DNA from: Candidatus Heimdallarchaeota archaeon
GTDB lineage: Archaea > Asgardarchaeota > Heimdallarchaeia > Heimdallarchaeales > Heimdallarchaeaceae
Assembly (NCBI GenBank): GCA_016840095.1
Contig: JAEOSZ010000024.1
Location: 1 to 64,000 of the forward strand
Direction: 5' to 3'
DNA length: 64,000 nt
Positions 1-64,000 of this stretch are shown piece by piece (positions within the stretch are counted from its first letter, which is position 1; each line of letters opens with the position of its first letter). The notes beneath the pieces are model-generated. The model was not told where the DNA came from, did not search any database, and saw only the letters and a list, made by a program, of their open reading frames with translations. The position numbers and the translations under genes are program-made.

Positions 1-1602
1 AGCAGCTGCAAACAGAAAACCAACTATATGTTTCAAGACTTTATACTCTTGATTAATCTCCTCTATAGCATATTTATTTTTGAGCTTACCAAACAATCTA
101 ATTTTGAATAACAATGTAGCTATCCCAATTAGTGGAAAAGAAGGAATAAAAGCCAAAACCATAAATAGAGTTGGATAGAAGATGGGGGAACCTATTAAGA
201 ATAACACTGAAATTAAAGCCGCGAATATAATTGTACTAAAGAAGTAAGGTAATTTTGCATTGAATTGCTGTCGAGGATCAATAGGTAAAGATGCTGTGAT
301 TGTTTCTCCTCCAGTTTCTATATTTGTTAGACTGACACACAGAATGTATGTGTTCATAACAACATACCCCATTAAAACTATAGACAAATCAGTTAAACCT
401 GTATTTCCCATAATTTCGGTAAAAGCTCCAGTAAATCCTAAAATAGCAACGTAAATTGGCATCATAATTGGCATAATTAGCATCATGATTTGTTGCGTTT
501 CTCTAGTTATAATGGAGATATCTCGTTTCATATAAGCTCTTGTTGGAGTTGAAGATTTTATAGAAATATCATCTACAACAGTCTTTTTCCTCTTAGGATC
601 AAACCTCTTTATATCTGGCGAAGAAATGTTTCTCAAATCCCTTAGAGCTTTTCTTACAACTATATAGATTATGAAAACGTAAAGAAAAGAACCTATTACT
701 GATCCTAGAATAACTAATTTTGGAATCGATGAAAAACCTAGAATAAACCCATTTAACAGATATGATAATGAGAAGGGAAAAGGTACAAATGACAAGACTA
801 TGTTCAACGTTGTTGAGGAAGCAGAACTAAGTGGATATATTTGAAAGAGAAGAGGAAGTTTTTGAATTCCAATTTGAAAAATTGTTACTACTAGCATTGA
901 AGCAATCAAATAGATCAGCATTGTAGAAATTCTAATGAAGTTAGCTTTTTTAGAATTGAAATCATATTCTTCCATTACTATTGCTAACCTGCGACTTAAA
1001 ATGACCAGAATTGCTAAATTAAACATGGTGTTTAGAAGTGAGATGATAATACTAACTAAAGAAATGAGTATTATTCTACCTACTCCTATATATGCTCCAA
1101 CAGCCATGCTTACAGCTGTTGTTACACCTACTGGAAGAACTAGGGACATAACAATTAATTGAACATTGATACTTCGTGCGAATGTAAAGAAACCAATCTT
1201 CTGTATATGTTTTCTATTAAAAGGTAAAGTGTGAATCCATTCGTATGGCCCCCCAGACATTATTCCCCAAGAGAGCATTAAAGCAAATACAATTAGGATT
1301 ACTATCTGTAAAACGAAGAAGATAGCCATTGATAAGCTTGATGCAAAGGTTATCCATTCTGGGTTTGTTCCATAATTAATATACGTTTGAAAGATTGAAA
1401 TCACAGGTAAGAAAGCTAAAGTGGCAATATATATTGCTGTCATGAATTTGAAGATCATATCCTGCGATCTAGCCATCTTATCTTTTTGTATTCTCTCAAG
1501 GAATCTCTGCTGGTTACTTCCTGCTGATTGTAGTTGAGCGTGAAGAATAGCTTCTCTATAAACTCTTTTGGAGACTTTATATAACTCTGTATTATTCATC
1601 AT
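1..1602 (-). CDS. ABC-2-type exporter permease (3' end runs off the window start)
   Basis: Not in the ORF track because it is open at the edge. Manual translation from ATG at 1602/1599 gives MMNNTELYKVSKRVYREAILHAQL...; many hydrophobic helices and a WIHTLPF motif; starts 8 nt after the ABC ATPase stop. Confidence 0.75.
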   Translation of the reverse strand, partial: MMNNTELYKVSKRVYREAILHAQLQSAGSNQQRFLERIQKDKMARSQDMIFKFMTAIYIATLAFLPVISIFQTYINYGTNPEWITFASSLSMAIFFVLQIVILIVFALMLSWGIMSGGPYEWIHTLPFNRKHIQKIGFFTFARSINVQLIVMSLVLPVGVTTAVSMAVGAYIGVGRIILISLVSIIISLLNTMFNLAILVILSRRLAIVMEEYDFNSKKANFIRISTMLIYLIASMLVVTIFQIGIQKLPLLFQIYPLSSASSTTLNIVLSFVPFPFSLSYLLNGFILGFSSIPKLVILGSVIGSFLYVFIIYIVVRKALRDLRNISSPDIKRFDPKRKKTVVDDISIKSSTPTRAYMKRDISIITRETQQIMMLIMPIMMPIYVAILGFTGAFTEIMGNTGLTDLSIVLMGYVVMNTYILCVSLTNIETGGETITASLPIDPRQQFNAKLPYFFSTIIFAALISVLFLIGSPIFYPTLFMVLAFIPSFPLIGIATLLFKIRLFGKLKNKYAIEEINQEYKVLKHIVGFLFAAA

Positions 1603-1610
1603 GCATCAGC

Positions 1611-2444
1611 CTATTTTTTATTGTTGGAAAACATTTTTTTAAGATTTTGAATTATATGAGCTACAGATTCATCTTGACTTGTAAGTTTTAGAAAAATATC
1701 TTCTAAATCAGCACCTGCTTTATTAGCCATTAAAGATAACTCTTTTACTGTACCCATCGCAACTAATTTTCCTTTATCAATAATTGCAATTCTATCACAT
1801 ATTTCTTCAGCTACTTCAAGTATATGCGTGGAAAAAATAACAGCACCACCTCGTTCTGTGTGAAGCTCTAAAATTTCTTTGAGAACTTTAGCTGATTTAG
1901 CATCAAGTCCAGTGAGAGGTTCATCGACGATAAGCAAATCAGGATCATGAAGTAGAGACGCTATTACTTGCATCTTTTGTTTGTTCCCTCTTGATAAAGT
2001 TGCAATCAATTTATCATAATACTCAACCGCTTCGAAGCTATCAAAATAATAACGAAGTTTTTCAGTTGTCTCAGCTTCATTAAGATTCCTTATAGAAGAA
2101 ATAAAATTGAAAAGCATTCTTGGAGTCATTGATTTGTAAATAAGAGGGTCTTCAGATACATATCCTAAACGATTCTTAACCTTAACTTCATCCTTACTAG
2201 GATCCAAACCAAAAACTTCGATTTCTCCACTATCTTCTTCAATAAGCCCTAAAAGAATTTTAACTGTTGTCGTTTTACCTGCGCCGTTAGGACCAAGTAA
2301 ACCGAATATTTCTCCTGGTCTTACATCAAACGATAAATCATTCACTGCTATAACTTCACCAAAACTTTTTACTAAATTCTCTACTTTAACCATTACTCCA
2401 TTTTGTTTTCCATTTCTGATTTGTCTTAGTTCTTGTTCTGACAT
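1611..2444 (-). CDS. ABC transporter ATP-binding subunit (multidrug/ABC-2 type)
   Basis: Walker A GPNGAGKTT, signature LSRGNKQK, Walker B LIVDEP, H-loop STH. Confidence 0.95.
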   Translation of the reverse strand: MSEQELRQIRNGKQNGVMVKVENLVKSFGEVIAVNDLSFDVRPGEIFGLLGPNGAGKTTTVKILLGLIEEDSGEIEVFGLDPSKDEVKVKNRLGYVSEDPLIYKSMTPRMLFNFISSIRNLNEAETTEKLRYYFDSFEAVEYYDKLIATLSRGNKQKMQVIASLLHDPDLLIVDEPLTGLDAKSAKVLKEILELHTERGGAVIFSTHILEVAEEICDRIAIIDKGKLVAMGTVKELSLMANKAGADLEDIFLKLTSQDESVAHIIQNLKKMFSNNKK

Positions 2445-2539
2445 TAACTTAACTCCATACTACTTTTTATTACCCTAATTAATATATAATTTTGAAAAGA
2501 AAAATTGTCAATACTATTCAAGGAAATAAGATTTTCTAA

Positions 2540-2599
2540 ATTCCAATAAGTCTCTTCACTCATCACTTATCCAACTTTGACAGCTGTGGAATAGCTCCC
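2540..2599 (-). ncRNA. Candidate structured small RNA or leader (three-way junction)
   Basis: Minus-strand TATATAAA at 2629-2622. Three nested helices: AUUCCA/UGGAAU, CAGCU/AGUUG, AUAAGU/ACUUAU. U-rich tract at about 2505-2495. Confidence 0.4.
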
Positions 2600-2649
2600 G
2601 ATGGATGATTGCTAATACACCTTTATATACCTTTATTTTCGAAAATTCA

Positions 2650-4059
2650 CTAAACAATCTTTGTTAACAGAGGATTTCTTTTCAAAGCTAATTCAGTTGC
2701 TTTGTTAACAAAACTTGCAGGAAATCCTGAATGCTCAAGCAAATTCTTGAACAAAACTTCAGCTTGCTCCTTATCATATAATGAAAACGAAGTAATAATA
2801 TATGACATTGAAACGAGTTTTCTTAATTCATTGAAAACTACAACGGATGCCTTCTCTAGTTGTTGATCTTTCTGTTTTTCGATAATTGATACAAAATGAT
2901 TACTTGTTTTAAATCCTTTAATATCCCCATCTATTAGGTTGATTATTGTTGCTTCTTTTACGAATTTTCCTTTAGATTTTAACTTCTCAAATTGAGATAG
3001 AGACATCCCATAAATGCCTGTATTAAGTATCTGATTATCACCTATAATGTCAAAATCTTCATCCGCCCATTGGATTATCTCTGAAACGATATGTTGATTG
3101 AATATTGATAATGTATCAATAACCAATCTTGTAGTCAGTTTATCCCCAATTACTAATACAGTTTCATTTACAATAACAGGATAGAGAATAGATTCAAGTT
3201 TGCCATCAACTGCATTATTGAGAAAAGCTAATGAAAGATCTTCAACTTCAACAGATGAAAAATAATTTCCAGAATCCTCAATGTTTTGAATTATGTCCAG
3301 AATTTCAAGCATTTCAAACTGAGAATCTTGCTCTGCTAGAATTTTGATTTTTTCAGAAATTAGTGGAAATATTCTAAACGCAATGTAATCAAGTTCTCTA
3401 GGAAACTTCAGAATGCCTAATATTGCTTGAGCTCCTTTTGAATCAATAACAACTAGTGCAGAGTGTTTTTTCTCTGGTGCTAGAAGAAGAATGCAAGCTA
3501 GCTTTTCCTGAAATTCTTGATTTAAATCATACTTCTGTAACATATTCAAAATTTCTACAGCATCCTCCTTTTTACCAACTGTTTCAATTATTTCGAAGTC
3601 AGATTCATCAAATCTGATAATACTAAAAATAAGAGGTTCAGCATCTCTTAGTGGATTCTTTGCAAAGAAAAGTGGAAGGTTGTAGATATCATGAAGTATG
3701 TGTTCCAAAATTAATTCAGCTTCACCTTCAGTGAGTAGATTTTCATCTTTCTCAAAGAGCATAGGTTCAGCACTCAAACGAATCTGTTCCATAATTTGTG
3801 TAAGCTGTTTATCTGAGAAGAGAGTCTCTTCAACTCTTGTTTCTATAATGAATATAAAATCTAAAACTTGCACAAATGAGATGTTTTTATCATGATAAGA
3901 TATAGATTGAAGTTCTTGTCTATGAACTTCTTTAGCAAAAGTAATGATGGCACTAATGAGACTTGTAGCAAGTATTTGCTGTGTTTCTGCATAAACCTCT
4001 GGTTTTGAAGCCAACAAGATTCCTGAAGAAGTTACCAAAGAAATTTGTAAGCTTCGCAT
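2650..4059 (-). CDS. Longin + DENN-like domain protein (paralogue A)
   Basis: N-terminal longin pattern (SGILLAS...LISAIITFAKEV...ELQSISYHDKNISFV). C-terminal ILYPVIVNETVLVIGDKLTTRLVIDTLSIF resembles the cDENN core. Clear paralogue of 4913-6310. Confidence 0.6.
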   Translation of the reverse strand: MRSLQISLVTSSGILLASKPEVYAETQQILATSLISAIITFAKEVHRQELQSISYHDKNISFVQVLDFIFIIETRVEETLFSDKQLTQIMEQIRLSAEPMLFEKDENLLTEGEAELILEHILHDIYNLPLFFAKNPLRDAEPLIFSIIRFDESDFEIIETVGKKEDAVEILNMLQKYDLNQEFQEKLACILLLAPEKKHSALVVIDSKGAQAILGILKFPRELDYIAFRIFPLISEKIKILAEQDSQFEMLEILDIIQNIEDSGNYFSSVEVEDLSLAFLNNAVDGKLESILYPVIVNETVLVIGDKLTTRLVIDTLSIFNQHIVSEIIQWADEDFDIIGDNQILNTGIYGMSLSQFEKLKSKGKFVKEATIINLIDGDIKGFKTSNHFVSIIEKQKDQQLEKASVVVFNELRKLVSMSYIITSFSLYDKEQAEVLFKNLLEHSGFPASFVNKATELALKRNPLLTKIV

Positions 4060-4140
4060 ACTATAGAAAGAGTTTATCTCCCTTAAGTAAATTTCTTTAG
4101 TGGAAAAGGAATATTAATGTACGAAGAGTTGATTAAATAG

Positions 4141-4905
4141 ATGAAAGAAGAAATAATCCTTTACCAGAAATTAACTCATAGAGCTTGGGCTGCTAAAGAA
4201 ACCATCAATCACAATGGATGGTTAGTTAGATTATCAGAGGGAGTTACAAATCGTGTAAATAGCGTTCTTCCTCTTGTATATCATGGTCATGGGGATAATC
4301 TTGAATCAGATATCAATCTTGTTGAAAAAATGTATAAAGAAAATAACCTTCCTTTAGTGTTTCAAATTCCTGATTATGTTGAACCTTCAAACTTGGTTGA
4401 GTTTCTTGAGAATATTGGATTTGAGAGTTTTAGTGAAACTGCTGTTATGAGTAGAGAAGTTAATCAAGAACAAGATACATTAATCAATGATTCATTTGAT
4501 TACAAATTTGAAAAAGATGCTTCTGAACATTGGTTTAAAACTTTACAAAGAATAAACAAAATAGATAACTATAGACTTGAAGCTATAAGAAAAATCATTT
4601 CACGAACTTCAAATTCTAAAGTAACCTGCTCAGTCAATATCAATAATAGAACCACAGGAATAGTGTTAGGGGTTATTGAAAGACCATTCATGGGGATATA
4701 TGATTTATTAGTAGACCCAGATTATAGAAGAAAGGGAATAGGTGAATTCATCATGAAGAAAATGTTGCTTCACGCTTATGAAAGCAATTTGAGCACAATT
4801 TATCTTCAAGTTGAAGTAAAAAATCTTCCAGCTGTTAAATTGTACAAGAAACTTAATTTTCAAGAGCTGTTCAAGTATAGATATATGAAAAGAAAGAGAG
4901 AGTAA
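4141..4905 (+). CDS. GNAT family N-acetyltransferase
   Basis: Motif A VDPDYRRKGIG, LYLQV...NLPAVKLYKKLNF; N-terminal GVTNRVNSV typical of this GNAT subfamily. Confidence 0.9.
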   Translation: MKEEIILYQKLTHRAWAAKETINHNGWLVRLSEGVTNRVNSVLPLVYHGHGDNLESDINLVEKMYKENNLPLVFQIPDYVEPSNLVEFLENIGFESFSETAVMSREVNQEQDTLINDSFDYKFEKDASEHWFKTLQRINKIDNYRLEAIRKIISRTSNSKVTCSVNINNRTTGIVLGVIERPFMGIYDLLVDPDYRRKGIGEFIMKKMLLHAYESNLSTIYLQVEVKNLPAVKLYKKLNFQELFKYRYMKRKRE

Positions 4906-4912
4906 CTCTATT

Positions 4913-6310
4913 CTAAACCAAGTAATCAATTAAAGGATTTATGTTTACTGCAAGTACAACAGCTTTCTTAAAGAAACTAGCTACATTGCCGCTTGCCGAT
5001 GAAAGACCCTTAAGTTTACTTTTGGCTTTTTCTTTATCAAAAAGAGCTAAAGAAGTTAATTCGAGACTTAGATTTACTAGTTTCTCTAAATCGTGTACGA
5101 TTTTGGTTACAACTTCAGCTATCGAAAGACGTTTGACCGTATCAAATAGTTTTTTGAAATGTGTGCTTGAATTTTCTCCATTCACTCTACTAGCTTCAAG
5201 ATTAATATTGGTTTCAGATGTGGATATTTGACCATCTTCTAACAGTTTGTTATATAATGAGGACGACATTCCACATAGTCTTGCATGTAACACACATTTA
5301 CCATTTTTTGACATGTCTTCTTCATTTATCCAAGGATTAACAGAAGTTTGTAAATGTTGAGTAAAAATGGATAACGAGTCAATAACTAATTTGACTGTAG
5401 GTTTATCTCCCACAATATAAATTGGTTCTCCAACAATTGCTGAATATATGGCTTTTTCAAAATTCTTACTGATTGTTCTATCCAAAAATGTAGGAGAGAG
5501 ATCTTCTAAATTCAATTTTGATAATCTATTACCTGGATCATCGAGTTCAATTAGACCATTAAGAATTTCCTGCATGTTTTTATCTTTTCCGAGATTCTCT
5601 AGTTCATTATTCAGAAGATTGTGAAGTCTAAACAATACTAGATTCATACTTTGAGGGAACTTTAAAACACCGACTTTGGATACATTTCCTAAAGATTCTA
5701 CAACAGTATATGCAATGCTTTTCTCATCTTCAAGAGAGGTTAGTAACCCACCAATTTTATCTTTATATCTTTCATTTGCCTTTAGATTATCTAACATCAG
5801 AGCAATCATTGGAATATGTGATCCTGAACCTACTTTGTCTTTTATTTCCCAGCCTTTATCTGAATGAATAATTGTGAAGTAAGAAATATCTGCAGTTTTC
5901 AATGGTTGTTCTGAAATGGATAGATTCAGAAGTTGTATATCTTGAAGACACCTATCTAGGATTATTGAAGCTTCACCTTCTGTTATAGCATTAGGATCAG
6001 CTCCATCCAAAAGAGGACCTGTACATGCTTTTAATTTTTCCAACAATTGATTCAAAAATTGCTCTGTTAAATTAGATTCTTCATCTATGGTTTCAAGTAT
6101 AAGAACAAAATCATGAACTCGAATAAAAGAAACTGTTCTGTCGTGATAAGATATCGATTGTAATTCTCTGTGATGTACCTCTTTTGAAAAAGAAATTAAA
6201 GCTGTCATTAAACCAGTAGCTAGAATCTGTCTTGTGTCGTCTACAGCTTCAGGTTTTGAAGCTAGTAGTATTCCAGTTGATGTTACAAGAGATATCTTAA
6301 TGTTTAGCAT
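4913..6310 (-). CDS. Longin + DENN-like domain protein (paralogue B)
   Basis: Longin pattern TGILLAS...LATGLMTALISFSKEV...ELQSISYHDRTVSFI; AIYSAIVGEPIYIVGDKPTVKLVIDSLSIF cDENN-like segment. Confidence 0.6.
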   Translation of the reverse strand: MLNIKISLVTSTGILLASKPEAVDDTRQILATGLMTALISFSKEVHHRELQSISYHDRTVSFIRVHDFVLILETIDEESNLTEQFLNQLLEKLKACTGPLLDGADPNAITEGEASIILDRCLQDIQLLNLSISEQPLKTADISYFTIIHSDKGWEIKDKVGSGSHIPMIALMLDNLKANERYKDKIGGLLTSLEDEKSIAYTVVESLGNVSKVGVLKFPQSMNLVLFRLHNLLNNELENLGKDKNMQEILNGLIELDDPGNRLSKLNLEDLSPTFLDRTISKNFEKAIYSAIVGEPIYIVGDKPTVKLVIDSLSIFTQHLQTSVNPWINEEDMSKNGKCVLHARLCGMSSSLYNKLLEDGQISTSETNINLEASRVNGENSSTHFKKLFDTVKRLSIAEVVTKIVHDLEKLVNLSLELTSLALFDKEKAKSKLKGLSSASGNVASFFKKAVVLAVNINPLIDYLV

Positions 6311-6391
6311 CTATTCATCCCTTCTAAAAGCTATATAAGAAAATTTCTTTTGGTCTATATTATGAAAAATGTGAAAAAAATTGAGATAAGG

Positions 6392-7249
6392 TTATCTCCT
6401 CTTCTCTTGATTTCTCTTATCTCTGATGATATCTAGAACTTCTGGTGTAATTGTTGAATATCCCATTTCTTTTGCTTGTTCGACTATTTGAGTCATAGCT
6501 CTTTTTAGAAATACTCTGGGTATAGCTACAATTCTCTCACAAGCTTCATCTGTCCAGAATACTTCAGGATCAAGTCTATCAGCTTGATATCTTACAGTAT
6601 CTATGTCAACACCTTTTCCTTTAGGTAGAGGTTCTTTATATGGTGCTTTATGTTCAGCGAACCAGAAATATTGATTATCTCTGTAACCATAATCTATTGG
6701 CAAACTTGGAAACTTTCCGTCTCCATTGACTAAAGACTTATACCAGTTAGGTTTTATCAAAATCTTATCAATTCTTAACAAGTAATGAGATTCGTCTTCT
6801 CTTCCTTTGTATCTAAAAATATCTTCATTGTCATCCCAAGTACAGACTATAGATTGAATAGATTCACCAATAATTGGAGGAACAACACCGTTCTCCTCAC
6901 CATCTACAGGTATTAAAGTAAAGATGCTATCATCAAGTTTCTCTTCTGCTGTTTGTCCTGGAAATCCTAAACGAACGGTATTTTTTAGAATCTTTTTGTT
7001 ATAAGGTATGAAATTTAGTACAGCCTTTTTGGTTCTCTGTATATTCATTGATGTATTACTGTCAACTCGAGATATAAGCATCATAGCATGTTTATCTGCT
7101 ATTCCAAACGGAAAAACTAGTGAGTACGGACCTATGTTTACTGCTCCAGATTCAGAATAAGTTGTTACTAATACAACTGGCATTGGATAAAAGGACGAGG
7201 TTTGATAGAAATTATCTAACACTCGTATTTCTTCGAATTTGTGTTTCAT
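6392..7249 (-). CDS. Flavin reductase-like (DIM6/NTAB) protein fused to a C-terminal PCP_red-like domain
   Basis: PMPVVLVTT...NIGPYS flavin-reductase motif; C-terminal WTDEACERIVAIPRVFLKRAM...AKEMGYSTITPEVL matches the PCP_red helical domain pattern. Confidence 0.75.
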   Translation of the reverse strand: MKHKFEEIRVLDNFYQTSSFYPMPVVLVTTYSESGAVNIGPYSLVFPFGIADKHAMMLISRVDSNTSMNIQRTKKAVLNFIPYNKKILKNTVRLGFPGQTAEEKLDDSIFTLIPVDGEENGVVPPIIGESIQSIVCTWDDNEDIFRYKGREDESHYLLRIDKILIKPNWYKSLVNGDGKFPSLPIDYGYRDNQYFWFAEHKAPYKEPLPKGKGVDIDTVRYQADRLDPEVFWTDEACERIVAIPRVFLKRAMTQIVEQAKEMGYSTITPEVLDIIRDKRNQEKRR

Positions 7250-7254
7250 TATTT

Positions 7255-8118
7255 TCAGCTCTTAGCTATTTGTTGGTATTGTATCTCAAACCAAGATCTT
7301 TTTCGTATCATCTTCCTGAACCATGTTGGCATTATCCATCCTAAGTACATTAGAACATAAGCACCAGCAAAAGATAGGGCTCTTAATGCTGCAATAGTCA
7401 TCATCAAGGCAGGAATAGTTGCTAATTGTGCATCAAATGCAGATAACATTCCTCCAAGCAAATATAATATTGTTCCAAGCCCAATTGTTTGTAGTCCTCT
7501 TTTTCTTACTGGTTGATCAGATTTTCTGGATAATCTCCATGCTCTCCAACCAATTCTTCCTGTAACATAGATTGAAACAATTATCTGTACTAATTGAATA
7601 ACTAAGTAATAGGATACAGTAAATAGTTGAGGTGTAATACTAACTGCCTCTGAAAAGAACAGAGGATTAACATATAAGTCATCTAGCAACAACGAGTATA
7701 CTGGTGAAGATGCAAAAACATCGTACCCAACAAGTGCAGTTGCCATTCCAAAGAAGAACATTAAGAAAGCAAAAATGAAAATCCTAACAATCTCATTATC
7801 TTTCAAAATGTGTCTGCAAGCAAAAATATAGAGAAAGCCAAAAGCAGGAAGAAGCATCAATGGTCCTAATGCTGCAAGCAAATAAGTTAACTCATTAATT
7901 ACTGCTCCATTAAAAATGAATGATATCCTATATGCAATACTTACTGCTGAAGTCGCTGAAAAGAAGATATAGGCAAAAAGGAGCATGAAAGTTCCAATAG
8001 TTCTTTTCCTAAAGAAATTGACTAGTAAGAAAATCACCAAAGTAAAACTGAATAAGAAATTGATTATTGATGTAATCATGAGAAAATAAGTTGAAGTATC
8101 TAAAACTGGAATAGCCAC
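7255..8118 (-). CDS. Seven-transmembrane protein, receptor-like, no fused output domain
   Basis: Seven hydrophobic segments; basic loop between TM5 and TM6 (RLSRKSDQPVRKRG); C-terminal YLGWIMPTWFRK amphipathic tail. GTG start 5 nt after the GTPase stop, with GGTGA SD overlapping that stop. Confidence 0.7.
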   Translation of the reverse strand: MAIPVLDTSTYFLMITSIINFLFSFTLVIFLLVNFFRKRTIGTFMLLFAYIFFSATSAVSIAYRISFIFNGAVINELTYLLAALGPLMLLPAFGFLYIFACRHILKDNEIVRIFIFAFLMFFFGMATALVGYDVFASSPVYSLLLDDLYVNPLFFSEAVSITPQLFTVSYYLVIQLVQIIVSIYVTGRIGWRAWRLSRKSDQPVRKRGLQTIGLGTILYLLGGMLSAFDAQLATIPALMMTIAALRALSFAGAYVLMYLGWIMPTWFRKMIRKRSWFEIQYQQIAKS

Positions 8119-8123
8119 TTATT

Positions 8124-8651
8124 TCACCCCATGAACTCTTCTACAAACCATTTGAAAGCGTCAAAAATCCCTTCTCCTGTCTTTGCAGATGTTTCGAAAA
8201 CTGCCCATTTAAATGGCAAATCTAGTAAGTTGAATTCTTCAATAAACTGAGTTTTTTCAATAACATCAGTAACATCACTTTTGTTAAGCAGTACTAAGAT
8301 ATTAAGCTCGTTTCCAAGCTGTGCACTTACTGTTTGTTGAAAGACATTTTTAGCTTCTTCGAATCTCATTGCATTGGATCTATCAACTACAAATACTATT
8401 CCATCAGATTTCTCATTTATGCTATGCCACATATTTCGGAAATCTTCCTGACCAGCTAAATCAAATACATTGATTTGTAGATTAGGTAAATGCAAAGTTT
8501 CTCTGTTAACACCCATAGTAGGTGTTGTTTCTACGAATTCTCCTGTTTCCAAGTATCGTAATATTGTTGTTTTTCCAGCATCATCTAAACCACATATGGT
8601 TATATCAGCATGCTTGGATTTGCTTTTGAATAAGTTACGTAAGAATGACAT
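8124..8651 (-). CDS. Arf-related small GTPase (Asgard ArfR-like)
   Basis: G1 GLDDAGKTT, G2 TTPTMG, G3 FDLAGQ followed by FRNMW, G4 NKSD, G5 SAK; N-terminal amphipathic MSFLRNLF. Confidence 0.9.
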   Translation of the reverse strand: MSFLRNLFKSKSKHADITICGLDDAGKTTILRYLETGEFVETTPTMGVNRETLHLPNLQINVFDLAGQEDFRNMWHSINEKSDGIVFVVDRSNAMRFEEAKNVFQQTVSAQLGNELNILVLLNKSDVTDVIEKTQFIEEFNLLDLPFKWAVFETSAKTGEGIFDAFKWFVEEFMG

Positions 8652-8663
8652 CTCTTTCCCTCA

Positions 8664-9158
8664 TTAATCCCATAAGTCATCAGATAATTTTTCAATAGCA
8701 TTTCCATTTGGATCTTGACTCTGTTTTGGAAAATCAAATGTTATGGTTGAAGTCGAAGTAATTTCAATTTTGAAAGTACCTTTATTGAAGCCTTTGTATA
8801 GTTTCGGTAAAATCTCTTGAAGTGTTCCTGTTGAGAGAAGGTCTTTCTTCTCTAACTCTGTTATCACCCAAGAAAACACCTGCTTTATGGCGTTTGAGTC
8901 ATAATTGGTAGAGTCGAATACAGCTACTAAAGAGGCTAGATTATCTCTTTGCTCTGCAGAAGGAATTCTAAAGATGTAGCTAGTAAGATTCAGATTGTTG
9001 AAAGTTGTTGAAGCAAAATCCCCAGGACTTGATCCCATAGGAATGGTTTTGTAAACTAGCTGATTCATCGAATCAGCTGGTATGACATCGGGAAAAGTTT
9101 TGACTAATTCTAATCCCCTAGTGCCCATATTGATTAGACATAAACTTAACGGTTTCAT
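8664..9158 (-). CDS. Stand-alone uDENN/longin-like protein, putative regulator of the adjacent GTPase
   Basis: Likely start ATG 9158 (GGGG SD) rather than 9254. The segments GLELVKTFP and YIFRIPSAEQRDNLASLVAVFD recall NPRL2/FLCN/SMCR8 longin domains. Stop is 12 nt before the GTPase start. Confidence 0.55.
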   Translation of the reverse strand: MKPLSLCLINMGTRGLELVKTFPDVIPADSMNQLVYKTIPMGSSPGDFASTTFNNLNLTSYIFRIPSAEQRDNLASLVAVFDSTNYDSNAIKQVFSWVITELEKKDLLSTGTLQEILPKLYKGFNKGTFKIEITSTSTITFDFPKQSQDPNGNAIEKLSDDLWD

Positions 9159-9416
9159 AAATATCCCCTTGTCTCTTACATTTGTTAGAACTTTAAATAT
9201 GTTTTCAAAACTGCAAACTCCCGTTTCTAAAGGTTTTATCCGCGGATTATGCAAAATTTGATGTGTGTAAAAATATGCACACCGACAAATAACTGAACGG
9301 TGTTCATTTTAAGAAGGATTCAATAAAAACATCCATATTTACTTAGTTAACATTCTAGTCAATTAACAATAAGATATAGAAATAGTTGCTTTCAAATTCA
9401 TTTTAGTTGAAAATAT

Positions 9417-9434
9417 AAAAGAAAAAAAAAGAAA
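9417..9434 (-). terminator. Oligo-U archaeal-type terminator after pmbA
   Basis: A-rich run on + (U-rich on -) immediately downstream of the 9439 stop. Confidence 0.45.
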
Positions 9435-9438
9435 GATT

Positions 9439-10812
9439 TCACCCTGAAATTGTATGATTCATGAAAGTCATAGTCGGAGCATCTAGTGGATATCCTGATC
9501 TTTCTCTATCAGAACCAATTTCTTTGATTTCCATTAGAGTTTTCTTATGGTTTCCTGCAATACTTACTGCTTTCAATGGATGTGCTATCTCTCCGTTTAA
9601 GATCAGAAAAGAGTTAGTTGAAGAAACACTGAAATCCCCAGTAATTGGATTTTCGGTACCAAGACCAATGGGTGTATCTGTTACTAGTATTCCTTTCTCT
9701 AATTCTTCGATTTGCTCATCTAGGTTTTTACCTACGTTTTCGATAACCAGCTGATTCAGTCCTGAAATTGGGATGCTTTCAAAAGGAATTCCTCCAGGAG
9801 CTTGTCTCTGAGCATTACCTGTAGATTTTCCTCCTGCTGCTTGACCATACATTCTGTTAAACAAGAAAGATTTTAGAACTCCATTTTCTATCACAGTTGT
9901 TTTTCCTTTTGGTGTTCCTTCAGAATCTATTTTATGTGTACTGAAATGTTCAGGATTGACTGCATCATCAATCAGATTAAAATCTTTAATAGCTATCTGC
10001 TCATCTAATTTATCAATCCAAGGATTCCTCTTTTCTACATATGTTGTACCTGAAGTTCCTATCATAAATGGAAAGAACAGAAATGCAGCAGCAATACGAT
10101 TTTCCCAGATAGTTGGTAGTACTTCACTTCCCTCAAAAGCTTTTGAACCCAATCCAGCTATTGCTTTATCATATCCAAGTTTACCTATACTGCTAATATC
10201 GGGTATTTTTCTACCAGATTCTCCTTGACTGCCAGTTTTTCGATCTCCATCACCCATAGCAACTACATATGAGAATGCAGTATAGCCTGTAGCTAAAGTA
10301 GCAGCTAAACAACCTTCAGTAGTACCTACTGCATAACCAACAGAATTACGGTTAGCACCAACATAAGTTGATACAATTCGAGTATCCTCTCTATCAATTT
10401 GCTTAGAAATTTCATCACAATGTTCAGAAAGAGCAGTTGCATCTAGATTTAGAATTTCAGGATCAAGAATCCCTTCTTTTGAATATTCTCCACCTGTCGC
10501 AAAACCCATAAACATAGGATTTTCAGGACTCACTTTCGCCATGGTGTAAGCTTTACTTAAGGCATCTTTTATAGAATCATCTGCAAACCCAGTACAACTA
10601 GAGAAACCTAACTTTTTCCCATCTGCAACTTGTATTCCTACTCCTTGAACAACACCATCTCTGCTATCAATTTTGCCATTGTTATCAGACACATTTGTCA
10701 AAGCTTGATTATAGACATATACCTCAGCAGAAGGTATGCCAAGATCTCTAGAGAACTTAAGTGCAGAATCTGCAACTTGTAAAATTTTATCGCGTAAATC
10801 CTCAAATGACAT
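9439..10812 (-). CDS. pmbA: TldE/PmbA family protein
   Basis: DSEG, IENGVL, STGNA and NPITGDFS motifs; no HExxxH; 1-nt overlap with tldD. Confidence 0.88.
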   Translation of the reverse strand: MSFEDLRDKILQVADSALKFSRDLGIPSAEVYVYNQALTNVSDNNGKIDSRDGVVQGVGIQVADGKKLGFSSCTGFADDSIKDALSKAYTMAKVSPENPMFMGFATGGEYSKEGILDPEILNLDATALSEHCDEISKQIDREDTRIVSTYVGANRNSVGYAVGTTEGCLAATLATGYTAFSYVVAMGDGDRKTGSQGESGRKIPDISSIGKLGYDKAIAGLGSKAFEGSEVLPTIWENRIAAAFLFFPFMIGTSGTTYVEKRNPWIDKLDEQIAIKDFNLIDDAVNPEHFSTHKIDSEGTPKGKTTVIENGVLKSFLFNRMYGQAAGGKSTGNAQRQAPGGIPFESIPISGLNQLVIENVGKNLDEQIEELEKGILVTDTPIGLGTENPITGDFSVSSTNSFLILNGEIAHPLKAVSIAGNHKKTLMEIKEIGSDRERSGYPLDAPTMTFMNHTISG

Positions 10813-12230
10813 TATTGAGCACCTCCAACTTGAACTTGATCCATAATCACCTCAGGACCACCAGTTCCAACAGGAAGGGGAAATTGTCCACCTTTGCCAC
10901 AACCACCAAAATAGTTTCCACGTAGTTGAATATTCTTTGTTGTACCTTCTACATATTTTAATAATTCAAGTATGTTTCCTGAAAGTGCAGTTGTTTTGAA
11001 TGGTTTTGTCAGTTCCCCATTTTCAATTAGATATCCTCTGTTACAGTTAAACATGAAATTACCATCCATTGTGACTTGTCCTCCAGACCAACTTACAGCA
11101 TAGATACCATTGTCAACTAACTCGATTGCTTCTTCCAAAGTTAAATCTCCTTTCTCAAAATACGTATTCTTCATCCTAGGAATGGGATTGTACATGAAGT
11201 TAATTCCTACACTGTTACCAGTTGTTTCAGCATTTAGCTTATTAGCAGTCCCTCTGTCATGTAGGTAACCTTTCAAAATGCCTTTTTCAACTAATACAGT
11301 TCTAGAAGTTTTAGTTCCTTGATCGTCATAAGGGAAATACCATCCTCCATAAGGTGTTATTCCTTCATCAATTATTGTTACATGCTCACTTCCTAACTCC
11401 TCACCAACTCTATCAGCAATTGGAGACATTCCTGAAACTACAAAATCTCCTTCAGATAAGTGGCCAAAAGATTCATGAACCACCACACCTCCCATACTAG
11501 GTGAAACTAGAGTTTTCACTTTTCCAGTAGGTGCATTTACAGCATCTAAAAGTTCTTTTGTCCATTTTCCAGCATTAGCTCCAACATTCTCAGGTGTCCA
11601 TCTCTCTTTATCGAAGAACTCTAATCCCATTGATTGTCCCATACCATCTGAAGCTGTAGCTTGTTTTCCATTCTCCATTACAACAGCATTTAATCTCATA
11701 TCCACAACCATAGGAGTCCAGAAAATCTCAGAACCATCTGAGTTTACAAAATATTTCTCACCATAAAATTCACCATATTGAGCTTGGGTACTACTAGCAT
11801 CAACATTTTCTTTAACTGCGGCTACACCTCGTTTCAGTAATTCTAGTTTATCGGTAAATTCGAAATCCTTTGGATGTTTCTTAACTTGTAAAATAGCTTT
11901 ATCCTTTATAGCAGGTCTCTTATCAAATTCTAATTTCATCTTGTTTCTAGGTTCTGTTGAAACAGCGAGTTTCACTGCACCTTGAGTAGCTTTTTTTACA
12001 GCATCAACTATTAATTCAGGAGTAAAAGAAAAACCAGGAGTACCTTTGTAATAAGCCATAACTCCTATTCCTCTTCTTCTTTTTGATGAAGATTCTTTTA
12101 CGATATCATTTGTCAAGTTTATACTTGTTAACTGATAATCATCATATCTAGCATCAATGAAGACTCCATCTGTTTTCTCACCTTCTTCTACAGCTTTTTG
12201 TAGAAGATCAAAAATAAATTCTTCACTCAT
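10812..12230 (-). CDS. tldD: TldD family metalloprotease
   Basis: HESFGHLSEGD zinc motif, YDDQG, RMKNTY, CGKGGQ.PVG.GGP C-terminal motif. Confidence 0.93.
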   Translation of the reverse strand: MSEEFIFDLLQKAVEEGEKTDGVFIDARYDDYQLTSINLTNDIVKESSSKRRRGIGVMAYYKGTPGFSFTPELIVDAVKKATQGAVKLAVSTEPRNKMKLEFDKRPAIKDKAILQVKKHPKDFEFTDKLELLKRGVAAVKENVDASSTQAQYGEFYGEKYFVNSDGSEIFWTPMVVDMRLNAVVMENGKQATASDGMGQSMGLEFFDKERWTPENVGANAGKWTKELLDAVNAPTGKVKTLVSPSMGGVVVHESFGHLSEGDFVVSGMSPIADRVGEELGSEHVTIIDEGITPYGGWYFPYDDQGTKTSRTVLVEKGILKGYLHDRGTANKLNAETTGNSVGINFMYNPIPRMKNTYFEKGDLTLEEAIELVDNGIYAVSWSGGQVTMDGNFMFNCNRGYLIENGELTKPFKTTALSGNILELLKYVEGTTKNIQLRGNYFGGCGKGGQFPLPVGTGGPEVIMDQVQVGGAQ

Positions 12231-12342
12231 TTTATACCTCCAAATAGTTTAAATCTTGCTTTTGGAATTGGTTCAACTGAAGTAGGGGTATTTATAAAAT
12301 TATCTTAAACCCTCTAGTATTATGTTTTAACTATCTAAAGGT

Positions 12343-13329
12343 TTGAATGGCTATTTGCATGTGTTACAAAGTAAAAGTTCAAAAATCAACAATTTCTCCT
12401 TTTTATATCTGGCGGGGTTGCTAGTGAGTACTCAAACCGATTTATATAAAGAAACAATCACATATCAATGTAATAGTTGTGGAAAGAAAAGACTTGCTTT
12501 AATACCTCCAACTATGACCGTTAAATGTGATTCAAGAGGATTGTGTGAGTTTGTTGATGTGCATGTTTGTAAAGATGAAGAGTTGACTGCAAACATCTTA
12601 TTCATAGACACAAACAGAGCAGTTCGTTCTCAAGTTCCTGTTAGTAAAACTGAGCAATCTTCAACTGAAGGATTCGCTATACCAATGCCTTCAAAGACTG
12701 AGCATGCAACTTATCCAATAGTTCCTGAAGAGAACTATAGAGGTAAGGTTATTCGTGAACTTGAAGTAAAAGATGATTTTAGAAATCTGATTTACGTTCT
12801 AAAATCAGATAAAGCTCTAGACAAGATAAATTCAGAAGCTACTTCTAAGTTGGGTTTTATCTCAATTCAAGCAAATCTATCTCGAAATACTACAGACGAA
12901 AAGGCTAGTAAATGGTTGCAGAAATTAGCAGATCTACTAGAGAAAACTGCAAATCTAGATGAAGATATTTTTTCATACTTAGTTTATTTTCTTGATCACA
13001 AAATGTTAGAAGAACTCAATAATCAAAATTCTGCTGAGCTCGACATAATACTACAGTCTACAGTCTCAGTACCTACTGCAAATGAAGATGTTCTCAACGT
13101 CTATAATGAATTAAGAAAAACTATTTTCAAAGATTTGAACATTGTCGATAATATATTCTATACTAATTTGTTGAAATCTTGTATCAAAAATGACAACTTA
13201 ACAATATTAGGAGTTTACAATAGTATGGAACAAAAACTTCCACTATTCCTATATTTGGATGCTATATATAATTTAGAGAAGAACAATCTTATAGAAATAG
13301 AAAAAGTAGAGTTCTTAACAGTTGATTAA
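12343..13329 (+). CDS. Hypothetical protein with N-terminal zinc-binding domain (start may be GTG 12424)
   Basis: CNSC...C...GLC...HVC...ILFIDTNRAVRSQ; possible winged-helix C-terminus. Confidence 0.6.
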   Translation: MNGYLHVLQSKSSKINNFSFLYLAGLLVSTQTDLYKETITYQCNSCGKKRLALIPPTMTVKCDSRGLCEFVDVHVCKDEELTANILFIDTNRAVRSQVPVSKTEQSSTEGFAIPMPSKTEHATYPIVPEENYRGKVIRELEVKDDFRNLIYVLKSDKALDKINSEATSKLGFISIQANLSRNTTDEKASKWLQKLADLLEKTANLDEDIFSYLVYFLDHKMLEELNNQNSAELDIILQSTVSVPTANEDVLNVYNELRKTIFKDLNIVDNIFYTNLLKSCIKNDNLTILGVYNSMEQKLPLFLYLDAIYNLEKNNLIEIEKVEFLTVD

Positions 13330-13337
13330 GAGCTTGA

Positions 13338-14390
13338 TTATTTCTCTTGCTTTAATTTCCTTAGCCATAGAAATTGATCAGATTTGCAATTTGGACATTT
13401 AGAATCTGTTTCTAGCCAAGCAATAATATGGTCTTTGTGAGTATAAACATCGCAACAAGGTGTTTGTACTACAATCTTTTTCTCAGATGGTTTTAAGTCC
13501 AAAAGGCAAACTATACAGATTGGTCTGGGAGATTTACAGCTAGTACAAATGTCTTCAGTTGTTTCAAACGGATCCCCACATTGGTAACAAACGAGTTCTT
13601 CTACTGCAACATCACCAAAGTCCTTTAACATTACGACATCATGTATTAAGTTTGAAAGTTGAAATAAACTAAGTAGTACTTCGGAACTATTGATTGTACC
13701 ATTTATGAAACGTCCATTGAATGAGATTAATTCTAAGTTTTCTTTCATCTCAACCAATAACTCATCAACCTGTTTCTTCTTCAATATTTCCTCATATAAT
13801 ATTGGGTGGTTTGAGAAAAAAGAGTAATAGTTTGAAGACTGAATTTCAGACAATATTTCACCAGAATCTTTCTTGATCATCACTTTCTTAATACTCAAAG
13901 ATATTGGATATTCAAACCTGAGAACTGCTCTTAAGATTATTTCTTCAGATGACTGTACTTCAAGAGAAACTTGATTTAAGAATGCAAATACATTTTCTTC
14001 ATTAAACCCGAAAATGACTCTAGGAAATAAATCATCAGTAATTCTGATATTAACAGCTTCAATAGTTGTAAGAATTGGGTTGAGTTTCTCTTCAATGAAC
14101 TTGATTTTCTCATTTACTAAATCATCTTTTCTTAAAGCTAATACCTTATAGATTCTAGAAGGAGAACCTCTATTTCGTCTTCGTTTAATCCACCAAAAAA
14201 GCTGTATTAAAATGTAGCTAGCAATTAAAGAAGCCAATATTAAAACTGTCAACATATAACCAATCAATTTTTGATGATCAAAATCATAAGAAGCAAAATA
14301 CAAACCAGTAATATAACCAGCAATAAGAAGAAGTAATCCAAAAGTCTTGAAAACTCCTTTCAACCCACTCCTATAGCTTGACCTGATCAT
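13338..14390 (-). CDS. Membrane-anchored zinc-ribbon + RING-finger protein (putative E3 ligase)
   Basis: Two N-terminal TM helices; CYQC..CTSC ribbon, then CIVC-x16-CC-x4-H-x2-H-x3-W-x6-CPNC. Confidence 0.75.
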   Translation of the reverse strand: MIRSSYRSGLKGVFKTFGLLLLIAGYITGLYFASYDFDHQKLIGYMLTVLILASLIASYILIQLFWWIKRRRNRGSPSRIYKVLALRKDDLVNEKIKFIEEKLNPILTTIEAVNIRITDDLFPRVIFGFNEENVFAFLNQVSLEVQSSEEIILRAVLRFEYPISLSIKKVMIKKDSGEILSEIQSSNYYSFFSNHPILYEEILKKKQVDELLVEMKENLELISFNGRFINGTINSSEVLLSLFQLSNLIHDVVMLKDFGDVAVEELVCYQCGDPFETTEDICTSCKSPRPICIVCLLDLKPSEKKIVVQTPCCDVYTHKDHIIAWLETDSKCPNCKSDQFLWLRKLKQEK

Positions 14391-14485
14391 CTTTCAACAT
14401 ATAAATACAAAACAGTAGGTTAAATATATTTCTAATTATATCGATAATTTTGGAGAAACATTATTAATGAAGTACTAAAGACAAA

Positions 14486-15739
14486 TTGAACATGAGCGAT
14501 ATATTCTCAGAAGAGTACTTGGAGAGGAATTGGAAAGAATGGTACTTGGCTCTTCAAGGTGTATTTTATTTTGCACAAGGAGTGGCTTTTGTAGCTATAC
14601 TTGTTTTACCTCTCTTCATGCAGAATGTCATGGGAATGTCTGCAGATCGAGCTTTAAGTTTATATGGAACAATCCTGTTGCCATGGGGAGTAAAGGTAAT
14701 CTATGGACTACTTTCTGATAATGTTTCTATAGGTAAATTTGGTCGAAGAAAACCATATTTAGTAATTGCAGGTGCACTAGGTGCTGTTGGATGGATTGCT
14801 CTGCCTTTCTTTGCCGATTCTTTTGGTTTATTTCTATTTGCAGCTTTAATAGTTTCTATTAGTACAGCTCTTGCAGATGCAACCCTAGATAGCTTGGCAG
14901 TTGATGTGACACCACAAAAACGGAGAGGAGCGATGCAAGCTGTAGGTTGGGGAATGAGAGGAGCAGGTATGGCTTTGTCAGGATTTGTTTTAGGTATATT
15001 CATGAACTTAGCTTATTGGAAAATCATCTATATCTTGCCTGGAAGTTTTATGATCGCAACTTGTTTCATTGTTCTGCTATTTCCAGAAAAGAGAATCACT
15101 AAAGAAGACAAGATAATTGCAACTGATTGGAGTATGTACAAAAATGCTCTAAAGAAAGGTAGTTTTTGGTGGGTTTCACTTTTTATGATTCTATCTGGAA
15201 CAGGGATTACTGTTGTGTCAGTCTTTACAACTTTTGTTAGTGTGGAGACAGCTCTAAGTTTACTTTATGTTGGGATTGGAGTTACTGTGTTTGCATTAGG
15301 TCAATTCTTTGGTGCAGGAGTTATTGGATTGCTTGGAGATTATTTACCTCTAGCTCCTGTTCTTATAGGTACTACAGTCGTTTATTCCGGATTAATCGGA
15401 ACTATGTTTCTTATATCTTCAAGTAGTATGGCTGTAATATATACTATTGTTGTCTTTATTGGTGCAATTAATGGTGGATACGAAGCCACACAGATGAGAA
15501 TAGGGATGGAGCATTCTGTTGGTCCTGTTGGAGGGACTCTCTACAATTGGTTCATGAGTCTTTCTAATCTAGGGCAACTAACCCTTGGAGCATGGTTTAT
15601 AGCTGATTTAGCAGAAGAAGGTACATTTAGTTATCCAGTTGCTATGCAATTTGCTATAATTTTCCTAGTGCTTGCATTGATTCCAGCTTGGTTTGCTATA
15701 AAAACAATAAAGAAAAAAACCACAGAATCAGAGAATTAA
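14486..15739 (+). CDS. MFS transporter (AmpG/BT1-like)
   Basis: About 12 TMs; LPWGVKVIYGLLSD, FGRRKPY, ADATLDSLAVD. Confidence 0.88.
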   Translation: MNMSDIFSEEYLERNWKEWYLALQGVFYFAQGVAFVAILVLPLFMQNVMGMSADRALSLYGTILLPWGVKVIYGLLSDNVSIGKFGRRKPYLVIAGALGAVGWIALPFFADSFGLFLFAALIVSISTALADATLDSLAVDVTPQKRRGAMQAVGWGMRGAGMALSGFVLGIFMNLAYWKIIYILPGSFMIATCFIVLLFPEKRITKEDKIIATDWSMYKNALKKGSFWWVSLFMILSGTGITVVSVFTTFVSVETALSLLYVGIGVTVFALGQFFGAGVIGLLGDYLPLAPVLIGTTVVYSGLIGTMFLISSSSMAVIYTIVVFIGAINGGYEATQMRIGMEHSVGPVGGTLYNWFMSLSNLGQLTLGAWFIADLAEEGTFSYPVAMQFAIIFLVLALIPAWFAIKTIKKKTTESEN

Positions 15740-15752
15740 TTTCTCTTGTAAT

Positions 15753-16559
15753 TTATCTTTCTTTGCAAAATTCTTCTAGAAACTCAGCAGTTTGCAGAAA
15801 TTCAGAAAGTCTTCTAACAAATCTAGTAGCTGGAGCTCCATCAATTATAACATGATCTATTTTGATAGCAATATTTAGAAATTCTCTATTTTCAAGATTT
15901 CCGTTTACTATTCTTGGTTGCTCAGATATTCCTCCGATAATGATATTTAGTGGATGGTGGCCAAGATTTATTGCCCATCCATATAATCCCTTTGCAAACA
16001 TTCCTAAAGGATTAAGATGAACAGTTCCATTGAGTTTCTTCAAGAAGAAAGGGTTATTACGTAAGCGTCTCCAAAAAATTAATTTTCGAATGGGTTTTGG
16101 GAGACCAAATAACATTTTGAGAGTTTTTTGAGGTATTCCTGTGGTCATTTCTTTCTTTTCTGGATATTGAGCAGCTCTTATTTCTTCATGTAATTCTTTG
16201 AGACTCTTCTCATTTGCTTTCCTTACAACTAATAAAGACGGAAATGCTTTACCATCTATTATTTTCTCAATTGGTATAGAAAGATCTACATCTTCAAAGT
16301 AGATAAGGTTTTTTCCTTTTTTAGCTGATTGAGCCTCTTTGTTCTCTCCAACAGCTGTTGCGACACATTTTGCCACCCATGAAGTAAAGGATAGGCTTTC
16401 ACCCTCTCGATCTTTATAACAAGCGAAAATTCTTCTAGCTTCAGTTATATCTACATCAATTAAACCAGTCATATAGTATCTTTTTTTAGAAAACTTTGTT
16501 ACTTCTTCTTGGAATTTACGTTTAAATGGTTTAGTTGTGTAATTACCAATTTTATCCAT
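15753..16559 (-). CDS. Stand-alone 2-oxoacid dehydrogenase acyltransferase (E2-like catalytic domain)
   Basis: DHVIIDGAPATRF catalytic motif; no lipoyl or E3-binding domains. Confidence 0.85.
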   Translation of the reverse strand: MDKIGNYTTKPFKRKFQEEVTKFSKKRYYMTGLIDVDITEARRIFACYKDREGESLSFTSWVAKCVATAVGENKEAQSAKKGKNLIYFEDVDLSIPIEKIIDGKAFPSLLVVRKANEKSLKELHEEIRAAQYPEKKEMTTGIPQKTLKMLFGLPKPIRKLIFWRRLRNNPFFLKKLNGTVHLNPLGMFAKGLYGWAINLGHHPLNIIIGGISEQPRIVNGNLENREFLNIAIKIDHVIIDGAPATRFVRRLSEFLQTAEFLEEFCKER

Positions 16560-16657
16560 TTCTACTCAACTGAAATCCTTTTAGGTTATTTATTAAGTTT
16601 ATCAACTTGCAAAATTCAATAGATTCTATCTTTGAAGGTTTAAAATTAATAAGTAAC

Positions 16658-16993
16658 TTACCATTTTTCTTCAGGTCTTCTCTCAGGTAACATGTCAATT
16701 TCAGATGAGAAATCAAATTGAGAATCAAAGTATAGAGCACAATAACATCTTCCGAATTCTTCAATATCAGGTTGTGCATAATCACAAGGACAAATAATAT
16801 CTCTGTCAAACTCTCTATCTTCATAAGTATCTCTGCAAGGACAGTTAAAATAGCCTACTCGATTGAAGTATTCTTTCAAACCATCTACTAGCATGTCAAG
16901 AGTTCCATCATCATTTGGATGGAGAATCCATCCTCTTTTCTCTGCAACTTGTTTTACATACTTAGAAACATCTTCAGTTGTTTTCTCTTTCAT
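16658..16993 (-). CDS. Ferredoxin:thioredoxin reductase catalytic subunit-like protein
   Basis: CPCR, CPC and CYCALY cysteine motifs. Confidence 0.92.
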   Translation of the reverse strand: MKEKTTEDVSKYVKQVAEKRGWILHPNDDGTLDMLVDGLKEYFNRVGYFNCPCRDTYEDREFDRDIICPCDYAQPDIEEFGRCYCALYFDSQFDFSSEIDMLPERRPEEKW

Positions 16994-17002
16994 AAGATCA
17001 TC

Positions 17003-17329
17003 CTATTCTAGAAACATTTCTTTCCAATTATCTATATTAAAACCAGCGTAGAATTTATCTCCATCAACTATCAAAAATGGATATCTAACCATTGTATTGA
17101 AAAACTTACTTACAGCTCTCTTGAACTCTCGTTTGTCATCAAAAGGAATTTTATCAACATCAATATATCTATATTTGTAATTATTTTCTTGTAACCATTT
17201 CTTCCCCTTATTACACCATTGACAAGTGCTAAGTGCTAACATGAATATATCACTTGTTTGTTTTTCACCTTCAACGATTGTTACTTCCCCAGGAACTTTG
17301 ATATCTTCGAATTTCATTGTACTATCCAA
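17003..17329 (-). CDS. Glutaredoxin-like protein
   Basis: ALSTCQWC redox motif and cis-Pro RYP; directly upstream of the FTR-like gene. Confidence 0.88.
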   Translation of the reverse strand: MDSTMKFEDIKVPGEVTIVEGEKQTSDIFMLALSTCQWCNKGKKWLQENNYKYRYIDVDKIPFDDKREFKRAVSKFFNTMVRYPFLIVDGDKFYAGFNIDNWKEMFLE

Positions 17330-17426
17330 TAAATGTTATATCAAGTGATTATAAATTTATTTCTTTTTCCAAGATTGGTCAACTATGTAAGAGAAATTTT
17401 TGGTATAAGTCAGCACTTTTATTCGT

Positions 17427-18074
17427 TTGAAGGTAATATTGATTATGGAAATTACAAATCCTGAAGTAGAGAAGTATATGACTACTTTACTAGAAAATCG
17501 AGCGGTTATTTACAAAGAAATAGAGGATTATGCTGAAGGAATCAATTTCCCAATTATAGAACCATTAGTTGGAATATTATTGAACCAATATTCTAGATTA
17601 ATAGATGCAAAAAGAATCTTAGAATTAGGTTCAGGTTTTGGATATTCAGCCCTATGGTTTTCAGAAGGGATGAATGAAGAAACAGAGATAATATGTACAG
17701 ATTTCAAAGAAGAAAATAGAAAACTTGCTTTGGAGTTTTTTCGAAAAGCAAGAGTTAGAACAAGAATCGATTTTAGATTGGGAAATGCAATTGAGATATT
17801 AGATGAGCTAGAAGGGGAGTTTGATATAATCTTTAACGATGTAGAAAAAGAAGACTACCCTGAGGTTTACATAAAAGCAATTCCCAAATTGAGAAAAGGT
17901 GGATTATTAATTACTGATAACACTTTGTGGTATGGGAAAGTTGCTCAACAAGAGATAACTGACTATCAAACCAAAGGATCTAGAGAATACAATAAATTGG
18001 CATTTGAAGATAGTAGGGTTCTATCGGTCATTTTACCTCTAAGAGATGGACTTACTGTCTCAATGAAACTGTAA
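17427..18074 (+). CDS. SAM-dependent O-methyltransferase (YrrM/caffeoyl-CoA OMT family); likely start ATG 17445
   Basis: ILELGSGFGYSALW, FDIIFND, GGLLITDNTLW.G, RDGL. Confidence 0.9.
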   Translation: MKVILIMEITNPEVEKYMTTLLENRAVIYKEIEDYAEGINFPIIEPLVGILLNQYSRLIDAKRILELGSGFGYSALWFSEGMNEETEIICTDFKEENRKLALEFFRKARVRTRIDFRLGNAIEILDELEGEFDIIFNDVEKEDYPEVYIKAIPKLRKGGLLITDNTLWYGKVAQQEITDYQTKGSREYNKLAFEDSRVLSVILPLRDGLTVSMKL

Positions 18075-18159
18075 TCTTTCTTTAAAACCTTCTATTGATT
18101 ATCATGCTTCTATTTTTTTACAAAAACAAAAATAAGAAAAGGAGAGTTGAGTAAATTCA

Positions 18160-20073
18160 TTAATCTAAGTATTTAGACTTGAATTCTTCCCACCCTATCA
18201 TTTTTATTCCGAAACCGTCAGCTTGTTCTTGTCTTTTTTCTCCAGGATTTTCTGCTAGTACCAAATAATCCAAAGTTTTAGTAACACCATTAGCAAAATC
18301 TATTCCTTTATCTTCTAACATTGCTTTCAGTTCTGTTTTTGTAATTCCTTCAACTTTACCTGTAACATATATTTTCATTTGTTTTATCACCTTTGTTTTG
18401 TCTTGATCAGTGATTCTTGATTTTATCTCAGGATAGATGATTTTGACTCCATTCTTGAATAGGTTGCTATATCGTTCAGTTTCTCTAACTCCTTCATAAA
18501 TGAATTTTGCTGTAATATGAGAGATCCCTTCTAGTTCCTGCAATTTATCCATGGAAGCAGTTTTAAGTTCTTCAAAGTTTTTAAAAGAATTAGCAAGTTT
18601 TTTACCCATTGTAGTTCCTAACTTCTCAATACCCATAGCAGCTAGAAAAGTTCTGAAAGGAAGCTCTCGAGTAGAGTTGATTGAAGTAAATATCTTTTCT
18701 CCATTTCTCCCTAATAGGTTAACCAGTTGTTCTTCAGTAATAGCGTATAAATCTGAATAGTGTTTGATTAAATCTGCATCGAAGAGCTTCTCTAAACTTT
18801 TACCTCCGATACCATCTATTCCAGTTTTACGTATCCAAGCACCAATTTGCTGAATTGATCTATCTCTACAAAAATCGCCAGTACAAAGGAGATTAACTCC
18901 AGACTTAATTGTCTCTGAACCACATGAAGGACATTGTTTTGGAAGTCGTGATTTTCCTGTTGAATTCTTAGCTGTCACACTAATGATTTTAGGAATCACT
19001 TCTCCAGATCTCTCTACATATACAAAATCACCTGGTTTAGCATCTAAATCTAATAAGAAATCTGCATTGTGCATAGTTGCCCTGCTGATAACAGCTCCTG
19101 AAATTTCGACAGGTTCCAATTCAGCTACAGGAGTTAGAACGGAAGTTCTTCCAACTTGCCAAGTGATATCTTTTAGTTTTGTAGATTTACCTTTGCTTTC
19201 AAATTTCAAGGCAATTTGCCATCGAGGATGGTGATCTGTTGCTCCAACAGCTTCTCTATCAGCTACCAAATTATACTTGAAAACAACTCCATCTATTTCA
19301 TAATCTAAGTTATCTCTTTCTCCTTCAACTTTTCTGAAATGTTTGTCTACTATTTCGAAAGTTGGAGAATCAATACTAAGGAAATCTGATGTTTCAAAAC
19401 CCCATGATTTCAAAGTTTGTGCTTTTTCATTAATTGTTGAATCATCTTTCCAACCCAACAACTCAAAAGCCATAAAATTCAGGACACGATCTTCCATCAT
19501 TTTTGCATCTTTCTGTTTGGCTGTCCCAGCAGCTAAGTTTCTAGGGTTACTATATCGTTCATCTTCAGGAAGAGAATCATTAATTCGATTAAATTCGGAG
19601 ATTCTCATATAGAGTTCTCCTCGAATCTCAATACGATCTTCAAATGGAAGAGTTTTAGGAATTGCCTTGATTTTCATCACATTCAATGTTACGTCATCAC
19701 CATGAGTACCTGAACCTCTTGTAGCAGCTTGAATAAATTTAGTATTTTCGAATATCAGTTTAAGAGATATTCCATCGATCTTGTACCCCATCATCAAAGG
19801 ACGATTATCTGCCCAAGAAATGATTTTCTCAACAGTTTTAGCTTTTTGACAAGAAAGCATAGGAGGATTGTGAACTATATTTCCTCCAATAGGAGCACCT
19901 ACAATGAATAAAACAGGATTTTCTGGATCAATGACTCTTAATCTATCTTCCAAACTGTCATACTCTGCATCTGAAATCTCGGGTTGTCCATCATAATATT
20001 TTCTTTTATGATAGAGAATTAAATCCTCAAGTTGTTCTTTTTCCTCATCCAACAAATCAATCACTAATCTCAT
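18160..20073 (-). CDS. ligA: NAD+-dependent DNA ligase
   Basis: Domain Ia YYDGQPEISDAEYD, KIDG adenylation motif, ATRG.G..G.DVT, IDGVV.K, WQVGRT..LTPVA, RATMHN, Zn finger CPSC, HhH repeats, BRCT. Confidence 0.96.
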   Translation of the reverse strand: MRLVIDLLDEEKEQLEDLILYHKRKYYDGQPEISDAEYDSLEDRLRVIDPENPVLFIVGAPIGGNIVHNPPMLSCQKAKTVEKIISWADNRPLMMGYKIDGISLKLIFENTKFIQAATRGSGTHGDDVTLNVMKIKAIPKTLPFEDRIEIRGELYMRISEFNRINDSLPEDERYSNPRNLAAGTAKQKDAKMMEDRVLNFMAFELLGWKDDSTINEKAQTLKSWGFETSDFLSIDSPTFEIVDKHFRKVEGERDNLDYEIDGVVFKYNLVADREAVGATDHHPRWQIALKFESKGKSTKLKDITWQVGRTSVLTPVAELEPVEISGAVISRATMHNADFLLDLDAKPGDFVYVERSGEVIPKIISVTAKNSTGKSRLPKQCPSCGSETIKSGVNLLCTGDFCRDRSIQQIGAWIRKTGIDGIGGKSLEKLFDADLIKHYSDLYAITEEQLVNLLGRNGEKIFTSINSTRELPFRTFLAAMGIEKLGTTMGKKLANSFKNFEELKTASMDKLQELEGISHITAKFIYEGVRETERYSNLFKNGVKIIYPEIKSRITDQDKTKVIKQMKIYVTGKVEGITKTELKAMLEDKGIDFANGVTKTLDYLVLAENPGEKRQEQADGFGIKMIGWEEFKSKYLD

Positions 20074-20183
20074 TTTTTTTGCAATTCACAGTTTAAATAG
20101 TTATAGGGGAGTGCTTTATAAAAGTAAAAAAAGTTAATTGTGGAAAAAATAAATTCAGAAGAATATTTCAATATTTTTGATGA

Positions 20184-21128
20184 TTAGCTTAAATCTGAAT
20201 CTGTACTAGTCTCAAGTACCTTAGATATCTTAATCTCCTCAGATAAAGGTTGAATTTGAGATCTTTCAACTTTTATTGATTTTATAATAATTCCTCCAAG
20301 AATAAGATGATTAAGTATTGGCACAAGTGTTAAAGCTGAAATTATGATTATAACTGATGGTATAGCCATAAAACCAACAGCTGGATTGTGAAATATATGC
20401 TTATATTGGGAAACCCTTCTAAGTCTATGATAATTAAGAAGAAGTAATTTGTAAGACATGTAAAAAGGAATAAAAGTGAATAATAAAGTTTTCACAATTC
20501 TTGTTTTAACATCTATCTCTTTAGGCGGTAGTCCCTTATATTTTATTATGTAAGCTTCTTTAATCTCGAAAAGCTTTCTGATTGTTCCTATATATAAAAT
20601 ATTCATTCTTAATTCGTCTTGTTCTGAAGAGGTAAATACTGATTTCCTTGAAGAATATTCAATATCAATGTCAATCAAAATCGAACAAGAATAAGTTATG
20701 AATTGTTGGACATACCAATAAATCATAACTCCAATAACCATCATTCCAACAAAACTATTAATGAACATAAAAAGGAATAAAACTAAAACTACAATCACAA
20801 AGAAGAATACAATCAATGCTCTAGCAACTTCATTCTGCAAATACAACAATATTCGAAAGGCTTTTTTTTCGATTTCATTTCCTTTTAACATAAAAGTTAG
20901 ATAATTCATATAAGCAACATAAAAGAGAACTAGAGACACATAAAGGGTCCATTCATAATATATTGTAAAGAACAAAGTAAAGAATATAGCTCCAATAAAA
21001 GTACACACCAACATTACTTGAAAATTGATATATTCGTTTATTCGAAATAACTTCTTCCCTTTACAATTAGACATCATGGATTGAAAGATTAGGAAATTGT
21101 CTACTAGATAGACTTCTGGGGCAATCAA
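20184..21128 (-). CDS. Hypothetical multi-pass membrane protein
   Basis: About 6 hydrophobic segments; no recognised motif. Confidence 0.6.
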   Translation of the reverse strand: MIAPEVYLVDNFLIFQSMMSNCKGKKLFRINEYINFQVMLVCTFIGAIFFTLFFTIYYEWTLYVSLVLFYVAYMNYLTFMLKGNEIEKKAFRILLYLQNEVARALIVFFFVIVVLVLFLFMFINSFVGMMVIGVMIYWYVQQFITYSCSILIDIDIEYSSRKSVFTSSEQDELRMNILYIGTIRKLFEIKEAYIIKYKGLPPKEIDVKTRIVKTLLFTFIPFYMSYKLLLLNYHRLRRVSQYKHIFHNPAVGFMAIPSVIIIISALTLVPILNHLILGGIIIKSIKVERSQIQPLSEEIKISKVLETSTDSDLS

Positions 21129-21185
21129 GATTCAAATTACATAAAATAAAATATAAAAACATTGCTCAAAACTTCTTTGAGTTCT

Positions 21186-21830
21186 TTAATGGTTGAATTC
21201 TGAATTAAGTAATTTCTTTGATACTACCTTTAATTTCTTATCAAAATGCTTAGGAGAGATATCTATTTTTGTAACTTTAGCATATCTCATAAGAACACCT
21301 ATGTTAAGTAATAACGAAAAATCAGCATCTGCTCTTTGATGCAGAAAATCTAAAGACTTCTTGAAACTATTGTTTACGAATTTTTCTTTCAAATCATCTC
21401 TGAGCATTTTTTGAACAGATTCTACAGTTCTTTTCTGGAAATACTCGATGATTACACTTAGAGCTACCATCAATTTGAAATTCTTATCTTGTTTTTGTAT
21501 GTCTTCCAAATTATTCATTTTGTGCTCATATCTTTCGAATATCTCTTTAGCTCTAATGTTGAATTTCTTTGCAAGTTGAGCGATAAACTCTTCATCCTTT
21601 CCCTTTTCATATGGTTCAATATTCTCTTTAACTATTATCACTAATCGCTCAATAATCTGACCACAATTTTTTACTTTAATTTTCTTAGATGCTCTTCTAT
21701 CAATAATGAAATGAGGTTCTTCGAAAAACTGCTGGGACATGATATAGTATACAATATCATAATATTGCCATTGTTTGATAGATCCCCCAGCTTGCGGTTC
21801 CATTATAGTCCCATAGTAATGAGATGGCAA
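21186..21830 (-). CDS. Hypothetical helical protein (likely start ATG about 21803)
   Basis: Long ORF with its own TATA-like TTTTAAA at about 21835-21842; no recognised motif. Confidence 0.6.
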   Translation of the reverse strand: MPSHYYGTIMEPQAGGSIKQWQYYDIVYYIMSQQFFEEPHFIIDRRASKKIKVKNCGQIIERLVIIVKENIEPYEKGKDEEFIAQLAKKFNIRAKEIFERYEHKMNNLEDIQKQDKNFKLMVALSVIIEYFQKRTVESVQKMLRDDLKEKFVNNSFKKSLDFLHQRADADFSLLLNIGVLMRYAKVTKIDISPKHFDKKLKVVSKKLLNSEFNH

Positions 21831-21865
21831 CCCTTTAAAAAACTTTAGTCTGAAATTTACACTCT

Positions 21866-23377
21866 TTATTTCATTGCAGATTTTATTACTTCATCTATTT
21901 CCTTTCTCTTTGACAAGTCTTTATTTTCAAAAACTCTCTTTGTTATGGTAGCAATCTTGTTTTCTATTTTTGAGTCAAAAACTGGTATTTTAACATTACT
22001 CATTATTCTTTGAGTATATGAGATTCGATGCCCTCTTCTTCCACCTTCTGATAGATAATATTCTCTAAAAAAATTGCTGTTCAGATAACCAAGAATGAAG
22101 TAAGGATCTTTCTTCTGTGGAATTATGGTAAGCACATCTCCTGAAGGAAGATAGGGTTTGTTTGATAAACTAAATCTGTTCTTGATACTGCGATCTAAGC
22201 TCGGAACGAATATTTTTGGTTCGAATAAAAGGGATTTTAGTTTTTCATAATTTCTCAAAGCTTGCCAATGAAACCACTTATTACTAGCTGGAAAATATCT
22301 AACTGTCATACTTTCCTTGAATGATAGTAATTTTTCGTATAAGTTTGGATAACTCTGCAGTTCCTTTTCCGAGTTAATTCTTTTATCTATGAGTAAATAG
22401 TTCTCATATCCTTCAGTCCAGAAACCTGTACAGTGCTTAGATTTGATTGCTTTAACTAAGAATTTCTTCTCATCTTCATTAAAATTTGAAATGTCTTCTT
22501 CATCAACAATAAAAGCATGTTCATAACCAGAAACTAGTCCTACACCAATCCAGCAAATATCTTTTAGAAGAATATAGTTTGAGATTATAGTCTCTGGATA
22601 AGTTGTCCAGACTTCATTTTCTTTTGTAAACATTTCCCTTTCATAGTATGTAAAGATATCATTTTCTAATGTTGTGGAAAATACTTCAATAGCTTTCTTG
22701 TAGATTATTCCAGGTTTTGTTTTTCTGTTTTTGATTCTTAAAATTCTAATTTTTTGATGCGGTTCTTTTGAACTTTTGGTAAACTTGAAAATCAATGTTT
22801 CAGGATTTTCTCCCTCAAATAATCTTGTTTCGTCCAGATCAATAATAATATCCAAACTTCCATTTTCAATTATTTTATCGCGAACAACTTTAGCATACGT
22901 GTTAAAGAAGAAACTATAAGGCACAATATAAATCAATTCCCCACCTTCCTTCAATAAGTCAATTGACTTTAGTATGAATGCATAGTAGATGTCTGATTCT
23001 TTATTCCCAACAATTCTAACTACTTTGGATCTTGTTGCTTTTGGTAGAGAATTATAATGTGTATATGGAGGATTACCTATAATTAAATCGTACTCCTTGA
23101 GATTCATCCAGTCTAAATAATCATCATTGTAAATTTTAACCTCTGGAAAATTTTCATAACAATAATCATAAAGTTCTTTGCTTAATTCAATACCTTCTAA
23201 ATTTGTGAACTTGGAGTTTAGAAGACTTTTAAGAAACATTCCCTTCCCACAACCAGAATCAAGGATATCTATAGATTTCTGTCTCTTCTTATCTTCAGAT
23301 ATTAATGATACCATTAGATTTACAATATCTTGAGGAGTCTGAACAAAAGCAATAGTATCATTCATTAGAAGAGTCAC
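21866..23377 (-). CDS. N6-adenine DNA methyltransferase (Eco57I/TaqI-like gamma class)
   Basis: Motif I ILDSGCGKG, motif IV IIGNPPY, DIYYAFI...LKEGGELIYIVP, TaqI_C-like ILGYLNS. Confidence 0.9.
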   Translation of the reverse strand: MTLLMNDTIAFVQTPQDIVNLMVSLISEDKKRQKSIDILDSGCGKGMFLKSLLNSKFTNLEGIELSKELYDYCYENFPEVKIYNDDYLDWMNLKEYDLIIGNPPYTHYNSLPKATRSKVVRIVGNKESDIYYAFILKSIDLLKEGGELIYIVPYSFFFNTYAKVVRDKIIENGSLDIIIDLDETRLFEGENPETLIFKFTKSSKEPHQKIRILRIKNRKTKPGIIYKKAIEVFSTTLENDIFTYYEREMFTKENEVWTTYPETIISNYILLKDICWIGVGLVSGYEHAFIVDEEDISNFNEDEKKFLVKAIKSKHCTGFWTEGYENYLLIDKRINSEKELQSYPNLYEKLLSFKESMTVRYFPASNKWFHWQALRNYEKLKSLLFEPKIFVPSLDRSIKNRFSLSNKPYLPSGDVLTIIPQKKDPYFILGYLNSNFFREYYLSEGGRRGHRISYTQRIMSNVKIPVFDSKIENKIATITKRVFENKDLSKRKEIDEVIKSAMK

Positions 23378-23515
23378 TCACTAGTTTGCTATTGCTTTTC
23401 ATTTAAAAGTCAATTGGAAAAGAATACTAGTTAATCAACTAATTCTTGGAAAATGAAAAAGAATTTAAATTCAACTTAAAAAGGTTCATAATTAGAAACT
23501 ATTAGAGGAAAAAAT

Positions 23516-24562
23516 ATGTCTGTCGAAGAGCATAGAGAGATAGCAAAACAAAAAATGAAGGGAAAATGTGGTGTATATAGACTCTGTGATGGTGGAGATA
23601 ACAAAATCTGTCAAGGTCACAGCTATGGTTCACCAATTGGATTTGGAGGAGTAGGTTCAGGAGCAGCATTCAAGAATAATATTTCAGCTCTTGAAAAACT
23701 GAATCTTAAAATGAGAGTTATTGGGGAAAACTATACTCCAGATACAACCTATGATTTCTTTGGTCACAAAATAACAATGCCAATCATGGGAGCTTCTATA
23801 ACTGGCGTTAACTCTTTTGGAGGAGACGCTGCAATTACTGAACCAGAATTCTGCAAAGCAACTGTTTTAGGAGCAAAAGAAGCCGGAACCATTGGATGGC
23901 GTGGAGATACTTATACCTATGATTTTGATTTTATGCCTTGTTATGACGCAATCTGCAATGCCGCCTCAGGATGGGGTGTAAAAATCAGTAAACCCAGAGA
24001 TCAAGAAACATTGAAGAGAGTTTTCAAAATGTACGAAGAAGGTGGAGCTTTAGCAGTTGGAACTGACGTTGATGGCTGTGGAAGCACAATTATGGCAGCT
24101 CATAATAAACCCGTATTCAGAAAATCTATTGATGATATAAAAGAACTAGTTCAATCAACCAAGTTACCTTTCATAGTTAAAGGAATAATGTGTGCTGAAG
24201 ATGCTGTTGCTGCTGTAGAAGCAGGTGTATCAGCTGTAGTTGTTTCCAATCATGGAGGTAGAGTTCTAGACCATACAGTTGGAACTGCAGATGCTTTGTT
24301 TGATGTTGTTGACGCGGTAAAAGGAAAAGTCAAAATCATTGCTGACGGTGGTGTGAGGACAGGTTATGATGTTCTCAAAATGCTAGCAATTGGAGCTGAT
24401 TCTGTTCTATTTGGCAGAGACATTGTTCGAGCAGCTGTTGGTGGTGGTGTTGAAGGTGTAAAAGCTTTCTTCGAACTACAACAAAAAACATTAGTTAAAG
24501 CTATGAAAATGACTAACGTTGCCACATTAGAAGATATCTCAAGAGATATTATCTTCCATTAA
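23516..24562 (+). CDS. FMN-dependent alpha-hydroxy-acid dehydrogenase/oxidase family protein
   Basis: PFIVKGI, VVSNHGGRVLD, ADGGVRTGYDVLK.LA.GAD.V..GR. Confidence 0.92.
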   Translation: MSVEEHREIAKQKMKGKCGVYRLCDGGDNKICQGHSYGSPIGFGGVGSGAAFKNNISALEKLNLKMRVIGENYTPDTTYDFFGHKITMPIMGASITGVNSFGGDAAITEPEFCKATVLGAKEAGTIGWRGDTYTYDFDFMPCYDAICNAASGWGVKISKPRDQETLKRVFKMYEEGGALAVGTDVDGCGSTIMAAHNKPVFRKSIDDIKELVQSTKLPFIVKGIMCAEDAVAAVEAGVSAVVVSNHGGRVLDHTVGTADALFDVVDAVKGKVKIIADGGVRTGYDVLKMLAIGADSVLFGRDIVRAAVGGGVEGVKAFFELQQKTLVKAMKMTNVATLEDISRDIIFH

Positions 24563-24571
24563 TTCTTCCTG

Positions 24572-25711
24572 TCACTTTGACAGGATTTCTTTTACTTTTT
24601 CAATCGAAATTGCTTCTTTCTTATTATTGTCCCTACCAATGACTGTTGTTGCCATTAACAAGGAATTGAGAATAGCTTCTTCTGTGGACTCAATAACTGC
24701 ACGTAACAAATCTCTGAAAATTTTAGTATTCTCATTAACTGTTTCCATACTAATAGTTTGATCCGTACTATCGTGATCAATCTTATTTTCGGTAGAAAAT
24801 ATAATCACAACATCTCCAGATCCATGTGAACCATATGAGCCTGTTTTAGCTAATCCCATTGGTGCTCTTTTTGCTAATCTGTTTAGTTGTCTTGCATTCA
24901 ATGGAGCATTTGTTGCAATAACAATAATTATCGAACCATCATCTTTCTTTGGTTCTTCTTCAGTCTGTGTAATGAATTTCCGTCCTAAAATTGTTAAATC
25001 ATTTTTTCTTCCAAAGTTTGAAAGCACTAAAGTTCCTAAGACATATTCCCTGTCTTCTGTTTTAATTATTCTAGATGAACTCCCTATACCTCCCTTAAAA
25101 CCAAGAGCAGACATACCTGTTCCAGCTCCAATTGAACCCTCTTCAAAATCTGAAGTAGCACTCTCTATTGCTTCAAGAACATGTATTTTCTGAACATGTC
25201 TACCTTGAATATCATTGAGAAAACCGTCATGACATTCTCCCACAACGATGTTTATAGTTGATGTATCTACACCAATATCTTGATTCTCATCAACATGATA
25301 CTGTATAAGAGTTTCAGCAACTTTAGGTATATTCAAAGTATTTGTTAAACAAATGTAAGATTCGATATTTCCAAGTTCTTCAACTTGAACTAAACCTATA
25401 GTTTTTCCATAACCATTGAAAACATATGAACTAGCTCTAACTTTTCTGCGATACACATTTCCTGAATGAGGTTTAATTATTGTTACGCCAGTTCTGACAG
25501 GTCCAAAACCTGGTTTTAGTTCTCCTTCCCCTGCGATTATTGTACTGTGTCCAACTGTTACATCAGGAACATCTGCAATAGAATTTTTCTCTCCTCTTTC
25601 AAGGATTCCTACTTGGAAACCCAATTCATGAAGTTTGGATCTTTTAATAGTAACCTTTTCCTCCATAACTTTTGTAAGTTTTAGTTTTACATTAAGTTTT
25701 TGCTTCACCAA
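24572..25711 (-). CDS. dmpA: DmpA/peptidase S58 (P1) aminopeptidase
   Basis: NSIADVPDVTVGH, RTGVT, NGYGK, GAGTGM...FKGGIGSSSR, DG/SII autoprocessing site, HGSGD. Confidence 0.9.
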   Translation of the reverse strand: MVKQKLNVKLKLTKVMEEKVTIKRSKLHELGFQVGILERGEKNSIADVPDVTVGHSTIIAGEGELKPGFGPVRTGVTIIKPHSGNVYRRKVRASSYVFNGYGKTIGLVQVEELGNIESYICLTNTLNIPKVAETLIQYHVDENQDIGVDTSTINIVVGECHDGFLNDIQGRHVQKIHVLEAIESATSDFEEGSIGAGTGMSALGFKGGIGSSSRIIKTEDREYVLGTLVLSNFGRKNDLTILGRKFITQTEEEPKKDDGSIIIVIATNAPLNARQLNRLAKRAPMGLAKTGSYGSHGSGDVVIIFSTENKIDHDSTDQTISMETVNENTKIFRDLLRAVIESTEEAILNSLLMATTVIGRDNNKKEAISIEKVKEILSK

Positions 25712-27201
25712 CCAGTTGCAAATTCAATAACAATACCAAAAAGTACTATGATTGTAATAGCTACAGCTGTAGAGACTATAATAATGGTTTTTTGTAGTAG
25801 GTTAAATTTTCGCCATCTATCGATCAATCTTATTTTTTCTCTTGGAGCTGGGGTTCCACATTTGGGACAAAATTTAATCTCCTGAGCAGTATAATTACAA
25901 TTAGTGCAAGAAACAGTCTTAGGTGCAAGCAATTCTTCTCTTCTTTTTGCGTTTCTAGCTCTTCTTTCCTTCATTCTTGGTATTATTTCAGCTTTAGTAA
26001 AAGGTATAATGTACTTTGGTGTTACAAACGACAAGACAATAACTGAAATACCTATAGGTAATAGAGTAGATAGTAACCTTACAGTTATAGGATTAGAACA
26101 TGAATCAGCACTATTTAGTGGATAGAGATCCTTAGATTTTGCTGGTCCTTCAATCAGATAAGTACATTTATCTCCCAGATCTTCCCAATAGTTCCCACTC
26201 TTTGTTTCTTTATCATACCACTCATTTTTGTTTCCTTCATCATATGCTTGAGAATCAAAACCAATCTTGTTATTGACTAGTATGTTGTGATAAATACGAT
26301 TATTATCTGAAACTGTATTCAATTCTATCCCATATTCATACGTATTAATGATAGAATTATTAACTATCAAACAATCATCTGTATTCCCTAAATTAATTCC
26401 TCGATTTTCATTATCGATGCAAGTATTATTCATAATGTTGCAAGAGGGAGAGCTAGTAAAACTGATTGCTCTACTGTTTGAATTGCATATGTTATCCTTC
26501 ACATGACAAGGATTGGCATTATCTATTTTGATACCTAATAACTCGTTGAAATTGCATGTATTATTTAGGACATTGCAGGTAGACCATGAGTCTACATAAA
26601 TTCCTGCTTCATTATAATTGCAGGTGTTATTAATAATATCAAAAGTTGTGCTTTGTAAAACATAAATACCTTTCCACTGATTAGATATTACATTGTCTTT
26701 TATGATTCCCGTTGATGTGGAACTACTTATGTAAATACCGTAATCACTAGAAACATTGCAAAGATTATTACTAATTTCAAGACAATTATCTGCCGCTTCA
26801 ATTTTTATATGCATGATTAAACCAGTAACAAAATTATTTCGAATAACAAAATAGCTGCTAGTGCCAGAAATATAAATACCATAATCATCTTCCATCACAT
26901 CTGCAACAATATGATAATTTTCAATGATGTACGGATTCACCTCAGTTCCATTACCAGGTAAACTATAGTAACTAAACATACCATCATGAGTAATTGTAAT
27001 TGGATCATGCATCGTTAGATTATCTAGGTTGAAAGATACGTCTGTAGGAGAACTATAAGAAGAACTAAGGTCCTCTAAGTTATAATCACATTCAAACTGA
27101 ACAATATCACAAGAATCTAAGTTACTTCTTGTGGAATGTATTAACCAGAAATTTAAGCAAAATAGAAATATAATCGAAACTAGAAGACATTTTTTTCTCA
27201 T
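25705..27201 (-). CDS. Secreted parallel beta-helix (NosD/CASH-like) surface protein with TM, cytoplasmic zinc ribbon and C-terminal TM
   Basis: Signal peptide; G.GT..NPYIIEN; Asn-ladder repeats (NNTCN..GI); GNYW..D.YPL; TM; CTNC..CPKC; terminal TM. Confidence 0.82.
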   Translation of the reverse strand: MRKKCLLVSIIFLFCLNFWLIHSTRSNLDSCDIVQFECDYNLEDLSSSYSSPTDVSFNLDNLTMHDPITITHDGMFSYYSLPGNGTEVNPYIIENYHIVADVMEDDYGIYISGTSSYFVIRNNFVTGLIMHIKIEAADNCLEISNNLCNVSSDYGIYISSSTSTGIIKDNVISNQWKGIYVLQSTTFDIINNTCNYNEAGIYVDSWSTCNVLNNTCNFNELLGIKIDNANPCHVKDNICNSNSRAISFTSSPSCNIMNNTCIDNENRGINLGNTDDCLIVNNSIINTYEYGIELNTVSDNNRIYHNILVNNKIGFDSQAYDEGNKNEWYDKETKSGNYWEDLGDKCTYLIEGPAKSKDLYPLNSADSCSNPITVRLLSTLLPIGISVIVLSFVTPKYIIPFTKAEIIPRMKERRARNAKRREELLAPKTVSCTNCNYTAQEIKFCPKCGTPAPREKIRLIDRWRKFNLLQKTIIIVSTAVAITIIVLFGIVIEFATGW

Positions 27202-27207
27202 GGACTA

Positions 27208-27238
27208 TCACATTTGTGAAATTATGTACTTATAATTT
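27208..27238. promoter_or_regulatory. Two adjacent dyads at the 5' end of the beta-helix gene
   Basis: TCACA-TT-TGTGA (27208-27219) and AAATTAT-N6-ATAATTT (27219-27238). Confidence 0.3.
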
Positions 27239-27381
27239 TCAGCTTATTTAAACATTGAGCAGAAAAAAGAATGTCAGAGCTAATCTAGGAATAAAAAAAG
27301 GTTTCTAATCCCAGTTTCTCACAATTCTCTTCTCCATTAAACTTAGTTGAATCTGGATTTACAACAAGTTTTATTCTAAAT

Positions 27382-27671
27382 TTAAGTTGTTACCCAAATC
27401 GAAATTCCAAGGGATACAATAATCCAGACTATGAAGAATGTTAAAGTTGAAACTGTTATTTTTTGCTTGAGTGTTTTCATACGCCAATTATCAGTAAAAC
27501 TTAATTTCTTTATATTGTTTTAGGAAGAATGTTTCTACAAACTTTACATTTGTTACGATTTCTTAGACCAATTGTACTACTGAGATTGCAAGATGGACAA
27601 ATTACAGTTCTACCCTTAATCAATTCTTCTCTTCTTTTAGCTTTTTCTAGCTTTCTTTCACTCATATCCAT
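27382..27671 (-). pseudogene. Frameshifted paralogue of the 27811-28107 zinc-ribbon/tail-anchor protein
   Basis: MDMSERKLEKAKRREELIKGRTVICPSC...CKVCRNILPKTI* (stop 27510-27512). Homology continues in another frame: KKLSFTDNWRMKTLKQKITVSTLTFFIVWIIVSLGISIWVTT*. Confidence 0.75.
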
Positions 27672-28157
27672 AACCTCTGAAAATATATAATTAAACTCAA
27701 AAAGATATTAAACTTTTTAGTAGAAAGAAAATAATCGATAAATATCTAGTACCTTTTATTGTCTATTTCTTCTACCATAATCAGAAATATGAGAATTTTT
27801 TCATTAAATTTTAGCTCGAAAGTTGATTCGCGACCCAAGTAGCAATACCAAAACTCACTATAACCCAAATTACAATTAATACTATAATCACAAAAGATAT
27901 TTTTTGATTTAGTGTCTTTATACGCCATCTATCAATTAGTTCCATCTTTTCTATTGTTGGTTTTGGTAGAATATTTCCACATGTTGGACATATGTCACGC
28001 TTTCTTAAACCTATTCTGTAGTTAACTTCACAAGTTGAGCAAAATACAGTTCTCCCAGCTGTTAAATCTTCCCTTATTTTAATTCTCCTTATCTTTCTGT
28101 CATTCAAGGTACATAACCTCAGAGAAATTATATAATTAAACTCAAATGGATATTTAA
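27669..28157. repeat. Duplicated promoter/5' region (about 27669-27712 and 28112-28157)
   Basis: CATAACCTC..GA..AA.TATATAATTAAACTCAAA..GATATT.AA occurs before both zinc-ribbon copies. Confidence 0.75.
27811..28107 (-). CDS. Small zinc-ribbon protein with C-terminal TM anchor
   Basis: CSTC..CPTC, DRWR..L.QK, then a terminal hydrophobic helix; GAGGT SD upstream of the TTG start. Confidence 0.8.
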   Translation of the reverse strand: MNDRKIRRIKIREDLTAGRTVFCSTCEVNYRIGLRKRDICPTCGNILPKPTIEKMELIDRWRIKTLNQKISFVIIVLIVIWVIVSFGIATWVANQLSS

Positions 28158-28189
28158 GGATTAAGGAGAAAGTGATATGTCAAAAATAT

Positions 28190-29905
28190 TTAAGAGTAGA
28201 GAAAAGTCTCCATAACCAATTTTTCATGAATTTCCTCATACATAGCTATGATTGTTTCTTTTGCCAGTTCCTTTGCAAATTTACGCTTAATTCTATCTTC
28301 CGGTTTTCTCTTTTTCCATAAGTTTGAAACAAGCTGATAAAATAATTTAACAAAATAGTAGAGACTCAATGGTAATGCAAGAATTACTTTGAATAAAAAC
28401 AATAAAGCTTTCCAAAGCATTCCTAAAGATTTCTTAGCTTCTTCTCTAGTTGCTTCATCTAATTCCTCATGAGGTTCATCTGCAAGGAGCATAGAATTCA
28501 AACCCTTTTGGATTTCGATAAATTTTGAACCGAGATAAACTCCAGATCTTTTAGTCCAATCTTTTGAAAACATTATCTTGAATCGACCTCCAATGTGTCG
28601 TCCATAATGATAAAAAATCAGGAAAAATTCTACAAAAGGCATGAAAAAGCCTACAACCATGTTTCTGAGTTTCTTAGCAGTTCGAACAAACCACTTTTCT
28701 TTTGCAAGATGATCTAGAAAATACCTTTGTCCTCCAAGAGCTATTGAAAATGCTAATTGATTATATTCCAAATCGCTAAAGGGAAGGTTAAACTTATTTT
28801 CAACCTTCATTATTCCTTTCAAAGCTCCAGTAAGCATGATTGAGCTGAAAAATTCTTTAGAAACAAATTCTTCATCTAATTTCTTTCTAACAAAATTAAA
28901 AGTTTGCTTAGCTTCTCTGTATTTCATGGAATTTCTTTCAGCAAAACTAGCTAAACCTGGTTCTTTTCTAAATGGAATAACGTATGTTTCTTTTTGCCAG
29001 AGAAGAAGAGAAAAAACTCTGGAAATAGAGTCTTCGATGTTATTCATATCAAGTCTTTCTTCAGTATCTGAGGAGAGAAACTCCTCATAAAGATTCTTTG
29101 TTTTTTCAGGTAAAGAAAACGTAGAAACACTAACTATATTCGTGAATCGTTCACGTAATGTTGTTAAATCACCTACAAGATCAAACTTGAATTCTTCATA
29201 AGTAGAAGCATCTACTGGTGGAGCTTCAAAAAAAGAAAAACTAGCTTTAGAAGCTAAATACGGAAGAGAAAAGAGGTTTTCTAATCTCTGGTAAAATGAT
29301 CCCCAACTATATGCCCCCATCTTGATTAACCTCATACTTGCATTATGGAAAATGGCATAAATTGGACCAAAAATAGTAGCAACAAAAGATAACATTCCCA
29401 TAACGGTAGAACAGATTACACCGATAAGAGTGATAACTATCCAGAGAGCCTTATCACCGAGACTAGTTAACCATTCGCTATTTTTGATTAACTCATCGAT
29501 AAGGGCATCAAAACTGATGGTTTGGCTGCCTATAAGGACAACAGAAGCTGCAATAATAAATACGATAATCAAGAGGTGATCGTAAGTTTCTCCAACACCT
29601 CTTTGAATAGGGTAAGCTTTATTGATTCTATCTTCCTTCATAACAACTTCATCAATCTCTTCTTCAAGCTTAACTAGTTCCATTTTTTCAGGGCTAGAGA
29701 AAAGATTAGAAATATAAAGTAGATACTTTCTCCAAAGATTGAGAATAGGTACTAGTTCACGAAGACCACGAGGGATTAGTAATTCGTAAATGAAAAAGAA
29801 TAATTTAGCAAGAACTACAGCAACATAGAGGATGACTCCAACTATCCAAAGGAAAGGAGTGGCAATTGCAGTAAGAATATTGCTAAGAAATTTTTTCATG
29901 TACAA
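28190..29905 (-). CDS. Uncharacterised multi-pass membrane protein, family member 1
   Basis: Shares PRGLRELVP, FGPIYA.FH, MGAY.W, LEN.FSLPY.A.K.SFSFF.APP, TGALKG and MYEEI with 44382-46502 and 46559-48295. Confidence 0.8.
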   Translation of the reverse strand: MYMKKFLSNILTAIATPFLWIVGVILYVAVVLAKLFFFIYELLIPRGLRELVPILNLWRKYLLYISNLFSSPEKMELVKLEEEIDEVVMKEDRINKAYPIQRGVGETYDHLLIIVFIIAASVVLIGSQTISFDALIDELIKNSEWLTSLGDKALWIVITLIGVICSTVMGMLSFVATIFGPIYAIFHNASMRLIKMGAYSWGSFYQRLENLFSLPYLASKASFSFFEAPPVDASTYEEFKFDLVGDLTTLRERFTNIVSVSTFSLPEKTKNLYEEFLSSDTEERLDMNNIEDSISRVFSLLLWQKETYVIPFRKEPGLASFAERNSMKYREAKQTFNFVRKKLDEEFVSKEFFSSIMLTGALKGIMKVENKFNLPFSDLEYNQLAFSIALGGQRYFLDHLAKEKWFVRTAKKLRNMVVGFFMPFVEFFLIFYHYGRHIGGRFKIMFSKDWTKRSGVYLGSKFIEIQKGLNSMLLADEPHEELDEATREEAKKSLGMLWKALLFLFKVILALPLSLYYFVKLFYQLVSNLWKKRKPEDRIKRKFAKELAKETIIAMYEEIHEKLVMETFLYS

Positions 29906-29978
29906 TACAAATCTACACTACTACGTTTTTAATTTTGTGATAGAAAAAAATCGAGTAAAAAGGAGAGAAAAAAGAAAA

Positions 29979-30986
29979 TTAGTACTTGATTCTAGGATCA
30001 ATAAACACATACGTGACATCCGTCAAAAGCCTTGCAACAAGGAAAAGAAATGGAAAGATCGTATTAGTAGCTAACATCATCGGATAGTCTCTGAAGAGAG
30101 CACCTTCCAGGAAATAAGTACCTAACCCTGGCCAACCAAAAACTGTCTCAATCATCACAGAACCTGATAACAAGCCTGGTAGTGAGTTTCCAACGATGGT
30201 AACGATTGGAAGTAAACCATTTCTGAATGCATGTTTATAAATTACTCCTCTATTCGATACTCCTTTTGCTTTTGCTGTTATCACATAATCTTGTCTTAGT
30301 ATTTCTAGCAGCTGTGACCTGATGAGTCTTGCCATGAATACTAGTCCACCTAGAGTCAACGCTAGTGTTGGTAATATCAGATACTTGTAAAAATTAGGGT
30401 TGAATACTAATGGTTTTATAAACGCATCTTTGTTTGTAACTCCTGTAAAATTAAATAGCTTAAATGACATATACATCAATAGTTTTGCTAGCCAAAACAG
30501 TGGCATTGAATATCCTAGTAGCATTGCAACTGTTAGAGACCTATCCCATATACTATTTCTTCTTGTTGCTGATACTACTCCTATTGCTGTTGATAATAAT
30601 AATGACAATACAAATGAAATTACATTCAAAATTATTGTATACGGTGCATGTTCTGCTATTATCTTAGCTATAGGTATTCCCACTCCTGCTTGAGTGTTAT
30701 ACCATGACCTCCCGAAATCAAACCTAAGTAAATCACTAACATAGTCTATATACCTTTTGAACCAAGGAATTGTGTACATGTCATCATTCATTAGCCCCAT
30801 TTCTATTGCTTCCCGGTTGTATGCATTATTATAGCATACATCGTTATCACAATGTATCAACCCCATTCTAACAATTACTGGATCTCCTGGACTTATGTTA
30901 ATAAGTGTAAAATTCATCAGAGTTATTCCTATCATTACTGGAACGATATATAGTACTCTTCTTATTATGAAACCTTTTAGCGACAA
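29979..30986 (-). CDS. Oligopeptide/dipeptide ABC permease (OppB/DppB family)
   Basis: FIIRR...PGDP, DFGRS, EAA-like QDYVITAKAKG, KHAFRN, ETVFGWPGLG, RDYP, DPRI. Confidence 0.93.
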   Translation of the reverse strand: MSLKGFIIRRVLYIVPVMIGITLMNFTLINISPGDPVIVRMGLIHCDNDVCYNNAYNREAIEMGLMNDDMYTIPWFKRYIDYVSDLLRFDFGRSWYNTQAGVGIPIAKIIAEHAPYTIILNVISFVLSLLLSTAIGVVSATRRNSIWDRSLTVAMLLGYSMPLFWLAKLLMYMSFKLFNFTGVTNKDAFIKPLVFNPNFYKYLILPTLALTLGGLVFMARLIRSQLLEILRQDYVITAKAKGVSNRGVIYKHAFRNGLLPIVTIVGNSLPGLLSGSVMIETVFGWPGLGTYFLEGALFRDYPMMLATNTIFPFLFLVARLLTDVTYVFIDPRIKY

Positions 30987-31077
30987 TTTATCACTTCAAC
31001 CCAATATGTTACAGAATTCTCATACATTTAAGTTTCTTTCTATCAAACAAGATGACAGATTATTTTCACATGAAGTC

Positions 31078-31095
31078 TATGAATATATATTCATA
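31078..31095. promoter_or_regulatory. Perfect 18-bp palindrome, candidate operator of the DUF134 operon
   Basis: TATGAATAT|ATATTCATA, just upstream of the TATA-like TTTATATA (about 31104-31111). Confidence 0.6.
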
Positions 31096-31133
31096 CCTAA
31101 CAGTTTATATATTCAATTAGAGATTCTTTTAAC

Positions 31134-31430
31134 ATGGTTCAGAATCGTAAAATAGAGAGACGTTGTATTAGTTATGAAGGCCATGTCTTTAAACCAGTAG
31201 CAATTCCTTTGAAGGATTTAGAGCAAGTCATTTTGACAAAGGAAGAAATTACTGCACTATACTATGCAGATTTTCTTGCTAAGAAACAACAAGATGCAGC
31301 AAAAAAAATGGGTATTTCTCAACCTTCATTCAGTCGAGAGTTGGATTCTGCACACTCTAAAATTGCAGATGCCTTTTTCCGTACTAAATCTATTTTATTC
31401 GAGGAACCTGAATCAACTGAAGATGTCTAA
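31134..31430 (+). CDS. DUF134 (UPF0251) HTH DNA-binding protein
   Basis: FKP..IP...LE.V.L..EE..AL...D.....Q..AA..MGISQPSFSR.L.SAH.KIADA. Confidence 0.9.
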   Translation: MVQNRKIERRCISYEGHVFKPVAIPLKDLEQVILTKEEITALYYADFLAKKQQDAAKKMGISQPSFSRELDSAHSKIADAFFRTKSILFEEPESTEDV

Positions 31431-31431
31431 T

Positions 31432-31761
31432 ATGAAAATTTGTATACCAGTATCAGGAATAAACGAAAATCCAACTATGGATAATAGGTTTGGTAGAGCT
31501 AGTTACTTCTGTATTTATGAGACAGAAGATGATTCATCTGTTGTGATTCAAAATCCAGCAGTTGAAGCAAGGGGAGGTGCAGGTCTAAGAGCTGTTGAGT
31601 TCCTTGTAGAAAAACAGATTAAAGCAGTTATTGTTCCCCAATTGGGCCCAAATGCTGATCGAGCTCTTAGAGCAGCACAAATCTTGATTTTTCAAGGGGA
31701 ATCTATTCCTGTGAAAAATTTGATTGTTAAATGGAGAAATGAAGATTTAAGAGAAATTTAG
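31432..31761 (+). CDS. NifB/NifX-family (Fe-Mo cofactor-binding-like) protein
   Basis: MKICIP...RFGRASYF...GAG...GPNA. True start at 31423 or 31432, not 31264. Confidence 0.88.
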   Translation: MKICIPVSGINENPTMDNRFGRASYFCIYETEDDSSVVIQNPAVEARGGAGLRAVEFLVEKQIKAVIVPQLGPNADRALRAAQILIFQGESIPVKNLIVKWRNEDLREI

Positions 31762-31765
31762 GTGA

Positions 31766-32119
31766 ATGAAAATGAAATACGCAGTACCTTTAGATAATAG
31801 AGATGGGTGGAATTCTGTTGTTGGTCAACATTTTGGCAGAGTTCCCTATTATGCCATTTGGGATGAAACTGATGATGCTCTAGATATCATTGATAATGGG
31901 AGTAATCACAGAGGTGGAGTTGGTATGCCTATGGAATTCCTTGCTAAATATTGTGATGGTGTTATATGTAAAGGAGTAGGAGCCAGAGCAGTTCAGCTTG
32001 GAAACCAACTTGGTTTGAGAGTATACATGGGTGCAGTAGACTCTCTTCAAGAAACTATCAACAGTTACAAAGAAGGCAGATTAGCTTTAGCCACAAAAGA
32101 TGATGGATGCAAACATTAA
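31766..32119 (+). CDS. NifB/NifX-family protein
   Basis: HFGRVPYY, VICKGVGARA, C-terminal C.H; AGGTGA SD. Confidence 0.88.
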   Translation: MKMKYAVPLDNRDGWNSVVGQHFGRVPYYAIWDETDDALDIIDNGSNHRGGVGMPMEFLAKYCDGVICKGVGARAVQLGNQLGLRVYMGAVDSLQETINSYKEGRLALATKDDGCKH

Positions 32120-32135
32120 CTGAAGGAAACAGGAA

Positions 32136-32972
32136 ATGGAAATAGCAATAGTTTCTGGAAAAGGAGGTACGGGAAAAACCTCTCTGGCAATTAGTTTAGC
32201 TAGTATACTTGATGATGTTCAGCTTATTGATGCGGATGTTGATGAACCTAATTGTTCACTCTTTCTAGATTTGAAAATGAAACATAAAGCTGATGCTGAA
32301 ATTCTTGTGCCTGAAATCAACTATGATAAATGCACCTTGTGTGGAATCTGTAGCAAAAATTGTGAATATAACGCTTTAATGAAAGTACCTGATCAGATTC
32401 TCCTGTTTGAGAAGATGTGTCACGGATGTGGTTTATGTAGCAAAATCTGTCCTGAAAAGGCAATTCAGGAGATACCTCGAACTATAGGTAAAGTTCTTCA
32501 AGGAGAGAATGAAAGTTTGCTCTTCAACTATGGAGTGATAAATGTAGGAGAGGAATTAAGTACTCCAGTTATAGCTCAATTAAAACAACACATCTCAAAA
32601 ACCAAAGAGATAGTAATTATAGATTCTCCTCCTGGTTCTGCTTGTCCAATGGTAGAAACAGTAGCTGATGTGGACTATGTCATTGTAGTTGCAGAGCCTA
32701 CACCCTTTGGATTATCAGATATGAAGATTGTTGTAAAGACCTTGAATATTCTGAAGAAAAAATTTGGTGTAATTATCAATAAAGATGGAATAGGAGATGA
32801 AGAATTAGAGAATTTCTGTATCAATGAAAAGATTCCTATTCTTCTCAAGATTCCCTTTAGTTTGGAAATAGCTAGGAAATATTCAGAAGGATTACCTTTC
32901 ATCAAAGTACTTCCTCAAATGAAAACAGATCTTGAAACTATGATGATCATAATACAGGAGAAGATCTTATGA
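32136..32972 (+). CDS. MinD-superfamily P-loop ATPase with inserted 2x[4Fe-4S] ferredoxin (COG1149-like)
   Basis: SGKGGTGKT, DADVDEPN, CTLCGIC...C, CHGCGLC...CP, DSPPGSACP, EPTPFG. Confidence 0.92.
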   Translation: MEIAIVSGKGGTGKTSLAISLASILDDVQLIDADVDEPNCSLFLDLKMKHKADAEILVPEINYDKCTLCGICSKNCEYNALMKVPDQILLFEKMCHGCGLCSKICPEKAIQEIPRTIGKVLQGENESLLFNYGVINVGEELSTPVIAQLKQHISKTKEIVIIDSPPGSACPMVETVADVDYVIVVAEPTPFGLSDMKIVVKTLNILKKKFGVIINKDGIGDEELENFCINEKIPILLKIPFSLEIARKYSEGLPFIKVLPQMKTDLETMMIIIQEKIL

Positions 32973-33874
32973 GTTATAAGAATATCAAACAGATAACTGT
33001 CATATCTGGAAAAGGAGGAACAGGAAAGAGTTCCATTATTGCAGCTTTAGCAGCTTATCTAAAAAATGAAGCAATTCTTGCTGATGCAGATGTTGATGCA
33101 GCTGATCTCTATCTTATATTTGAACCTGAAGAAAGTGAAGAGTTTGATTTTTATGGATTAAGAAAAGCTGAAGTCAATAAAGAGTTGTGTATAGAGTGTG
33201 GAACATGCAGAGAAAATTGTAGATTCGAAGCTATATCTTCCAAATTAGAAGTCATACCCACAAGATGTGAAGGTTGTGCCACATGCTATCATCTCTGTCC
33301 AACTTCAGCAATAGAAATGTTGGACAATATATCTGGCAAGTATTTTGTATCTGATACTAGAATTGGAAAAATGATCCATGCTAAACTCCATCCAGGAGAA
33401 GAAAGCTCTGGATTGCTAGTTGCACAAGTAAGAAAAACAGCTAAAAAAGCTGCTGAAACTGAAAAAAAGGATTTAGTGCTAATAGATGGTTCTCCAGGAA
33501 TAGGTTGTCCAGTTATTAGTTCTTTGGTTGGAGTCGATATGGCTTTGGTTGTTACTGAACCAACCCTTTCAGGATATCACGATTTGGATAGAGTTTTACA
33601 GTTGTTAGAGCAATTTAAAATACCGGGGTATATTATTGTTAATAGATTTGATATTAACATAGAAATTACTCAAAAAATAGAAAAAGAATTTGCTAAGACT
33701 TTTCCTGTAATCTCAAAGATTCCTTATAATCCGATTTTTGTTCAAGCTATGTTAGAGAAAAAATCAGTTCTAGAAGTTGATCAAGAAGAGACAGAAATAA
33801 TAAATATCAAAGATCAGTTGATAGATATTGGAAATTTCATCATAGAAAAAATGGATTTGGAGAAACAGATATAA
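32969..33874 (+). CDS. Second COG1149-like P-loop ATPase with ferredoxin insert
   Basis: SGKGGTGKS, CIECGTC, CEGCATC, DGSPGIGCP, EPTLSG; ATGA overlap with the upstream gene. Confidence 0.92.
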   Translation: MSYKNIKQITVISGKGGTGKSSIIAALAAYLKNEAILADADVDAADLYLIFEPEESEEFDFYGLRKAEVNKELCIECGTCRENCRFEAISSKLEVIPTRCEGCATCYHLCPTSAIEMLDNISGKYFVSDTRIGKMIHAKLHPGEESSGLLVAQVRKTAKKAAETEKKDLVLIDGSPGIGCPVISSLVGVDMALVVTEPTLSGYHDLDRVLQLLEQFKIPGYIIVNRFDINIEITQKIEKEFAKTFPVISKIPYNPIFVQAMLEKKSVLEVDQEETEIINIKDQLIDIGNFIIEKMDLEKQI

Positions 33875-33885
33875 AGCTAAGTGAT

Positions 33886-34728
33886 TTGGTACTGATTATG
33901 AATCATACAGAAGACTACTTTGAAGGTGGAAAAGGATACAAAATCTTCTATCAATCATGGATTCCTGAAAATCCAAAAGGAATAATACAGATAATTCATG
34001 GGGGAGTTGAGCATGTTGGCAGATACAAACATCTAGTAAAATACCTAACAGAAAATAACTTTGCTGTTTATGGAAATGATCATCGAGGTCATGGAAAAAG
34101 TGAGGGAAGACGAAATCACATTATGAATCATGAAGAATTCGTTGATGATTGTTATAAACTATCAGAAATTATCAAAGGAAAATATAAAGATTTACCATTT
34201 TTTATTGTTGGACATTCAATGGGTTCTTTTATTGCTCAACGTTACGTGATAAAACATCCTAATAACATGAATGGATTAGTTCTGTCAGGTTCTGGAATCA
34301 GAATGCCACCATTGCCTAAAGCTCTCCAAGTTCTAGCTAGAATCATGTATAAAATATTCCCTATCTTTGTAGCAGCTTCTGGAATAAATCCAAATGATTT
34401 ATCAACAGATCCTGAATCAGTTGAAGATTATATTAATGATCCACTCATAAATTACCAAAAAGCAACTGCTGGTTATGGAATTTGCATGATTGATCATCCA
34501 AAATATGTTAAGGATAAACTAGGTTTATTCACCAAACCTGTTCTAATTCAAAAAGGAAGTCTAGATACAATGATAACAGGAATTGATGAACTTGTTAATG
34601 AATTCAAAGGAACCGAAGTAACTGTTAAAATTTATGAGAATTACATGCATGAAGTTTACACAGAAACTAAGGAGAAACGAGATCAAGCCTTCAGTGATTT
34701 AGTCCTCTGGTTGAATTCTCTTATCTAA
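33886..34728 (+). CDS. Alpha/beta hydrolase (lysophospholipase/monoacylglycerol lipase family)
   Basis: HG..EH.GRY, DHRGHGKS.G, GHSMG nucleophile elbow, catalytic D and HE. Confidence 0.9.
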   Translation: MVLIMNHTEDYFEGGKGYKIFYQSWIPENPKGIIQIIHGGVEHVGRYKHLVKYLTENNFAVYGNDHRGHGKSEGRRNHIMNHEEFVDDCYKLSEIIKGKYKDLPFFIVGHSMGSFIAQRYVIKHPNNMNGLVLSGSGIRMPPLPKALQVLARIMYKIFPIFVAASGINPNDLSTDPESVEDYINDPLINYQKATAGYGICMIDHPKYVKDKLGLFTKPVLIQKGSLDTMITGIDELVNEFKGTEVTVKIYENYMHEVYTETKEKRDQAFSDLVLWLNSLI

Positions 34729-34730
34729 CT

Positions 34731-35903
34731 TTATTCATCATCAGGACTCGAATATTCCTTTATTAGGAGTGCATCTCCTTGATGTATCTTTGCTTCATCT
34801 TTTGGAAAGAAGAAGTATTTTCCTTTTTTTCTTACTGCAAGAATCTGAAAGAAATCATCTGTTAACTCTGCTTCACGTACAGTCATCCCAATGTAGGGTG
34901 AATCTTTAGCTACGTGGATATAATCCAAAGCTTCAGAGGAATCATCTATAACATCTTCAAGAAGGGAGTAAGGTTTATGTCTTATTGTTACCCCAAAAGC
35001 AATTTTTGTTGCTGCATCAGCAATTTCTTCAAATGAATCAGCCATCCTTAAATATGCTATTAATGTCTTATTATCAATCATCTCTTGCTTGTAAAGACGC
35101 AAAACCTCTTCAATTAGCTCAAATTGGAGCTTGTCAATTTTTTCCTCAGTTTGAATAATCAGATTCTTTACCTTTGGTAAGTCTTCTAAAGCATAGAGGT
35201 AAGATAGGTCTACAATTAATTCTGCTGATTCTTTCATTGTTACTAATAAATCTTGATGGTAACTTAGTTCATCTCTAGGATGTTCTATATCTTCAGAAAT
35301 TATCCTCTCTCTTGCTTCTTCAACTGAACTTACTACCCCATTAGCCAAGTATATGAATTGGTTAACATTCTCTAATTGTCCTCTGAAGATGAGAAAATCA
35401 CCTGCAAGCATTACTTCATCGTAATCAAGTAACATTTCGTTATCTGATCGTATTATACCTATTACATCAATACCTATAAGATCATGTAAATTAGCTGTCA
35501 CTTCAGATTTTCCACATAAACATGATTTCTCATCTAATTTCACTAGATCTACAATTTGGTCCATATGATGTTGAATTTGTTTGAGTTCTTCTGAGATATC
35601 GTAGTCCATCAGTACTAAAGTAGCCATATCTGCTGCAGAATCTGAAATAAGATTATTAGCCTCTCCAATAATATAATAAATTCTTAAATGCTCAGCTTGA
35701 TTTAAACTCTTTATGGAAACAGATAATCGATCTAGTAAGTTCTGATATAAACCATCAATTTTCTCTTCCAGAACTAGTACTTGTTCCGCTACAAGTTTAT
35801 CAGAATAAAGTAACGATGCAAATGCTAAATCTACGCATATTTCAGCAAGCGTTTTAATTTCAATTAGAATATCCTTAACACTTATTGGTTCATGATCACT
35901 CAT
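34731..35903 (-). CDS. PhoU-like / TrkA_C repeat protein
   Basis: Two repeats of a helical PhoU-like domain (E..VDLA/S..L, E.I.D.A) each followed by a TrkA_C domain. Confidence 0.75.
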   Translation of the reverse strand: MSDHEPISVKDILIEIKTLAEICVDLAFASLLYSDKLVAEQVLVLEEKIDGLYQNLLDRLSVSIKSLNQAEHLRIYYIIGEANNLISDSAADMATLVLMDYDISEELKQIQHHMDQIVDLVKLDEKSCLCGKSEVTANLHDLIGIDVIGIIRSDNEMLLDYDEVMLAGDFLIFRGQLENVNQFIYLANGVVSSVEEARERIISEDIEHPRDELSYHQDLLVTMKESAELIVDLSYLYALEDLPKVKNLIIQTEEKIDKLQFELIEEVLRLYKQEMIDNKTLIAYLRMADSFEEIADAATKIAFGVTIRHKPYSLLEDVIDDSSEALDYIHVAKDSPYIGMTVREAELTDDFFQILAVRKKGKYFFFPKDEAKIHQGDALLIKEYSSPDDE

Positions 35904-35997
35904 TGCTAGTCGAACACTCTTTCATAAAAATTATATCTGATAAGAATATCAATTTTTCGCTTTGAAAGTTAAGAAAAAAACTTTATAAGATACAAAT

Positions 35998-37365
35998 ATG
36001 TTTGAATTTGTGAATTCTGGAGACATTAAGAAGAAGTTTTTCTTTTTCGAGAAAAATGAATTACTCATTCTTTCAGGAATATTCTTTCTTGGTATGTCTA
36101 CTGCTATGTTTTCACCATATGCACCAATTTGGTTATCGAAAATTTTTGATGTTGAAAATCAATATTTTATTTTAGGATTTGCAGCGATAATTCCAAATTT
36201 CATTATTGTTATTGGAACTACTTTCTGGGGGATTATGAGTGATAAATTTGGAAATAAGAAATTTGTATTAATGGGATTTGTGGCAGCAGGTTTAATGTAT
36301 TTCACATTGATGTTCATAAATAATCCATACATCTTTCTGGTTGTGATGCTGATCGGATATATTTTCATTTCAGGTCAAACATCAAATATCTATTCATTTG
36401 CTACTCTTACTTCTTCTAAAAGAAAAGAAACGATATTAGGGGAAATAGCAGCAACATTCAGTTTAGCTTGGCTAATTGCTAGTCCAATTGCTGCAACAAT
36501 ACACGATAATGCTGCAACGTTCAGTTTAAACTGGTACACAAATTCTCAAATCAGTTCATTGGTTGCTATAAATTCTCAATCACCAACAAATGGTATTCTT
36601 AATTTTGCAATGAAGCTATCCAATGTTTTTTCAGAAGAAATTGCTAATAATCCCGCTCAGGGAGTTCAATTATTTATTGCTATTATTTGCTGTACAATTG
36701 CATCATTTATTATCATATTTACCAAAGATAAGAGATTAGAAGATAAACAAACAGAAGGGGATCAAAAAGTTAAATTGGGAAAGTTAACAACCTTCGTGCT
36801 CGTATTTTCTGTATTAATGGTAATTGCTTTCTTTCAAAATGCAACGTCAGGAGGTTTCTGGGCTTACGCTTCATTATATTTCATTGAGTATTTGAATGCT
36901 CCAGCGATTTATTTTAGCTATTTTCTAATAGCAACAACTACTGTAGGTTTTGTTTTATCGTTACTTTTAGGAAGAATTACCAAAATCCGTCGTACAACTA
37001 TAGCTGTTATTGTAATGACTTTTGTTGAATTCTTGATTTATCTTATTCTATTCCTATTTCCACATAACATAACACTTGGATTAATTGTATATAGTTTTCC
37101 AATGTATATTGTCTCTTCAATAGTCCTCACTAGTCTAGTAGGTTCTTTTTCTAATAAACTGAGAAGAGCTACAGCTTTTGGTATCTTTAATACACTTGGT
37201 TTTGCAGGTTCAATTTCGGCAACACTAATAATGGGTTATACAGCTGACAAAGCTGCAAAAGGTTTAGTAGCGATATTAGGATTTTCTCTTGGATTTTCAA
37301 TATTTGCTTTTGTTCTAGCGATTATTCTTGCTGTTATTATTGAAAAAAGGAAACATTTAGTCTGA
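35998..37365 (+). CDS. MFS transporter
   Basis: About 12 TMs; motif A WGIMSDKFGNKK; RATAFGIFN. Confidence 0.85.
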   Translation: MFEFVNSGDIKKKFFFFEKNELLILSGIFFLGMSTAMFSPYAPIWLSKIFDVENQYFILGFAAIIPNFIIVIGTTFWGIMSDKFGNKKFVLMGFVAAGLMYFTLMFINNPYIFLVVMLIGYIFISGQTSNIYSFATLTSSKRKETILGEIAATFSLAWLIASPIAATIHDNAATFSLNWYTNSQISSLVAINSQSPTNGILNFAMKLSNVFSEEIANNPAQGVQLFIAIICCTIASFIIIFTKDKRLEDKQTEGDQKVKLGKLTTFVLVFSVLMVIAFFQNATSGGFWAYASLYFIEYLNAPAIYFSYFLIATTTVGFVLSLLLGRITKIRRTTIAVIVMTFVEFLIYLILFLFPHNITLGLIVYSFPMYIVSSIVLTSLVGSFSNKLRRATAFGIFNTLGFAGSISATLIMGYTADKAAKGLVAILGFSLGFSIFAFVLAIILAVIIEKRKHLV

Positions 37366-37390
37366 AAAACTTAAAAATGTCGATAGGGAA

Positions 37391-37439
37391 TGGTCAATAG
37401 TGACCAGCAGCTTAAAAATGTGTGACCAATCAATAGTCA
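37391..37439 (+). promoter_or_regulatory. Paired TGACCA-type dyads flanking a TATA box
   Basis: TGGTCA-N4-TGACCA (37391-37406), CTTAAAAA (37411-37418), TGACCA-N5-TAGTCA (37423-37439). Confidence 0.55.
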
Positions 37440-37463
37440 TATACAAATGTTAAGGTGAAATAA

Positions 37464-37808
37464 ATGAACTTTGAAGAACTAGGGGAAAAACTAGGTGAAG
37501 AAATAGAGAAAAAAGTTAAGTCAAAAAGCAAATCAAAAAGCATAGAAAGTCCTGAAGAAATTAAGGAAGTGCTACAAGCTGTTTCTAGTGAAATTCCTTC
37601 TTTGATTAAGAATATATTCTCCGCAATATTCGATCCAGATATTGCAGCAAATTTTGGAAAAGGAATTGTTGCTTTGCATGAAGAACTTTCTAATCAAGGT
37701 TTGCCAGAAAGTATGATTAATGAAATTGTAATGAATTTCTCTAAATCTTTCAATATTTTAGGCAATGCAATGCGGTCTAATATCAATATCAATAAAGACG
37801 ACGATTAA
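37464..37808 (+). CDS. Conserved hypothetical helical protein
   Basis: AGGTGA SD; first gene of a three-gene operon. Confidence 0.7.
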   Translation: MNFEELGEKLGEEIEKKVKSKSKSKSIESPEEIKEVLQAVSSEIPSLIKNIFSAIFDPDIAANFGKGIVALHEELSNQGLPESMINEIVMNFSKSFNILGNAMRSNININKDDD

Positions 37809-37827
37809 TGGTAGAACTGGTGAGAAT

Positions 37828-38094
37828 ATGTCAGGTAAGTTTTACTCTATAGTGATGTCAATCAACTATGTAGCTTATCTAATATTAGTTCTCCCATTTC
37901 TTGTTCTTTATTATTTTATGACAAATCCTATACGAAGAAAAAATAATAAAAGAAAATTGAATAATATTCTCAAGAATGGGGGAATCCCAAGAGAACTGAG
38001 AAAAGAAGTTATTGGTCACTATACTGAATTTACAAAAATTATAAGTTTTAGCACTATTGCAAAGCAGAGAAAAAAGCCAAAAGAAGAAAACTAA
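37828..38094 (+). CDS. Small single-TM hypothetical protein
   Basis: ATG 37828 with GGTGA SD; N-terminal TM and basic tail with G.P.EL similar to the upstream gene. Confidence 0.65.
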   Translation: MSGKFYSIVMSINYVAYLILVLPFLVLYYFMTNPIRRKNNKRKLNNILKNGGIPRELRKEVIGHYTEFTKIISFSTIAKQRKKPKEEN

Positions 38095-38109
38095 TAAGAG
38101 GTTTCAAAC

Positions 38110-38598
38110 ATGTCAGAAAATGATGAATCTCTCAAGAAAAGAATAGCAGATATAGAGGTGAAATTAGATTCTTATCACGAAAAATTAGATCATCTCATTC
38201 TCCAAAATAATAATTTGAAACATCAGTTATCTGATAGTGATCCAGAACTAAAACAAGTTGTTGAGATTCAAACTAAACTGCTAAATTCTCTTCTTAATGC
38301 AGCTAAAATGCCGAATTTTGTTTCCGAAGAATCTTCTATAGCTGATAAATATTTAGAGAAATTTCCCTATCTAAAATACGATTCTATCTCTAAAGCTATC
38401 ATTATTGCATTAGAGAGGAAAGAGAGATTAAACATATCACAATTAACTGAAGAAGTTAGAAAAGAAAGAGGTTCTGCTTCTAGAAGAATTGTTCGTGAGA
38501 GAGTTGACGTGCTTATCGAGAAAGGAATCATAGATGAAATTGATTCAGGTTATGGGAGACAACTTGAATTAATACATCCAGAAGAAGATAAAGAATAA
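38110..38598 (+). CDS. Coiled-coil + winged-HTH putative transcription regulator
   Basis: LNISQLTEEVRKERGSASRRIVRERVDVLIEKGII wHTH pattern. Confidence 0.7.
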   Translation: MSENDESLKKRIADIEVKLDSYHEKLDHLILQNNNLKHQLSDSDPELKQVVEIQTKLLNSLLNAAKMPNFVSEESSIADKYLEKFPYLKYDSISKAIIIALERKERLNISQLTEEVRKERGSASRRIVRERVDVLIEKGIIDEIDSGYGRQLELIHPEEDKE

Positions 38599-38601
38599 AA
38601 A

Positions 38602-39552
38602 TTACTTCCATACTTCTTTCATAACCCTCATGAAATTTTCTGACTTAATTTTATCTAAATCTTTATTGTCATATCCATTTTTTTCTAAAGACTCAACTAG
38701 AATAGGAAAATGACTCACATCTTTTATTATATCAGGTACAATTGCACCATCATAGTCAGAACCAAAACTGACATGGTTTATCCCAACTAGCTTTACAATA
38801 TAATCAATATGCTTTCTTATATCCTCTAGCTGAATCTGGTCTTTCTTCTTTTCGCTAGACAAAAACGATGCGCAAAAATTAATTCCTATAGTCCCGTTTG
38901 TTTCAGCGATGGCTTTTATCTGTTCATCCTTCAGATTTCTTGGATGATTACAAATAGAATATGCATTACTGTGTGAAGCTATTATTGGCTTATTTGTTTG
39001 TTCAATGACATCCCAGAAGGATCTTTCATTCAAATGACTAACATCAACTATAATCCCAATTTTGTTCAATTCATTTACTAGTTCTTTTCCAGTTTCTGTC
39101 AAACCTCTATCTTGATTGTAACTTTCTCCGGTTAGCATATTGAAGGTAACACCAGTAGCAAATCTGTTAAGGTTAGACCAGCTTAAACCAATGCTCCTAA
39201 GGCCTAATCTATAATAGTTTCTTAATGAGAGGAACTCACTATCTATCCCTCCAGAACCTTCGAAATGTAAAACAGCTCCAATTTTGTTTTCATTTTTACA
39301 CTTTTCTAAATCTTCTATTGATTTAACTTGTTTCAATTGATTTTCTTCTTGTTCAAGCAGAGAAAACCAATAGTCTACTCCTCTATAGATATCAAAGTCA
39401 CTCCGAGCAGGAAAAACTGCAAAGAAGGCAGCTATAACATTACCCTTTCTCAATCTTGGAAGATCCACATGACCTATCTCAGATTCTTCAGAAAATTTTC
39501 TCCTCTCTCTTGCTAAAGCCCAGATTACATCAGTGTGTCCATCAACAATCAT
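38602..39552 (-). CDS. Membrane dipeptidase (peptidase M19)
   Basis: DGHTD, GHVDLPRL, EG, VDVSH, ASHSN, HPRN, GSDYDG. Confidence 0.93.
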   Translation of the reverse strand: MIVDGHTDVIWALARERRKFSEESEIGHVDLPRLRKGNVIAAFFAVFPARSDFDIYRGVDYWFSLLEQEENQLKQVKSIEDLEKCKNENKIGAVLHFEGSGGIDSEFLSLRNYYRLGLRSIGLSWSNLNRFATGVTFNMLTGESYNQDRGLTETGKELVNELNKIGIIVDVSHLNERSFWDVIEQTNKPIIASHSNAYSICNHPRNLKDEQIKAIAETNGTIGINFCASFLSSEKKKDQIQLEDIRKHIDYIVKLVGINHVSFGSDYDGAIVPDIIKDVSHFPILVESLEKNGYDNKDLDKIKSENFMRVMKEVWK

Positions 39553-39603
39553 ATTGTGATTAAATCAATATAGCAGATAAAAGTTTTTTCTCCAAAAGAA
39601 GGT

Positions 39604-40434
39604 TTAGATATATTTTAGTTTCTTTAAAACGAGAAGTACAGTTAAAGTTGTAGTTGCATCAAAATCTTCTCCATCTTCTGATTCCCATTTTCCATCAAGT
39701 GTTTGTCTAGTAATCAGTACATTAACTAATCGAGTAACAAAACTGTGGTTTTCCAATCCTGCATTGATGAAGCTTTCAATCATCCAGACCAATGAAGAAG
39801 AAGGATAATTATCTAGATTGAATGTTTGAAGCATTTCCAGTCCTCTTCGAGATATCGAATCATCTTCTCCTTTAATCGCAATAAAAGATGGAACAGCATT
39901 CCATAAAGCATGAGGATAGCTCTTCAATCCAGCATCATCTCTCCAATTCCTTGATAAATAGTCAATTCCTTTCAACAAGAAATCTCTGTAAGAATCATCA
40001 CCCATTCCTAATAAAAAGTTGATTACTATTGCTGTACAGTAAATCCTGTTAGGATCAGTCCCTGGAGTTTCCCATATTGAAGGTTCAAAATTCTTAATGC
40101 TTTGGGGTTCTTCAAAGAATCCATCTTCATGTTGATTCATCAAAAGAAAATTAACAACACTATATAGATAGTCCTTAATTTCTTCTTTCATATCTAAGAT
40201 AAGAAAATCTTTGAAAAAAGTTATAGATGGACCAATAGTACTAAGAGATCCTATTCTCATTCTAAAAGGGATACCTCCATCTGAGTTCTGAAGTTCAAGA
40301 TGTTCAAGTAAAAGATCCTGTGTGTCAGAATTTTCTCCAAGCATTAAAGCTAATTTTAGTAGATCTCCATCTTTCCCTTTGTTTCGAATAAACTCTATTG
40401 CTTTTGAAGAATCAATCTGTAGATCACTCATCAC
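39604..40434 (-). CDS. Prenyltransferase/squalene-oxidase repeat (alpha-alpha barrel) protein
   Basis: QW-like repeats QNSDGG, QHEDGFF, QTLDGKW. Confidence 0.7.
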   Translation of the reverse strand: MMSDLQIDSSKAIEFIRNKGKDGDLLKLALMLGENSDTQDLLLEHLELQNSDGGIPFRMRIGSLSTIGPSITFFKDFLILDMKEEIKDYLYSVVNFLLMNQHEDGFFEEPQSIKNFEPSIWETPGTDPNRIYCTAIVINFLLGMGDDSYRDFLLKGIDYLSRNWRDDAGLKSYPHALWNAVPSFIAIKGEDDSISRRGLEMLQTFNLDNYPSSSLVWMIESFINAGLENHSFVTRLVNVLITRQTLDGKWESEDGEDFDATTTLTVLLVLKKLKYI

Positions 40435-40473
40435 TAGTTAATAGATAAACTGATACTTAAACCTAATGAGAAA

Positions 40474-41211
40474 TCATCTTTCTTCTTTTATTTTTAATTT
40501 TTTAATCATTTTATCTGCAGCTGCACGTTTAGCTGATTTCCTATTTGACCCTTTTCCTGAACTTAAATACTCTTTATCTCCAATTTTTGCTTTACATTGC
40601 ATTAGGAATTTTGGTTCATGGTCTTCACCTTCTCTTGCTATGAGAGAGTACTCTGGAAGAGCTAATCCCTCTTTTTGGAAAAATTCTTGGAGTTGATTAA
40701 TTGGGTTAAGTTCACAAACTGTTAGTTTTAGTATTCTTTCTCTTCCTTTTTCATCATTGATTTCATTCTTGAAATGTTTTAATCTTTGGAGGAAGAGTTC
40801 GTAGAAGAAATCTCTTGTAATATCAACACCTTTTGAAAGATAAAATGCACCAAAAATAGCTTCTAAACTATCTTCAAGATCTGTTTCAACTATTCTATAA
40901 TTTGGTTCAGTTCTAAGTTTTTTAGCAATTCCCAATTCTTTCCCTACTTCAGCCAAAGTATTTGTTCTAACTAATAGAGAACGGAGTTGTGAAAGAATTC
41001 CTACATCTTCATCAGTTTCATTATAGAGCCATTCAGCAGTTAAAGTATCAAGTATAGAATCACCTAGAAATTCCAGTCTTTCGAAGTTCTTAACAGGTTC
41101 AGGCTGTTGATGATAATTGGGATGAGTCAAAGCTTCCAATAAAAGAGCTGTATCTATATTCCAATCTAGAATTTTGCTATTTTCTAAATCTATTTTCTTA
41201 GATTTATTCAT
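40474..41211 (-). CDS. rnc: Ribonuclease III (catalytic domain + dsRBD)
   Basis: ALTH, ERLEFLGDSIL signature, D..EA..GA.YL, dsRBD NP..QLQE...P.Y...G.G.NRK.A...AA. Confidence 0.93.
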   Translation of the reverse strand: MNKSKKIDLENSKILDWNIDTALLLEALTHPNYHQQPEPVKNFERLEFLGDSILDTLTAEWLYNETDEDVGILSQLRSLLVRTNTLAEVGKELGIAKKLRTEPNYRIVETDLEDSLEAIFGAFYLSKGVDITRDFFYELFLQRLKHFKNEINDEKGRERILKLTVCELNPINQLQEFFQKEGLALPEYSLIAREGEDHEPKFLMQCKAKIGDKEYLSSGKGSNRKSAKRAAADKMIKKLKIKEER

Positions 41212-41261
41212 TAAGATTCATAAATAATAGAGTTTTTAAATTCACTCCTTCGTTTATAAAT

Positions 41262-41720
41262 ATGGATTTTGCAAATCCCATAGATGAGTTAGAGTGGATC
41301 TATGGTTTATGGAAGGGTACTCTTCTGTCAGGTAAAGATGAATTTGAGTCTTATCTTACATGCAGGAGGATTGGTTCGGACATTATTGAACTTGCTCAAG
41401 TAAAGATTTTTGAAAATAAAGAAGAATTGATTTCCAGAAACTTTTTGTTTTTTGACAAAACAAAAGAACAAATAAAGTTTATTAGTTTCAACTCAGAAGG
41501 TTATATAGAAACCTCAAATATGATTCTGAATTCAAGGAATAAATATGCACATCTTAAAGGTAAATTTGAATCAGGATATAACTTACCTCCTAATATGAAT
41601 ATTATCAAGGAAATAAACTATACGCAAAACCCAAAACAGATTGAGTTCTTTATAAAAATGGGTTTAAATGAAGAAATAGTTGCTCATGGGACATACAACT
41701 TCTCAAAAAAACTACGTTAA
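41262..41720 (+). CDS. Hypothetical protein, possibly lipocalin/FABP-like beta-barrel
   Basis: N-terminal LEWIYGLWKG (GxW) and beta-rich pattern. Confidence 0.45.
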   Translation: MDFANPIDELEWIYGLWKGTLLSGKDEFESYLTCRRIGSDIIELAQVKIFENKEELISRNFLFFDKTKEQIKFISFNSEGYIETSNMILNSRNKYAHLKGKFESGYNLPPNMNIIKEINYTQNPKQIEFFIKMGLNEEIVAHGTYNFSKKLR

Positions 41721-41803
41721 TAGCAATCTCTTTGTTCTTTTAATTTCAATGAGAGTATCATAAATATTATTAGTCAAAAACACCTATTTGTTTACTGATA
41801 GTC

Positions 41804-42295
41804 TTGCCTAGGTATTTCAAAGTTTACTACTGTGAAAGAATAGCTGACGAAGTCTCAGAACATGTTGAGAATTTCCTAAATGATGTCTTTCAGATGCAAT
41901 TCAGATCAGTAGGTGTAAGAATCCCTCGACAAGTTGCTTGGAATAGTGAAAGAAACGCTTTTGATGCAAAAATATTACTAGAAAATGCCAAATCAGAAGG
42001 TCTTTCGTTCTTCTTATGGCTTATAGAAAAAACTCTAGTTTTGGATGGTCGATATGTCTTTGGTTATGCTGAAGCTATAAAAGGAACAATAGTTTCAACT
42101 TCTAGAATGGCTACTAGAACTCTAGTTGCGAAAGAAGTTGCATTTCATGTTGGGAAAGTCTTAGGTCTTCAACAATGTAAAGATAATTGTCTAATGAAAG
42201 AAACAACAAGTTTTGAAACACTTATTCAGAAACCTTCTGCTTTGTGTAATTCATGTATTGCTAAATTTAATCGAGTTAAGATAAGATATATCTGA
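41804..42295 (+). CDS. Archaemetzincin (M54) homologue with degenerate active site
   Basis: AWN..R..FDA, YVFG.A, VST.R, KE....G..LGL..C...CLM, K....C..C; the HExxHxxGxxH motif is replaced. Confidence 0.75.
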   Translation: MPRYFKVYYCERIADEVSEHVENFLNDVFQMQFRSVGVRIPRQVAWNSERNAFDAKILLENAKSEGLSFFLWLIEKTLVLDGRYVFGYAEAIKGTIVSTSRMATRTLVAKEVAFHVGKVLGLQQCKDNCLMKETTSFETLIQKPSALCNSCIAKFNRVKIRYI

Positions 42296-42372
42296 ATTAG
42301 TCAGCAGCTTTACTCAGAAAACTTTTAGTATGAATCAGTCATCCTTTTCATAAAACCACGTAGGAAATTCTA

Positions 42373-44328
42373 ATGGGTTCAGTCAATTTTCTAGAAGAAA
42401 TGTTGTTTCAAATAGATAATCAGATTCTTGAAAGAGATATCCTTGGAAGCAATGATATCTTACATAGTTTTAAGATTCTTGGCGGACTATATCTTGTTCA
42501 TTGTTTAGAAAATTATAAAGTAATTGAACCAGCTTTATCCTTCAAAGAAAAAATCTTGAAAGCTTCTGATATACTTCCATCAATAATTGATACAAGTATA
42601 CTAGAAGATTACTCCAAAATTTATCAAACCATTAATAACACCAAAAAGAGATTTGGAGCGGAAACTAGTGTAGATCCGCTTGGAGAGATCTATCAAGGTA
42701 TATTGACTAAGACAGATAAACAAGGACAAGGAATTATATTTACTCCTATTTCAGTAATCAAATATATTCTCCATCAATTAGGATACCCAAATAAATCTAC
42801 AATAGAAAACAATCAGAATATCATTGACCTATCATCAGGGTCAGGTTTGTTTCTTGCTCAAGCTGTTAAATTGATAATGAAAGATAATCTTGAAACTAAA
42901 TCTATTGTTGATATAATCAAATATATTCAAGAAAATGTTGTTGGATTTGATGTTGATCCTATTGCAGTTTTTATTTCAAAATTTAATTTAGCTCTAACAA
43001 TAATTAATGAAGCTGAAGGTAAAATTGGTAGTGGTTCATCCTTTATTCCAAATATTCATCACACAAATTCATTGAACACGAAAGCCAAAAAGGAAATTTC
43101 TGATGTTAAAACAGCTAAACTGCAACTTTATGATTTTGTTGTTGGTAATCCACCATATATTGAAGCTAAACGGATGGATCCCAAAACAAAGAATCTTTGC
43201 TTACAAAATTTTCCCAAAGCTGCAAGAGCTCATTTTGATGTTTATTCTTGCTTTGTAGAACTGGGAATAGATATGTTAAAAGCTAAAGGAAAACTAGGAT
43301 ATATAATTCCTAGTAAATTTCTTAGTTCAAGATATTCAAAAGAAATGAGAAGATATCTACTTGAGAATCACCTTATATCTGAAATCGTAGATTTGACTCA
43401 TCAAAAAGTGTTCCAACCAGCTGTTTACCCGATTATTCTCCTATTAGATAAGAGTAATCAAGAGAAAAATACAATCAAACTGGCGCACAATGTTACCTAT
43501 GACGAGTTACTTACCGAGAACATTCATTCAAAAATTATGAGCATTGATTCTACAGTTTTCAGTAAAACCACGAATAAAACAATCTTTCTTCCAGATTTTA
43601 TCTCTCTCTCAATCATTGAAAAAATATTAAGCAGAGCTGATTTTACTCTAGGAGACTTGATAAAGTTTAGATGGTCAATATCTTTTCATAGAAAGGGATT
43701 AAGAGAGCATTTTGTTTTTGATAAACCCATAAGTGACAAATCTAAGAAATTTCTTGGGGGAAAACCATTTGGTGGAAACAGAGAAGTAGAAAGGTACGGT
43801 ATAAATTGGAAAGGATTTTACCTTGAATATGACCATGACAAAGCCAAAGGAATGAAAAACAATTTTCCTAAAATTGAAATCTTTACTTCGAAAAAGATAA
43901 TCATTTGCCAACATGCCTTGAGAATGAGAGCAACTTTAGATGAGACAGGCTTTGTTTGTAAAGATATCTTCCTGTTAGGTCATTTAAAGCAAGAAGCTAG
44001 AGATTTAGGAATTAGTCTTGAATTTATTTTGTCATTATTAAATTCAGAACTATTCAGTTATCTTTATTCGATCATGTACTCTAGTACTGAAATAACTGGA
44101 AAATACCTTCATTACCTACCAATGTATCTGCATGATTTACCTTTCATTTTCCCAGAGAATAATCTGAAAGAAGAGCTCCACGATAAAGTAAAGATATTGC
44201 TTGAAGAAAAGCATCTAATTCCTTCAATTGATTCAGAAATTGATAATCTTGTTTACGTTTTATTTCAATTAGATGAAAAAGAGAGAAAATGTGTAAAAAG
44301 ACATATAAGTCAATATCTTGTGAAATAA
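42373..44328 (+). CDS. N6-adenine DNA methyltransferase (Eco57I/TaqI-like), orphan
   Basis: LGEIYQ, GIIFTP, DLSSGSG, VVGNPPY, GKLGYIIP, LSLLNS, EIDNLVY.LF.L. Confidence 0.9.
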   Translation: MGSVNFLEEMLFQIDNQILERDILGSNDILHSFKILGGLYLVHCLENYKVIEPALSFKEKILKASDILPSIIDTSILEDYSKIYQTINNTKKRFGAETSVDPLGEIYQGILTKTDKQGQGIIFTPISVIKYILHQLGYPNKSTIENNQNIIDLSSGSGLFLAQAVKLIMKDNLETKSIVDIIKYIQENVVGFDVDPIAVFISKFNLALTIINEAEGKIGSGSSFIPNIHHTNSLNTKAKKEISDVKTAKLQLYDFVVGNPPYIEAKRMDPKTKNLCLQNFPKAARAHFDVYSCFVELGIDMLKAKGKLGYIIPSKFLSSRYSKEMRRYLLENHLISEIVDLTHQKVFQPAVYPIILLLDKSNQEKNTIKLAHNVTYDELLTENIHSKIMSIDSTVFSKTTNKTIFLPDFISLSIIEKILSRADFTLGDLIKFRWSISFHRKGLREHFVFDKPISDKSKKFLGGKPFGGNREVERYGINWKGFYLEYDHDKAKGMKNNFPKIEIFTSKKIIICQHALRMRATLDETGFVCKDIFLLGHLKQEARDLGISLEFILSLLNSELFSYLYSIMYSSTEITGKYLHYLPMYLHDLPFIFPENNLKEELHDKVKILLEEKHLIPSIDSEIDNLVYVLFQLDEKERKCVKRHISQYLVK

Positions 44329-44381
44329 CTTAAGTTATCATTTGAGCCAGAAAATAATCCATTGACTAAATAGGGATTAAA

Positions 44382-46502
44382 ATGTCAAATAAAGAAAAAC
44401 CACCTGAAAAAAATGAGTTGAATACAAAAAATGGTTTTTCTAAAAGAATGAAAGAATTTGGTTCTAAACAGATTGAAAAGATAAAAGAAACTTCAAATCA
44501 TCTTCAAGAAAAAATTCTAAAGGGATTGGGGAAGTTTTGGGTGTGGTTTAAGGCAAAAAGCAAAGAAGCTTGGGAATTCTTAAATGAATATGTTTTTCAT
44601 TATTACACTCCCTTAGGTTTTATATTACTGTTTGAATACTACATATTCATTTGGCCAATTTTGAAATTTTTCAAATATTTCTTTCTCATCCTTTATCCAC
44701 CTAGATTAAGGAGATTTACAAAAGAGAAACTTAAAGCTTTGTGGCATAAATTGCAAACTAAAGTGTTCCCACTTTTAATGAGAGCTTCTTTCATTATTCT
44801 ATCTGTACTATTTACTATAGTTTCCGCAGTAGGAAAGTTTAGCTTGACTGTTTTTGATATATTTGTCCCAAGAGGTTTAAGAGAGTTGGTTCCCTTACTA
44901 CAAATGTATAGAAAATATCTTCTTACTGCAGCAAATTTTCTTTCAGGTCAAAAATCCAAAGAAATTCTGGAAGTCTCTCAGGAGCTTGATGAGATAGTTA
45001 AGAAAGAGAGACAAATGATGAAAGCTTACCCTATGAGACGAGCTTTTGGAGAAGTCATCAATGTAGCTATTGGTACTCCATTGATTATTATAGCTATCCC
45101 AACAATAATTGTAAGAATATTCAAAATAGGATATGCAGTCTTCTTTTTCTCTTTCCCCCATTTATCAACACTAGGACCTTTGGGTGCCCCCAATTTATTC
45201 AAAAATCTTGATCTAATTTATATTTTCGAACATTGGTTTAATCTCAAACCTATATGGACAATAACTCTCTTTGGTACTGGTCTTCTTGTTGTTTCTTGGA
45301 TAGCAACAATTTTTGGTCCAATTTATGCATTATTTCATCAGTGTAGTCTATATCTTATGAGATGGGGAGCTTATAGATGGGCAAACATATACAGAAGTCT
45401 TGAAAACTTCTTTTCTCTGCCATATCATGCAGCTAAATCTTCTTTTAGCTTTTTTGATGCACCACCTGTTTCTACGGAAACAATGGTTGACTTTAGATTA
45501 GAAATCACGGAGGAAGTAACCGCTATGAAAGAGAAAGTTCAACAACTGCTTACTCTTGATTCAAGAAAAGTTCCAGATAGATCTAAAGGGAATCTTGAAA
45601 GTTTGTTAAACGAAGCGGAACTCTCACTAAACGAATTAGATATATCCAAAATTACTAGCCAAACTGGAAGAATCTTTGCTCTATTAATTTGGGATAATGA
45701 ATCCTCTGCTATACCTTGGATCAGACAAGAAGCAAAAATTAGATTTGCCAAGAAAAATGATATGAGCAGAAAAGAAGTTAATAAAGCTTTCAAAGTTATT
45801 CTCAAAAAAATAGATGAAGGATATATTAGTGAAGATCTCTTCTCCTCAGTTCTTATAACTGGAGCCCTCAAAGGAGTAGCTAAGCAACAGACAAAATATG
45901 AGCAGATCATGCCAGATGTAGAATATCACAAACTTGCTATCTCTTTAGCTCTTGGTGCTCAACAATACATCAAAGATGAATTTACAGGTATTCCATGGTA
46001 TATTAAATATGGTAAAAAACTAGCTGTGTTGATTGTTGCACCTTTAATGCCTTTTGTGATGTTGTTTTACATCTTCTACAGATATATTAGACATATTCTA
46101 GTTTCATTCTTCACAACTATTCTATCAATAGGTACAAGAAAAACTATTAGATTTTTCTCACACAGATTTAAAGAAATATCTGAAACTCTTACTACAACTT
46201 ATGATTCTGTTAGACAAAGGGGGAGATCCTTTAGTTTCAAGGAAGATCTTAACATTGATTTTGTTTCAATTTTCAAGACTGGTTTAATCTTTCTCATCAA
46301 ACTTATTCCAATGATAATATGGTTATTCTTTAAGGGAATCTATAATTTCATAAGTCCAATCTGGACAAGAAGAAGTTTAGAAGAAAAACAACAAAGATCC
46401 TTTGAAAGAGATTTAACTACAGAATCTCTAATTGCAATGTACGAAGAAATATATGACAAATTATTGATAACAGATTTACTTCTAACTCGTGAAACTGTTT
46501 GA
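44382..46502 (+). CDS. Uncharacterised multi-pass membrane protein, family member 2
   Basis: Same motif series as 28190-29905; extra N-terminal amphipathic/TM extension. Confidence 0.8.
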   Translation: MSNKEKPPEKNELNTKNGFSKRMKEFGSKQIEKIKETSNHLQEKILKGLGKFWVWFKAKSKEAWEFLNEYVFHYYTPLGFILLFEYYIFIWPILKFFKYFFLILYPPRLRRFTKEKLKALWHKLQTKVFPLLMRASFIILSVLFTIVSAVGKFSLTVFDIFVPRGLRELVPLLQMYRKYLLTAANFLSGQKSKEILEVSQELDEIVKKERQMMKAYPMRRAFGEVINVAIGTPLIIIAIPTIIVRIFKIGYAVFFFSFPHLSTLGPLGAPNLFKNLDLIYIFEHWFNLKPIWTITLFGTGLLVVSWIATIFGPIYALFHQCSLYLMRWGAYRWANIYRSLENFFSLPYHAAKSSFSFFDAPPVSTETMVDFRLEITEEVTAMKEKVQQLLTLDSRKVPDRSKGNLESLLNEAELSLNELDISKITSQTGRIFALLIWDNESSAIPWIRQEAKIRFAKKNDMSRKEVNKAFKVILKKIDEGYISEDLFSSVLITGALKGVAKQQTKYEQIMPDVEYHKLAISLALGAQQYIKDEFTGIPWYIKYGKKLAVLIVAPLMPFVMLFYIFYRYIRHILVSFFTTILSIGTRKTIRFFSHRFKEISETLTTTYDSVRQRGRSFSFKEDLNIDFVSIFKTGLIFLIKLIPMIIWLFFKGIYNFISPIWTRRSLEEKQQRSFERDLTTESLIAMYEEIYDKLLITDLLLTRETV

Positions 46503-46558
46503 TTTTCCCTTTTGATAGTTACGCAACTTTAAAATTTACCTTTGATATTGTTTATGTA

Positions 46559-48295
46559 ATGGCTTTTTCAGAGAGTGAGAACAAGTCTAAGAAAGTAGAT
46601 GAAGAAGTGGATGAAGAAACCACAGAAGAAACTCCTGAATCCAAAGAAAAGGATAAAAACGAGAAATCTAAGGATAGGAAAATATCATTCACTATTTTAT
46701 CAATTCTAATCACCATAATTTCAGTAAGTGCAAAATTTGCATTGGTAATTTTTGATATCTTTATCCCAAAAGCTTTGCGTGAATATGTTCCGTTCTTTAA
46801 TATGATTAGAAAAATAACTCTTCCAGTCTCTGAAATAATGGCAGGAAAGAAATCAAAAGAAATTTCTGAAGTTGCAAATGAGTTAGACGAACTATCTCTG
46901 AGAGAGAACAAAGTCATGAAAAACTATCCATTAAGAAGAACAATTGGTCAAGCAATGAGTATGGGAATTTCACCCATAATCTTGGTATTAATTCCAACAA
47001 TAATTTGGGGGGAGGGAATTGTGAACATGGTTAAAGCACAATGGCCAGCTTTGCCAACAGCTATCATAATTATTGGAATGGGAACTATAATGTTACTTAT
47101 ATCATGGCTAGTAACTTTATTTGGTCCTCTCTATGTAGTATTTCATAATTCTAGTAAATATTTACTTAAGATGGGAGCTTATAGATGGGCTTCTATCTAT
47201 CAAGACTTAGAAAATTTCTTTGCTATACCCTATTATGCTGCAAAGTCATCATTTTCGTTCTTTGACGCACCTCCAATTTCTAGTGAAACTCTAGAGGAAT
47301 TCAAGCTGGATATAAAGGAGGAAATAGATACTGTAAAAGAGAAAGTTGAAGGCTTATTAGCTTTGGATACTAAAAATGTCCCAGAAAGATCAAAACAGGA
47401 ACTAGAAAAACTTCTCAAGAAAATCGATATACCTATAACAGAATTTGATTTAGCTAAAGTTAAGGATTCTACTTCTAGAACATTTGCACTATTAATCTGG
47501 AGTAAGGAACAGTCTATTCTTCCTTGGAGAAGAAAAGAAGCTTTAGAACGATTTGCTGTAAGAAATCAGTTGACTCCAGAAAAAGCTGAAGAAGCATTCT
47601 ATACCTTAAATAGAAAAAGGAAAGAAGAAGGAATAGAAGAAGAAACAATCAAGTCAATTTTAATTACAGGTGCTTTGAAAGGAATTGAAAAACAAGAGGA
47701 GAAATACAAACAAATCATTACTGATATAGAAATTAACAAGCTAGCAATATCACTTGCTTTGGGTACAGAACAGTATTTGGAAGACATTTATCGTACTTTA
47801 CCAAAATTCGTTGTTGTTTTGAAAGCAATTGGAGTTTCAATACTAGCCATTTTGATGCCATTTCTATTAATTGTACTAGCAATCTTACTATATATAAAAC
47901 ACATAATATTTACTTTAGTCAAAACTATTTTCTCAAGAGGTACCATACAAATACACAAGTATATTGGTAAGAGATTTTCAGAAATCAAAGGTAATCTGAT
48001 CGAAACTTATCAATCAGTTAAGAAGAAAGGTAAAGAATTCAGTTTCAAAGAAGATTTGAATTTCAATTTCAAAAATTCTTTCATAATTTTTAGTAAATTT
48101 TTCCTTAAATTCTTATTAGCATTGATCAAATTAGTAACTTTATGGCCATTCTGGAAAGCTCTCTATATCCGAATTGTCAAACTTATTCAAAGAAGAAGAC
48201 CTGAGAATAAAATGAGAAAAATGTTTGAAAAAGAACTTACAACAGAATCTCTAGTTTTTATGTATCAGGAGATTTATGAGAAGTTTATTGTTTAA
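46559..48295 (+). CDS. Uncharacterised multi-pass membrane protein, family member 3
   Basis: Same motif series. Likely start ATG 46559 (TTTAAAA about 25 nt upstream); acidic N-terminal tail. Confidence 0.8.
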   Translation: MAFSESENKSKKVDEEVDEETTEETPESKEKDKNEKSKDRKISFTILSILITIISVSAKFALVIFDIFIPKALREYVPFFNMIRKITLPVSEIMAGKKSKEISEVANELDELSLRENKVMKNYPLRRTIGQAMSMGISPIILVLIPTIIWGEGIVNMVKAQWPALPTAIIIIGMGTIMLLISWLVTLFGPLYVVFHNSSKYLLKMGAYRWASIYQDLENFFAIPYYAAKSSFSFFDAPPISSETLEEFKLDIKEEIDTVKEKVEGLLALDTKNVPERSKQELEKLLKKIDIPITEFDLAKVKDSTSRTFALLIWSKEQSILPWRRKEALERFAVRNQLTPEKAEEAFYTLNRKRKEEGIEEETIKSILITGALKGIEKQEEKYKQIITDIEINKLAISLALGTEQYLEDIYRTLPKFVVVLKAIGVSILAILMPFLLIVLAILLYIKHIIFTLVKTIFSRGTIQIHKYIGKRFSEIKGNLIETYQSVKKKGKEFSFKEDLNFNFKNSFIIFSKFFLKFLLALIKLVTLWPFWKALYIRIVKLIQRRRPENKMRKMFEKELTTESLVFMYQEIYEKFIV

Positions 48296-48400
48296 TAGAA
48301 AATAAGACACATACTCACTTCTGGGTAGCAAAACTTAAAAACGTGACACAATCTAATTTTCTTGCTCCTAAGAACATAGATTCAATAGAGAGGTAGAATT

Positions 48401-49465
48401 ATGACAAAAACTGATGAACCAGCTCTTAAAAAATTTGGACCTGCTTTGGTTTCTCTAGCTAACGCAGCACGAGCCTTCGATGCACCTGTGAGATATCCAG
48501 TTTTATTTAGTGCACCATTTCTAGGAAGTGGTGGATTCAAAGGAACAATGGCTTTTCCAAGAATGTCTTCATTTGTTACTTTGATTGAACATTTCTTTGG
48601 TTTAATCATCCTCTTTCCAATACTATTATTTGCAAGGGGATTTAGTAAACTGAAAGAAGCTATGAAAAGTTTTACTAAACTTGAATGGTTTGCAGTTATC
48701 TTCATCTCAGTAGGAGGGTCTGCTCTAGGATTATTTTTCTTCCTGGTCTCCTTCGCATTAGGTAATCCAACTATTGCTATTCTTTTGCAAAAAGCTCAAC
48801 CTCTAATTACATTTATTTTTGCTTTTTTTATTCTGAAGGAGAGACCTACTAAATGGTTTTGGGGTGCTTTAGCTCTATCATTAATTGGAATTGGGCTTAT
48901 AGTTACACCTGATATTATCGCAAGCTCACAGACATTCGATTATTCAGGATTAGTTGCAATATTATGTTCATTAATTGCAGCAACTTTGTGGGGAGGTTCT
49001 ACAGTATTTGGAAGAATATTAACTAAAAAAGTCGATTACTGGGATCTTACTTTACTACGATATGTTGGAGGTTTTCTTTTCTTACTAATTTTCAACATTA
49101 TTCTCTTTACTTATACTAAAGATTATTATGGGATGCTTGGTCAATCAGTTAGCGTATTTGGGCCATTTAACTGGAACTGGCCAATAATTGTATGTATTTT
49201 ATTCTCAACAATTTTTACAGGAGGTATTCTACCTCTTGCTCTATATTATTTTGGTCTAAAAAGATCTAAAGCTTCAGTAGCAGGTTTAGCAGAATTAGCT
49301 TTTCCTCTACTAGCAATTGTTGTGAATTATTACTTCTTAGGATTCGGACTTGATTGGTTTCAAGGAGCTGGAGCAATAATACTTCTCATAACGATTTCAG
49401 CATTATCATTTATTAATGCTAAAGAAATGGAGAAAAAACCAAATAATCTGAAAGAAACAAAGTAA
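48401..49465 (+). CDS. DMT/EamA family transporter
   Basis: 10 TMs in two repeats; QP......A...LKER, LWG.STV.GR, ELAFP. Confidence 0.9.
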   Translation: MTKTDEPALKKFGPALVSLANAARAFDAPVRYPVLFSAPFLGSGGFKGTMAFPRMSSFVTLIEHFFGLIILFPILLFARGFSKLKEAMKSFTKLEWFAVIFISVGGSALGLFFFLVSFALGNPTIAILLQKAQPLITFIFAFFILKERPTKWFWGALALSLIGIGLIVTPDIIASSQTFDYSGLVAILCSLIAATLWGGSTVFGRILTKKVDYWDLTLLRYVGGFLFLLIFNIILFTYTKDYYGMLGQSVSVFGPFNWNWPIIVCILFSTIFTGGILPLALYYFGLKRSKASVAGLAELAFPLLAIVVNYYFLGFGLDWFQGAGAIILLITISALSFINAKEMEKKPNNLKETK

Positions 49466-49467
49466 AG

Positions 49468-50046
49468 TTACCAATCGATTCCAAAGGTTATTTCCAGAAT
49501 ATTAGGTCCCAGAACTTTACCTTGATTGAAGTTAAGCAGAGTAATTCTATTCTTAAGATAAGAGCGAACATCATTTAACAAAATTTCATAACTGGTACTA
49601 TCTATTTCTTTTTCAAGATGAAGAGTTACTCCAAACATTTTCATTGCACTGTCATATTCGATATCGACTTCTGTAAAAGTGTGTTTGAAAAATTTAGATG
49701 AAAACATTTCTTGAATTTCTGTATATCTTTCAGTCAAGAACCATTCTGGTACAAGTTCAGCTTCTTCTTCAGTAACTTCTTTGTATGCTTCCTTCTTCTT
49801 ATCGTGGTAATCACCTAAAAGCTTGAAGATTAGTTCATTAACTCTTAAGAGAAGATAATCATTTAAACTATCACCTGGAAGAATTCTCCTCTTAACATGT
49901 TCATAGTAATCACTAAACATCTCATCACTATAATGAATCATTTTAGATTCAAACCATTTTCCCACTATATCTAATACATTGCTTATATCGAATTCAAATA
50001 TAATCTTGTTTGTTTTTTCTTCTTCAGTCATCTGAAGCACTCCCAA
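49468..50046 (-). CDS. Hypothetical acidic protein (likely start ATG 50031)
   Basis: Long ORF; no recognised motif. Confidence 0.6.
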   Translation of the reverse strand: MGVLQMTEEEKTNKIIFEFDISNVLDIVGKWFESKMIHYSDEMFSDYYEHVKRRILPGDSLNDYLLLRVNELIFKLLGDYHDKKKEAYKEVTEEEAELVPEWFLTERYTEIQEMFSSKFFKHTFTEVDIEYDSAMKMFGVTLHLEKEIDSTSYEILLNDVRSYLKNRITLLNFNQGKVLGPNILEITFGIDW

Positions 50047-50169
50047 GTGAATATTATAGTATATATGTAACTTCTTGCTTATATATTATTCTGATATTCC
50101 AAAAAGATTCAAAGACAGGTCGAAAAAAATAAAGAAAAGGAAGATATAGTTAAAGTAAATTCTCTTTCA

Positions 50170-50319
50170 CTAGTATCTTTTTCTATGTTTTTGATGACAT
50201 TCCCTGCAATAAACTGGTCTTTCTCCATCAGGTTTGAATGGTACTTCTGCTTCTTGTCCACAGTCAGAACAGTTGATTTTGTGCATCTCTCTGGGTTCAT
50301 CATTACGTCTATATCCCAT
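50170..50319 (-). CDS. CxxC-x17-CxxC zinc-binding microprotein (49 aa)
   Basis: Manual translation MGYRRNDEPREMHKINCSDCGQEAEVPFKPDGERPVYCRECHQKHRKRY; AGGTGA SD. Confidence 0.9.
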   Translation of the reverse strand: MGYRRNDEPREMHKINCSDCGQEAEVPFKPDGERPVYCRECHQKHRKRY

Positions 50320-50471
50320 TTAATTCACCTATGTTTTGCATTATAATACCTCAGACCAAAGAAAGAAGAAGAAACTAATTTACTTATACTACTACTCAAT
50401 TTAGAAACTCACTATTATATGCTTTGCTTTGGTTAATTGATTGGTATTAAAACTTATTCATGAATAGAATT

Positions 50472-51695
50472 TTACAACTCATAATCGAATATTACTTTTA
50501 TTGCTTGATTTTTCCGTTTATTAAAGGCTAAACTTATAGCACTTTTATAATCTGATAGAGGGAATCTATGAGTAATAATTTCAGAAATAGTAGAAGGAAT
50601 TTTCTTAGTTTTTAGCAAATCAATTACAATCTCAAAAGTTGATTTTTTCTCTCCATTCCAATCTTCAATTCCATGAATAAGTGATCCTAGTAAATCAACT
50701 TCCTGATACCATACAGGGGAGAAATCAAATTTACCTTGCTTAAGATCAATTCCTAAAACCATAACCTTTCCTTTACCTTTTGCCCATCTTAAAGAATTGT
50801 GTATAGTTGATGGATTTCCTACACAGTCAAAAATCAGATCAAATCCTCCAATGTAGGTTCTATTACCAAAGTATCCTTTGTACTGGACAGCTCTAGTTTT
50901 GTTTATTAGAAAATCATCTATTTCCTTGATTCCTAAAGTTTCATTTGCTCCAAGTTTTTTAGCAATTTCAGCTTGAAAACCATATTTAGCCATAACAACT
51001 ATGTTAGCGTTTGGTTGGATAGCTTTTAAACTTGCCAAAGTACATAATCCGATAGTTCCTGCACCGATTATGAGAATGTTAGTATCAACAACAGGTTTAG
51101 CTCTAAGCACACCTCTCAGAGAACAAGATAAAGGTTCAATCAAGATCGCTTGATCATTAGTAATTTCTTCAGGTAGAACCACAAGCTGATTTTCATGATA
51201 TTTGAAAGCTGTACTCCATCCTCCAGCTGCATCATATTCTGTGAATTCTGCAAATTGACCTGCTTTCTCACATAACCAAAAATCACCTTCTTCACATCTG
51301 GGACAGATTTCTTCTTCCTGATGCAAAATACAACATGGACCTTTCTGTACAACTGTTCTATCCCCTTTCTTCAATTTTGACACACTTTCTCCTAATTCTA
51401 CAATTTCTCCTACACATTCATGTCCCATGTGTCTTGGGGATGGAGAAGGAACTATAGTTGGTGCTACATCTAAATCAAAATCTAGATCAATAAGATGTAA
51501 ATCTGACCCACAAATACCACCTCTAAGTGTCTTTGTTAGAACCTCATTAGATTTCTCTATTTCAAAGGTGTGGTTCTTCTTATGGACAATAGGTCCAACT
51601 TTGGAGAAAATGACTTTGCTCCAAAATGGTTTCAAAGCTTTTGATAAAAGAACTTTAGGAATTGATGGATCAAAATAAACAACTTCAGCATCCAT
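50472..51695 (-). CDS. Zn-dependent medium-chain dehydrogenase
   Basis: GICGSD, GHECVG, structural Cys cluster, IEPLSC, GAGTIG, ITHRFPL. Confidence 0.92.
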   Translation of the reverse strand: MDAEVVYFDPSIPKVLLSKALKPFWSKVIFSKVGPIVHKKNHTFEIEKSNEVLTKTLRGGICGSDLHLIDLDFDLDVAPTIVPSPSPRHMGHECVGEIVELGESVSKLKKGDRTVVQKGPCCILHQEEEICPRCEEGDFWLCEKAGQFAEFTEYDAAGGWSTAFKYHENQLVVLPEEITNDQAILIEPLSCSLRGVLRAKPVVDTNILIIGAGTIGLCTLASLKAIQPNANIVVMAKYGFQAEIAKKLGANETLGIKEIDDFLINKTRAVQYKGYFGNRTYIGGFDLIFDCVGNPSTIHNSLRWAKGKGKVMVLGIDLKQGKFDFSPVWYQEVDLLGSLIHGIEDWNGEKKSTFEIVIDLLKTKKIPSTISEIITHRFPLSDYKSAISLAFNKRKNQAIKVIFDYEL

Positions 51696-51727
51696 ACAAG
51701 AATGTAGAATAACTTGTTTTTATAGAT

Positions 51728-52549
51728 TTAGGGTTTCTCTATATCATAGAATATTTCTTTGTTTTTCTTCAGATATCCATGTCTCCATAATCTTTCTAAT
51801 ATATCTACTAAATCGTGGTAGAATTTTTCAAGATTTCCAGGTATCGAAAGTTGTATTGGGATCCCATGAGCTTTTGCATAATAGTTAAAATACTGAAAAT
51901 CAAAAAATGGAAGTTCTGTTCTAGAAAATTCCCAGTCTAGAAGTTTGACATCACCATCATTAATAATGAAATTTGGAGGTATCAAATCTCCATGAACATG
52001 AGTAATGTATTTAGAATGATCATCTAGTATTTCAGATTGTCTTATTGTTAATTTCCTTAGTTTGTCTATCAGTTTCTTCGGATATTCATCTGTTGAAGAG
52101 GAAACCAACTCAAGTATTGATGAATAGTATTTGAGTACATCATCTTTCAAAGACTTTGACTCTTTTCTTGTTTTCTTGTGAACTTTCTTAATTAGCTCAG
52201 TTATGAGAGCTGGATTCAGATTATTATAATCTACTAAGTGGAGCTCTACTCCTACTAAGTATTCATAAACAATGATACCTGATTTACTTGACCAGATCAG
52301 TTGAGGTGCTATATCTCCTCCGAATAGTTCGAGTGAATGTTTTTCTCTTTCAAATCTTAATTCAGATTTATAGATTTCATTTTTTGAGAATATTTTGCAA
52401 ACAGCTAATGGATTATTCTTCTTTCCAGAAATTAGATACTTTTGATTAGTATAGCCTTTCTCAATAGGTTGCCAACTAAACTCTTGATAATCTTTAAAAG
52501 ATTCAATTATAGCTATTTCTATTTTAGTTTTTAACTCCTCAGAAATCAG
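51728..52549 (-). CDS. Choline/aminoglycoside-kinase-fold phosphotransferase, candidate thiamine kinase
   Basis: GYTN, HGDL..PNF, LLDWEFS, FDF. Overlaps the thiQ stop; start either CTG 52549 or TTG 52579. Confidence 0.75.
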   Translation of the reverse strand: MISEELKTKIEIAIIESFKDYQEFSWQPIEKGYTNQKYLISGKKNNPLAVCKIFSKNEIYKSELRFEREKHSLELFGGDIAPQLIWSSKSGIIVYEYLVGVELHLVDYNNLNPALITELIKKVHKKTRKESKSLKDDVLKYYSSILELVSSSTDEYPKKLIDKLRKLTIRQSEILDDHSKYITHVHGDLIPPNFIINDGDVKLLDWEFSRTELPFFDFQYFNYYAKAHGIPIQLSIPGNLEKFYHDLVDILERLWRHGYLKKNKEIFYDIEKP

Positions 52550-53622
52550 ATTAGAACGACCTCCGATGAAGAAACACAAATCTTCAATATTTTATTGGAA
52601 GCAGTGTCAATATTAAATGTTGCTTTCTTACAATCAGCCTTAATATATTCGTGATTAGTGTCTTCCAAATCTATAACAAGACGATAATATTCTTCATCTT
52701 TCTCGATGATTGATTTTACTCTCCCATGAAGTTCTAGATTATCTTCAAGTGCACAGTCATTTTGTGTTATTTTGATTGAGGTAGGTGGAACTCTAATACC
52801 TGTTATTTTTCTATCAATTTTAAAAGGTAAATTAAAGGTACCTATAGAGGTTGATAGTTTAGTTCCTTCATCTTTAGAATTAATGTAATCTACCGACCAG
52901 ATATTTGGAGTGCCCATGATTTTTGCTATTAGGTAATTTTTAGGAATTTTGTCAACTTCTATTACACTACCAATTTGTTGGATTTTGCCATCGTACATTA
53001 CAGCTACTCTGTCACTGATTAGTCTGCTTTCCTCTTGGTTGTGTGTAACATAAAGAGTAGTAATTTCTGTTTCCTTTTGAATTCGTCTTATTGTTAAAGC
53101 TAAAGATTCCCTACTAGAAGCATCGATGCTTGAAAGAGGTTCATCGAGCAGTAGTAGATTGGGTTTTATAGCTAGTGCTCGAGCTAGCGCTACTCGCTGT
53201 TTTTGCCCCCCACTGATTTCACTTGGTAATCGTTCTAATAATTCCTGAATTTGAGTAATTTCAGAAATCCACTTTATTCTCTCTTCAACTTCTTCTTTAG
53301 GTAATTTATGAGCTTCTAATCCAAAAGCAATATTCCGTTTTATGTTCATGTGTGGAAATAGCACTTGAGCTTGAGGAACATACCCAACTTTCCTTCTTTG
53401 AGGTTTAAAGTCAGTTATATCTTCCTGATCAAATAGAATTTCTCCCTCTTCAGGTTGTATGATTCCAGCTATTATCTTCAGAAGACTTGTCTTTCCACAT
53501 CCACTCTCTCCAAGAAGAACTAATAATTCACCATCAAGGATTTCCAAATCAAAATTGTCTATTATCAGTTTTTTTTCATATTTCATTGATAAACTCTTTA
53601 TGTTAACATTAACCATTTTCAC
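52546..53622 (-). CDS. thiQ: Thiamine ABC transporter ATPase
   Basis: GESGCGKT, ISGGQKQRVALARAL, LLLDEP, VTH; operon with thiBP. Confidence 0.8.
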   Translation of the reverse strand: MKMVNVNIKSLSMKYEKKLIIDNFDLEILDGELLVLLGESGCGKTSLLKIIAGIIQPEEGEILFDQEDITDFKPQRRKVGYVPQAQVLFPHMNIKRNIAFGLEAHKLPKEEVEERIKWISEITQIQELLERLPSEISGGQKQRVALARALAIKPNLLLLDEPLSSIDASSRESLALTIRRIQKETEITTLYVTHNQEESRLISDRVAVMYDGKIQQIGSVIEVDKIPKNYLIAKIMGTPNIWSVDYINSKDEGTKLSTSIGTFNLPFKIDRKITGIRVPPTSIKITQNDCALEDNLELHGRVKSIIEKDEEYYRLVIDLEDTNHEYIKADCKKATFNIDTASNKILKICVSSSEVVLI

Positions 53623-55364
53623 ACCTTCAACTCAATATCTCCTAATTTGTTAATCAGATAGAAACATAATGCTGTGATTATCACCAATATACTTGCCATT
53701 GCTGTTGAAATCTGTAATGTTTGGGACTTCAGAAGCTTGTATATACCAATTGATAATGTCTCAAAATTTGCTCTTGCCAACAGATATGTTGCACCAAATT
53801 CTCCTAAACTTATTGCAAAGGAAAAAATTCCACCAACTATTATTCCTCTTTTAATCAAAGGAAACTCTATCTTCCTAAAAATTGTGAATCTTGACGCCCC
53901 CAATGAAGATGCAACATTTAGTAGTTCTACGTCAATTCTGCTATATGCTACTAATATTGATCTCGTTACAAAAGGTATACTGATTAAAACATGAGACATA
54001 ATTATGAAAATCCACACAGCATTATAGTATGAACTTAAGTTCCCAAAATTCAGATACAATCCTAGACCTAGTGTTATTGATGAGGTTGCCATCGGGAGAA
54101 TTACTAGATAGGATACTAAACTCTCAGAAATTGATTTTTCGTATTTCTTTATTCTCTGATATCTATTTCTTAAGATAAAGACTATTAGAACTGAAAGCAA
54201 CAGGCTAATAGCTGATGCAATTAATGCAAAGAGAAATGTATTTCCGAACAGTCTTAATGTAGTTGTACTTAGAGGTGTAATTTTCTGTTGAGTGAATATT
54301 TGAGAATATCCCCACAAAGGAGATACAATAGTATTGTCTGGAATAAATGATTTAACTATTATTGCAATTATTGGAGCAAAAGAGAATATTAGAACAATTA
54401 TGATGAATAAAAGATAAGAAATCAATGCCATTCGGGATTTCCAATTTCTAGCTTTCAGAGATAATTTCTCAGTTTTTAGTCCTTTTTCCTTTCCTTCTGC
54501 CATTTTTCTAGATTTTCGTTCAACAGCTAGATAGAGAATAATAATCAAACTATTAATGATAAGCTGTACAATTGCTAGCGATGCTCCTGCTGAGAAATTT
54601 AGTGTGTCAAAAGATTCATAAATCAAAACTTCAAGAGTATAAAAATTAAAATTACCAAGTTTCATAACAATTGCAAAACTATTGAAAGTATAGATAAAAA
54701 CTAGCAATGAGGAAGAAATTATTGCATTTTTTATTTGAGGAAGAGTAACTTTCCTGAATATTCTATTTCTCTTTGCACCTAAAGTTGAAGAAACCTCTAT
54801 TTGTTCATAATCTATGCTCTGCCAAGCAGGTATTGTTAGACGAATTATAACTGATAGATTATAGAATACATGTGCAAGGACTATTCCTTGAACCGTTCCA
54901 TCTATAGTAATCAAAGCACTACTTGAATTAGAAATATTTTGCCAAAGAAGATTTACCCAGCCTCCTTGACCATAAGTAACAGTAAATCCAATCAAAACTA
55001 TAACTGGTGGTAGAACAAAAGGGATAGTTAGTAGATTAATTATCAGTTTTTTTCCTCTAAACTCATATTTTGCAAAGAAATAACCAACAGGCAATCCAAA
55101 TAGGAGACATAAAATGGTTGAGAGAAAAGCTTGTAGGAAGGTAAAACCCATGAATTTAAGGTTAAACGGATCACTAATAGTTTCCCAAAAAACCTGAAAA
55201 CTGTTTCCTGTTTCAGAGCTAAAAGCTGTCTGAAATATCCTAACTATTGGAACATAGAAAAAAGCTAAGAGGAATGATATTAGTGCTATAACTGACAGAC
55301 CTATTATGAATTTATTAGATAAACCACCCATATCAGTTTTCTTTTTCTGAATAGATCTATGCAT
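53619..55364 (-). CDS. thiP: Thiamine ABC transporter permease
   Basis: Two permease repeats; FTFLQA.LST, PFVLP, AHVFYN, SLGEFGAT. Confidence 0.85.
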   Translation of the reverse strand: MHRSIQKKKTDMGGLSNKFIIGLSVIALISFLLAFFYVPIVRIFQTAFSSETGNSFQVFWETISDPFNLKFMGFTFLQAFLSTILCLLFGLPVGYFFAKYEFRGKKLIINLLTIPFVLPPVIVLIGFTVTYGQGGWVNLLWQNISNSSSALITIDGTVQGIVLAHVFYNLSVIIRLTIPAWQSIDYEQIEVSSTLGAKRNRIFRKVTLPQIKNAIISSSLLVFIYTFNSFAIVMKLGNFNFYTLEVLIYESFDTLNFSAGASLAIVQLIINSLIIILYLAVERKSRKMAEGKEKGLKTEKLSLKARNWKSRMALISYLLFIIIVLIFSFAPIIAIIVKSFIPDNTIVSPLWGYSQIFTQQKITPLSTTTLRLFGNTFLFALIASAISLLLSVLIVFILRNRYQRIKKYEKSISESLVSYLVILPMATSSITLGLGLYLNFGNLSSYYNAVWIFIIMSHVLISIPFVTRSILVAYSRIDVELLNVASSLGASRFTIFRKIEFPLIKRGIIVGGIFSFAISLGEFGATYLLARANFETLSIGIYKLLKSQTLQISTAMASILVIITALCFYLINKLGDIELKV

Positions 55365-55379
55365 AGTTATTTTACCTAC

Positions 55380-56597
55380 TTAGTTTCTGCGATTCTTCAA
55401 GATAATATAAGCTATAGTTAAGGTCAAAAAGGAAAATATAATTCCTGTGAAATTGCTGAATGGAGCTACTTCTGTTTTCCAATCACTTTTCCACTTCTCA
55501 AGATTGTCATTCAACACCTCAGGTGATATTAGATCATTCAAGATATCTACATCATTGGGATTGATTGAATTGTCTATAAAGCAACTGGAGATAGTAGCGT
55601 TATTATGAACTGGATACATCCAATTATTGAGAGCAATATTATCCTGCAACTCTTTGCTTAGAAACCAATCAATAAATTGCTTGCCATTGTCAGGATGATT
55701 TGCATTTTTCACCAAACCAATACCTTCTATTTGTAACCATGCATTATCAAAATCTAATTCATGAGATAATAAAGCAGCTGAAGGAGGAGGATTACCTTCT
55801 CCTACACCATATAGAGGATGGCAAACATCATAAGCAGGACTAGTACCATAAGAAACCATCATTGGTCTATTTTCTTCCTCAGTATAGTAGATACTGAATG
55901 CATCTCCCCAACTTGAAGCTATGCGTAAGTCTTTCTTTGCTTCTTTCCACCAATTTCTCCAATCCTGACCTAACAACCCTTCAAACTCAATTTGAGGGTC
56001 ACCATATACTGCTATAGTCCATAGCAAGAAACCTAATCCTGGAGAACTGAAATTTGGGTTTTCAACTACTAGTTTTTTATCTAAATCATAATCTAGAATA
56101 TCTTGCAATTCTAGTCCATCTAATTCAGGATTTGTAGATGTATTAAGTCTGCTAAGTGAGTGCCATAAAGCAATTACTCCCATATCATATGGAATAACAT
56201 ACTTTTCAGGATCCAAATTGTCTACTATGCTTTGAGATATATTAACCAAAGCTGGTGAATTATATGTCTGTAAAATTTCTTGTTCCTTTGCTGTGTGAAT
56301 TAGAACGTTATCTATTCCAATTAACACATCTGCGACTGGATTATTTTTTTCTAACGCAGCTTGAGTAACTACAGAGTTAGCATCATCTAGAAGAATAACT
56401 TGTATCTCTTCTTCAGGTATTCCACTATAGTTCGAAAATCCTGAGATATAGTCATAACCTGGATCTGCAAGAAGAGATTCATATGTGTAAATTACCAAAG
56501 AATAATCTTCTACTGCATAGTTGTAACCTTCAGATTTCATCCCAATAGGTAATAGAATCATTAAAACAATTAAACTTAGCAAAATGCTTTTTTTCAT
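55380..56597 (-). CDS. thiB: Thiamine ABC transporter substrate-binding protein, C-terminally anchored
   Basis: IYTYES, P.ADV.IGIDN, SSPGLGFLLWT, W.DA, MVSYGTSPAY, QIEG, NWMYP; C-terminal TM + KNRR. Confidence 0.88.
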   Translation of the reverse strand: MKKSILLSLIVLMILLPIGMKSEGYNYAVEDYSLVIYTYESLLADPGYDYISGFSNYSGIPEEEIQVILLDDANSVVTQAALEKNNPVADVLIGIDNVLIHTAKEQEILQTYNSPALVNISQSIVDNLDPEKYVIPYDMGVIALWHSLSRLNTSTNPELDGLELQDILDYDLDKKLVVENPNFSSPGLGFLLWTIAVYGDPQIEFEGLLGQDWRNWWKEAKKDLRIASSWGDAFSIYYTEEENRPMMVSYGTSPAYDVCHPLYGVGEGNPPPSAALLSHELDFDNAWLQIEGIGLVKNANHPDNGKQFIDWFLSKELQDNIALNNWMYPVHNNATISSCFIDNSINPNDVDILNDLISPEVLNDNLEKWKSDWKTEVAPFSNFTGIIFSFLTLTIAYIILKNRRN

Positions 56598-56645
56598 AGT
56601 ATCATGCTAACTCAATGTATTTAGGTTTTAAATATTAGGTTCACT

Positions 56646-56662
56646 ATATAGGTGACCTATAG
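56646..56662. promoter_or_regulatory. Candidate ThiR operator upstream of thiB
   Basis: ATATAG-GTGAC-CTATAG 17-bp dyad; matches the site at 57582-57598. Confidence 0.65.
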
Positions 56663-56664
56663 AA

Positions 56665-57573
56665 TTACAAGAGAATAGCAATAATATCTAGGATGTTCTT
56701 TTTTTCTTTTGCAAATATATACGAAATTGATTCAAATCCAGGACTTGCCTTATCAATAAGAACTCTTATATCTATTATTCGATTTCCTTTTTCAATATCT
56801 GATAGAATCTGGTTTTTTTCCAGATCTAAATGCTCTGTTTCAATATATTTAATTTTGTTAGTTTGAAGAATTTTTTTCAGTTCTTCCTTAGTTTTCAAGC
56901 TTAAAATCCATTGAATATCTGGATTATTTTTTTTCATCCACAATAAGAGAAGTGAAGAAGTTTTGGAGCAACCAAATTCAGGAGAACTAACATTAGTAAT
57001 TTGATCTTTTACTTTAATTATTCTACCAGGAAAGCTAGCTACATCATCTAAATCTTTTGCATCAGTTCCACAATGAGCTAGTTGAGCACCAATTTCAGGG
57101 ATCCATTGGTAGATATTCTCATTCCTTTTCATTTCTTCAAGAGCATCATTTAGATTCTGAATAATTTCAGATCTTGTTGTTAATGAAGGAATGGTGTCAA
57201 ATCCTGAACAAATACTGCAATTTTTGATATCTTTTATCTCTGGAAGCATTTGCTTATGAACTGAACAAATCGGACCACTCACCCTTAATGATTTACATTT
57301 AGTGCAAATTGTTCTCATAACAAATTCAAGTGATTCCTTTGAGTTGAGCATATCCGAAATAATTGTCGAAAGAGACTCTAAATGAGGATTAACTCGTTTA
57401 TCTCCAATTTCATTCAATTTTTTCTGCAAATAAGAAACAATTACAGGTTGTTTCACACCCAAAATTTCAGCTATATTGTTTTGAGACATTCCTCTATCTC
57501 TTAATTCATGAGCAACTCTAATTCTCAAATTAGGCAAAAATGATGAAGCAATAAATTCACAAGGAAAGCGCAT
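56665..57573 (-). CDS. thiR: ThiR transcriptional regulator (HTH + ThiN-like domain)
   Basis: PCE....LP..R..VA.EL...GMSQ..IA..LGV.Q HTH; IPEIG, DVASFPGRI, PEFG.S ThiN domain; heads thiBPQ. Confidence 0.88.
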   Translation of the reverse strand: MRFPCEFIASSFLPNLRIRVAHELRDRGMSQNNIAEILGVKQPVIVSYLQKKLNEIGDKRVNPHLESLSTIISDMLNSKESLEFVMRTICTKCKSLRVSGPICSVHKQMLPEIKDIKNCSICSGFDTIPSLTTRSEIIQNLNDALEEMKRNENIYQWIPEIGAQLAHCGTDAKDLDDVASFPGRIIKVKDQITNVSSPEFGCSKTSSLLLLWMKKNNPDIQWILSLKTKEELKKILQTNKIKYIETEHLDLEKNQILSDIEKGNRIIDIRVLIDKASPGFESISYIFAKEKKNILDIIAILL

Positions 57574-57581
57574 TTCGTCAC

Positions 57582-57598
57582 CTATATGGCCACTATAG
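57582..57598. promoter_or_regulatory. Candidate ThiR autoregulatory operator
   Basis: CTATAT-GGCCA-CTATAG between the minus-strand TATA (about 57606-57614) and the thiR ATG. Confidence 0.65.
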
Positions 57599-57676
57599 AG
57601 CCCCCCTATTTAAAGATTTCAAGACAAAAGAATTATTGCTCATCGACAAAACAGATATAAGCATCTAGTATTTCTT

Positions 57677-57823
57677 ATGTTTGTAATAAAAATGGTAAAC
57701 GTCTTAAATTCAATTCTGGGTACAGTTGTTTTTCTTGCAATAAGTATAGTAATATCTTTCGCAGTATATATTATGTTCAAATATGCAGCTAAGGAAGAAA
57801 CGATTGGTACTGAAGGAAAGTAA
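57677..57823 (+). CDS. Single-TM microprotein (43-48 aa)
   Basis: MFVIKMVNVLNSILGTVVFLAISIVISFAVYIMFKYAAKEETIGTEGK; TATA-like GATATAAG at about 57654-57661. Confidence 0.55.
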   Translation: MFVIKMVNVLNSILGTVVFLAISIVISFAVYIMFKYAAKEETIGTEGK

Positions 57824-57958
57824 CAAGAATATAAACCATTAATTCAATTGAAATCAAACAAAGATACGGTCTAAATAACCTTAATAAAGGCATCAGCAAT
57901 AAAATAATACGCAACTCTAATAATTAGAATTGGGTATTTGAGCAGAAGGTAAGAAAAA

Positions 57959-58861
57959 ATGGCAATCGATGAGAATTATGATACAACTGGGACTCCTTAT
58001 CTTGAACAAATTTTCAAGATAGCTCAAGATAGAAGATATTCTACTGCCATTGATGTCTGGGCCATTATCCTTGATGCTGAATTTTCAAATAGACGATATG
58101 AGAGTCTAGATGGAAAATCAATAATGGGGATTACTGCATCAGACATTGCATCTAGCCTAAATATGCATCTAAGCTCAGTTTATCACAATCTGAAAATACT
58201 TCAATCTGAAGAATTAGAACTTTTAGAAACTGATGATTTACTAATCTACAACGAAAAAGGAAGAAGAGTCAAACAGAAGGTTTATCGAATCCCTAGAATC
58301 TATTATGATGAATTTAGACAGATTCTTGGAGAGCTGCATCATGAAGGATTTAGAGCTCCACATAGAAAATTCACCTTTTTCAATCTTTTAAAAATCAAAG
58401 GAATTTTATCTCATTATGCTGCACTACTTCACAAGGATAGAGTACTTGTCGATAATGAAACTGAAGAAGTTGACAATTGGTATCTAGATTGGATGAATCC
58501 AATTAATTTACGAAATAATGTTGTTACACCTGGTGTTCTCTATAAATTCGCAAAAGAAGATATGAATAAAATTTTAAATAGTATAATTGATATTCTTGAA
58601 GATTATAAAGAAAGTTATAGTGAAGAACATGAAGCAAAAGGGATATTACCAATTTCTTTTACTTACTTGGTTTTAGTTCCTTACACTCAAAAAATGAGAG
58701 AAGGAGAATGGATGAATAGAGAAGAATACGAGGAAAGAATTGCTGAATCTTTAGCTAAAACTGCAAAAGACGACTTGCTTGAATGTAGAAAAGATCATGA
58801 TACCTTTTTCAGATATGGACTCGCATGTCCGGTTTGTGGAGAGAAACCGAAAAAGACCTAA
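57959..58861 (+). CDS. Winged-HTH (ArsR-like) regulator with C-terminal zinc ribbon
   Basis: TASDIASSLNMHLSSVYHNLKIL...QKVYR; C-terminal CRKDH...CPVC. Confidence 0.7.
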   Translation: MAIDENYDTTGTPYLEQIFKIAQDRRYSTAIDVWAIILDAEFSNRRYESLDGKSIMGITASDIASSLNMHLSSVYHNLKILQSEELELLETDDLLIYNEKGRRVKQKVYRIPRIYYDEFRQILGELHHEGFRAPHRKFTFFNLLKIKGILSHYAALLHKDRVLVDNETEEVDNWYLDWMNPINLRNNVVTPGVLYKFAKEDMNKILNSIIDILEDYKESYSEEHEAKGILPISFTYLVLVPYTQKMREGEWMNREEYEERIAESLAKTAKDDLLECRKDHDTFFRYGLACPVCGEKPKKT

Positions 58862-58868
58862 GAGTGTA

Positions 58869-59648
58869 TTATCCTAATATTTGACCAGAATCTATTCTAA
58901 TAACTTGACCATGGATATGACTTGTGGTCAATAGCAATTTTATCAGAGGATAAATATCTTCAGGATCCAAAGATTGCTTCATTGGATTTTTACTTTTGAT
59001 TTTATTCACAATATTTTCATAAGTATCTTCAGATTCTGTTGCTTTATATTTAAGCTCATCAACATGCCGATCAGTCATAACATACCCAGGAGCAATAGTG
59101 TTTGTAATGATATTATATTCAGCTCCTTCCAGAGCAAAAGATAAAGTTAGATTATGAATTGCAGCTTTAGCAACGCCATAAGGCATTTTTTTCATAGAAG
59201 GTCTTAATCCAGTAGTTGAACCAAAGAAGACTATATTTCCTCCGTTGTGCTCTTTCATCCAGATATATCCTTCTCTACCTATAAGGAAAGTTGAATCAAG
59301 ATTAACTGCTAAAACTTGTCTAAAGTCAGTATAGCTGATATCTTCTATAGTTTTGCTAAATAAACTTCCTCCTACAAAAATTAATAGTCCGTCTATCTTT
59401 GGTGTGAGTAGTTTGACTTCATTGAACGCTTCTATGACACTACTTTCGGAAGTATAATCGCATTCTACAAAATCAATTGAATATCCGTTTTGATTTAGTA
59501 CATCAACAAATTCCTTACTATTTTTTCCACCTATACCAATAACCCTGAAGTAATCTTTTATTAGTCTCTCTGTAACGATTTTTCCAATTCCACTTCCAGG
59601 AGCAGCAATTAAAACAGTTTTTTGATATTCTTGTGCCATTTTATCCAA
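58869..59648 (-). CDS. Short-chain dehydrogenase/reductase
   Basis: APGSGIG, VNL, YGVAK, NTIAPG..T, GQVI.ID.G. Confidence 0.9.
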   Translation of the reverse strand: MDKMAQEYQKTVLIAAPGSGIGKIVTERLIKDYFRVIGIGGKNSKEFVDVLNQNGYSIDFVECDYTSESSVIEAFNEVKLLTPKIDGLLIFVGGSLFSKTIEDISYTDFRQVLAVNLDSTFLIGREGYIWMKEHNGGNIVFFGSTTGLRPSMKKMPYGVAKAAIHNLTLSFALEGAEYNIITNTIAPGYVMTDRHVDELKYKATESEDTYENIVNKIKSKNPMKQSLDPEDIYPLIKLLLTTSHIHGQVIRIDSGQILG

Positions 59649-59753
59649 CTATACTAGATTTTCAAGATGTTAAGTTTTTTTATGATTCAAATTTGAGGGC
59701 AATATTTAAGGAGAAGGAAAAATTATGTAAACTCAAATCTTGAGTGATTAATA

Positions 59754-60404
59754 ATGGAAACAGAAATATTTTCAGTAAATATTGACCAACTTAACTTGAA
59801 TAAGATTCGAGAGGTAGCTAATGCGATTTCAGATGGACATATTGTTGCATTTCCAACTGACACCTTATATGGTATGGGGTGTGATGTTTTCAATGAAGAA
59901 GCTGTAAGAACTTTGTATGAAATCAAAGGGAGACCAACAAATAAGCCAATTAATGTGTTGATCTCGAGTGTAGACCAAGTATATGATGTCGCAAAGAATA
60001 TTAAACCCTTGTTCTTCAATTTAGCTGAGAAATTTTGGCCAGGAGCTTTAACTCTAGTAGTTGAAAAAAACACACAAGTTAGTAACGTTGTAACTTCAGG
60101 ACTAGCTTCTGTTGGTGTTCGTTTTCCAGATAATAAAATAGTACAAGAGCTAATCAATATAACTCACACACCTTTAGCTACTACTAGTGCTAACATTGCT
60201 GAAGAACCAAGCGCAACTAAAGCTAAAGAGGTACTCGAATATTTCAATGGAAAGATACCATATATTATTGATGGAGGTACTGTTGAAATAGGACAAGCTT
60301 CTACAATTGTAGATATTTCTTCTAAACCTCCCAAAGTAGTAAGACACGGTGCTATACCTTATGCTGAATTAAAACCTCATATCCGAGGATTAAGAAAGGA
60401 ATAG
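59754..60404 (+). CDS. tsaC: Threonylcarbamoyl-AMP synthase (TsaC/Sua5 YrdC domain only)
   Basis: AFPTDTLYG, KGRP.NKP, FWPGALT, TSAN, STIVD, VRHGA. Confidence 0.93.
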   Translation: METEIFSVNIDQLNLNKIREVANAISDGHIVAFPTDTLYGMGCDVFNEEAVRTLYEIKGRPTNKPINVLISSVDQVYDVAKNIKPLFFNLAEKFWPGALTLVVEKNTQVSNVVTSGLASVGVRFPDNKIVQELINITHTPLATTSANIAEEPSATKAKEVLEYFNGKIPYIIDGGTVEIGQASTIVDISSKPPKVVRHGAIPYAELKPHIRGLRKE

Positions 60405-60465
60405 GTAAAAAAGTACCAAATATAATCTTTTTAAAGAGGGAGAAAAATATACTAGGTTGATTTAA

Positions 60466-61104
60466 ATGACAACAGAAGTTGTATTCTGGGATGTAGATAC
60501 TCAAGTAGATTTCATGAATTCAGAAGGAAAACTGTATGTACCTGGTGCTGAAAATCTGAAAGGAAATCTAGAGAAACTCACTCAATTTGCTAGAATGAAC
60601 AACATTCGTATTCTTGGTTCAGTAGATTTTCATTCTGACACCGATCCTGAAATCGAGAAAGAGAATCCAGATTTTGAAGAGACTTTCCCCCCTCATTGCA
60701 TGCAAAATGATCCAGGTCAAGAGAAGATAATTGAAACAAGATCTGATTTAACTCAATGGATTGATCCTGTTACATATCCAGATGAAAAACTAGAAAGAAT
60801 CATCGCATCTAAAGGACCAATTATCATAAGAAAAACAGCACTAAGCGCTTTTTCAAATCCAAATTTAATGCCGTTAATTGGATTAATCAAACCTCAAAAA
60901 ATAGTTATTTATGGAGTAGCAATTGACTTCTGTGTTAAAACAGCAATTGAGGGATTTCTCAACTTTGGAAATTTAGAGATTTATCTTGTTATAGATGCAA
61001 TTGAAGGGATAAATGAAGAAGAATCAAGAAGATTAATAGAAGAGTGGATACAAAAAGGGGTTCATACTGTTACAACGGAAGCAGTTCTTCAGGGATATAT
61101 TTGA
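60466..61104 (+). CDS. pncA: Nicotinamidase/isochorismatase family hydrolase
   Basis: DVDTQVDF, D.H, FPPHC, K, GVAIDFCV. Confidence 0.82.
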   Translation: MTTEVVFWDVDTQVDFMNSEGKLYVPGAENLKGNLEKLTQFARMNNIRILGSVDFHSDTDPEIEKENPDFEETFPPHCMQNDPGQEKIIETRSDLTQWIDPVTYPDEKLERIIASKGPIIIRKTALSAFSNPNLMPLIGLIKPQKIVIYGVAIDFCVKTAIEGFLNFGNLEIYLVIDAIEGINEEESRRLIEEWIQKGVHTVTTEAVLQGYI

Positions 61105-61111
61105 AAATATT

Positions 61112-61447
61112 CTAGAATGTAAGTTGATACCATCCTTCTTTCAACATTTCAGTTACAAATGTTCCAACATACCGGACATCTATGCCGATTTTTTCAAGTT
61201 CATCGCTGACTCCAAAATTATCACTACAAGCTTTACAAGCATAAACTTCTACACCTGCAACTTGCCAAGCTTTTATCAACTCTTGAAATTTTCTATCTTC
61301 AGCAGCCATCTTTTCTGTAGGTCCCCATAATATCACGCGAACCTGATCCATCCAACCTTGTTTTTTTGAGTTGAACGCATAAGGAAAACTTAATTCTTCA
61401 TGCACTACTTTATCAGCTGAACTTAGAATCATAAACACTCTATCCAT
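61112..61447 (-). CDS. DsrE-family protein
   Basis: VILWGP, ACKACSD.FGV. Confidence 0.85.
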   Translation of the reverse strand: MDRVFMILSSADKVVHEELSFPYAFNSKKQGWMDQVRVILWGPTEKMAAEDRKFQELIKAWQVAGVEVYACKACSDNFGVSDELEKIGIDVRYVGTFVTEMLKEGWYQLTF

Positions 61448-61542
61448 AAATTTTCAAATCTTCTTCAATTTAAAACAATTGAGTTTTTACAATTTTGTAA
61501 GTTGTTAATATTTATATGTCGACATTGAGAATTTGCTTAACT

Positions 61543-61986
61543 ATGAAGAAAAGAATAATTGTGTTACTGATACTCAGCTTAACGATTTACTTTGCAGGTT
61601 CAAGCAGGGCTCATTCACCCACTAGTATAGAAATAGATTATGATTTTGAAACAAGCATACTCACAGTTACGGTTTATCACTCAGTTACTGAGCCAGATAT
61701 TCACTATATCAATCAAATAGATGTATGGGTTAATGATATTCTAAATACAACAGAATACTATTCTAGACAATTTGAAACTACTTATCAATATGATACATTT
61801 AATATTACGGCAAATCATAGTGACACTATCAAAATCAAGGCTCATTGCAATGTTTCTGGAAGTCTAATTGATGAATTTATATTACAAGATCCTGTAATTC
61901 CTGAATTTGGAATTATTATTCCATTAATACTATTCACACTACTGAGTGCACTTCTAGGATTAAAAATTAGTAAGAAGAATAGTTAA
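61543..61986 (+). CDS. Secreted His-rich Ig-like protein with PEF-CTERM-like sorting tail
   Basis: Signal peptide, AHSP...H.V...HYI...HC...G (desulfoferrodoxin-like), then IPEF + TM + KK. Confidence 0.7.
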   Translation: MKKRIIVLLILSLTIYFAGSSRAHSPTSIEIDYDFETSILTVTVYHSVTEPDIHYINQIDVWVNDILNTTEYYSRQFETTYQYDTFNITANHSDTIKIKAHCNVSGSLIDEFILQDPVIPEFGIIIPLILFTLLSALLGLKISKKNS

Positions 61987-62098
61987 TTTCATTTTTTTCA
62001 TCTTCATTTAGAATTTATTTAAATGTATTATTCACTAAATAATTGATTTAGTTGCACCTATTAGAGCTAAGTGTTTCAAATTTACAATTAAAACCTTT

Positions 62099-62269
62099 TT
62101 ACTCTCTTTTTTTTATTTCAAAAGAATATTTTTCCTTATCAATAATATGACAAACTGCACAGTTACTACAAGAACTACTGCAACTTCCTTGTGACAAAAA
62201 AATCTTTGCTAATCTTCTCCTAGCTTTCATCCAGAATGAAATTTCGGTAGTATTTTCTTTATCAGTCAT
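62099..62269 (-). CDS. FeoB-associated Cys-rich small protein (56 aa)
   Basis: MTDKENTTEISFWMKARRRLAKIFLSQGSCSSSCSNCAVCHIIDKEKYSFEIKKRE; GGTGA SD overlapping the feoB stop. Confidence 0.7.
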   Translation of the reverse strand: MTDKENTTEISFWMKARRRLAKIFLSQGSCSSSCSNCAVCHIIDKEKYSFEIKKRE

Positions 62270-62277
62270 ATTATCAC

Positions 62278-64000
62278 CTATAATATTGCAGTAAATATCT
62301 GAAACACTATCACTGTTAGAATAATCGTAACTATCAATGGATAGAAGAAACCAAGTGCTGTCATCTTCCAGCTTTTTGTTTCTGATTTAATTGTAGCCAT
62401 GGTTGCAAAACATGGTGCATATGTTAGCTGAAACAATAGGAAGGATATTGCTTGAGGTATTGACCAGCTAGCTTTCAAAGCTGTCACAACACTTCCACCT
62501 CCTGAATAGAGGATACTAAGAGCAGAGATAATAGCTTCTTTGGCAGGAATTCCAAAAAGTAAAGGGACAACCATTTTCCAGTCAAATCCAAATAAAGGTT
62601 TAGTGATTACTGATAATCCTCTTCCAATGTATCCTGCAATTGTATATTCAGGAGCAACTCCAAATGGTATATTACTTATGAACCAAATTAAAATTGATGC
62701 AAGAAAAATGAAAGTTCCAGCTTTCTTTAGAAAAACACCTGCTTTTTCCCAAGTTAAGTGTAAAACATTTCGTATTCTGGGACGTCTATATTCAGGTAGC
62801 TCCATTATCAATGGAAGCGGATCTTCTTTCCTATAAAAGATTTTGAATAGAAATCCAGTGAATAAAACTAGAAGAATACTTACTCCATATAATGAAAGCA
62901 TAATAAGAGCTGCTAACCAAGGTTGAAAGAAAATACCTGTTATAAAAGCTATAACTCCTAATCTAGCAGCACAAGGAATGAAGGAATTTGCTATTATCAT
63001 TGCAGTTCGATCCCGCTGATTCTTTACTGTTCTTGTAGCCATAATACCAGCTACATTACATCCAAATCCCATAATTAGACTTAGAAAAGATGATCCTTGC
63101 ATTCCAAATTTACCCATGACTCTGTCCATCAAATAGGCTGAACGAGCAAGATAGCCAGAGTCTTCTAAAAGTGCTATTAGAGCATAGAAAATCAAAATTA
63201 TAGGGATAAAAAGAATAACTGCTGCTATACCTGCTATTACACCATCAACTAACAAACTATTCAAAAATGCAGGACTATTAGCACTTTCAAGAGAAGTCAT
63301 AACCCAAGTGGAAAATTGTACAACTACCCAATCAATTCCATCAATAATTGGAGATGAAGCATAGAAAGTCAATAAGAAGAATGCTGCAAAAATAGCTATT
63401 AGGATTGGATAACCCCAGATTTTGTGGAGAAGAACTCTATCAAATTTATCACTTACTGTTTCTTTGAAATCTTCATAACCTTGAAGTGCATCATGAACAA
63501 TATGATGTAAAGCACTATATTTCCTCTTAGAAATTTCAGTTGCAGGATCAAACTTTTCTTCTTTTGCAAGTTGAGCAATTTTAGTTTCCATGTCTTCTAA
63601 ATCATATTCTTTCGCTAATTCATCCTTAACTAAAGAATCACCCTCCAAAACTCTAAAAGCAATCCATCGAGTTGGATACTTTGTCATTGTTTCTCTATCT
63701 TCAATCTGAGTTGAGATATTTTGAATCATGTACTCAATTTTGGGAGAATAGACCACCATAGCGGGATTGAAAAGATATTTCTTCGTGTGTAATGCATCAT
63801 AGATGAATTTTTTGATACGAATTATACTATCATCCTCATATGCACAAACATAGACTATAGGTACTCCAAGTTTTTTCTCTAAAAGCTGAGTATCTATATC
63901 AATGCATTCTTTCTCAGCTATGTCTTTCATATTAATTATAATTGCTACATTATCTGTTAGCTCCATAGCTTGAAGAGCAATAAAGAGTGTTCTCTCCAAT
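62278..64000 (-). CDS. feoB: Ferrous iron transporter B (5'-truncated by the window end)
   Basis: ER.L, NM.D, LEDSGYLAR, GFGCNV, PCAARL, MELP.YR.P, AKE, PCFAT. Confidence 0.96.
   Translation of the reverse strand, partial: LERTLFIALQAMELTDNVAIIINMKDIAEKECIDIDTQLLEKKLGVPIVYVCAYEDDSIIRIKKFIYDALHTKKYLFNPAMVVYSPKIEYMIQNISTQIEDRETMTKYPTRWIAFRVLEGDSLVKDELAKEYDLEDMETKIAQLAKEEKFDPATEISKRKYSALHHIVHDALQGYEDFKETVSDKFDRVLLHKIWGYPILIAIFAAFFLLTFYASSPIIDGIDWVVVQFSTWVMTSLESANSPAFLNSLLVDGVIAGIAAVILFIPIILIFYALIALLEDSGYLARSAYLMDRVMGKFGMQGSSFLSLIMGFGCNVAGIMATRTVKNQRDRTAMIIANSFIPCAARLGVIAFITGIFFQPWLAALIMLSLYGVSILLVLFTGFLFKIFYRKEDPLPLIMELPEYRRPRIRNVLHLTWEKAGVFLKKAGTFIFLASILIWFISNIPFGVAPEYTIAGYIGRGLSVITKPLFGFDWKMVVPLLFGIPAKEAIISALSILYSGGGSVVTALKASWSIPQAISFLLFQLTYAPCFATMATIKSETKSWKMTALGFFYPLIVTIILTVIVFQIFTAIL

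Follow-up and report, generated by a model that had tools for sequence, protein, structure and literature searches.

The window analysed here is a 64,000 nt stretch of Candidatus Heimdallarchaeota archaeon DNA (GCA_016840095.1, contig JAEOSZ010000024.1, positions 1 to 64,000, forward strand). Near its start lies a gene cluster with the following features:

9159-9230, minus strand: upstream region of the three-gene cassette, with a TATA-like element ATATTTAAA ~40 nt 5' of the ATG and a Shine-Dalgarno-like element AAGGGGAT 6-9 nt 5'
8664-9158, minus strand: NPRL2-like longin (the small protein), 164 aa, a GAP or regulator candidate for the GTPase encoded beside it
8124-8651, minus strand: ArfR, Arf-family small GTPase, 175 aa
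7255-8118, minus strand: 7TM, seven-helix membrane protein of no curated family, 287 aa, GTG start
6392-7249, minus strand: flavin-reductase-like protein with a PCP_red-like C-terminal domain, 285 aa, accessory passenger of the cluster
6311-6391, minus strand: 81-nt gap upstream of LD_B, with a terminator-like T-run and AAATTTxxTTATATA ~25 nt before the LD_B start
4913-6310, minus strand: LD_B, probable FLCN/SMCR8-type longin-DENN protein, 465 aa
4141-4905, plus strand: GNAT acetyltransferase between LD_B and LD_A (Pfam Acetyltransf_1, E 4.7e-14)
2650-4059, minus strand: LD_A, paralogue of LD_B (38% identity), 469 aa

The initial annotation described five co-oriented genes, and the ORF coordinates bear this out, with gaps of 12, 5, 5 and 81 nt between the longin, ArfR, 7TM, flavin-reductase and LD_B genes; the second longin-DENN paralogue it placed one gene further on is LD_A, beyond the GNAT gene. 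All of the ORFs are real genes, because every one has conserved homologues. The longin starts at the ATG at 9158, not at the TTG at 9254, and MKPxSLCL opens all of its homologues, while the GTG start of 7TM is backed by homologues that align from residue 1. The earlier gene labels hold with two caveats: neither the Flavin_Reduct match (E 5.6e-5) nor the PCP_red match (E 1.2e-4) reaches its Pfam cut-off, and the DENN label of the 465-aa proteins has indirect support.

The longin, ArfR and 7TM genes recur in this order in 21 complete cassettes from two Heimdallarchaeial families (genera g1, g4 and g5 in family f1; g15 and g16 in f6), far in excess of chance, with internal gaps of -4 to 35 nt and unconserved flanks. 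Duplicated as a block, the triad retains its order and its tight or overlapping junctions across at least six old paralogue lineages in both families, while the flanks change completely; homologues of the small protein number up to nine per genome. The cassette GTPases form one clade in the tree, apart from 13 other GTPases of this genome, its other Arf-type paralogues included, and the longin, GTPase and 7TM trees agree (r 0.76-0.89, 0/2000 permutations as high, 12-15 of 18 splits in common), a congruence that follows from linkage alone and is no proof of contact. The three genes are well supported as a self-contained, tightly coupled switch module, of which we found no published description in the literature that could be searched.

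Dyads of longin and 7TM without the GTPase also exist. The GTPase is therefore not obligatory to the longin-7TM unit, and the dyads suggest that the 7TM protein may have its constant partner in the longin and not in the GTPase. Spacings of 12, 5 and 5 nt are compatible with a single transcript, and the three-gene cassette is probably co-transcribed as one message from a putative promoter at the TATA-like ATATTTAAA; the G-rich Shine-Dalgarno-like element lies at the matching position in relatives.

The flavin-reductase gene is accessory: it is confined to genus g1, is absent from the g4 and f6 cassettes, and is reduced to a 39-aa remnant in genomes G133 and G196, the remnant in G196 showing that the cassette has been deleted there. 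Six g1 genomes share the AAATTTxxTTATATA element ahead of LD_B, and G196 has retained it despite that deletion; the 81-nt gap, with a BRE/TATA element behind a T-run, probably holds a separate LD_B promoter. Most g1 genomes have both LD paralogues, and most have the LD pair and no cassette. In G097 and G151 the GNAT gene is absent from between the LD genes, which are adjacent and co-directional, making six co-directional genes in all; the GNAT gene has been inserted in the present lineage. In all assessable cassettes of family f1, from 8 genomes and 2 genera, an LD gene lies directly alongside, and because of this a functional tie of the cassette to the LD pair may exist; none of the f6 cassettes examined has such a neighbour, the nearest LD gene being 6 kb away. 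We regard the LD pair as neighbouring GTPase regulators whose link to the cassette is facultative at most. The proposal of one self-contained circuit including the flavin reductase and the LD pair is not supported: the f6 cassettes lack such neighbours, the LD pair persists where there is no cassette, LD_B has a conserved element of its own, and the flavin-reductase gene is lost or truncated in relatives.

LD_A and LD_B are probably FLCN/SMCR8-type longin-DENN proteins, as the initial annotation had them in naming the 465-aa paralogues longin-DENN. A precomputed Pfam tag for SMCR8_C (PF27109) is found on 14 of 45 members of the LD family, and residues 272-464 of LD_B match 380-aa Heimdall proteins (E 1.4e-9 and 3.3e-9) which themselves pass the Pfam Folliculin cut-off. 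Atlas features of the LD proteins are also nearest to FLCN, C9orf72 and SMCR8. Intu_longin_1 is matched by 14 of 24 LD members, in no case above the cut-off (best E 9.8e-4), and on comparison with the tri-longin proteins (Mon1/Ccz1, Fuz/Intu, HPS1/HPS4) only the first LD domain gives weak Pfam matches; by sequence, the C-terminal half is related to the FLCN-type DENN half instead. A PDB sequence search with the LD family profile gave no match, and hhalign found no internal repeat.

Over residues 4-172 of its 175, ArfR matches Pfam Arf with E 6.1e-42 and 143.5 bits, where the cut-off is 22.3. It carries the amphipathic helix MSFLRNLFKSKSK at its N-terminus, and its DxxGQ motif, with the catalytic Gln, is intact and reads FDLAGQ. 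It is clearly an Arf-family member by these signatures, in a clade of its own, in agreement with the Arf-type GTPase first proposed, and the N-terminal MSFLxxLF is conserved in all cassettes. The Arf proteins also give partial matches to G-alpha. Asgard Arf-family GTPases are held to be ancestral to the eukaryotic Arf, Sar and SR-beta switches.

The AF2 model of the small protein (pLDDT 81.7) has the longin topology beta2-alpha-beta3-alpha2; searches of Pfam and NCBIfam with the sequence gave no match. The top Foldseek matches of the model are NPRL2 (E 7e-7, TMq 0.71), the GAP subunit of GATOR1, and structural comparison with VIA likewise places NPRL2 first (Z 16.2 over 146 aa, 3.0 Å), followed by yeast Npr2 (Z 14), FLCN (Z 10.9) and SMCR8/C9orf72 (Z about 9.5). 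Arg71 is invariant in the triads (21/21) and in distant relatives (7/7), and is present in 7 of 8 dyads; in the model it lies in the loop that precedes strand 5, which is the site of the arginine finger in GAP longins, and it is a candidate arginine finger with a putative 3D equivalence to NPRL2 Arg78. The longin-like label of the initial annotation is supported, the small protein being a GAP-type longin with NPRL2 as its nearest match. Eukaryotic GAP longins work as heterodimers, and there is no second longin gene in the cassette. The GP motif before the second strand, proposed as a mark of GAP longins (PMC12290439), is only half present, with an invariant Gly15 followed by Leu or Ile and no Pro; distant relatives have NP or HP at this position.

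The 7TM protein is predicted with high confidence (AF2 pLDDT 92.1, pTM 0.88) to form seven TM helices, N-out/C-in; the TM4-TM5 loop carries a beta-hairpin, and the C-terminal helix is basic and amphipathic. Mean loop charges in the family are +2.9 for ICL1, +5.6 for ICL3 and +4.7 for the tail, the outer loops being negative, a strong positive-inside pattern. The 30 most conserved positions are all towards the cytoplasmic side, while the parts facing outward differ from one paralogue to another. CRHIL is conserved at the end of TM3, with an Arg at its cytoplasmic end, and GWIMPxW at the end of TM7. All of the top 50 Foldseek matches are GPCRs (TM 0.40-0.53, E 2.5e-4 to 1e-2), and in a wide VIA comparison GPCRs score Z 12.2-14.9 and microbial rhodopsins 12.5; the tool cautions that helical bundles commonly score at this level. 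Such scores are expected of any well-packed 7TM bundle, and the GPCR matches show common architecture, not homology. The protein matches no Pfam family at E up to 0.1, the 7tm families included, and has no DRY, NPxxY or CWxP motif. Helix 7 (236-262) contains no Lys and so lacks the retinal-binding residue of microbial rhodopsins. An NCBIfam match to a putative transporter family is well below threshold (E 5.7e-5, 22 against 100 bits). The 7TM label of the initial annotation is supported, the protein having seven helices, a GPCR-like topology and a GPCR-like predicted fold.

The explanation we favour, with moderate confidence, is a three-gene functional unit in which the longin regulates the GTPase and the 7TM protein is their membrane partner, with the LD pair as a separate neighbour. 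The order of the genes, their conservation, the folds and topology and the duplication of the block are observed; the shared transcript, the GAP activity and all physical contacts within the unit are inferred. The GTPase would cycle on and off the membrane by its N-terminal amphipathic helix, and the longin would be its dedicated regulator, most probably a GAP using Arg71. The conserved basic cytoplasmic face of the 7TM protein may dock the longin, the GTPase or both, which would couple the switch to a single membrane protein and perhaps to whatever it senses. In genus g1 the cassette, together with its accessory flavin-reductase gene, lies directly upstream of a tandem LD pair that probably has a promoter of its own and outlasts loss of the cassette.

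It is also conceivable, if unlikely, that the 7TM protein is a transporter, 'transceptor' or other regulated membrane protein on which the longin-GTPase pair reports or which it controls, the longin being its primary partner. The dyads, which keep the longin beside 7TM, the NPRL2 match and the sub-threshold NCBIfam match are consistent with this, and there are eukaryotic precedents, in that GATOR1 docks on LYCHOS/GPR155, C9orf72-SMCR8-WDR41 on the 7TM transporter PQLC2, and Npr2/3 control permeases (PMC11525196, 10.1101/2024.11.21.624772, PMC12290439). However, the top 50 structural matches include no transporter fold, conservation is on the cytoplasmic face and not along a pore-like core, and the NCBIfam match is far under its cut-off.

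About as improbable, in our estimate, is a longin that is not a GAP and acts instead as a GEF, adaptor or effector of the GTP-bound form, the cassette targeting 7TM or other cargo to a membrane site. Precedents for a non-GAP role come from the SRX longin domain of SR-alpha, which binds SR-beta, the Ragulator/roadblock GEFs, and the DENN or Mon1-Ccz1 longin GEFs. SRX-SR-beta is among the weaker Foldseek matches of the small protein (1nrj, E 0.067), the GP motif lacks its Pro and, as is well established, longin and roadblock regulators are mostly GEFs or platforms (PMC12290439). Longins in general serve more often as GEFs or adaptors than as GAPs. Against this, NPRL2, a GAP subunit, leads other longins by 3-5 Z units, and the invariant Arg is in the loop that holds the arginine finger of GAP longins. 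Which Asgard GTPase the GAP-type longins act on has been noted as an open question (PMC12290439).

That the GPCR-like 7TM protein directly controls the adjacent Arf-family GTPase, as exchange factor or receptor-dock, with the NPRL2-like longin as matched GAP, we hold to be somewhat less probable than either. Doubtful further still is the full circuit, in which 7TM is a ligand-activated receptor acting as exchange factor for the GTPase, the longin switches the GTPase off and the LD pair are further GEF/GAP regulators, the whole being a prokaryotic counterpart or forerunner of GPCR/G-protein and FLCN/C9orf72 control. The fold, topology, TM4-TM5 hairpin, helix-8-like tail and TM3-end Arg of 7TM resemble GPCR architecture, its outer parts vary over a constant cytoplasmic face, the Arf proteins match G-alpha in part, and f1 cassettes invariably abut an LD gene, with six genes co-directional in two genomes. 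These points are countered by fold scores of a level usual for helical bundles (microbial rhodopsins 12.5, best GPCR 14.9), by the missing Pfam 7tm match and DRY and NPxxY motifs, by the f6 cassettes examined, none of which abuts an LD gene, by an LD pair that persists alone with its own promoter element, and by dyads that do without the GTPase. Co-inheritance without functional meaning is very improbable: kin keep gene order by descent, which could suffice within genus g1, but not readily for a triad held together through old paralogue lineages of two families with wholly changed flanks.

The favoured three-gene unit offers testable candidate partners for archaeal Arf switches. As each copy supplies a matched, genome-encoded longin, Arf-type GTPase and membrane protein, in several diverged sets, direct biochemical tests are possible. 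A GPCR-shaped membrane protein beside a small G protein in a prokaryote is relevant to the origin of receptor-coupled G-protein signalling and of lysosomal nutrient sensing. If 7TM does control the Arf GTPase and the longin is its GAP, this would be a prokaryotic receptor/G protein/GAP circuit in the closest relatives of eukaryotes, bearing on the origins of GPCR/G-alpha signalling and of the lysosomal longin-GAP nutrient sensors. The present window limits the claim to the triad, the folliculin-like pair being a neighbour and not a proven part of the module, and a five- or six-gene circuit being unsupported.

Among known systems, GATOR1 (NPRL2-NPRL3-DEPDC5) with RagA/B offers a likeness in all three components: the cassette longin best matches the NPRL2 longin domain, which bears the catalytic arginine, the candidate substrate is a small GTPase from the Arf/Rag-like part of the superfamily, and the seven-helix GPCR-like protein is a candidate dock, as LYCHOS/GPR155 is for GATOR1. 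The cassette differs in having a single 164-aa longin, which lacks the NPRL2 C-terminal domain and comes with neither an NPRL3 partner nor DEPDC5, an Arf-type GTPase instead of Rag, no GP-motif Pro, and all three genes in one probable operon; sequence homology is not detectable. The C9orf72-SMCR8-WDR41 complex, a longin-DENN GAP for Arf1/5/6 recruited by PQLC2, is likewise longin-based, with an Arf-family GTPase and a seven-helix tether, the GAP role in the cassette being a candidate one, and LD_A/LD_B resemble the SMCR8/C9orf72/FLCN architecture as a paralogous pair. In contrast, the cassette longin lacks a DENN part, no WDR41-like adaptor is present, and the LD pair is inconsistently linked. 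Asgard candidates for the C9orf72-SMCR8 complex lack the Arf-contacting regions (Zhu et al., PMC11914678).

The Asgard ArfR/AArf GTPases are also Arf-family proteins of Heimdallarchaeia with an N-terminal amphipathic helix lacking Gly2, whereas the cassette GTPases make up a separate clade and have dedicated neighbours. Studies of ArfR/AArf reported no gene-neighbourhood partners and stated that native regulators and partners are unknown (Vargova et al., 10.1101/2024.02.28.582541; Zhu et al., PMC11914678). An Asgard operon of a LAMTOR1-like roadblock protein, a Rab-like GTPase and a DENN protein similarly combines a small GTPase with roadblock/longin-superfamily regulators, but its GTPase is Rab-like, its regulators are roadblock and DENN, and it has no membrane protein (Liu et al., 10.1101/2020.10.19.343400); the same work noted that Heimdall genomes encode NPRL2-like longins and FLCN-like proteins. 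The actinobacterial conservons (CvnA-D) and MglA-MglB are prokaryotic operons of a small Ras-superfamily GTPase with a roadblock-type GAP, in conservons also with a membrane sensor; their resemblance to receptor-G protein systems has long been pointed out (PMC13343842, PMC13621833, PMC4316618). Unlike the cassette, they have a histidine-kinase-like sensor and not a stand-alone 7TM protein, an MglA/Ras-like GTPase and a roadblock protein in place of an NPRL2-like longin. Finally, while the cassette differs from eukaryotic GPCR-G-alpha-RGS systems in having no GPCR motifs or Pfam match, a GTPase without the helical domain, no beta-gamma and a longin instead of RGS, it shares with them a seven-helix, N-out/C-in protein with a helix-8-like tail and a conserved cytoplasmic face, whose gene is beside those of a GTPase from the Arf/G-alpha-related branch and a candidate GAP.

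Five minus-strand genes follow one another in the window, which is from a Heimdallarchaeaceae genome, with gaps of 12, 5, 5 and 81 nt, and the genes, order and spacing given in the initial annotation are confirmed by the ORFs and their coordinates. The first three form a cassette of a small NPRL2-like longin, an ArfR GTPase and a seven-helix membrane (7TM) protein; LD_A and LD_B are paralogous longin-DENN candidates beside it.

Genes of the cassette and its neighbours in the window
8664-9158, minus strand: ORF, small longin protein, 164 aa
8124-8651, minus strand: ORF, ArfR GTPase, 175 aa
7255-8118, minus strand: ORF, 7TM membrane protein, 287 aa
6392-7249, minus strand: ORF, flavin-reductase-like protein, 285 aa
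4913-6310, minus strand: ORF, LD_B, 465 aa
4141-4905, plus strand: GNAT gene
2650-4059: LD_A, 469 aa, a paralogue of LD_B (38% identity)

The start of the small protein is placed at the ATG at 9158 because MKPxSLCL opens all homologues, and the GTG start of the 7TM gene is backed by homologue alignments running from residue 1. A TldD/PmbA metallopeptidase pair (9439-12230, minus strand) lies directly upstream of the cassette; since in relatives this pair is present in duplicate and often runs opposite to the cassette, we place it outside the unit. A gene for a membrane-anchored RING-like protein, at 13338-14390 and in relatives (loci L040, L037, L038, L043 and L045), is repeatedly found no more than a few kb from LD genes, in several genomes across the two families.

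We probed 301 Asgard genomes with the small protein and the 465-aa protein and ran tblastn on the fetched loci. The order small protein-GTPase-7TM recurs in genera g1, g4 and g5 of the window genome's family (f1) and also in a second Heimdallarchaeial family, f6 (genera g15 and g16), whose genomes have up to nine small-protein homologues each. In the 21 complete cassettes recovered, adjoining genes overlap by as much as 4 nt or lie up to 35 nt apart, and the flanking genes are unrelated between copies. The trees of the three cassette proteins are congruent (patristic correlation 0.76-0.89, a level reached in 0 of 2000 permutations; 12-15 of 18 splits in common), which indicates that the cassette has been duplicated and inherited as a block, its parts not being exchanged. 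Such agreement is also expected from linkage alone, and is therefore not proof of contact among the cassette proteins. The f1 cassette of the window nests among f6 paralogue lineages in the GTPase and longin trees (compare L082/L090 and L097/L081/L088), and could reflect either inter-family transfer or the retention of one old paralogue. At seven or eight loci the longin and 7TM genes directly adjoin one another and lack an intervening GTPase; these dyads include L087, L091, L092, L095, L063, L064 and L066 of f6 genomes. The L087 and L092 dyads have a divergent Arf-like gene (25% identity, 213-250 aa) on the opposite strand at a distance of ∼2 kb.

The small protein was identified by fold search only, as none of 29 family members matched Pfam, no match was found in NCBIfam, and the family profile had no match among PDB sequences. 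AlphaFold gives it a confident model (pLDDT 81.7, pTM 0.77) in which strands and helices follow the longin order. The best Foldseek hit of this model is the catalytic GATOR1 subunit NPRL2 (E 7e-7, TMq 0.71), and VIA-align places model residues 1-146 on NPRL2 5-162 (Z 16.2, 146 residues, 3.0 Å), with lower scores for yeast Npr2 (Z 14), a Lokiarchaeal roadblock-longin protein (12.7), FLCN (10.9) and SMCR8/C9orf72 (∼9.5). Arg71, in the loop preceding strand 5, is invariant in all 21 cassette longins, and is also found in 7/8 dyad longins and 7/7 distant relatives. Equally invariant is Gly15, which precedes strand 2, and the Pro of the GP motif of eukaryotic GAP longins (PMC12290439) is absent. 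Distant small-longin relatives in a further family, f14, carry NP or HP where this motif would be, and ∼300-aa Arf-type GTPases are encoded just upstream of them. Arf-type GTPases of ∼300-340 aa with a C-terminal extension occur at L069, L073 and L079 of f14, and on contigs C165, C62, C90, C23 and C22 of the window genome.

The GTPase itself is a clear match to Pfam Arf (E 6e-42; 143.5 bits, where the cut-off is 22.3), with an intact DxxGQ motif and a conserved, amphipathic N-terminus (MSFLxxLF). The window genome holds about nine strong Arf-type genes; in the tree, 13 other GTPases of that genome fall outside a clade (support 0.75) that unites the 21 cassette GTPases.

The 7TM protein has no match in Pfam, and its model is very confident (pLDDT 92.1, pTM 0.88), with seven transmembrane helices, an amphipathic helix at the C-terminus and a β-hairpin in the loop joining TM4 to TM5. 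Averaged over the family, the loops of one face carry charges of +2.9, +5.6 and +4.7 and those of the opposite face are negative, from which an N-out/C-in orientation follows. Conservation is higher on the cytoplasmic side (0.51 vs 0.31 on the outer side), and the 30 most conserved positions all lie in ICL1, the end of TM3 (Y97, F99, R102, D107), ICL3, and TM7 through helix 8 (R246, Y258, G260, W261, P264, W266). A rhodopsin is ruled out, helix 7 having no Lys. All of the top 50 Foldseek matches in the PDB are GPCRs (TM-scores 0.40-0.53), and an independent all-against-representatives search returned GPCRs of every class (Z 12.2-14.9) and microbial rhodopsins (12.5), values which the tool itself notes are common for helical bundles. 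On these grounds we read the model as showing a GPCR/rhodopsin-like architecture, without taking it to imply homology. Among 1.84 billion representatives, a profile search recovered 49 family members at E < 1e-30, beyond which a weak tail of ∼250-aa proteins, one of them named Sigynarchaeota, gave sub-threshold NCBIfam matches only (MAB_1171c, MASE3); no Pfam family was found for these relatives and no wider family emerged from that search.

For the LD proteins, the precomputed Pfam tag PF27109 (Atlas name SMCR8_C) on family members, Atlas feature searches with LD_B and a 37%-identical homologue that lead to folliculin, C9orf72 and SMCR8 clusters (scores of 0.76-0.84, a range that gives leads only), Intu_longin_1 at the N-terminus of 14 of 24 members (all below cut-off), and matches of LD_B 272-464 to 380-aa Heimdall proteins (E 1.4e-9 and 3.3e-9) with N-terminal parts that score above the Pfam cut-off for Folliculin, taken together, make a folliculin/SMCR8-type longin-DENN architecture a probable assignment that we hold with good confidence. 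The LD family profile had no match among PDB sequences. A possible tri-longin reading, prompted by the weak Intu/Fuz longin matches, is not adopted, because hhalign of thirds of the LD alignment gave no sign of an internal repeat, and the matches of the C-terminal half point to FLCN-type proteins. Nor did hhalign find a significant relation between the LD and small longin families (probabilities 5% and 17%). Both FLCN-like proteins and NPRL2-like longins have previously been noted in Heimdall genomes (Liu et al., 10.1101/2020.10.19.343400).

The linkage of LD genes to the cassette is lineage-specific. In f1 the cassette lies immediately upstream of an LD gene in all assessable genomes (seven of g1 and one of g4), and in G097 and G151 the six genes are co-directional, with LD_B adjoining LD_A, which speaks for a link. 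Against one, no LD gene borders any of the f6 cassettes examined, and LD gene(s) occur without a detectable small-protein homologue in at least ten g1 genomes and both complete g3 genomes. In one genome, G196, the LD gene is neighboured by a flavin-reductase remnant only, which shows that the cassette was deleted there. Also against a link, the 81-nt gap before LD_B contains a T-run and, ∼25 nt ahead of the start codon, an AAATTTxxTTATATA element (6325-6345, minus strand); six g1 genomes, among them G196, conserve this element. It fits an archaeal BRE/TATA promoter belonging to LD_B, and suggests a leaderless or short-leader transcript. The flavin-reductase-like gene, with Pfam matches below cut-offs only, is confined to g1 and is accessory. 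In two genomes it is cut to a 39-aa ORF, equivalent to window 6392-6510:

L033:10301-10420 (genome G133): 39-aa ORF
L040:10284-10403 (genome G196): 39-aa ORF

Both retain the same C-terminal piece, a PCP_red-like domain with conserved MKKAMTxIVExAKxRGV...DEIRDKRNQEK, which may constitute an independent small protein or may persist because it overlaps signals upstream of LD_B.

The initial annotation had proposed a single circuit from 7TM receptor through Arf-type G protein to longin/DENN regulators. This is supported in part: the three core genes recur together, as 21 complete copies in two families; the extension to five or six genes is unproven, as is a GPCR-like mechanism for the 7TM protein. 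Asgard Arf proteins have been described by Vargova et al. (10.1101/2024.02.28.582541) and Zhu et al. (PMC11914678), texts in which operon and neighbourhood terms are absent and no neighbourhoods are described; the latter state that Asgard Arf regulators remain to be identified. In MK-D1, GTPases generally lie outside operons with longin or roadblock genes (Tran et al., PMC10933270). We found no description of the cassette in the searchable, non-subscription literature, and it is of clear interest for those working on eukaryogenesis.

The best-supported reading of the cassette is a three-part membrane switch. The GTP-bound GTPase would bind the membrane through its helix, as shown for other ArfRs (10.1101/2024.02.28.582541, PMC11914678), the longin would serve as a dedicated regulator of the GTPase, most probably as a GAP that relies on Arg71, and the conserved basic cytoplasmic face of the 7TM protein would provide a membrane address. 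Given the dyads, the longin and the 7TM protein may be the pair whose contact is constant. Such an arrangement would resemble GATOR1 on LYCHOS/GPR155 (PMC11525196; 10.1101/2024.11.21.624772) and C9orf72-SMCR8-WDR41 on PQLC2 (PMC12290439). NPRL2-like longins fused to two-component signalling domains (Liu et al., 10.1101/2020.10.19.343400) would fit a signalling role for such Asgard longins. Prokaryotic operons combining a GTPase, a roadblock protein and a sensor are known from MglA-MglB and the conservons (PMC13343842, PMC13621833, PMC4316618), a further case being the Asgard roadblock-Rab-DENN operon (10.1101/2020.10.19.343400), and the cassette belongs with this known kind of system, in which a small GTPase is combined with a membrane partner and a longin/roadblock regulator.

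Follow-up and report, generated by a model that had tools for sequence, protein, structure and literature searches.

A conserved longin-Arf-7TM gene cassette in Heimdallarchaeia and a proposed mechanism for receptor-coupled control of an Arf-related GTPase

The gene at 7255 to 8118 of a 64,000-nucleotide stretch of a Candidatus Heimdallarchaeota archaeon (the window; contig JAEOSZ010000024.1) encodes a stand-alone seven-transmembrane (7TM) protein and is the third gene of a cassette, behind genes for an NPRL2-like longin and an Arf-related (ArfR) GTPase. This cassette is a real, conserved and apparently unpublished module, a putative case of receptor-coupled small-GTPase control, for which we propose a mechanism. 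The linkage of the genes, the folds of the products, the pattern of conservation, and the correlation of a longin C-terminal tail with the 7TM family are established by our analysis. As for how the module works, we give about an even chance to a model in which this tail serves to dock the longin on the 7TM protein and the longin, as a GAP-type protein, controls the Arf, with receptor control of the GTPase being indirect. The features of the cassette and its downstream neighbors, in the order in which they would be transcribed, are the following.

8664 to 9158, minus strand: NPRL2-like longin protein, 164 aa, with its ATG at 9158 (from the model, fold matches and alignment; no Pfam match)
8124 to 8651, minus strand: ArfR GTPase, 175 aa (Pfam Arf, 6e-42; PDB match, alignments and tree)
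8119 to 8130, minus strand: Shine-Dalgarno (SD)-like GGGGTGA that includes the GTPase stop codon, 5 nt ahead of the 7TM GTG start
7255 to 8118, minus strand: stand-alone 7TM protein, 287 aa, predicted N-out/C-in, GTG start (AF2 model, charge pattern and alignments)
6392 to 7249, minus strand: flavin-reductase-like protein with a PCP_red-like C terminus, 5 nt downstream of the 7TM gene (Pfam)
4913 to 6310, minus strand: longin-DENN/FLCN-like protein, 465 aa (Pfam Intu_longin_1, 0.0011)
2650 to 4059, minus strand: longin-DENN-like paralog, 469 aa (phmmer 2e-44 to the N-terminal part of 4913 to 6310; longin HMM match)

The start of the 7TM frame agrees with an alignment in which close homologs have their initial Met at this position, and the genes of the run are closely packed, the gaps from longin through Arf, 7TM and flavin-reductase-like gene to longin-DENN gene being 12, 5, 5 and 81 nt. 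At the GTPase/7TM junction the letters read GGGGTGA-AATAA-GTG. The SD that a sequence-only reading had placed across the GTPase stop is indeed there, with the stop codon inside GGTGA and the 5-nt gap behind it. Homologous loci have Arf-7TM gaps of about -1 to 8 nt and do not all keep the SD/stop overlap; tight gene packing is conserved and the exact overlap is not. The spacing suggests that translation of the 7TM protein is coupled to that of the GTPase. A scan of sigma-70 promoters and terminators, a model that does not apply to archaea, stayed at chance level, and an RNA run search listed no RNA holder. A GGATCACCTCC match on contig C143 did not have the look of a 16S end and was discarded.

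The genes downstream of the 7TM gene are less constant. The flavin-reductase-like gene is present in most same-genus loci and absent in L006, in the other family that carries the cassette, and at the same place in G023; we rejected it as a core cassette part since it is missing in L006 and in that other family. Longin-DENN-like genes accompany the cassette in the host's family only. By Atlas features, 4913 to 6310 scores 0.84 to a Heimdallarchaeota cluster in which 23% of members carry Folliculin, a value that serves as a lead only. Its product is possibly a second longin subunit, and that of 2650 to 4059 is also a candidate partner. Upstream of the cassette, on the same strand, lies a TldD/TldE (PmbA) pair with a 1-nt overlap (9439-12230). 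The window also encodes a 328-aa protein (12343-13329) that has a zinc-ribbon-like CxxC motif in its N-terminal part and matches no Pfam family, and a protein with two TM segments, a zinc ribbon and, at its C terminus, a RING domain (13338-14390; Pfam zf-RING_2, 7e-6), possibly a membrane E3 ligase.

The AF2 model of the 7TM protein (pLDDT 86, pTM 0.81) has seven membrane helices, with TM3 split at P86, a beta-hairpin (156-170) in the long TM4-TM5 loop, extended TM5 and TM6, helix 8 at 265-272, and a further, ninth helix at 276-286. The seven hydrophobic helices, long TM4-TM5 loop and helix-8-like tail expected from the sequence are thus all present in the model. Across 36 homologs, K+R averages 2.9, 2.7, 7.1 and 6.5 in loops 1, 3, 5 and the C-terminal tail, and 0.2, 0.6, 1.1 and 0.2 in the N terminus and loops 2, 4 and 6. 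This positive-inside bias indicates that the protein is N-out/C-in, so that both the strongly basic TM5-TM6 loop and the predicted GPCR-like topology of the earlier reading stand. TM7 of the query contains no Lys, as had been noted of the retinal position, and has R246 instead; among the 36 homologs, 31 have Arg at position 246 and 5 have Lys. The frame ends at 287 aa with no fused output, in keeping with the reported lack of a kinase or cyclase domain. Among the best 150 representatives of the family all are at most 398 aa, and a search for longer relatives, a weak one, found none; the longer representatives P0105, P0112 and P0148 have a partial TM repeat or low-complexity tails and no known domain.

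Sequence searches place the 7TM protein in no named family. Pfam gave no family above cut-off in any of 33 members, the 7TM profile found no chain among PDB sequences at E<=10, and NCBIfam gave nothing above cut-off, the match to the MAB_1171c 'putative transporter' family (E 6e-5) being far below it. In structure, GPCRs or GPCR-like designs made up 49 of the top 50 matches in a wide fold search, with a best Z of 15.6 (rmsd 4.0); the remaining match, in 50th place, was a microbial rhodopsin (Z 13.2). Comparison with GPCRs gave a VIA Z of 13-15.7, with an rmsd of about 4 Å over about 235 residues, and Foldseek TM values of 0.45-0.54, and thus the GPCR-like fold proposed earlier is upheld at the level of the model, whose helix packing matches GPCRs with Z of about 15. 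Because microbial rhodopsins score almost as high (Z 13.2-14.2), however, the fold does not assign the protein to a lineage. The nearest predicted structures in the Atlas were unnamed archaeal 7TM proteins and a HisKA_7TM cluster, so called from PF16927 in 28% of its members (TM 0.57 by query and 0.81 by target, rmsd 2.6 over 186 residues). The suggested kinship to HisKA_7TM sensors therefore holds in structure but not by profile, as PF16927 matched 0 of 33 members; nor was PF16927 found in the host genome. The marks of the GPCR classes are missing as well: no 7tm Pfam family matched the 33 members, DRY and NPxxY are absent, and a TM3-ECL2 disulfide is precluded by a single Cys. A microbial rhodopsin identity was ruled out by the lack of a TM7 retinal lysine. 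By the tests applied, then, the protein is not a member of the GPCRs, rhodopsins or HisKA_7TM. As modeled, it is a member of the broad 7TM fold whose shape is closer to prokaryotic sensor modules than to GPCRs, and the fold itself shows neither descent nor function.

Another reading makes the 7TM protein a transporter, a scramblase or an enzyme of the membrane, under regulation by the longin/Arf pair. The MAB_1171c match and the buried charges of the protein would suit this, and there is a precedent in PQLC2, a transporter that recruits the C9orf72-SMCR8 Arf GAP complex (PMC12290439). We regard it as highly doubtful, however, because the top 50 wide fold matches include no transporter or enzyme fold and the outer side of the protein has no conserved catalytic motif.

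The conserved surface of the 7TM protein is its cytoplasmic side. Conserved motifs there are KxTxGT in ICL1, RHILxD at the end of TM3 and in ICL2, the basic ICL3, YxGWIxP from TM7 into helix 8, and W276. Column conservation over the 36 homologs is 0.69 for ICL1, 0.65 for ICL2 and 0.66 for helix 8 vs 0.24, 0.23 and 0.30 for ECL1 to ECL3, and the extracellular loops are variable. Within the membrane, the clade that carries the cassette fixes R/K246 (36/36) and D/E133 (30/36), and outgroup members of the family fix D229 (47/48) and W247 (42/48). These subfamily-specific polar residues fixed within the membrane favor a ligand pocket, and the predicted fold together with the variability of the loops suggests a role in sensing. 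A conserved cytoplasmic face with short, variable outer loops would also be seen if the 7TM protein were a constitutive membrane dock, or a cargo, at which Arf-GTP and the longin come together as an adaptor, as Arf1 does with the longin-containing AP and COPI subunits, with information flowing from the Arf to the membrane protein. The polar residues just described fit ligand pockets and argue against such a dock, as does the presence of up to about eight diverged copies per genome, which fits a repertoire of receptors. Taken jointly, the dock and cargo versions of this alternative seem to us improbable.

The ArfR GTPase has intact G1 to G5 motifs (GLDDAGKT, T45, DLAGQ, NKSD and SAK), and 8OUN is its closest PDB match (E 7.5e-31). 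Pfam scores it at 143 bits for Arf and 41 bits for G-alpha, the latter below the cut-off of 48.8. Its N-terminal amphipathic helix is conserved as MSFLxxLF, with F3 and F8 invariant and a hydrophobic moment of 1.3. The sequence INEKSD after switch II is of a cassette type and differs from 8OUN, and the cassette Arfs group together in the tree, though with weak support (SH-aLRT 67). G-alpha proteins engage GPCRs through a conserved C-terminal extension. The C terminus of ArfR is short and variable and has no conserved extension of the G-alpha type, and the protein has no helical domain; the partner of the 7TM protein is not a heterotrimeric G-alpha. The intrinsic GTPase activity of a purified Asgard Arf was very low, and its native regulators were stated to be unidentified (PMC11914678).

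The upstream longin, which the sequence-only reading had left out, offers a candidate for such a regulator. Its best fold matches are NPRL2/Npr2, with a VIA Z of 15.5 and an rmsd of 3.1 over 151 residues to 8fw5_B of GATOR1 and a Foldseek match to GATOR1 chains of 7e-8; a search of its profile against PDB sequences gave no relevant match. The R71-x-N73 loop is conserved, and alignment and model place R71, which is kept in at least 90% of sequences, in the beta4-beta5 loop. R71 is a candidate for an arginine finger equivalent to that of NPRL2. The fold also matches AP sigma/mu subunits (Z about 9.5), and the GP motif before beta2 that marks GAP longins (PMC12290439) is altered, since G15 is kept and is followed by Leu in cassette longins, giving GL. 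Both features would suit the adaptor alternative, although NPRL2 is a far better fold match than the adaptins. The altered motif also counts against the GAP model that we prefer, as does the retention of R71 in cassettes that have no Arf, so that this residue may have a structural role or work in trans. The GAP-like longins of Asgard archaea have clients that are stated to be unknown (PMC12290439). The longin GAPs known to date are heterodimers; no second longin is encoded within the f7 cassettes, and the lack of a universal heterodimer partner is a further point against the GAP model. Elsewhere, several non-cassette longin paralogs have the GP motif. NPRL2-like longins with an intact GP motif and an RDT loop and with no tail occur at G000 C36:43852-44307 and at L102-L104 and L106, where they converge on a gene for a 605-640-aa six-TM protein, and these GP-bearing, tail-less longins look like better textbook GAP candidates than the cassette longin.

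In two Heimdallarchaeia families the order longin-Arf-7TM recurs and has undergone duplication as a block, with up to about eight diverged copies per genome in the second. Homologs are named Ca. Heimdallarchaeaceae or Heimdallarchaeota, and one second-family locus lies on the JABLTI01 record, which we take to be Gerdarchaeales. In a quick SH-aLRT tree of 84 7TM sequences, 36 form a clade with an SH-aLRT of 99. An Arf gene stands upstream of the 7TM gene in 28 of these 36 clade loci, at identities down to about 20%, and is absent from 8, whereas the NPRL2-like longin is retained in 36/36, including all 8 that have no Arf; because the loci are kin, such counts overstate their independence. Within the clade there were at least two losses of the Arf, and stops interrupt three further copies. 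In the host's family, 9 of 31 genomes have a cassette 7TM, and precisely these 9 have a cassette-type Arf. Solo Arfs of the cassette type exist in the second family and could serve Arf-less cassettes in trans; at L118 and L122, solo cassette-type Arf genes, one of them broken, adjoin 324-347-aa multi-TM proteins from outside the 7TM family. Purifying selection acts on both the Arf and the 7TM gene (pN 0.05 vs pS 0.42, and 0.07 vs 0.16). The divergence of Arf and 7TM covaries across paralogs (rho 0.72 for 120 pairs within family f7, which are not independent), as block duplication would be expected to give.

If the 7TM protein were a GPCR-like GEF, it would when activated bind ArfR directly and catalyze GDP release, with the longin serving as the off-switch. 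The GPCR-type fold, extended basic TM5-TM6 region and helix 8 suit this, and the Arf-linked clade has its own specific features in R102, D107, R188, W276 and helix 9, these four residues being absent from NPRL2-longin loci outside it. That the cassette Arfs may form their own group with a specific INEKSD surface points the same way, and where an operon has a GAP, a GEF is required. The clade motifs have a single origin, however, and therefore their correlation with the Arf counts as one event; moreover, RHILxD of ICL2 survives in all 8 Arf-less loci. The repeated loss or decay of the Arf and its short, variable C terminus also weigh against direct coupling. Differences at K38, R192 and L31 between Arf-positive and Arf-less cassettes were not counted, there being only about two losses behind them. 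Outside the clade, a GTPase was found in none of 43 wider-family loci within the fetched 1.5-2.5 kb. Consequently, we consider direct exchange activity distinctly unlikely.

The wider family, which a profile search found in 174 of 400 genomes of the phylum, points instead to the longin. A longin-like neighbor is present in 36 of 43 outgroup loci, as a 137-162-aa Fuz/sybindin-like protein (by weak Pfam matches) or an NPRL2-like one. The cassette longin has a C-terminal helix that ends in DDLWD, and a C-terminal helix with D/E-x-[LF]-W or a close variant occurs in 35/36 clade longins and 36/36 outgroup longins, even though hhalign gives no alignment between the bodies of the two longins (probability 4.5). 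The background is low, with the tail in 28 of 3433 ORFs of the host genome (0.8%). At loci of NPRL2-like longins that have no family 7TM, the tail is absent in 17 of 18 informative cases. In three outgroup loci the tail is carried by non-longin proteins directly upstream of a family 7TM and ending in [LI]W (L092:733-2469, L077:1011-2447 and L093:1348-2199), one of them an alpha/beta-hydrolase. Presence on unrelated proteins is also what a generic docking tag would show, in line with the dock alternative. Overall, a tail-bearing soluble neighbor occurs in 35/36 clade and 39/43 outgroup loci, and because of these counts we regard a tail-bearing soluble protein as the constant partner of the 7TM protein. 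The Arf is a later addition in one clade.

Several other arrangements were seen. In the host genome, family 7TM genes at C103:1483-2672 and C126:18950-20133 lie directly behind genes for 148-149-aa longin-like proteins that end in DSFW, with no GTPase, and a third such longin (C13:20152-20604) ends in GFW and has no 7TM neighbor. This C13 longin and one at L099 are the two tail-bearing longins that have no adjoining family 7TM. The host also encodes three 365-380-aa 7TM-longin fusions with a C-terminal longin-like domain (C11:9312-10451, C119:13257-14354 and C95:57952-59094), whose 7TM part belongs to a different family with no detectable homology to the cassette 7TM. At L045, L067, L068, L087 and L019, a tailed NPRL2-like longin is followed by a 212-216-aa multi-TM protein in the place of the Arf, which does not align to the 7TM profile, and by an outgroup-type 7TM. 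Tandem pairs of family 7TMs behind one longin gene (L046, L048, L081, L083 and L088) make heterodimers possible. The cultured Ca. Lokiarchaeum ossiferum (CP104013; L152 / L091) has a distant 7TM member with no adjoining longin or GTPase.

The sequence-only reading had taken the neighboring G protein as the output of the 7TM protein. Linkage to a GTPase is conserved, in 28 of 36 clade loci, and none of the results that this reading had named as refuting it (a topology other than 7TM, a transporter or enzyme fold, or no association with GTPases) was obtained, but a role of the GTPase as the direct output is not supported: the longin is in every clade locus, persists after Arf loss and carries the tail found throughout the family, most wider-family 7TMs have no GTPase nearby, and the Arf C terminus is not of a conserved docking type. 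In the model that we prefer, the 7TM protein would be the membrane component of a three-part switch with the longin and ArfR. Its cytoplasmic cavity, formed by ICL1, ICL3 and helix 8, would bind the C-terminal D-x-[LF]-W helix of the longin. The longin, with R71 as arginine finger, would act as a GAP-type regulator of ArfR, which in its GTP-bound form would use an amphipathic helix of its own to reach the membrane. Binding of a ligand or membrane cue in an outer or intramembrane pocket (R246, D/E133) would then alter whether the longin is held or released and, through this, local Arf-GTP. In a ternary complex, a further contact to the Arf may come from ICL2 (RHILxD) and helix 9, both of which are specific to the clade. 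By analogy, such a mode of action would resemble a split 7TM-RGS or LYCHOS-GATOR1 rather than a GEF-type GPCR. In complex predictions of Arf, longin and 7TM, the 7TM protein scored 0.30, 0.33 and 0.28 against a mark of 0.32, values that we count neither for nor against the model. A stronger version, in which a receptor of GPCR fold senses a signal, takes up the C-terminal helix of its transducer as GPCRs take up alpha5 of G-alpha, and so switches the Arf, is in our judgment unlikely; if true, it would be a prokaryotic forerunner or parallel of GPCR/G-protein coupling in the lineage closest to eukaryotes.

Comparison with known systems sets the cassette apart from each of them. It shares with GPCRs and heterotrimeric G proteins an N-out/C-in 7TM fold, helix 8, a basic ICL3, the lack of a fused output, a GTPase partner and possibly docking of the partner's C-terminal helix, but its 7TM protein lacks sequence homology, DRY, NPxxY and the TM3-ECL2 disulfide, its GTPase is a 175-aa Arf type, and its conserved tail is on the longin and not on the GTPase. 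HisKA_7TM (PF16927) is the closest named structural neighbor and has the same topology; the cassette 7TM, in contrast, has no Pfam match in 33 members and no fused kinase, GGDEF or HTH, its output being on separate genes. Functionally, the cassette is most likely closest, by analogy, to LYCHOS-GATOR1, PQLC2 with the C9orf72-SMCR8 Arf GAP, or the plant 7TM-RGS. LYCHOS/GPR155-GATOR1 (PMC11525196) and PQLC2 with C9orf72-SMCR8-WDR41 (PMC12290439) are lysosomal and use large heterodimeric GAP complexes, whereas the cassette joins, within an archaeal operon, a single small longin with an Arf and a bare 7TM, with no homology to LYCHOS shown. In plant AtRGS1 (PMC3386157), as may be the case here, a 7TM protein controls a G protein via a GAP and not as a GEF, but its RGS is fused and acts on a self-activating G-alpha, whereas the GAP candidate of the cassette is a separate longin with an Arf as target.

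Among Asgard systems, the cassette GTPase is an ArfR (AArf) with 8OUN as its best PDB match, although its subfamily differs after switch II, and term searches of the ArfR papers turned up no mention of operons, neighbors or membrane partners (10.1101/2024.02.28.582541; PMC11914678). The cassette longin resembles the GAP-type longins described from Asgard archaea (PMC12290439). The Asgard roadblock-Rab-like GTPase-DENN operon (10.1101/2020.10.19.343400) is likewise a conserved operon of a small GTPase with longin/roadblock-fold regulators, but it has no membrane protein, uses another GTPase family, and has DENN/roadblock rather than NPRL2-like regulators. ArfR, Asgard GAP-like longins and GPCR-like Asgard clusters are thus each known singly, and no paper that describes the cassette or the tail came up in our literature search. 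Because a 2026 preprint attributes 7TM proteins among ESP families to Eme 2023 or Liu 2021, the family of the cassette 7TM may itself stand in their supplements.

Which GEFs, GAPs and membrane partners natively serve Asgard Arf GTPases has been named as an open question (PMC11914678), for which the cassette gives candidates in the form of three small proteins that belong together and lend themselves to purification and assay. From the tail pattern it is predicted that a 10-15-residue peptide docks soluble partners on the whole family of Asgard stand-alone 7TM proteins. If sensing is confirmed, the archaeal relatives of eukaryotes would have receptor control of small GTPases via longin GAPs and perhaps also the docking of a C-terminal helix on a GPCR fold.

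What the first reader, a model, noticed from the sequence alone, without database searches (positions are those of the whole stretch)
8664..9158. Stand-alone longin/uDENN-like protein with a candidate arginine finger
Seen: YIFRIPSAEQ-R-DNLASLVAVFD puts an Arg (R71 counting from ATG 9158) in a loop between two predicted beta strands. Established: the GAP arginines of FLCN (R164), SMCR8 (R147) and NPRL2 (R78) lie in the longin beta4-beta5 loop. Inference: a minimal GAP for the GTPase encoded 12 nt downstream, i.e. a simple form of the longin-GAP mechanism.
Basis: partly seen in the sequence, partly recalled or inferred. Interest (0 to 1): 0.82.

Follow-up and report, generated by a model that had tools for sequence, protein, structure and literature searches.

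The report
NPRL2-like longin beside Arf GTPase
A 164-residue Asgard-archaeal protein is shaped like NPRL2, a eukaryotic subunit that switches GTPases off, keeps an arginine at the matching catalytic spot, and is co-encoded with an Arf-type GTPase and a membrane protein, so it is a testable but unproven candidate off-switch for archaeal Arf GTPases.

Summary
The ORF 8664-9158(-) encodes a 164-aa protein. R71 lies in the loop between strands 56-65 and 73-81 of a confident longin-fold model. An Arf-family GTPase gene starts 12 nt after the stop codon.

The closest solved structure is the N-terminal longin region of NPRL2 (Z 16.5, rmsd 2.7 Å, 144 residues), clearly above FLCN, SMCR8/C9orf72, DENN and adaptor longins. 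A non-significant profile alignment that is collinear with the structural match pairs R71 with NPRL2 R78.

R71 is invariant in 16 close homologues. It is present in 24/24 longin-ArfR-7TM cassettes, 8/8 longin-7TM pairs and 17/17 homologues from another Asgard class. It is lost only in four paralogues that have neither neighbour.

Longin and ArfR diverge together (Mantel r 0.90).

GAP activity is not shown. A single-chain read-through AlphaFold model did not dock the two proteins (pTM 0.45). The arginine also persists where no GTPase gene is adjacent. This protein has GL where the published GP motif sits.

NPRL2-like longins, and Asgard longins carrying an arginine finger, are already published. 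What the held papers lack is the operon pairing with ArfR.

This scan had already found the same cassette in other genomes.

The parts
8664..9158 (-). Gene for the 164-aa stand-alone NPRL2-like longin protein (P0001), stop codon included
   Evidence: ORF and translation. AF2 topology is beta-beta-alpha-beta-beta-beta-alpha-alpha plus a beta-hairpin. NPRL2 is the top structural match.
8946..8948 (-). Codon AGA for R71, the candidate arginine finger
   Evidence: sequence. (conservation); the hhalign path pairs R71 with NPRL2 R78, but the score is not significant.
8943..8963 (-). Beta4-beta5 loop, residues 66-72 (PSAEQRD)
   Evidence: strands 56-65 and 73-81, with block pLDDT about 80.
9111..9116 (-). 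G15-L16 at the position of the 'GP' motif of eukaryotic GAP longins (NPRL2 G20-P21)
   Evidence: alignment path; position 16 is P in 22/54 and L in 18/54 family representatives.
8652..8663 (-). 12-nt intergenic spacer with a GAGGG ribosome-binding-like run; the two genes are in the same frame
   Evidence: the distance including the stop codon is 14-36 nt in 24 of 25 related cassettes.
8124..8651 (-). Arf-family small GTPase (ArfR), 175 aa, with an N-terminal amphipathic MSFLRNLF segment, GLDDAGKT, DLAGQ (catalytic Gln present), NKSD and SAK
   Evidence: Pfam Arf, E 6e-42. (alignment of 24 ArfR partners).
7255..8118 (-). Polytopic (about 7-TM) membrane protein, the third gene of the cassette, starting 5 nt after the ArfR stop
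   Evidence: it follows ArfR in every cassette found (25 unique), and follows the longin directly in 8 pairs.

Best explanation
P0001 is a stand-alone longin-domain protein of the NPRL2 type. It is made from one operon together with an Arf-family GTPase (ArfR) and a polytopic membrane protein. The most likely mechanism is as follows. The longin, probably as a dimer as in other longin platforms, binds GTP-bound ArfR at the membrane. It inserts R71 from its beta4-beta5 loop into the nucleotide pocket next to the ArfR catalytic Gln (DLAGQ). This speeds up GTP hydrolysis and switches ArfR off. The 7-TM protein would be the membrane anchor, or the input that controls this step. Shown here: the fold, the position and conservation of the arginine, the conserved gene linkage, and the co-divergence. 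Inferred: physical binding, dimerisation, the arginine-finger chemistry, and the role of the membrane protein.
For: Fold: the AF2 model (pLDDT 78, pTM 0.74) has longin topology.

Structural matches: the top hits in three searches are NPRL2 chains. Foldseek gives E 2e-7 and TM 0.73. VIA gives Z 16.5, rmsd 2.7 Å, 144 aligned residues, model 1-145 against chain 5-161. The Foldseek-independent search gives Z 15.2, then 13.9 for SEA-complex chain 8adl_S, which I take to be yeast Npr2; its identity was not checked. These stand above FLCN (10.5-11), C9orf72/SMCR8 entries (9.3-9.4), DENN proteins (9-10.5), adaptor sigma subunits (about 9) and Roadblock (6.5-6.8). One search identifies those chains as NPRL2 and places R78 in KKYSRNALLF.

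Arginine position: a profile-profile path collinear with the structural range pairs G15 with G20, P23 with P28 and R71 with R78 (the score is not significant).

Conservation: R71 is invariant in 16 homologues and present in 44/54 representatives at 50% identity. It is present in 24/24 triads, 8/8 dyads and 17/17 homologues of another class. It is lost only in 4 paralogues with neither neighbour.

Linkage: 25 unique longin-ArfR-7TM cassettes, with spacing of 14-36 nt counting the stop codon in 24 of them, and up to six cassettes in one genome.

Co-divergence: longin and ArfR distances correlate with Mantel r 0.90, 0/5000 permutations.

Specificity: only 1 of at least 31 Arf-model GTPase genes in this genome lies beside this family.

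Literature: the arginine finger lies between beta4 and beta5 of the longin in DENN GAPs (10.64898/2026.01.05.697756). SMCR8 Arg147 points at BeF3 in ARF1 (PMC8213707). Asgard longins with an arginine finger are proposed as possible GAPs whose client is unknown (PMC12290439).

A language-model neighbour cluster carries Pfam NPR2 in 19% of its members (a lead only).
Against: There is no biochemical or docking evidence.

The in-frame read-through fusion of the two genes was folded with 10 paired and 29 unpaired rows. It gave pTM 0.45, a linker below pLDDT 50 and switch regions near 55, so there was no confident complex.

R71 is just as conserved where no GTPase gene is adjacent. That covers 8 longin-7TM dyads and 17 homologues of another class; 15 of the latter were examined downstream and all are followed by two polytopic membrane proteins of about 215 aa. 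The arginine therefore tracks the membrane partner at least as well as it tracks ArfR.

Eukaryotic longin GAPs need two longin domains plus further domains (PMC8213707). No second longin is encoded in the cassette.

The GP motif proposed to mark GAP longins is G-L in this protein.

No sequence method reaches significance against NPRL2 or Pfam NPR2.
Confidence: 0.45

Rival explanations
1. Adaptor or effector rather than enzyme. The longin is a platform that ties the polytopic membrane protein to ArfR, as Ragulator/LAMTOR or the SRX domain of the SRP receptor alpha subunit do for their GTPases. Alternatively it regulates the membrane protein directly. On this reading R71 is part of a protein-protein or lipid-binding surface, not a catalytic finger.
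For: The membrane protein is the more constant neighbour. There are 8 longin-7TM dyads without ArfR. Fifteen loci of another class have the longin followed within 15 nt by two paralogous membrane proteins and no GTPase. R71 is kept in all of these. The fusion model shows no confident longin-ArfR docking. The SRX-SRbeta complex appears among weaker Foldseek matches (1nrj_A).
Against: The arginine sits at the position of NPRL2 R78 in the alignment path. NPRL2, a GAP subunit, is the best structural match by 2-6 Z units over non-GAP longins. Longin and ArfR co-diverge tightly. A trans-encoded GTPase could serve the dyads, since these genomes encode dozens.
Confidence: 0.3
2. Exchange factor. The longin, alone or with the 7-TM protein, acts as a GEF that loads ArfR with GTP, as most longin-based regulators do (TRAPP, Mon1-Ccz1, DENN).
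For: Most longin and DENN regulators are GEFs (PMC10933270 introduction; 10.64898/2026.01.05.697756). Mon1-Ccz1, TRAPP and DENND1 chains are among the matches at Z 7-10. A receptor-like membrane partner would fit a receptor-GEF logic.
Against: The GEF longins score well below NPRL2, the SEA-complex chain 8adl_S (taken to be Npr2) and FLCN. The invariant loop arginine is the hallmark of the GAP subgroup (PMC12290439). No GEF-type wedge or glutamate-finger feature was identified.
Confidence: 0.1
3. A catalytically inactive structural relative. The protein is a longin-fold subunit with a role unrelated to GTPase cycling, and the gene order reflects only co-expression of membrane-associated proteins.
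For: No sequence-level family assignment was possible. A shared fold does not show function.
Against: The three-gene order is kept across 40-86% identity, and across repeated duplications as a block, while the flanking genes change. Co-divergence is strong. The arginine is lost only in paralogues that left the cassette.
Confidence: 0.1

Closest known systems
NPRL2 (GATOR1) / Npr2 (SEACIT), the Arg78-bearing longin GAP subunit for RagA/Gtr1
   Same: It is the best structural match over the whole protein, covering the longin core plus the following beta-hairpin (Z 15-16.5). The conserved Arg is in the beta4-beta5 loop and pairs with R78 in the alignment path. G15 and P23 pair with NPRL2 G20 and P28.
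   Different: P0001 has 164 aa and no NPRL2 C-terminal domain. No NPRL3 or DEPDC5 partner is in the cassette. The neighbouring GTPase is Arf-type, not Rag-type (Pfam Arf 6e-42 against Gtr1_RagA 1e-8). There is no significant sequence similarity and no Pfam NPR2 hit. It has L where NPRL2 has P21.
C9orf72-SMCR8 (CSW) complex, a longin-DENN GAP for Arf1/5/6 with SMCR8 Arg147
   Same: It is a longin-domain arginine-finger GAP acting on Arf-family GTPases (PMC8213707). It is recruited to membranes through a 7-helix PQ-loop transporter, PQLC2 (10.1101/2020.04.15.042515), which parallels the longin-ArfR-7TM gene set.
   Different: The structural match is weaker (Z about 9.4). CSW is a heterodimer of longin-DENN proteins plus WDR41. 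P0001 has no DENN part.
Asgard 'NPRL2-like longin' and 'FLCN/SMCR8-type longin' proteins already published (Liu et al., bioRxiv 10.1101/2020.10.19.343400; PMC12290439)
   Same: Same phylum, same fold class, and the same idea of a conserved arginine finger (plus GP motif) hinting at GAP activity. Part of this family carries G-P or N-P at the motif position.
   Different: Those papers name no client GTPase. The papers I read describe no longin-ArfR-7TM operon. I could not check whether P0001's family is among their sequences, because the supplements are not held.
MglB (Roadblock) - MglA GAP pair of bacteria
   Same: A small stand-alone platform protein is co-encoded with its small GTPase and acts as its GAP.
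   Different: MglB has the Roadblock topology and supplies no arginine finger. Roadblock chains score only Z 6.5-6.8 against this model. The P0001 topology is longin: there is no N-terminal helix and there are two C-terminal helices.

Membership tests
Longin-domain fold | beta-beta-alpha-beta-beta-beta-alpha-alpha topology | tested here: met
   AF2 model elements: E5-11, E16-22, H28-38, E48-53, E56-65, E73-81, H88-104, H110-126. All 23 wide-search chains with Z of 8 or more, bar one unnamed mouse protein (2gnx_A, Z 8.0), come from longin-containing proteins.
Longin-domain GAPs (NPRL2 / FLCN / SMCR8 class) | Conserved arginine in the beta4-beta5 loop of the longin domain | tested here: met
   R71 lies in loop 66-72. 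It is invariant in 16 homologues and present in 44/54 representatives and 49/50 loci with a conserved neighbour or belonging to the other class.
Longin-domain GAPs (NPRL2 / FLCN / SMCR8 class) | The arginine superposes on the catalytic Arg (NPRL2 R78) in 3D | tested here: inconclusive
   Only alignment ranges are returned (model 1-145 against chain 5-161); no coordinates are available. The hhalign path pairs R71 with R78 but at E 0.15. R78 was verified in the PDB sequence.
Longin-domain GAPs (NPRL2 / FLCN / SMCR8 class) | GP motif before strand beta2 (PMC12290439) | tested here: not met
   P0001 has G15-L16. All 24 triad longins have a hydrophobic residue (L, once I), not P, at position 16. 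In the wider family P occupies this position in 22/54.
Longin-domain GAPs (NPRL2 / FLCN / SMCR8 class) | Second longin domain forming the GTPase-binding bowl (hetero- or homodimer) | not testable with these tools
   No multimer prediction is available. No second longin gene lies in the cassette. Two paralogues exist elsewhere in the genome.
Longin-domain GAPs (NPRL2 / FLCN / SMCR8 class) | Arg-dependent stimulation of GTP hydrolysis | not testable with these tools
   This needs a biochemical assay. The only proxy, the read-through fusion fold, gave pTM 0.45.
Pfam NPR2 (PF06218) | Match to the family profile above threshold | tested here: not met
   No hit at E up to 1 for P0001 or any of the 54 family representatives. 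An Atlas neighbour cluster has NPR2 on 19% of its members (a lead only).
DENN domain proteins (uDENN-cDENN-dDENN) | cDENN and dDENN modules after the longin/uDENN | tested here: not met
   The protein ends at residue 164. After the longin there is only a beta-hairpin and a low-confidence helix.
Roadblock/LC7/MglB | alpha-beta-beta-alpha-beta-beta-beta topology with an N-terminal helix | tested here: not met
   The model starts with two strands and ends with two helices. Roadblock chains reach only Z 6.5-6.8.

The most novel reading that the evidence does not exclude
The Arg-bearing stand-alone longin is a self-sufficient (homodimeric) ancestral form of the eukaryotic longin GAPs. The longin-ArfR-7TM cassette would then be a prokaryotic forerunner of the membrane-protein-coupled GTPase switches of the eukaryotic lysosome. 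The comparisons, from my own knowledge and from an earlier scan note, are a 7-helix transporter or receptor with a longin GAP and a small GTPase, as in PQLC2-C9orf72/SMCR8-Arf or LYCHOS/GPR155-GATOR1-Rag. On this reading the membrane protein senses a ligand and gates R71-dependent hydrolysis on ArfR.
Probability: 0.15. Interest if true: 0.85.

Novelty: new variant of a known kind. Interest (0 to 1): 0.6.

Why it matters
Arf-family GTPases of Asgard archaea have been described and shown to bind membranes, but no native GAP or GEF is known. One study searched by structure and found none that fits (PMC11914678). Another noted that in a cultured Lokiarchaeon GTPase genes are generally not in operons with longin or Roadblock genes, which makes regulators hard to assign (PMC10933270). 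A third asked openly whether ArfR or Rag GTPases are the clients of Asgard longins that carry an arginine finger (PMC12290439).

A conserved, co-diverging operon pairs one specific ArfR with one specific NPRL2-like longin of 164 residues. That turns the question into a simple bench test with two small soluble proteins and one point mutant.

If the test is positive, the longin arginine-finger GAP mechanism would predate eukaryotes in a single-domain form.

Tried and rejected
1. Pfam scans of P0001 and of 54 family representatives gave no credible family, only noise.

2. A profile search of PDB sequences hit only designed helical repeats, which I take as spurious matches to the two amphipathic helices.

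3. hhalign of the family profile against NPRL2 residues 9-88, and against a 10-sequence vertebrate NPRL2 alignment, was not significant (E 0.11 and 0.15). The NPRL2 set returned was almost only vertebrate, so that profile is shallow. The path is reported only as consistent with the structure.

4. The two genes are in frame, so I read through the stop codons as Gly and folded the two-gene fusion with a block alignment (A3). The result was pTM 0.45 with no confident docking. The tool returns no coordinates, so R71-to-P-loop distances could not be measured.

I surveyed context with the search for related loci, the genome search and the fetch from genomes instead.

The close alignment A1 worked.

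7. I tested whether the membrane proteins downstream of the other-class homologues are relatives of the 7-TM protein. hhalign found no significant similarity (E 0.026 and 0.16), though the two are paralogues of each other (Prob 90%).

8. I rejected a Roadblock/MglB identity (topology and low Z) and a DENN identity (no cDENN).

9. The switch-I-proximal Arg of ArfR (PTMGVNR) aligns, from my memory of the Arf1 sequence, with Arf1 V53 in the interswitch strand. I did not treat it as an intrinsic finger.

Full report
**The observation**

The minus-strand ORF 8664-9158 translates to a 164-aa protein, P0001, that contains SYIFRIPSAEQRDNLASLVAVFDS. The arginine is residue 71 counted from the ATG at 9158. 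A longer reading from TTG 9254 is possible. All homologues begin MKP..., so ATG 9158 is the real start.

The stop TAA ends at 8664 and the next gene starts at ATG 8651. Twelve nucleotides lie between them and include a GAGGG run. The downstream gene matches Pfam Arf at E 6e-42. It has GLDDAGKT, DLAGQ, NKSD and SAK, and a basic amphipathic N-terminus. A polytopic membrane protein follows 5 nt later (7255-8118), and then a flavin-reductase-like gene.

**Fold**

P0001 has no Pfam family. Its sequence relatives are only hypothetical proteins of Heimdall-group and other Asgard archaea: 24 clusters at 90% identity and 71 representatives at 50% identity.

An AlphaFold2 model built on 16 homologues (pLDDT 78, pTM 0.74) has the longin order of elements: two strands, a helix, three strands and two helices. 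After that come a short beta-hairpin and a low-confidence tail. R71 lies in the loop between strands 56-65 and 73-81.

Three structure searches agree that NPRL2 is the closest solved chain:
- Foldseek gives E 2e-7 and TM 0.73.
- VIA re-alignment gives Z 16.5, rmsd 2.7 Å and 144 aligned residues, with model 1-145 on chain residues 5-161.
- The Foldseek-independent scan of 48,161 representative chains gives NPRL2 at Z 15.2, then a SEA-complex chain (8adl_S) at 13.9, which I take to be yeast Npr2 (identity not checked).
- Below those come a Lokiarchaeal Roadblock-Longin longin domain at 12.5, FLCN at 10.5, DENND10 at 10.5, Lst4 at 9.5, C9orf72/SMCR8 entries at about 9.4, adaptor small and medium subunits at about 9, Mon1-Ccz1 and TRAPP at 7-8, and Roadblock at 6.5-6.8.

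One search confirms that these chains are NPRL2 and that R78 sits in KKYSRNALLF. The protein is therefore a longin. Within the longins it is specifically NPRL2-like, including the extra hairpin after the core.

**Is R71 the equivalent of the catalytic arginine?**

The tools return no coordinates, so I could not superpose residues.

Indirect evidence supports the equivalence. The loop is the beta4-beta5 loop, which is where the predicted arginine fingers of the DENN-type GAPs lie (10.64898/2026.01.05.697756). A structure-based alignment has shown that NPRL2, FLCN and SMCR8 share one conserved finger position (10.1101/2020.04.15.042515).

A profile-profile alignment of the family against a vertebrate NPRL2 alignment runs collinearly over 132 columns (P0001 11-143 on NPRL2 16-159). 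That is the same range as the structural match. It pairs G15 with G20, P23 with P28 and R71 with R78. Its score is not significant (E 0.15), so it counts only as consistent.

The published GP motif (PMC12290439) corresponds to G15-L16 in this protein. The glycine is kept and the proline is not. In the wider family position 16 is P in 22 of 54 representatives, and 21 of those also carry the arginine.

**Conservation and context**

R71 is one of 31 invariant columns among 16 homologues down to 41% identity, whereas R64 varies. Among 54 representatives at 50% identity it is R in 44.

I collected 65 loci from species-representative genomes and classified them by tblastn and HMM:
- **Triads.** There are 25 unique longin-ArfR-7TM cassettes, always in this order on one strand. 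The distance between the longin's last codon and the ArfR start (stop codon included) is 14-36 nt in 24 of them and 72 nt in one. One genome holds up to six cassettes. The flanking genes are not conserved beyond the genus.
- **Dyads.** In 8 loci the membrane protein directly follows the longin, with no ArfR.
- **Another class.** 17 loci carry homologues at 25-33% identity with N-P at the GP position. Fifteen of these were examined downstream. In all fifteen the longin is followed within 15 nt by a polytopic membrane protein of about 215 aa, and in fourteen by a second one. The two are paralogues of each other and are not detectably related to the 7-TM protein.

The arginine column is R in 24/24 triads, 8/8 dyads and 17/17 loci of the other class. 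It is E, E, K or K only in four paralogues that have neither neighbour.

Pairwise distances of longin and ArfR across 24 cassettes, including paralogous cassettes within one genome, correlate with Mantel r 0.90 (0 of 5000 permutations). The cassette therefore duplicates and diverges as a unit. Related sequences inflate such a test, so I take it as descriptive.

This genome has at least 31 genes matching the Arf model. Only this one lies beside a member of the family.

**Attempted test of binding**

The two genes are in the same frame. I read the two stop codons as Gly and folded the 344-residue read-through as one chain, using 10 such paired rows and 29 unpaired rows (A3). Both domains folded, but pTM was 0.45. 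The linker was below pLDDT 50 and the switch regions were near 55. That gives no confident docking.

This is weak negative evidence for three reasons. The model is a monomer network with a shallow paired alignment. No nucleotide is present. The known longin GAPs cup the GTPase between two longin domains (PMC8213707), which a 1:1 fusion cannot reproduce.

**Interpretation**

The best-supported reading is that P0001 is the NPRL2-type regulatory partner of the co-encoded ArfR, and most likely its GAP, with R71 as the finger. I put this at 0.45.

The main rival is an adaptor or effector role centred on the membrane protein, at 0.3. It rests on the arginine being equally conserved where only membrane proteins are adjacent, and on the failed docking.

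A GEF role (0.1) is less likely, because the GEF longins are much weaker structural matches and the loop arginine marks the GAP subgroup.

The loss of the arginine only in paralogues that left the cassette argues that the residue is functionally tied to the cassette. It does not say to which partner.

**Relation to what is known**

NPRL2-like longin domains are reported as abundant in Asgard archaea (10.1101/2020.10.19.343400). Heimdall-group longins with a GP motif and an arginine finger have been described, with the explicit open question of whether ArfR or Rag GTPases are their clients (PMC12290439).

Two papers on Asgard Arf GTPases report no gene-neighbourhood analysis and no native GAP. 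One of them states that its structure-based candidates lack the Arf-binding regions (PMC11914678). Another notes that GTPase genes of a cultured Lokiarchaeon are generally not in operons with longin or Roadblock genes (PMC10933270).

I found no paper in the held library that describes the longin-ArfR-7TM cassette. I could not check whether P0001's family is among the published sequence sets.

Earlier notes of this scan describe the same cassette in this genome and in several others, with the same NPRL2-like assignment. My analysis reached that independently. It adds the arginine-by-context table, the loci of the other class, and the negative fusion fold.

**Verdict**

The GAP mechanism is plausible and directly testable, but not shown.

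This is a stand-alone, operon-paired variant of a known kind, the longin arginine-finger GAPs and their published Asgard relatives. It is of moderate to high interest because it names a matched pair of regulator and GTPase.

Noticed in passing
L029:208-1498 (-), and the equivalent stretches of L030-L045: In another Asgard class, the Arg-bearing longin homologue (N-P at the GP position) is followed within 15 nt by a polytopic membrane protein of about 215 aa in 15 of 15 loci examined, and by a second one in 14. The two are paralogues of each other (hhalign Prob 90%) and show no detectable similarity to the Heimdall-type 7-TM protein. No GTPase gene is adjacent, except for an ArfR-like gene about 500 nt upstream in 2 loci.
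   Followed up: partly
window 4913-6310 (-): A 465-aa protein has a weak Pfam hit to the first longin domain of INTU/CCZ1/HPS4 (E 1e-3). In same-genus loci a second paralogous copy follows it. The pair lies downstream of the cassette only in close relatives.
   Followed up: no
window 9439-12230 (-): Two adjacent ORFs of 457 and 472 aa lie upstream of the cassette, separated from it by a 280-nt gap. I labelled them PmbA/TldD-like from their look only; no family search was run on them. Same-genus loci carry further tandem copies, and more distant loci lack this neighbour.
   Followed up: no
window 13338-14390 (-): A 350-aa protein with hydrophobic N-terminal segments and a C-terminal RING-finger match (zf-RING_2, E 7e-6, just under the Pfam cut-off).
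   Followed up: no
G000 (own genome): C36:43855-44271 (L015) and C74:888-1265 (L016): Two distant paralogues of P0001 lie outside any cassette. L015 keeps the Arg and has a true G-P motif. L016 has Lys at the Arg position. Their neighbours are an amidohydrolase, a beta-helix protein and an alpha/beta hydrolase.
   Followed up: partly
L061:1937-2467 (-) and L026:2021-2554 (+): Two cassette ArfR genes look degraded. In L061 the P-loop reads AVKT and the switch II Gln is missing, while its longin keeps the Arg. In L026 the frame contains one in-frame stop.
   Followed up: no
G000, whole genome: At least 31 genes match the Pfam Arf model at E 1e-10 or better, nine of them above 90 bits. Several lie in open frames of 310-420 aa, which suggests fusions with other domains.
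   Followed up: no
window 6392-7249 (-): The fourth gene in the co-oriented run starts 5 nt after the 7-TM gene. It has sub-threshold matches to Flavin_Reduct plus a C-terminal PCP_red domain. It is kept in four of the five same-genus loci (only its C-terminal 58 residues match in the fifth) and is absent from more distant cassettes.
   Followed up: no
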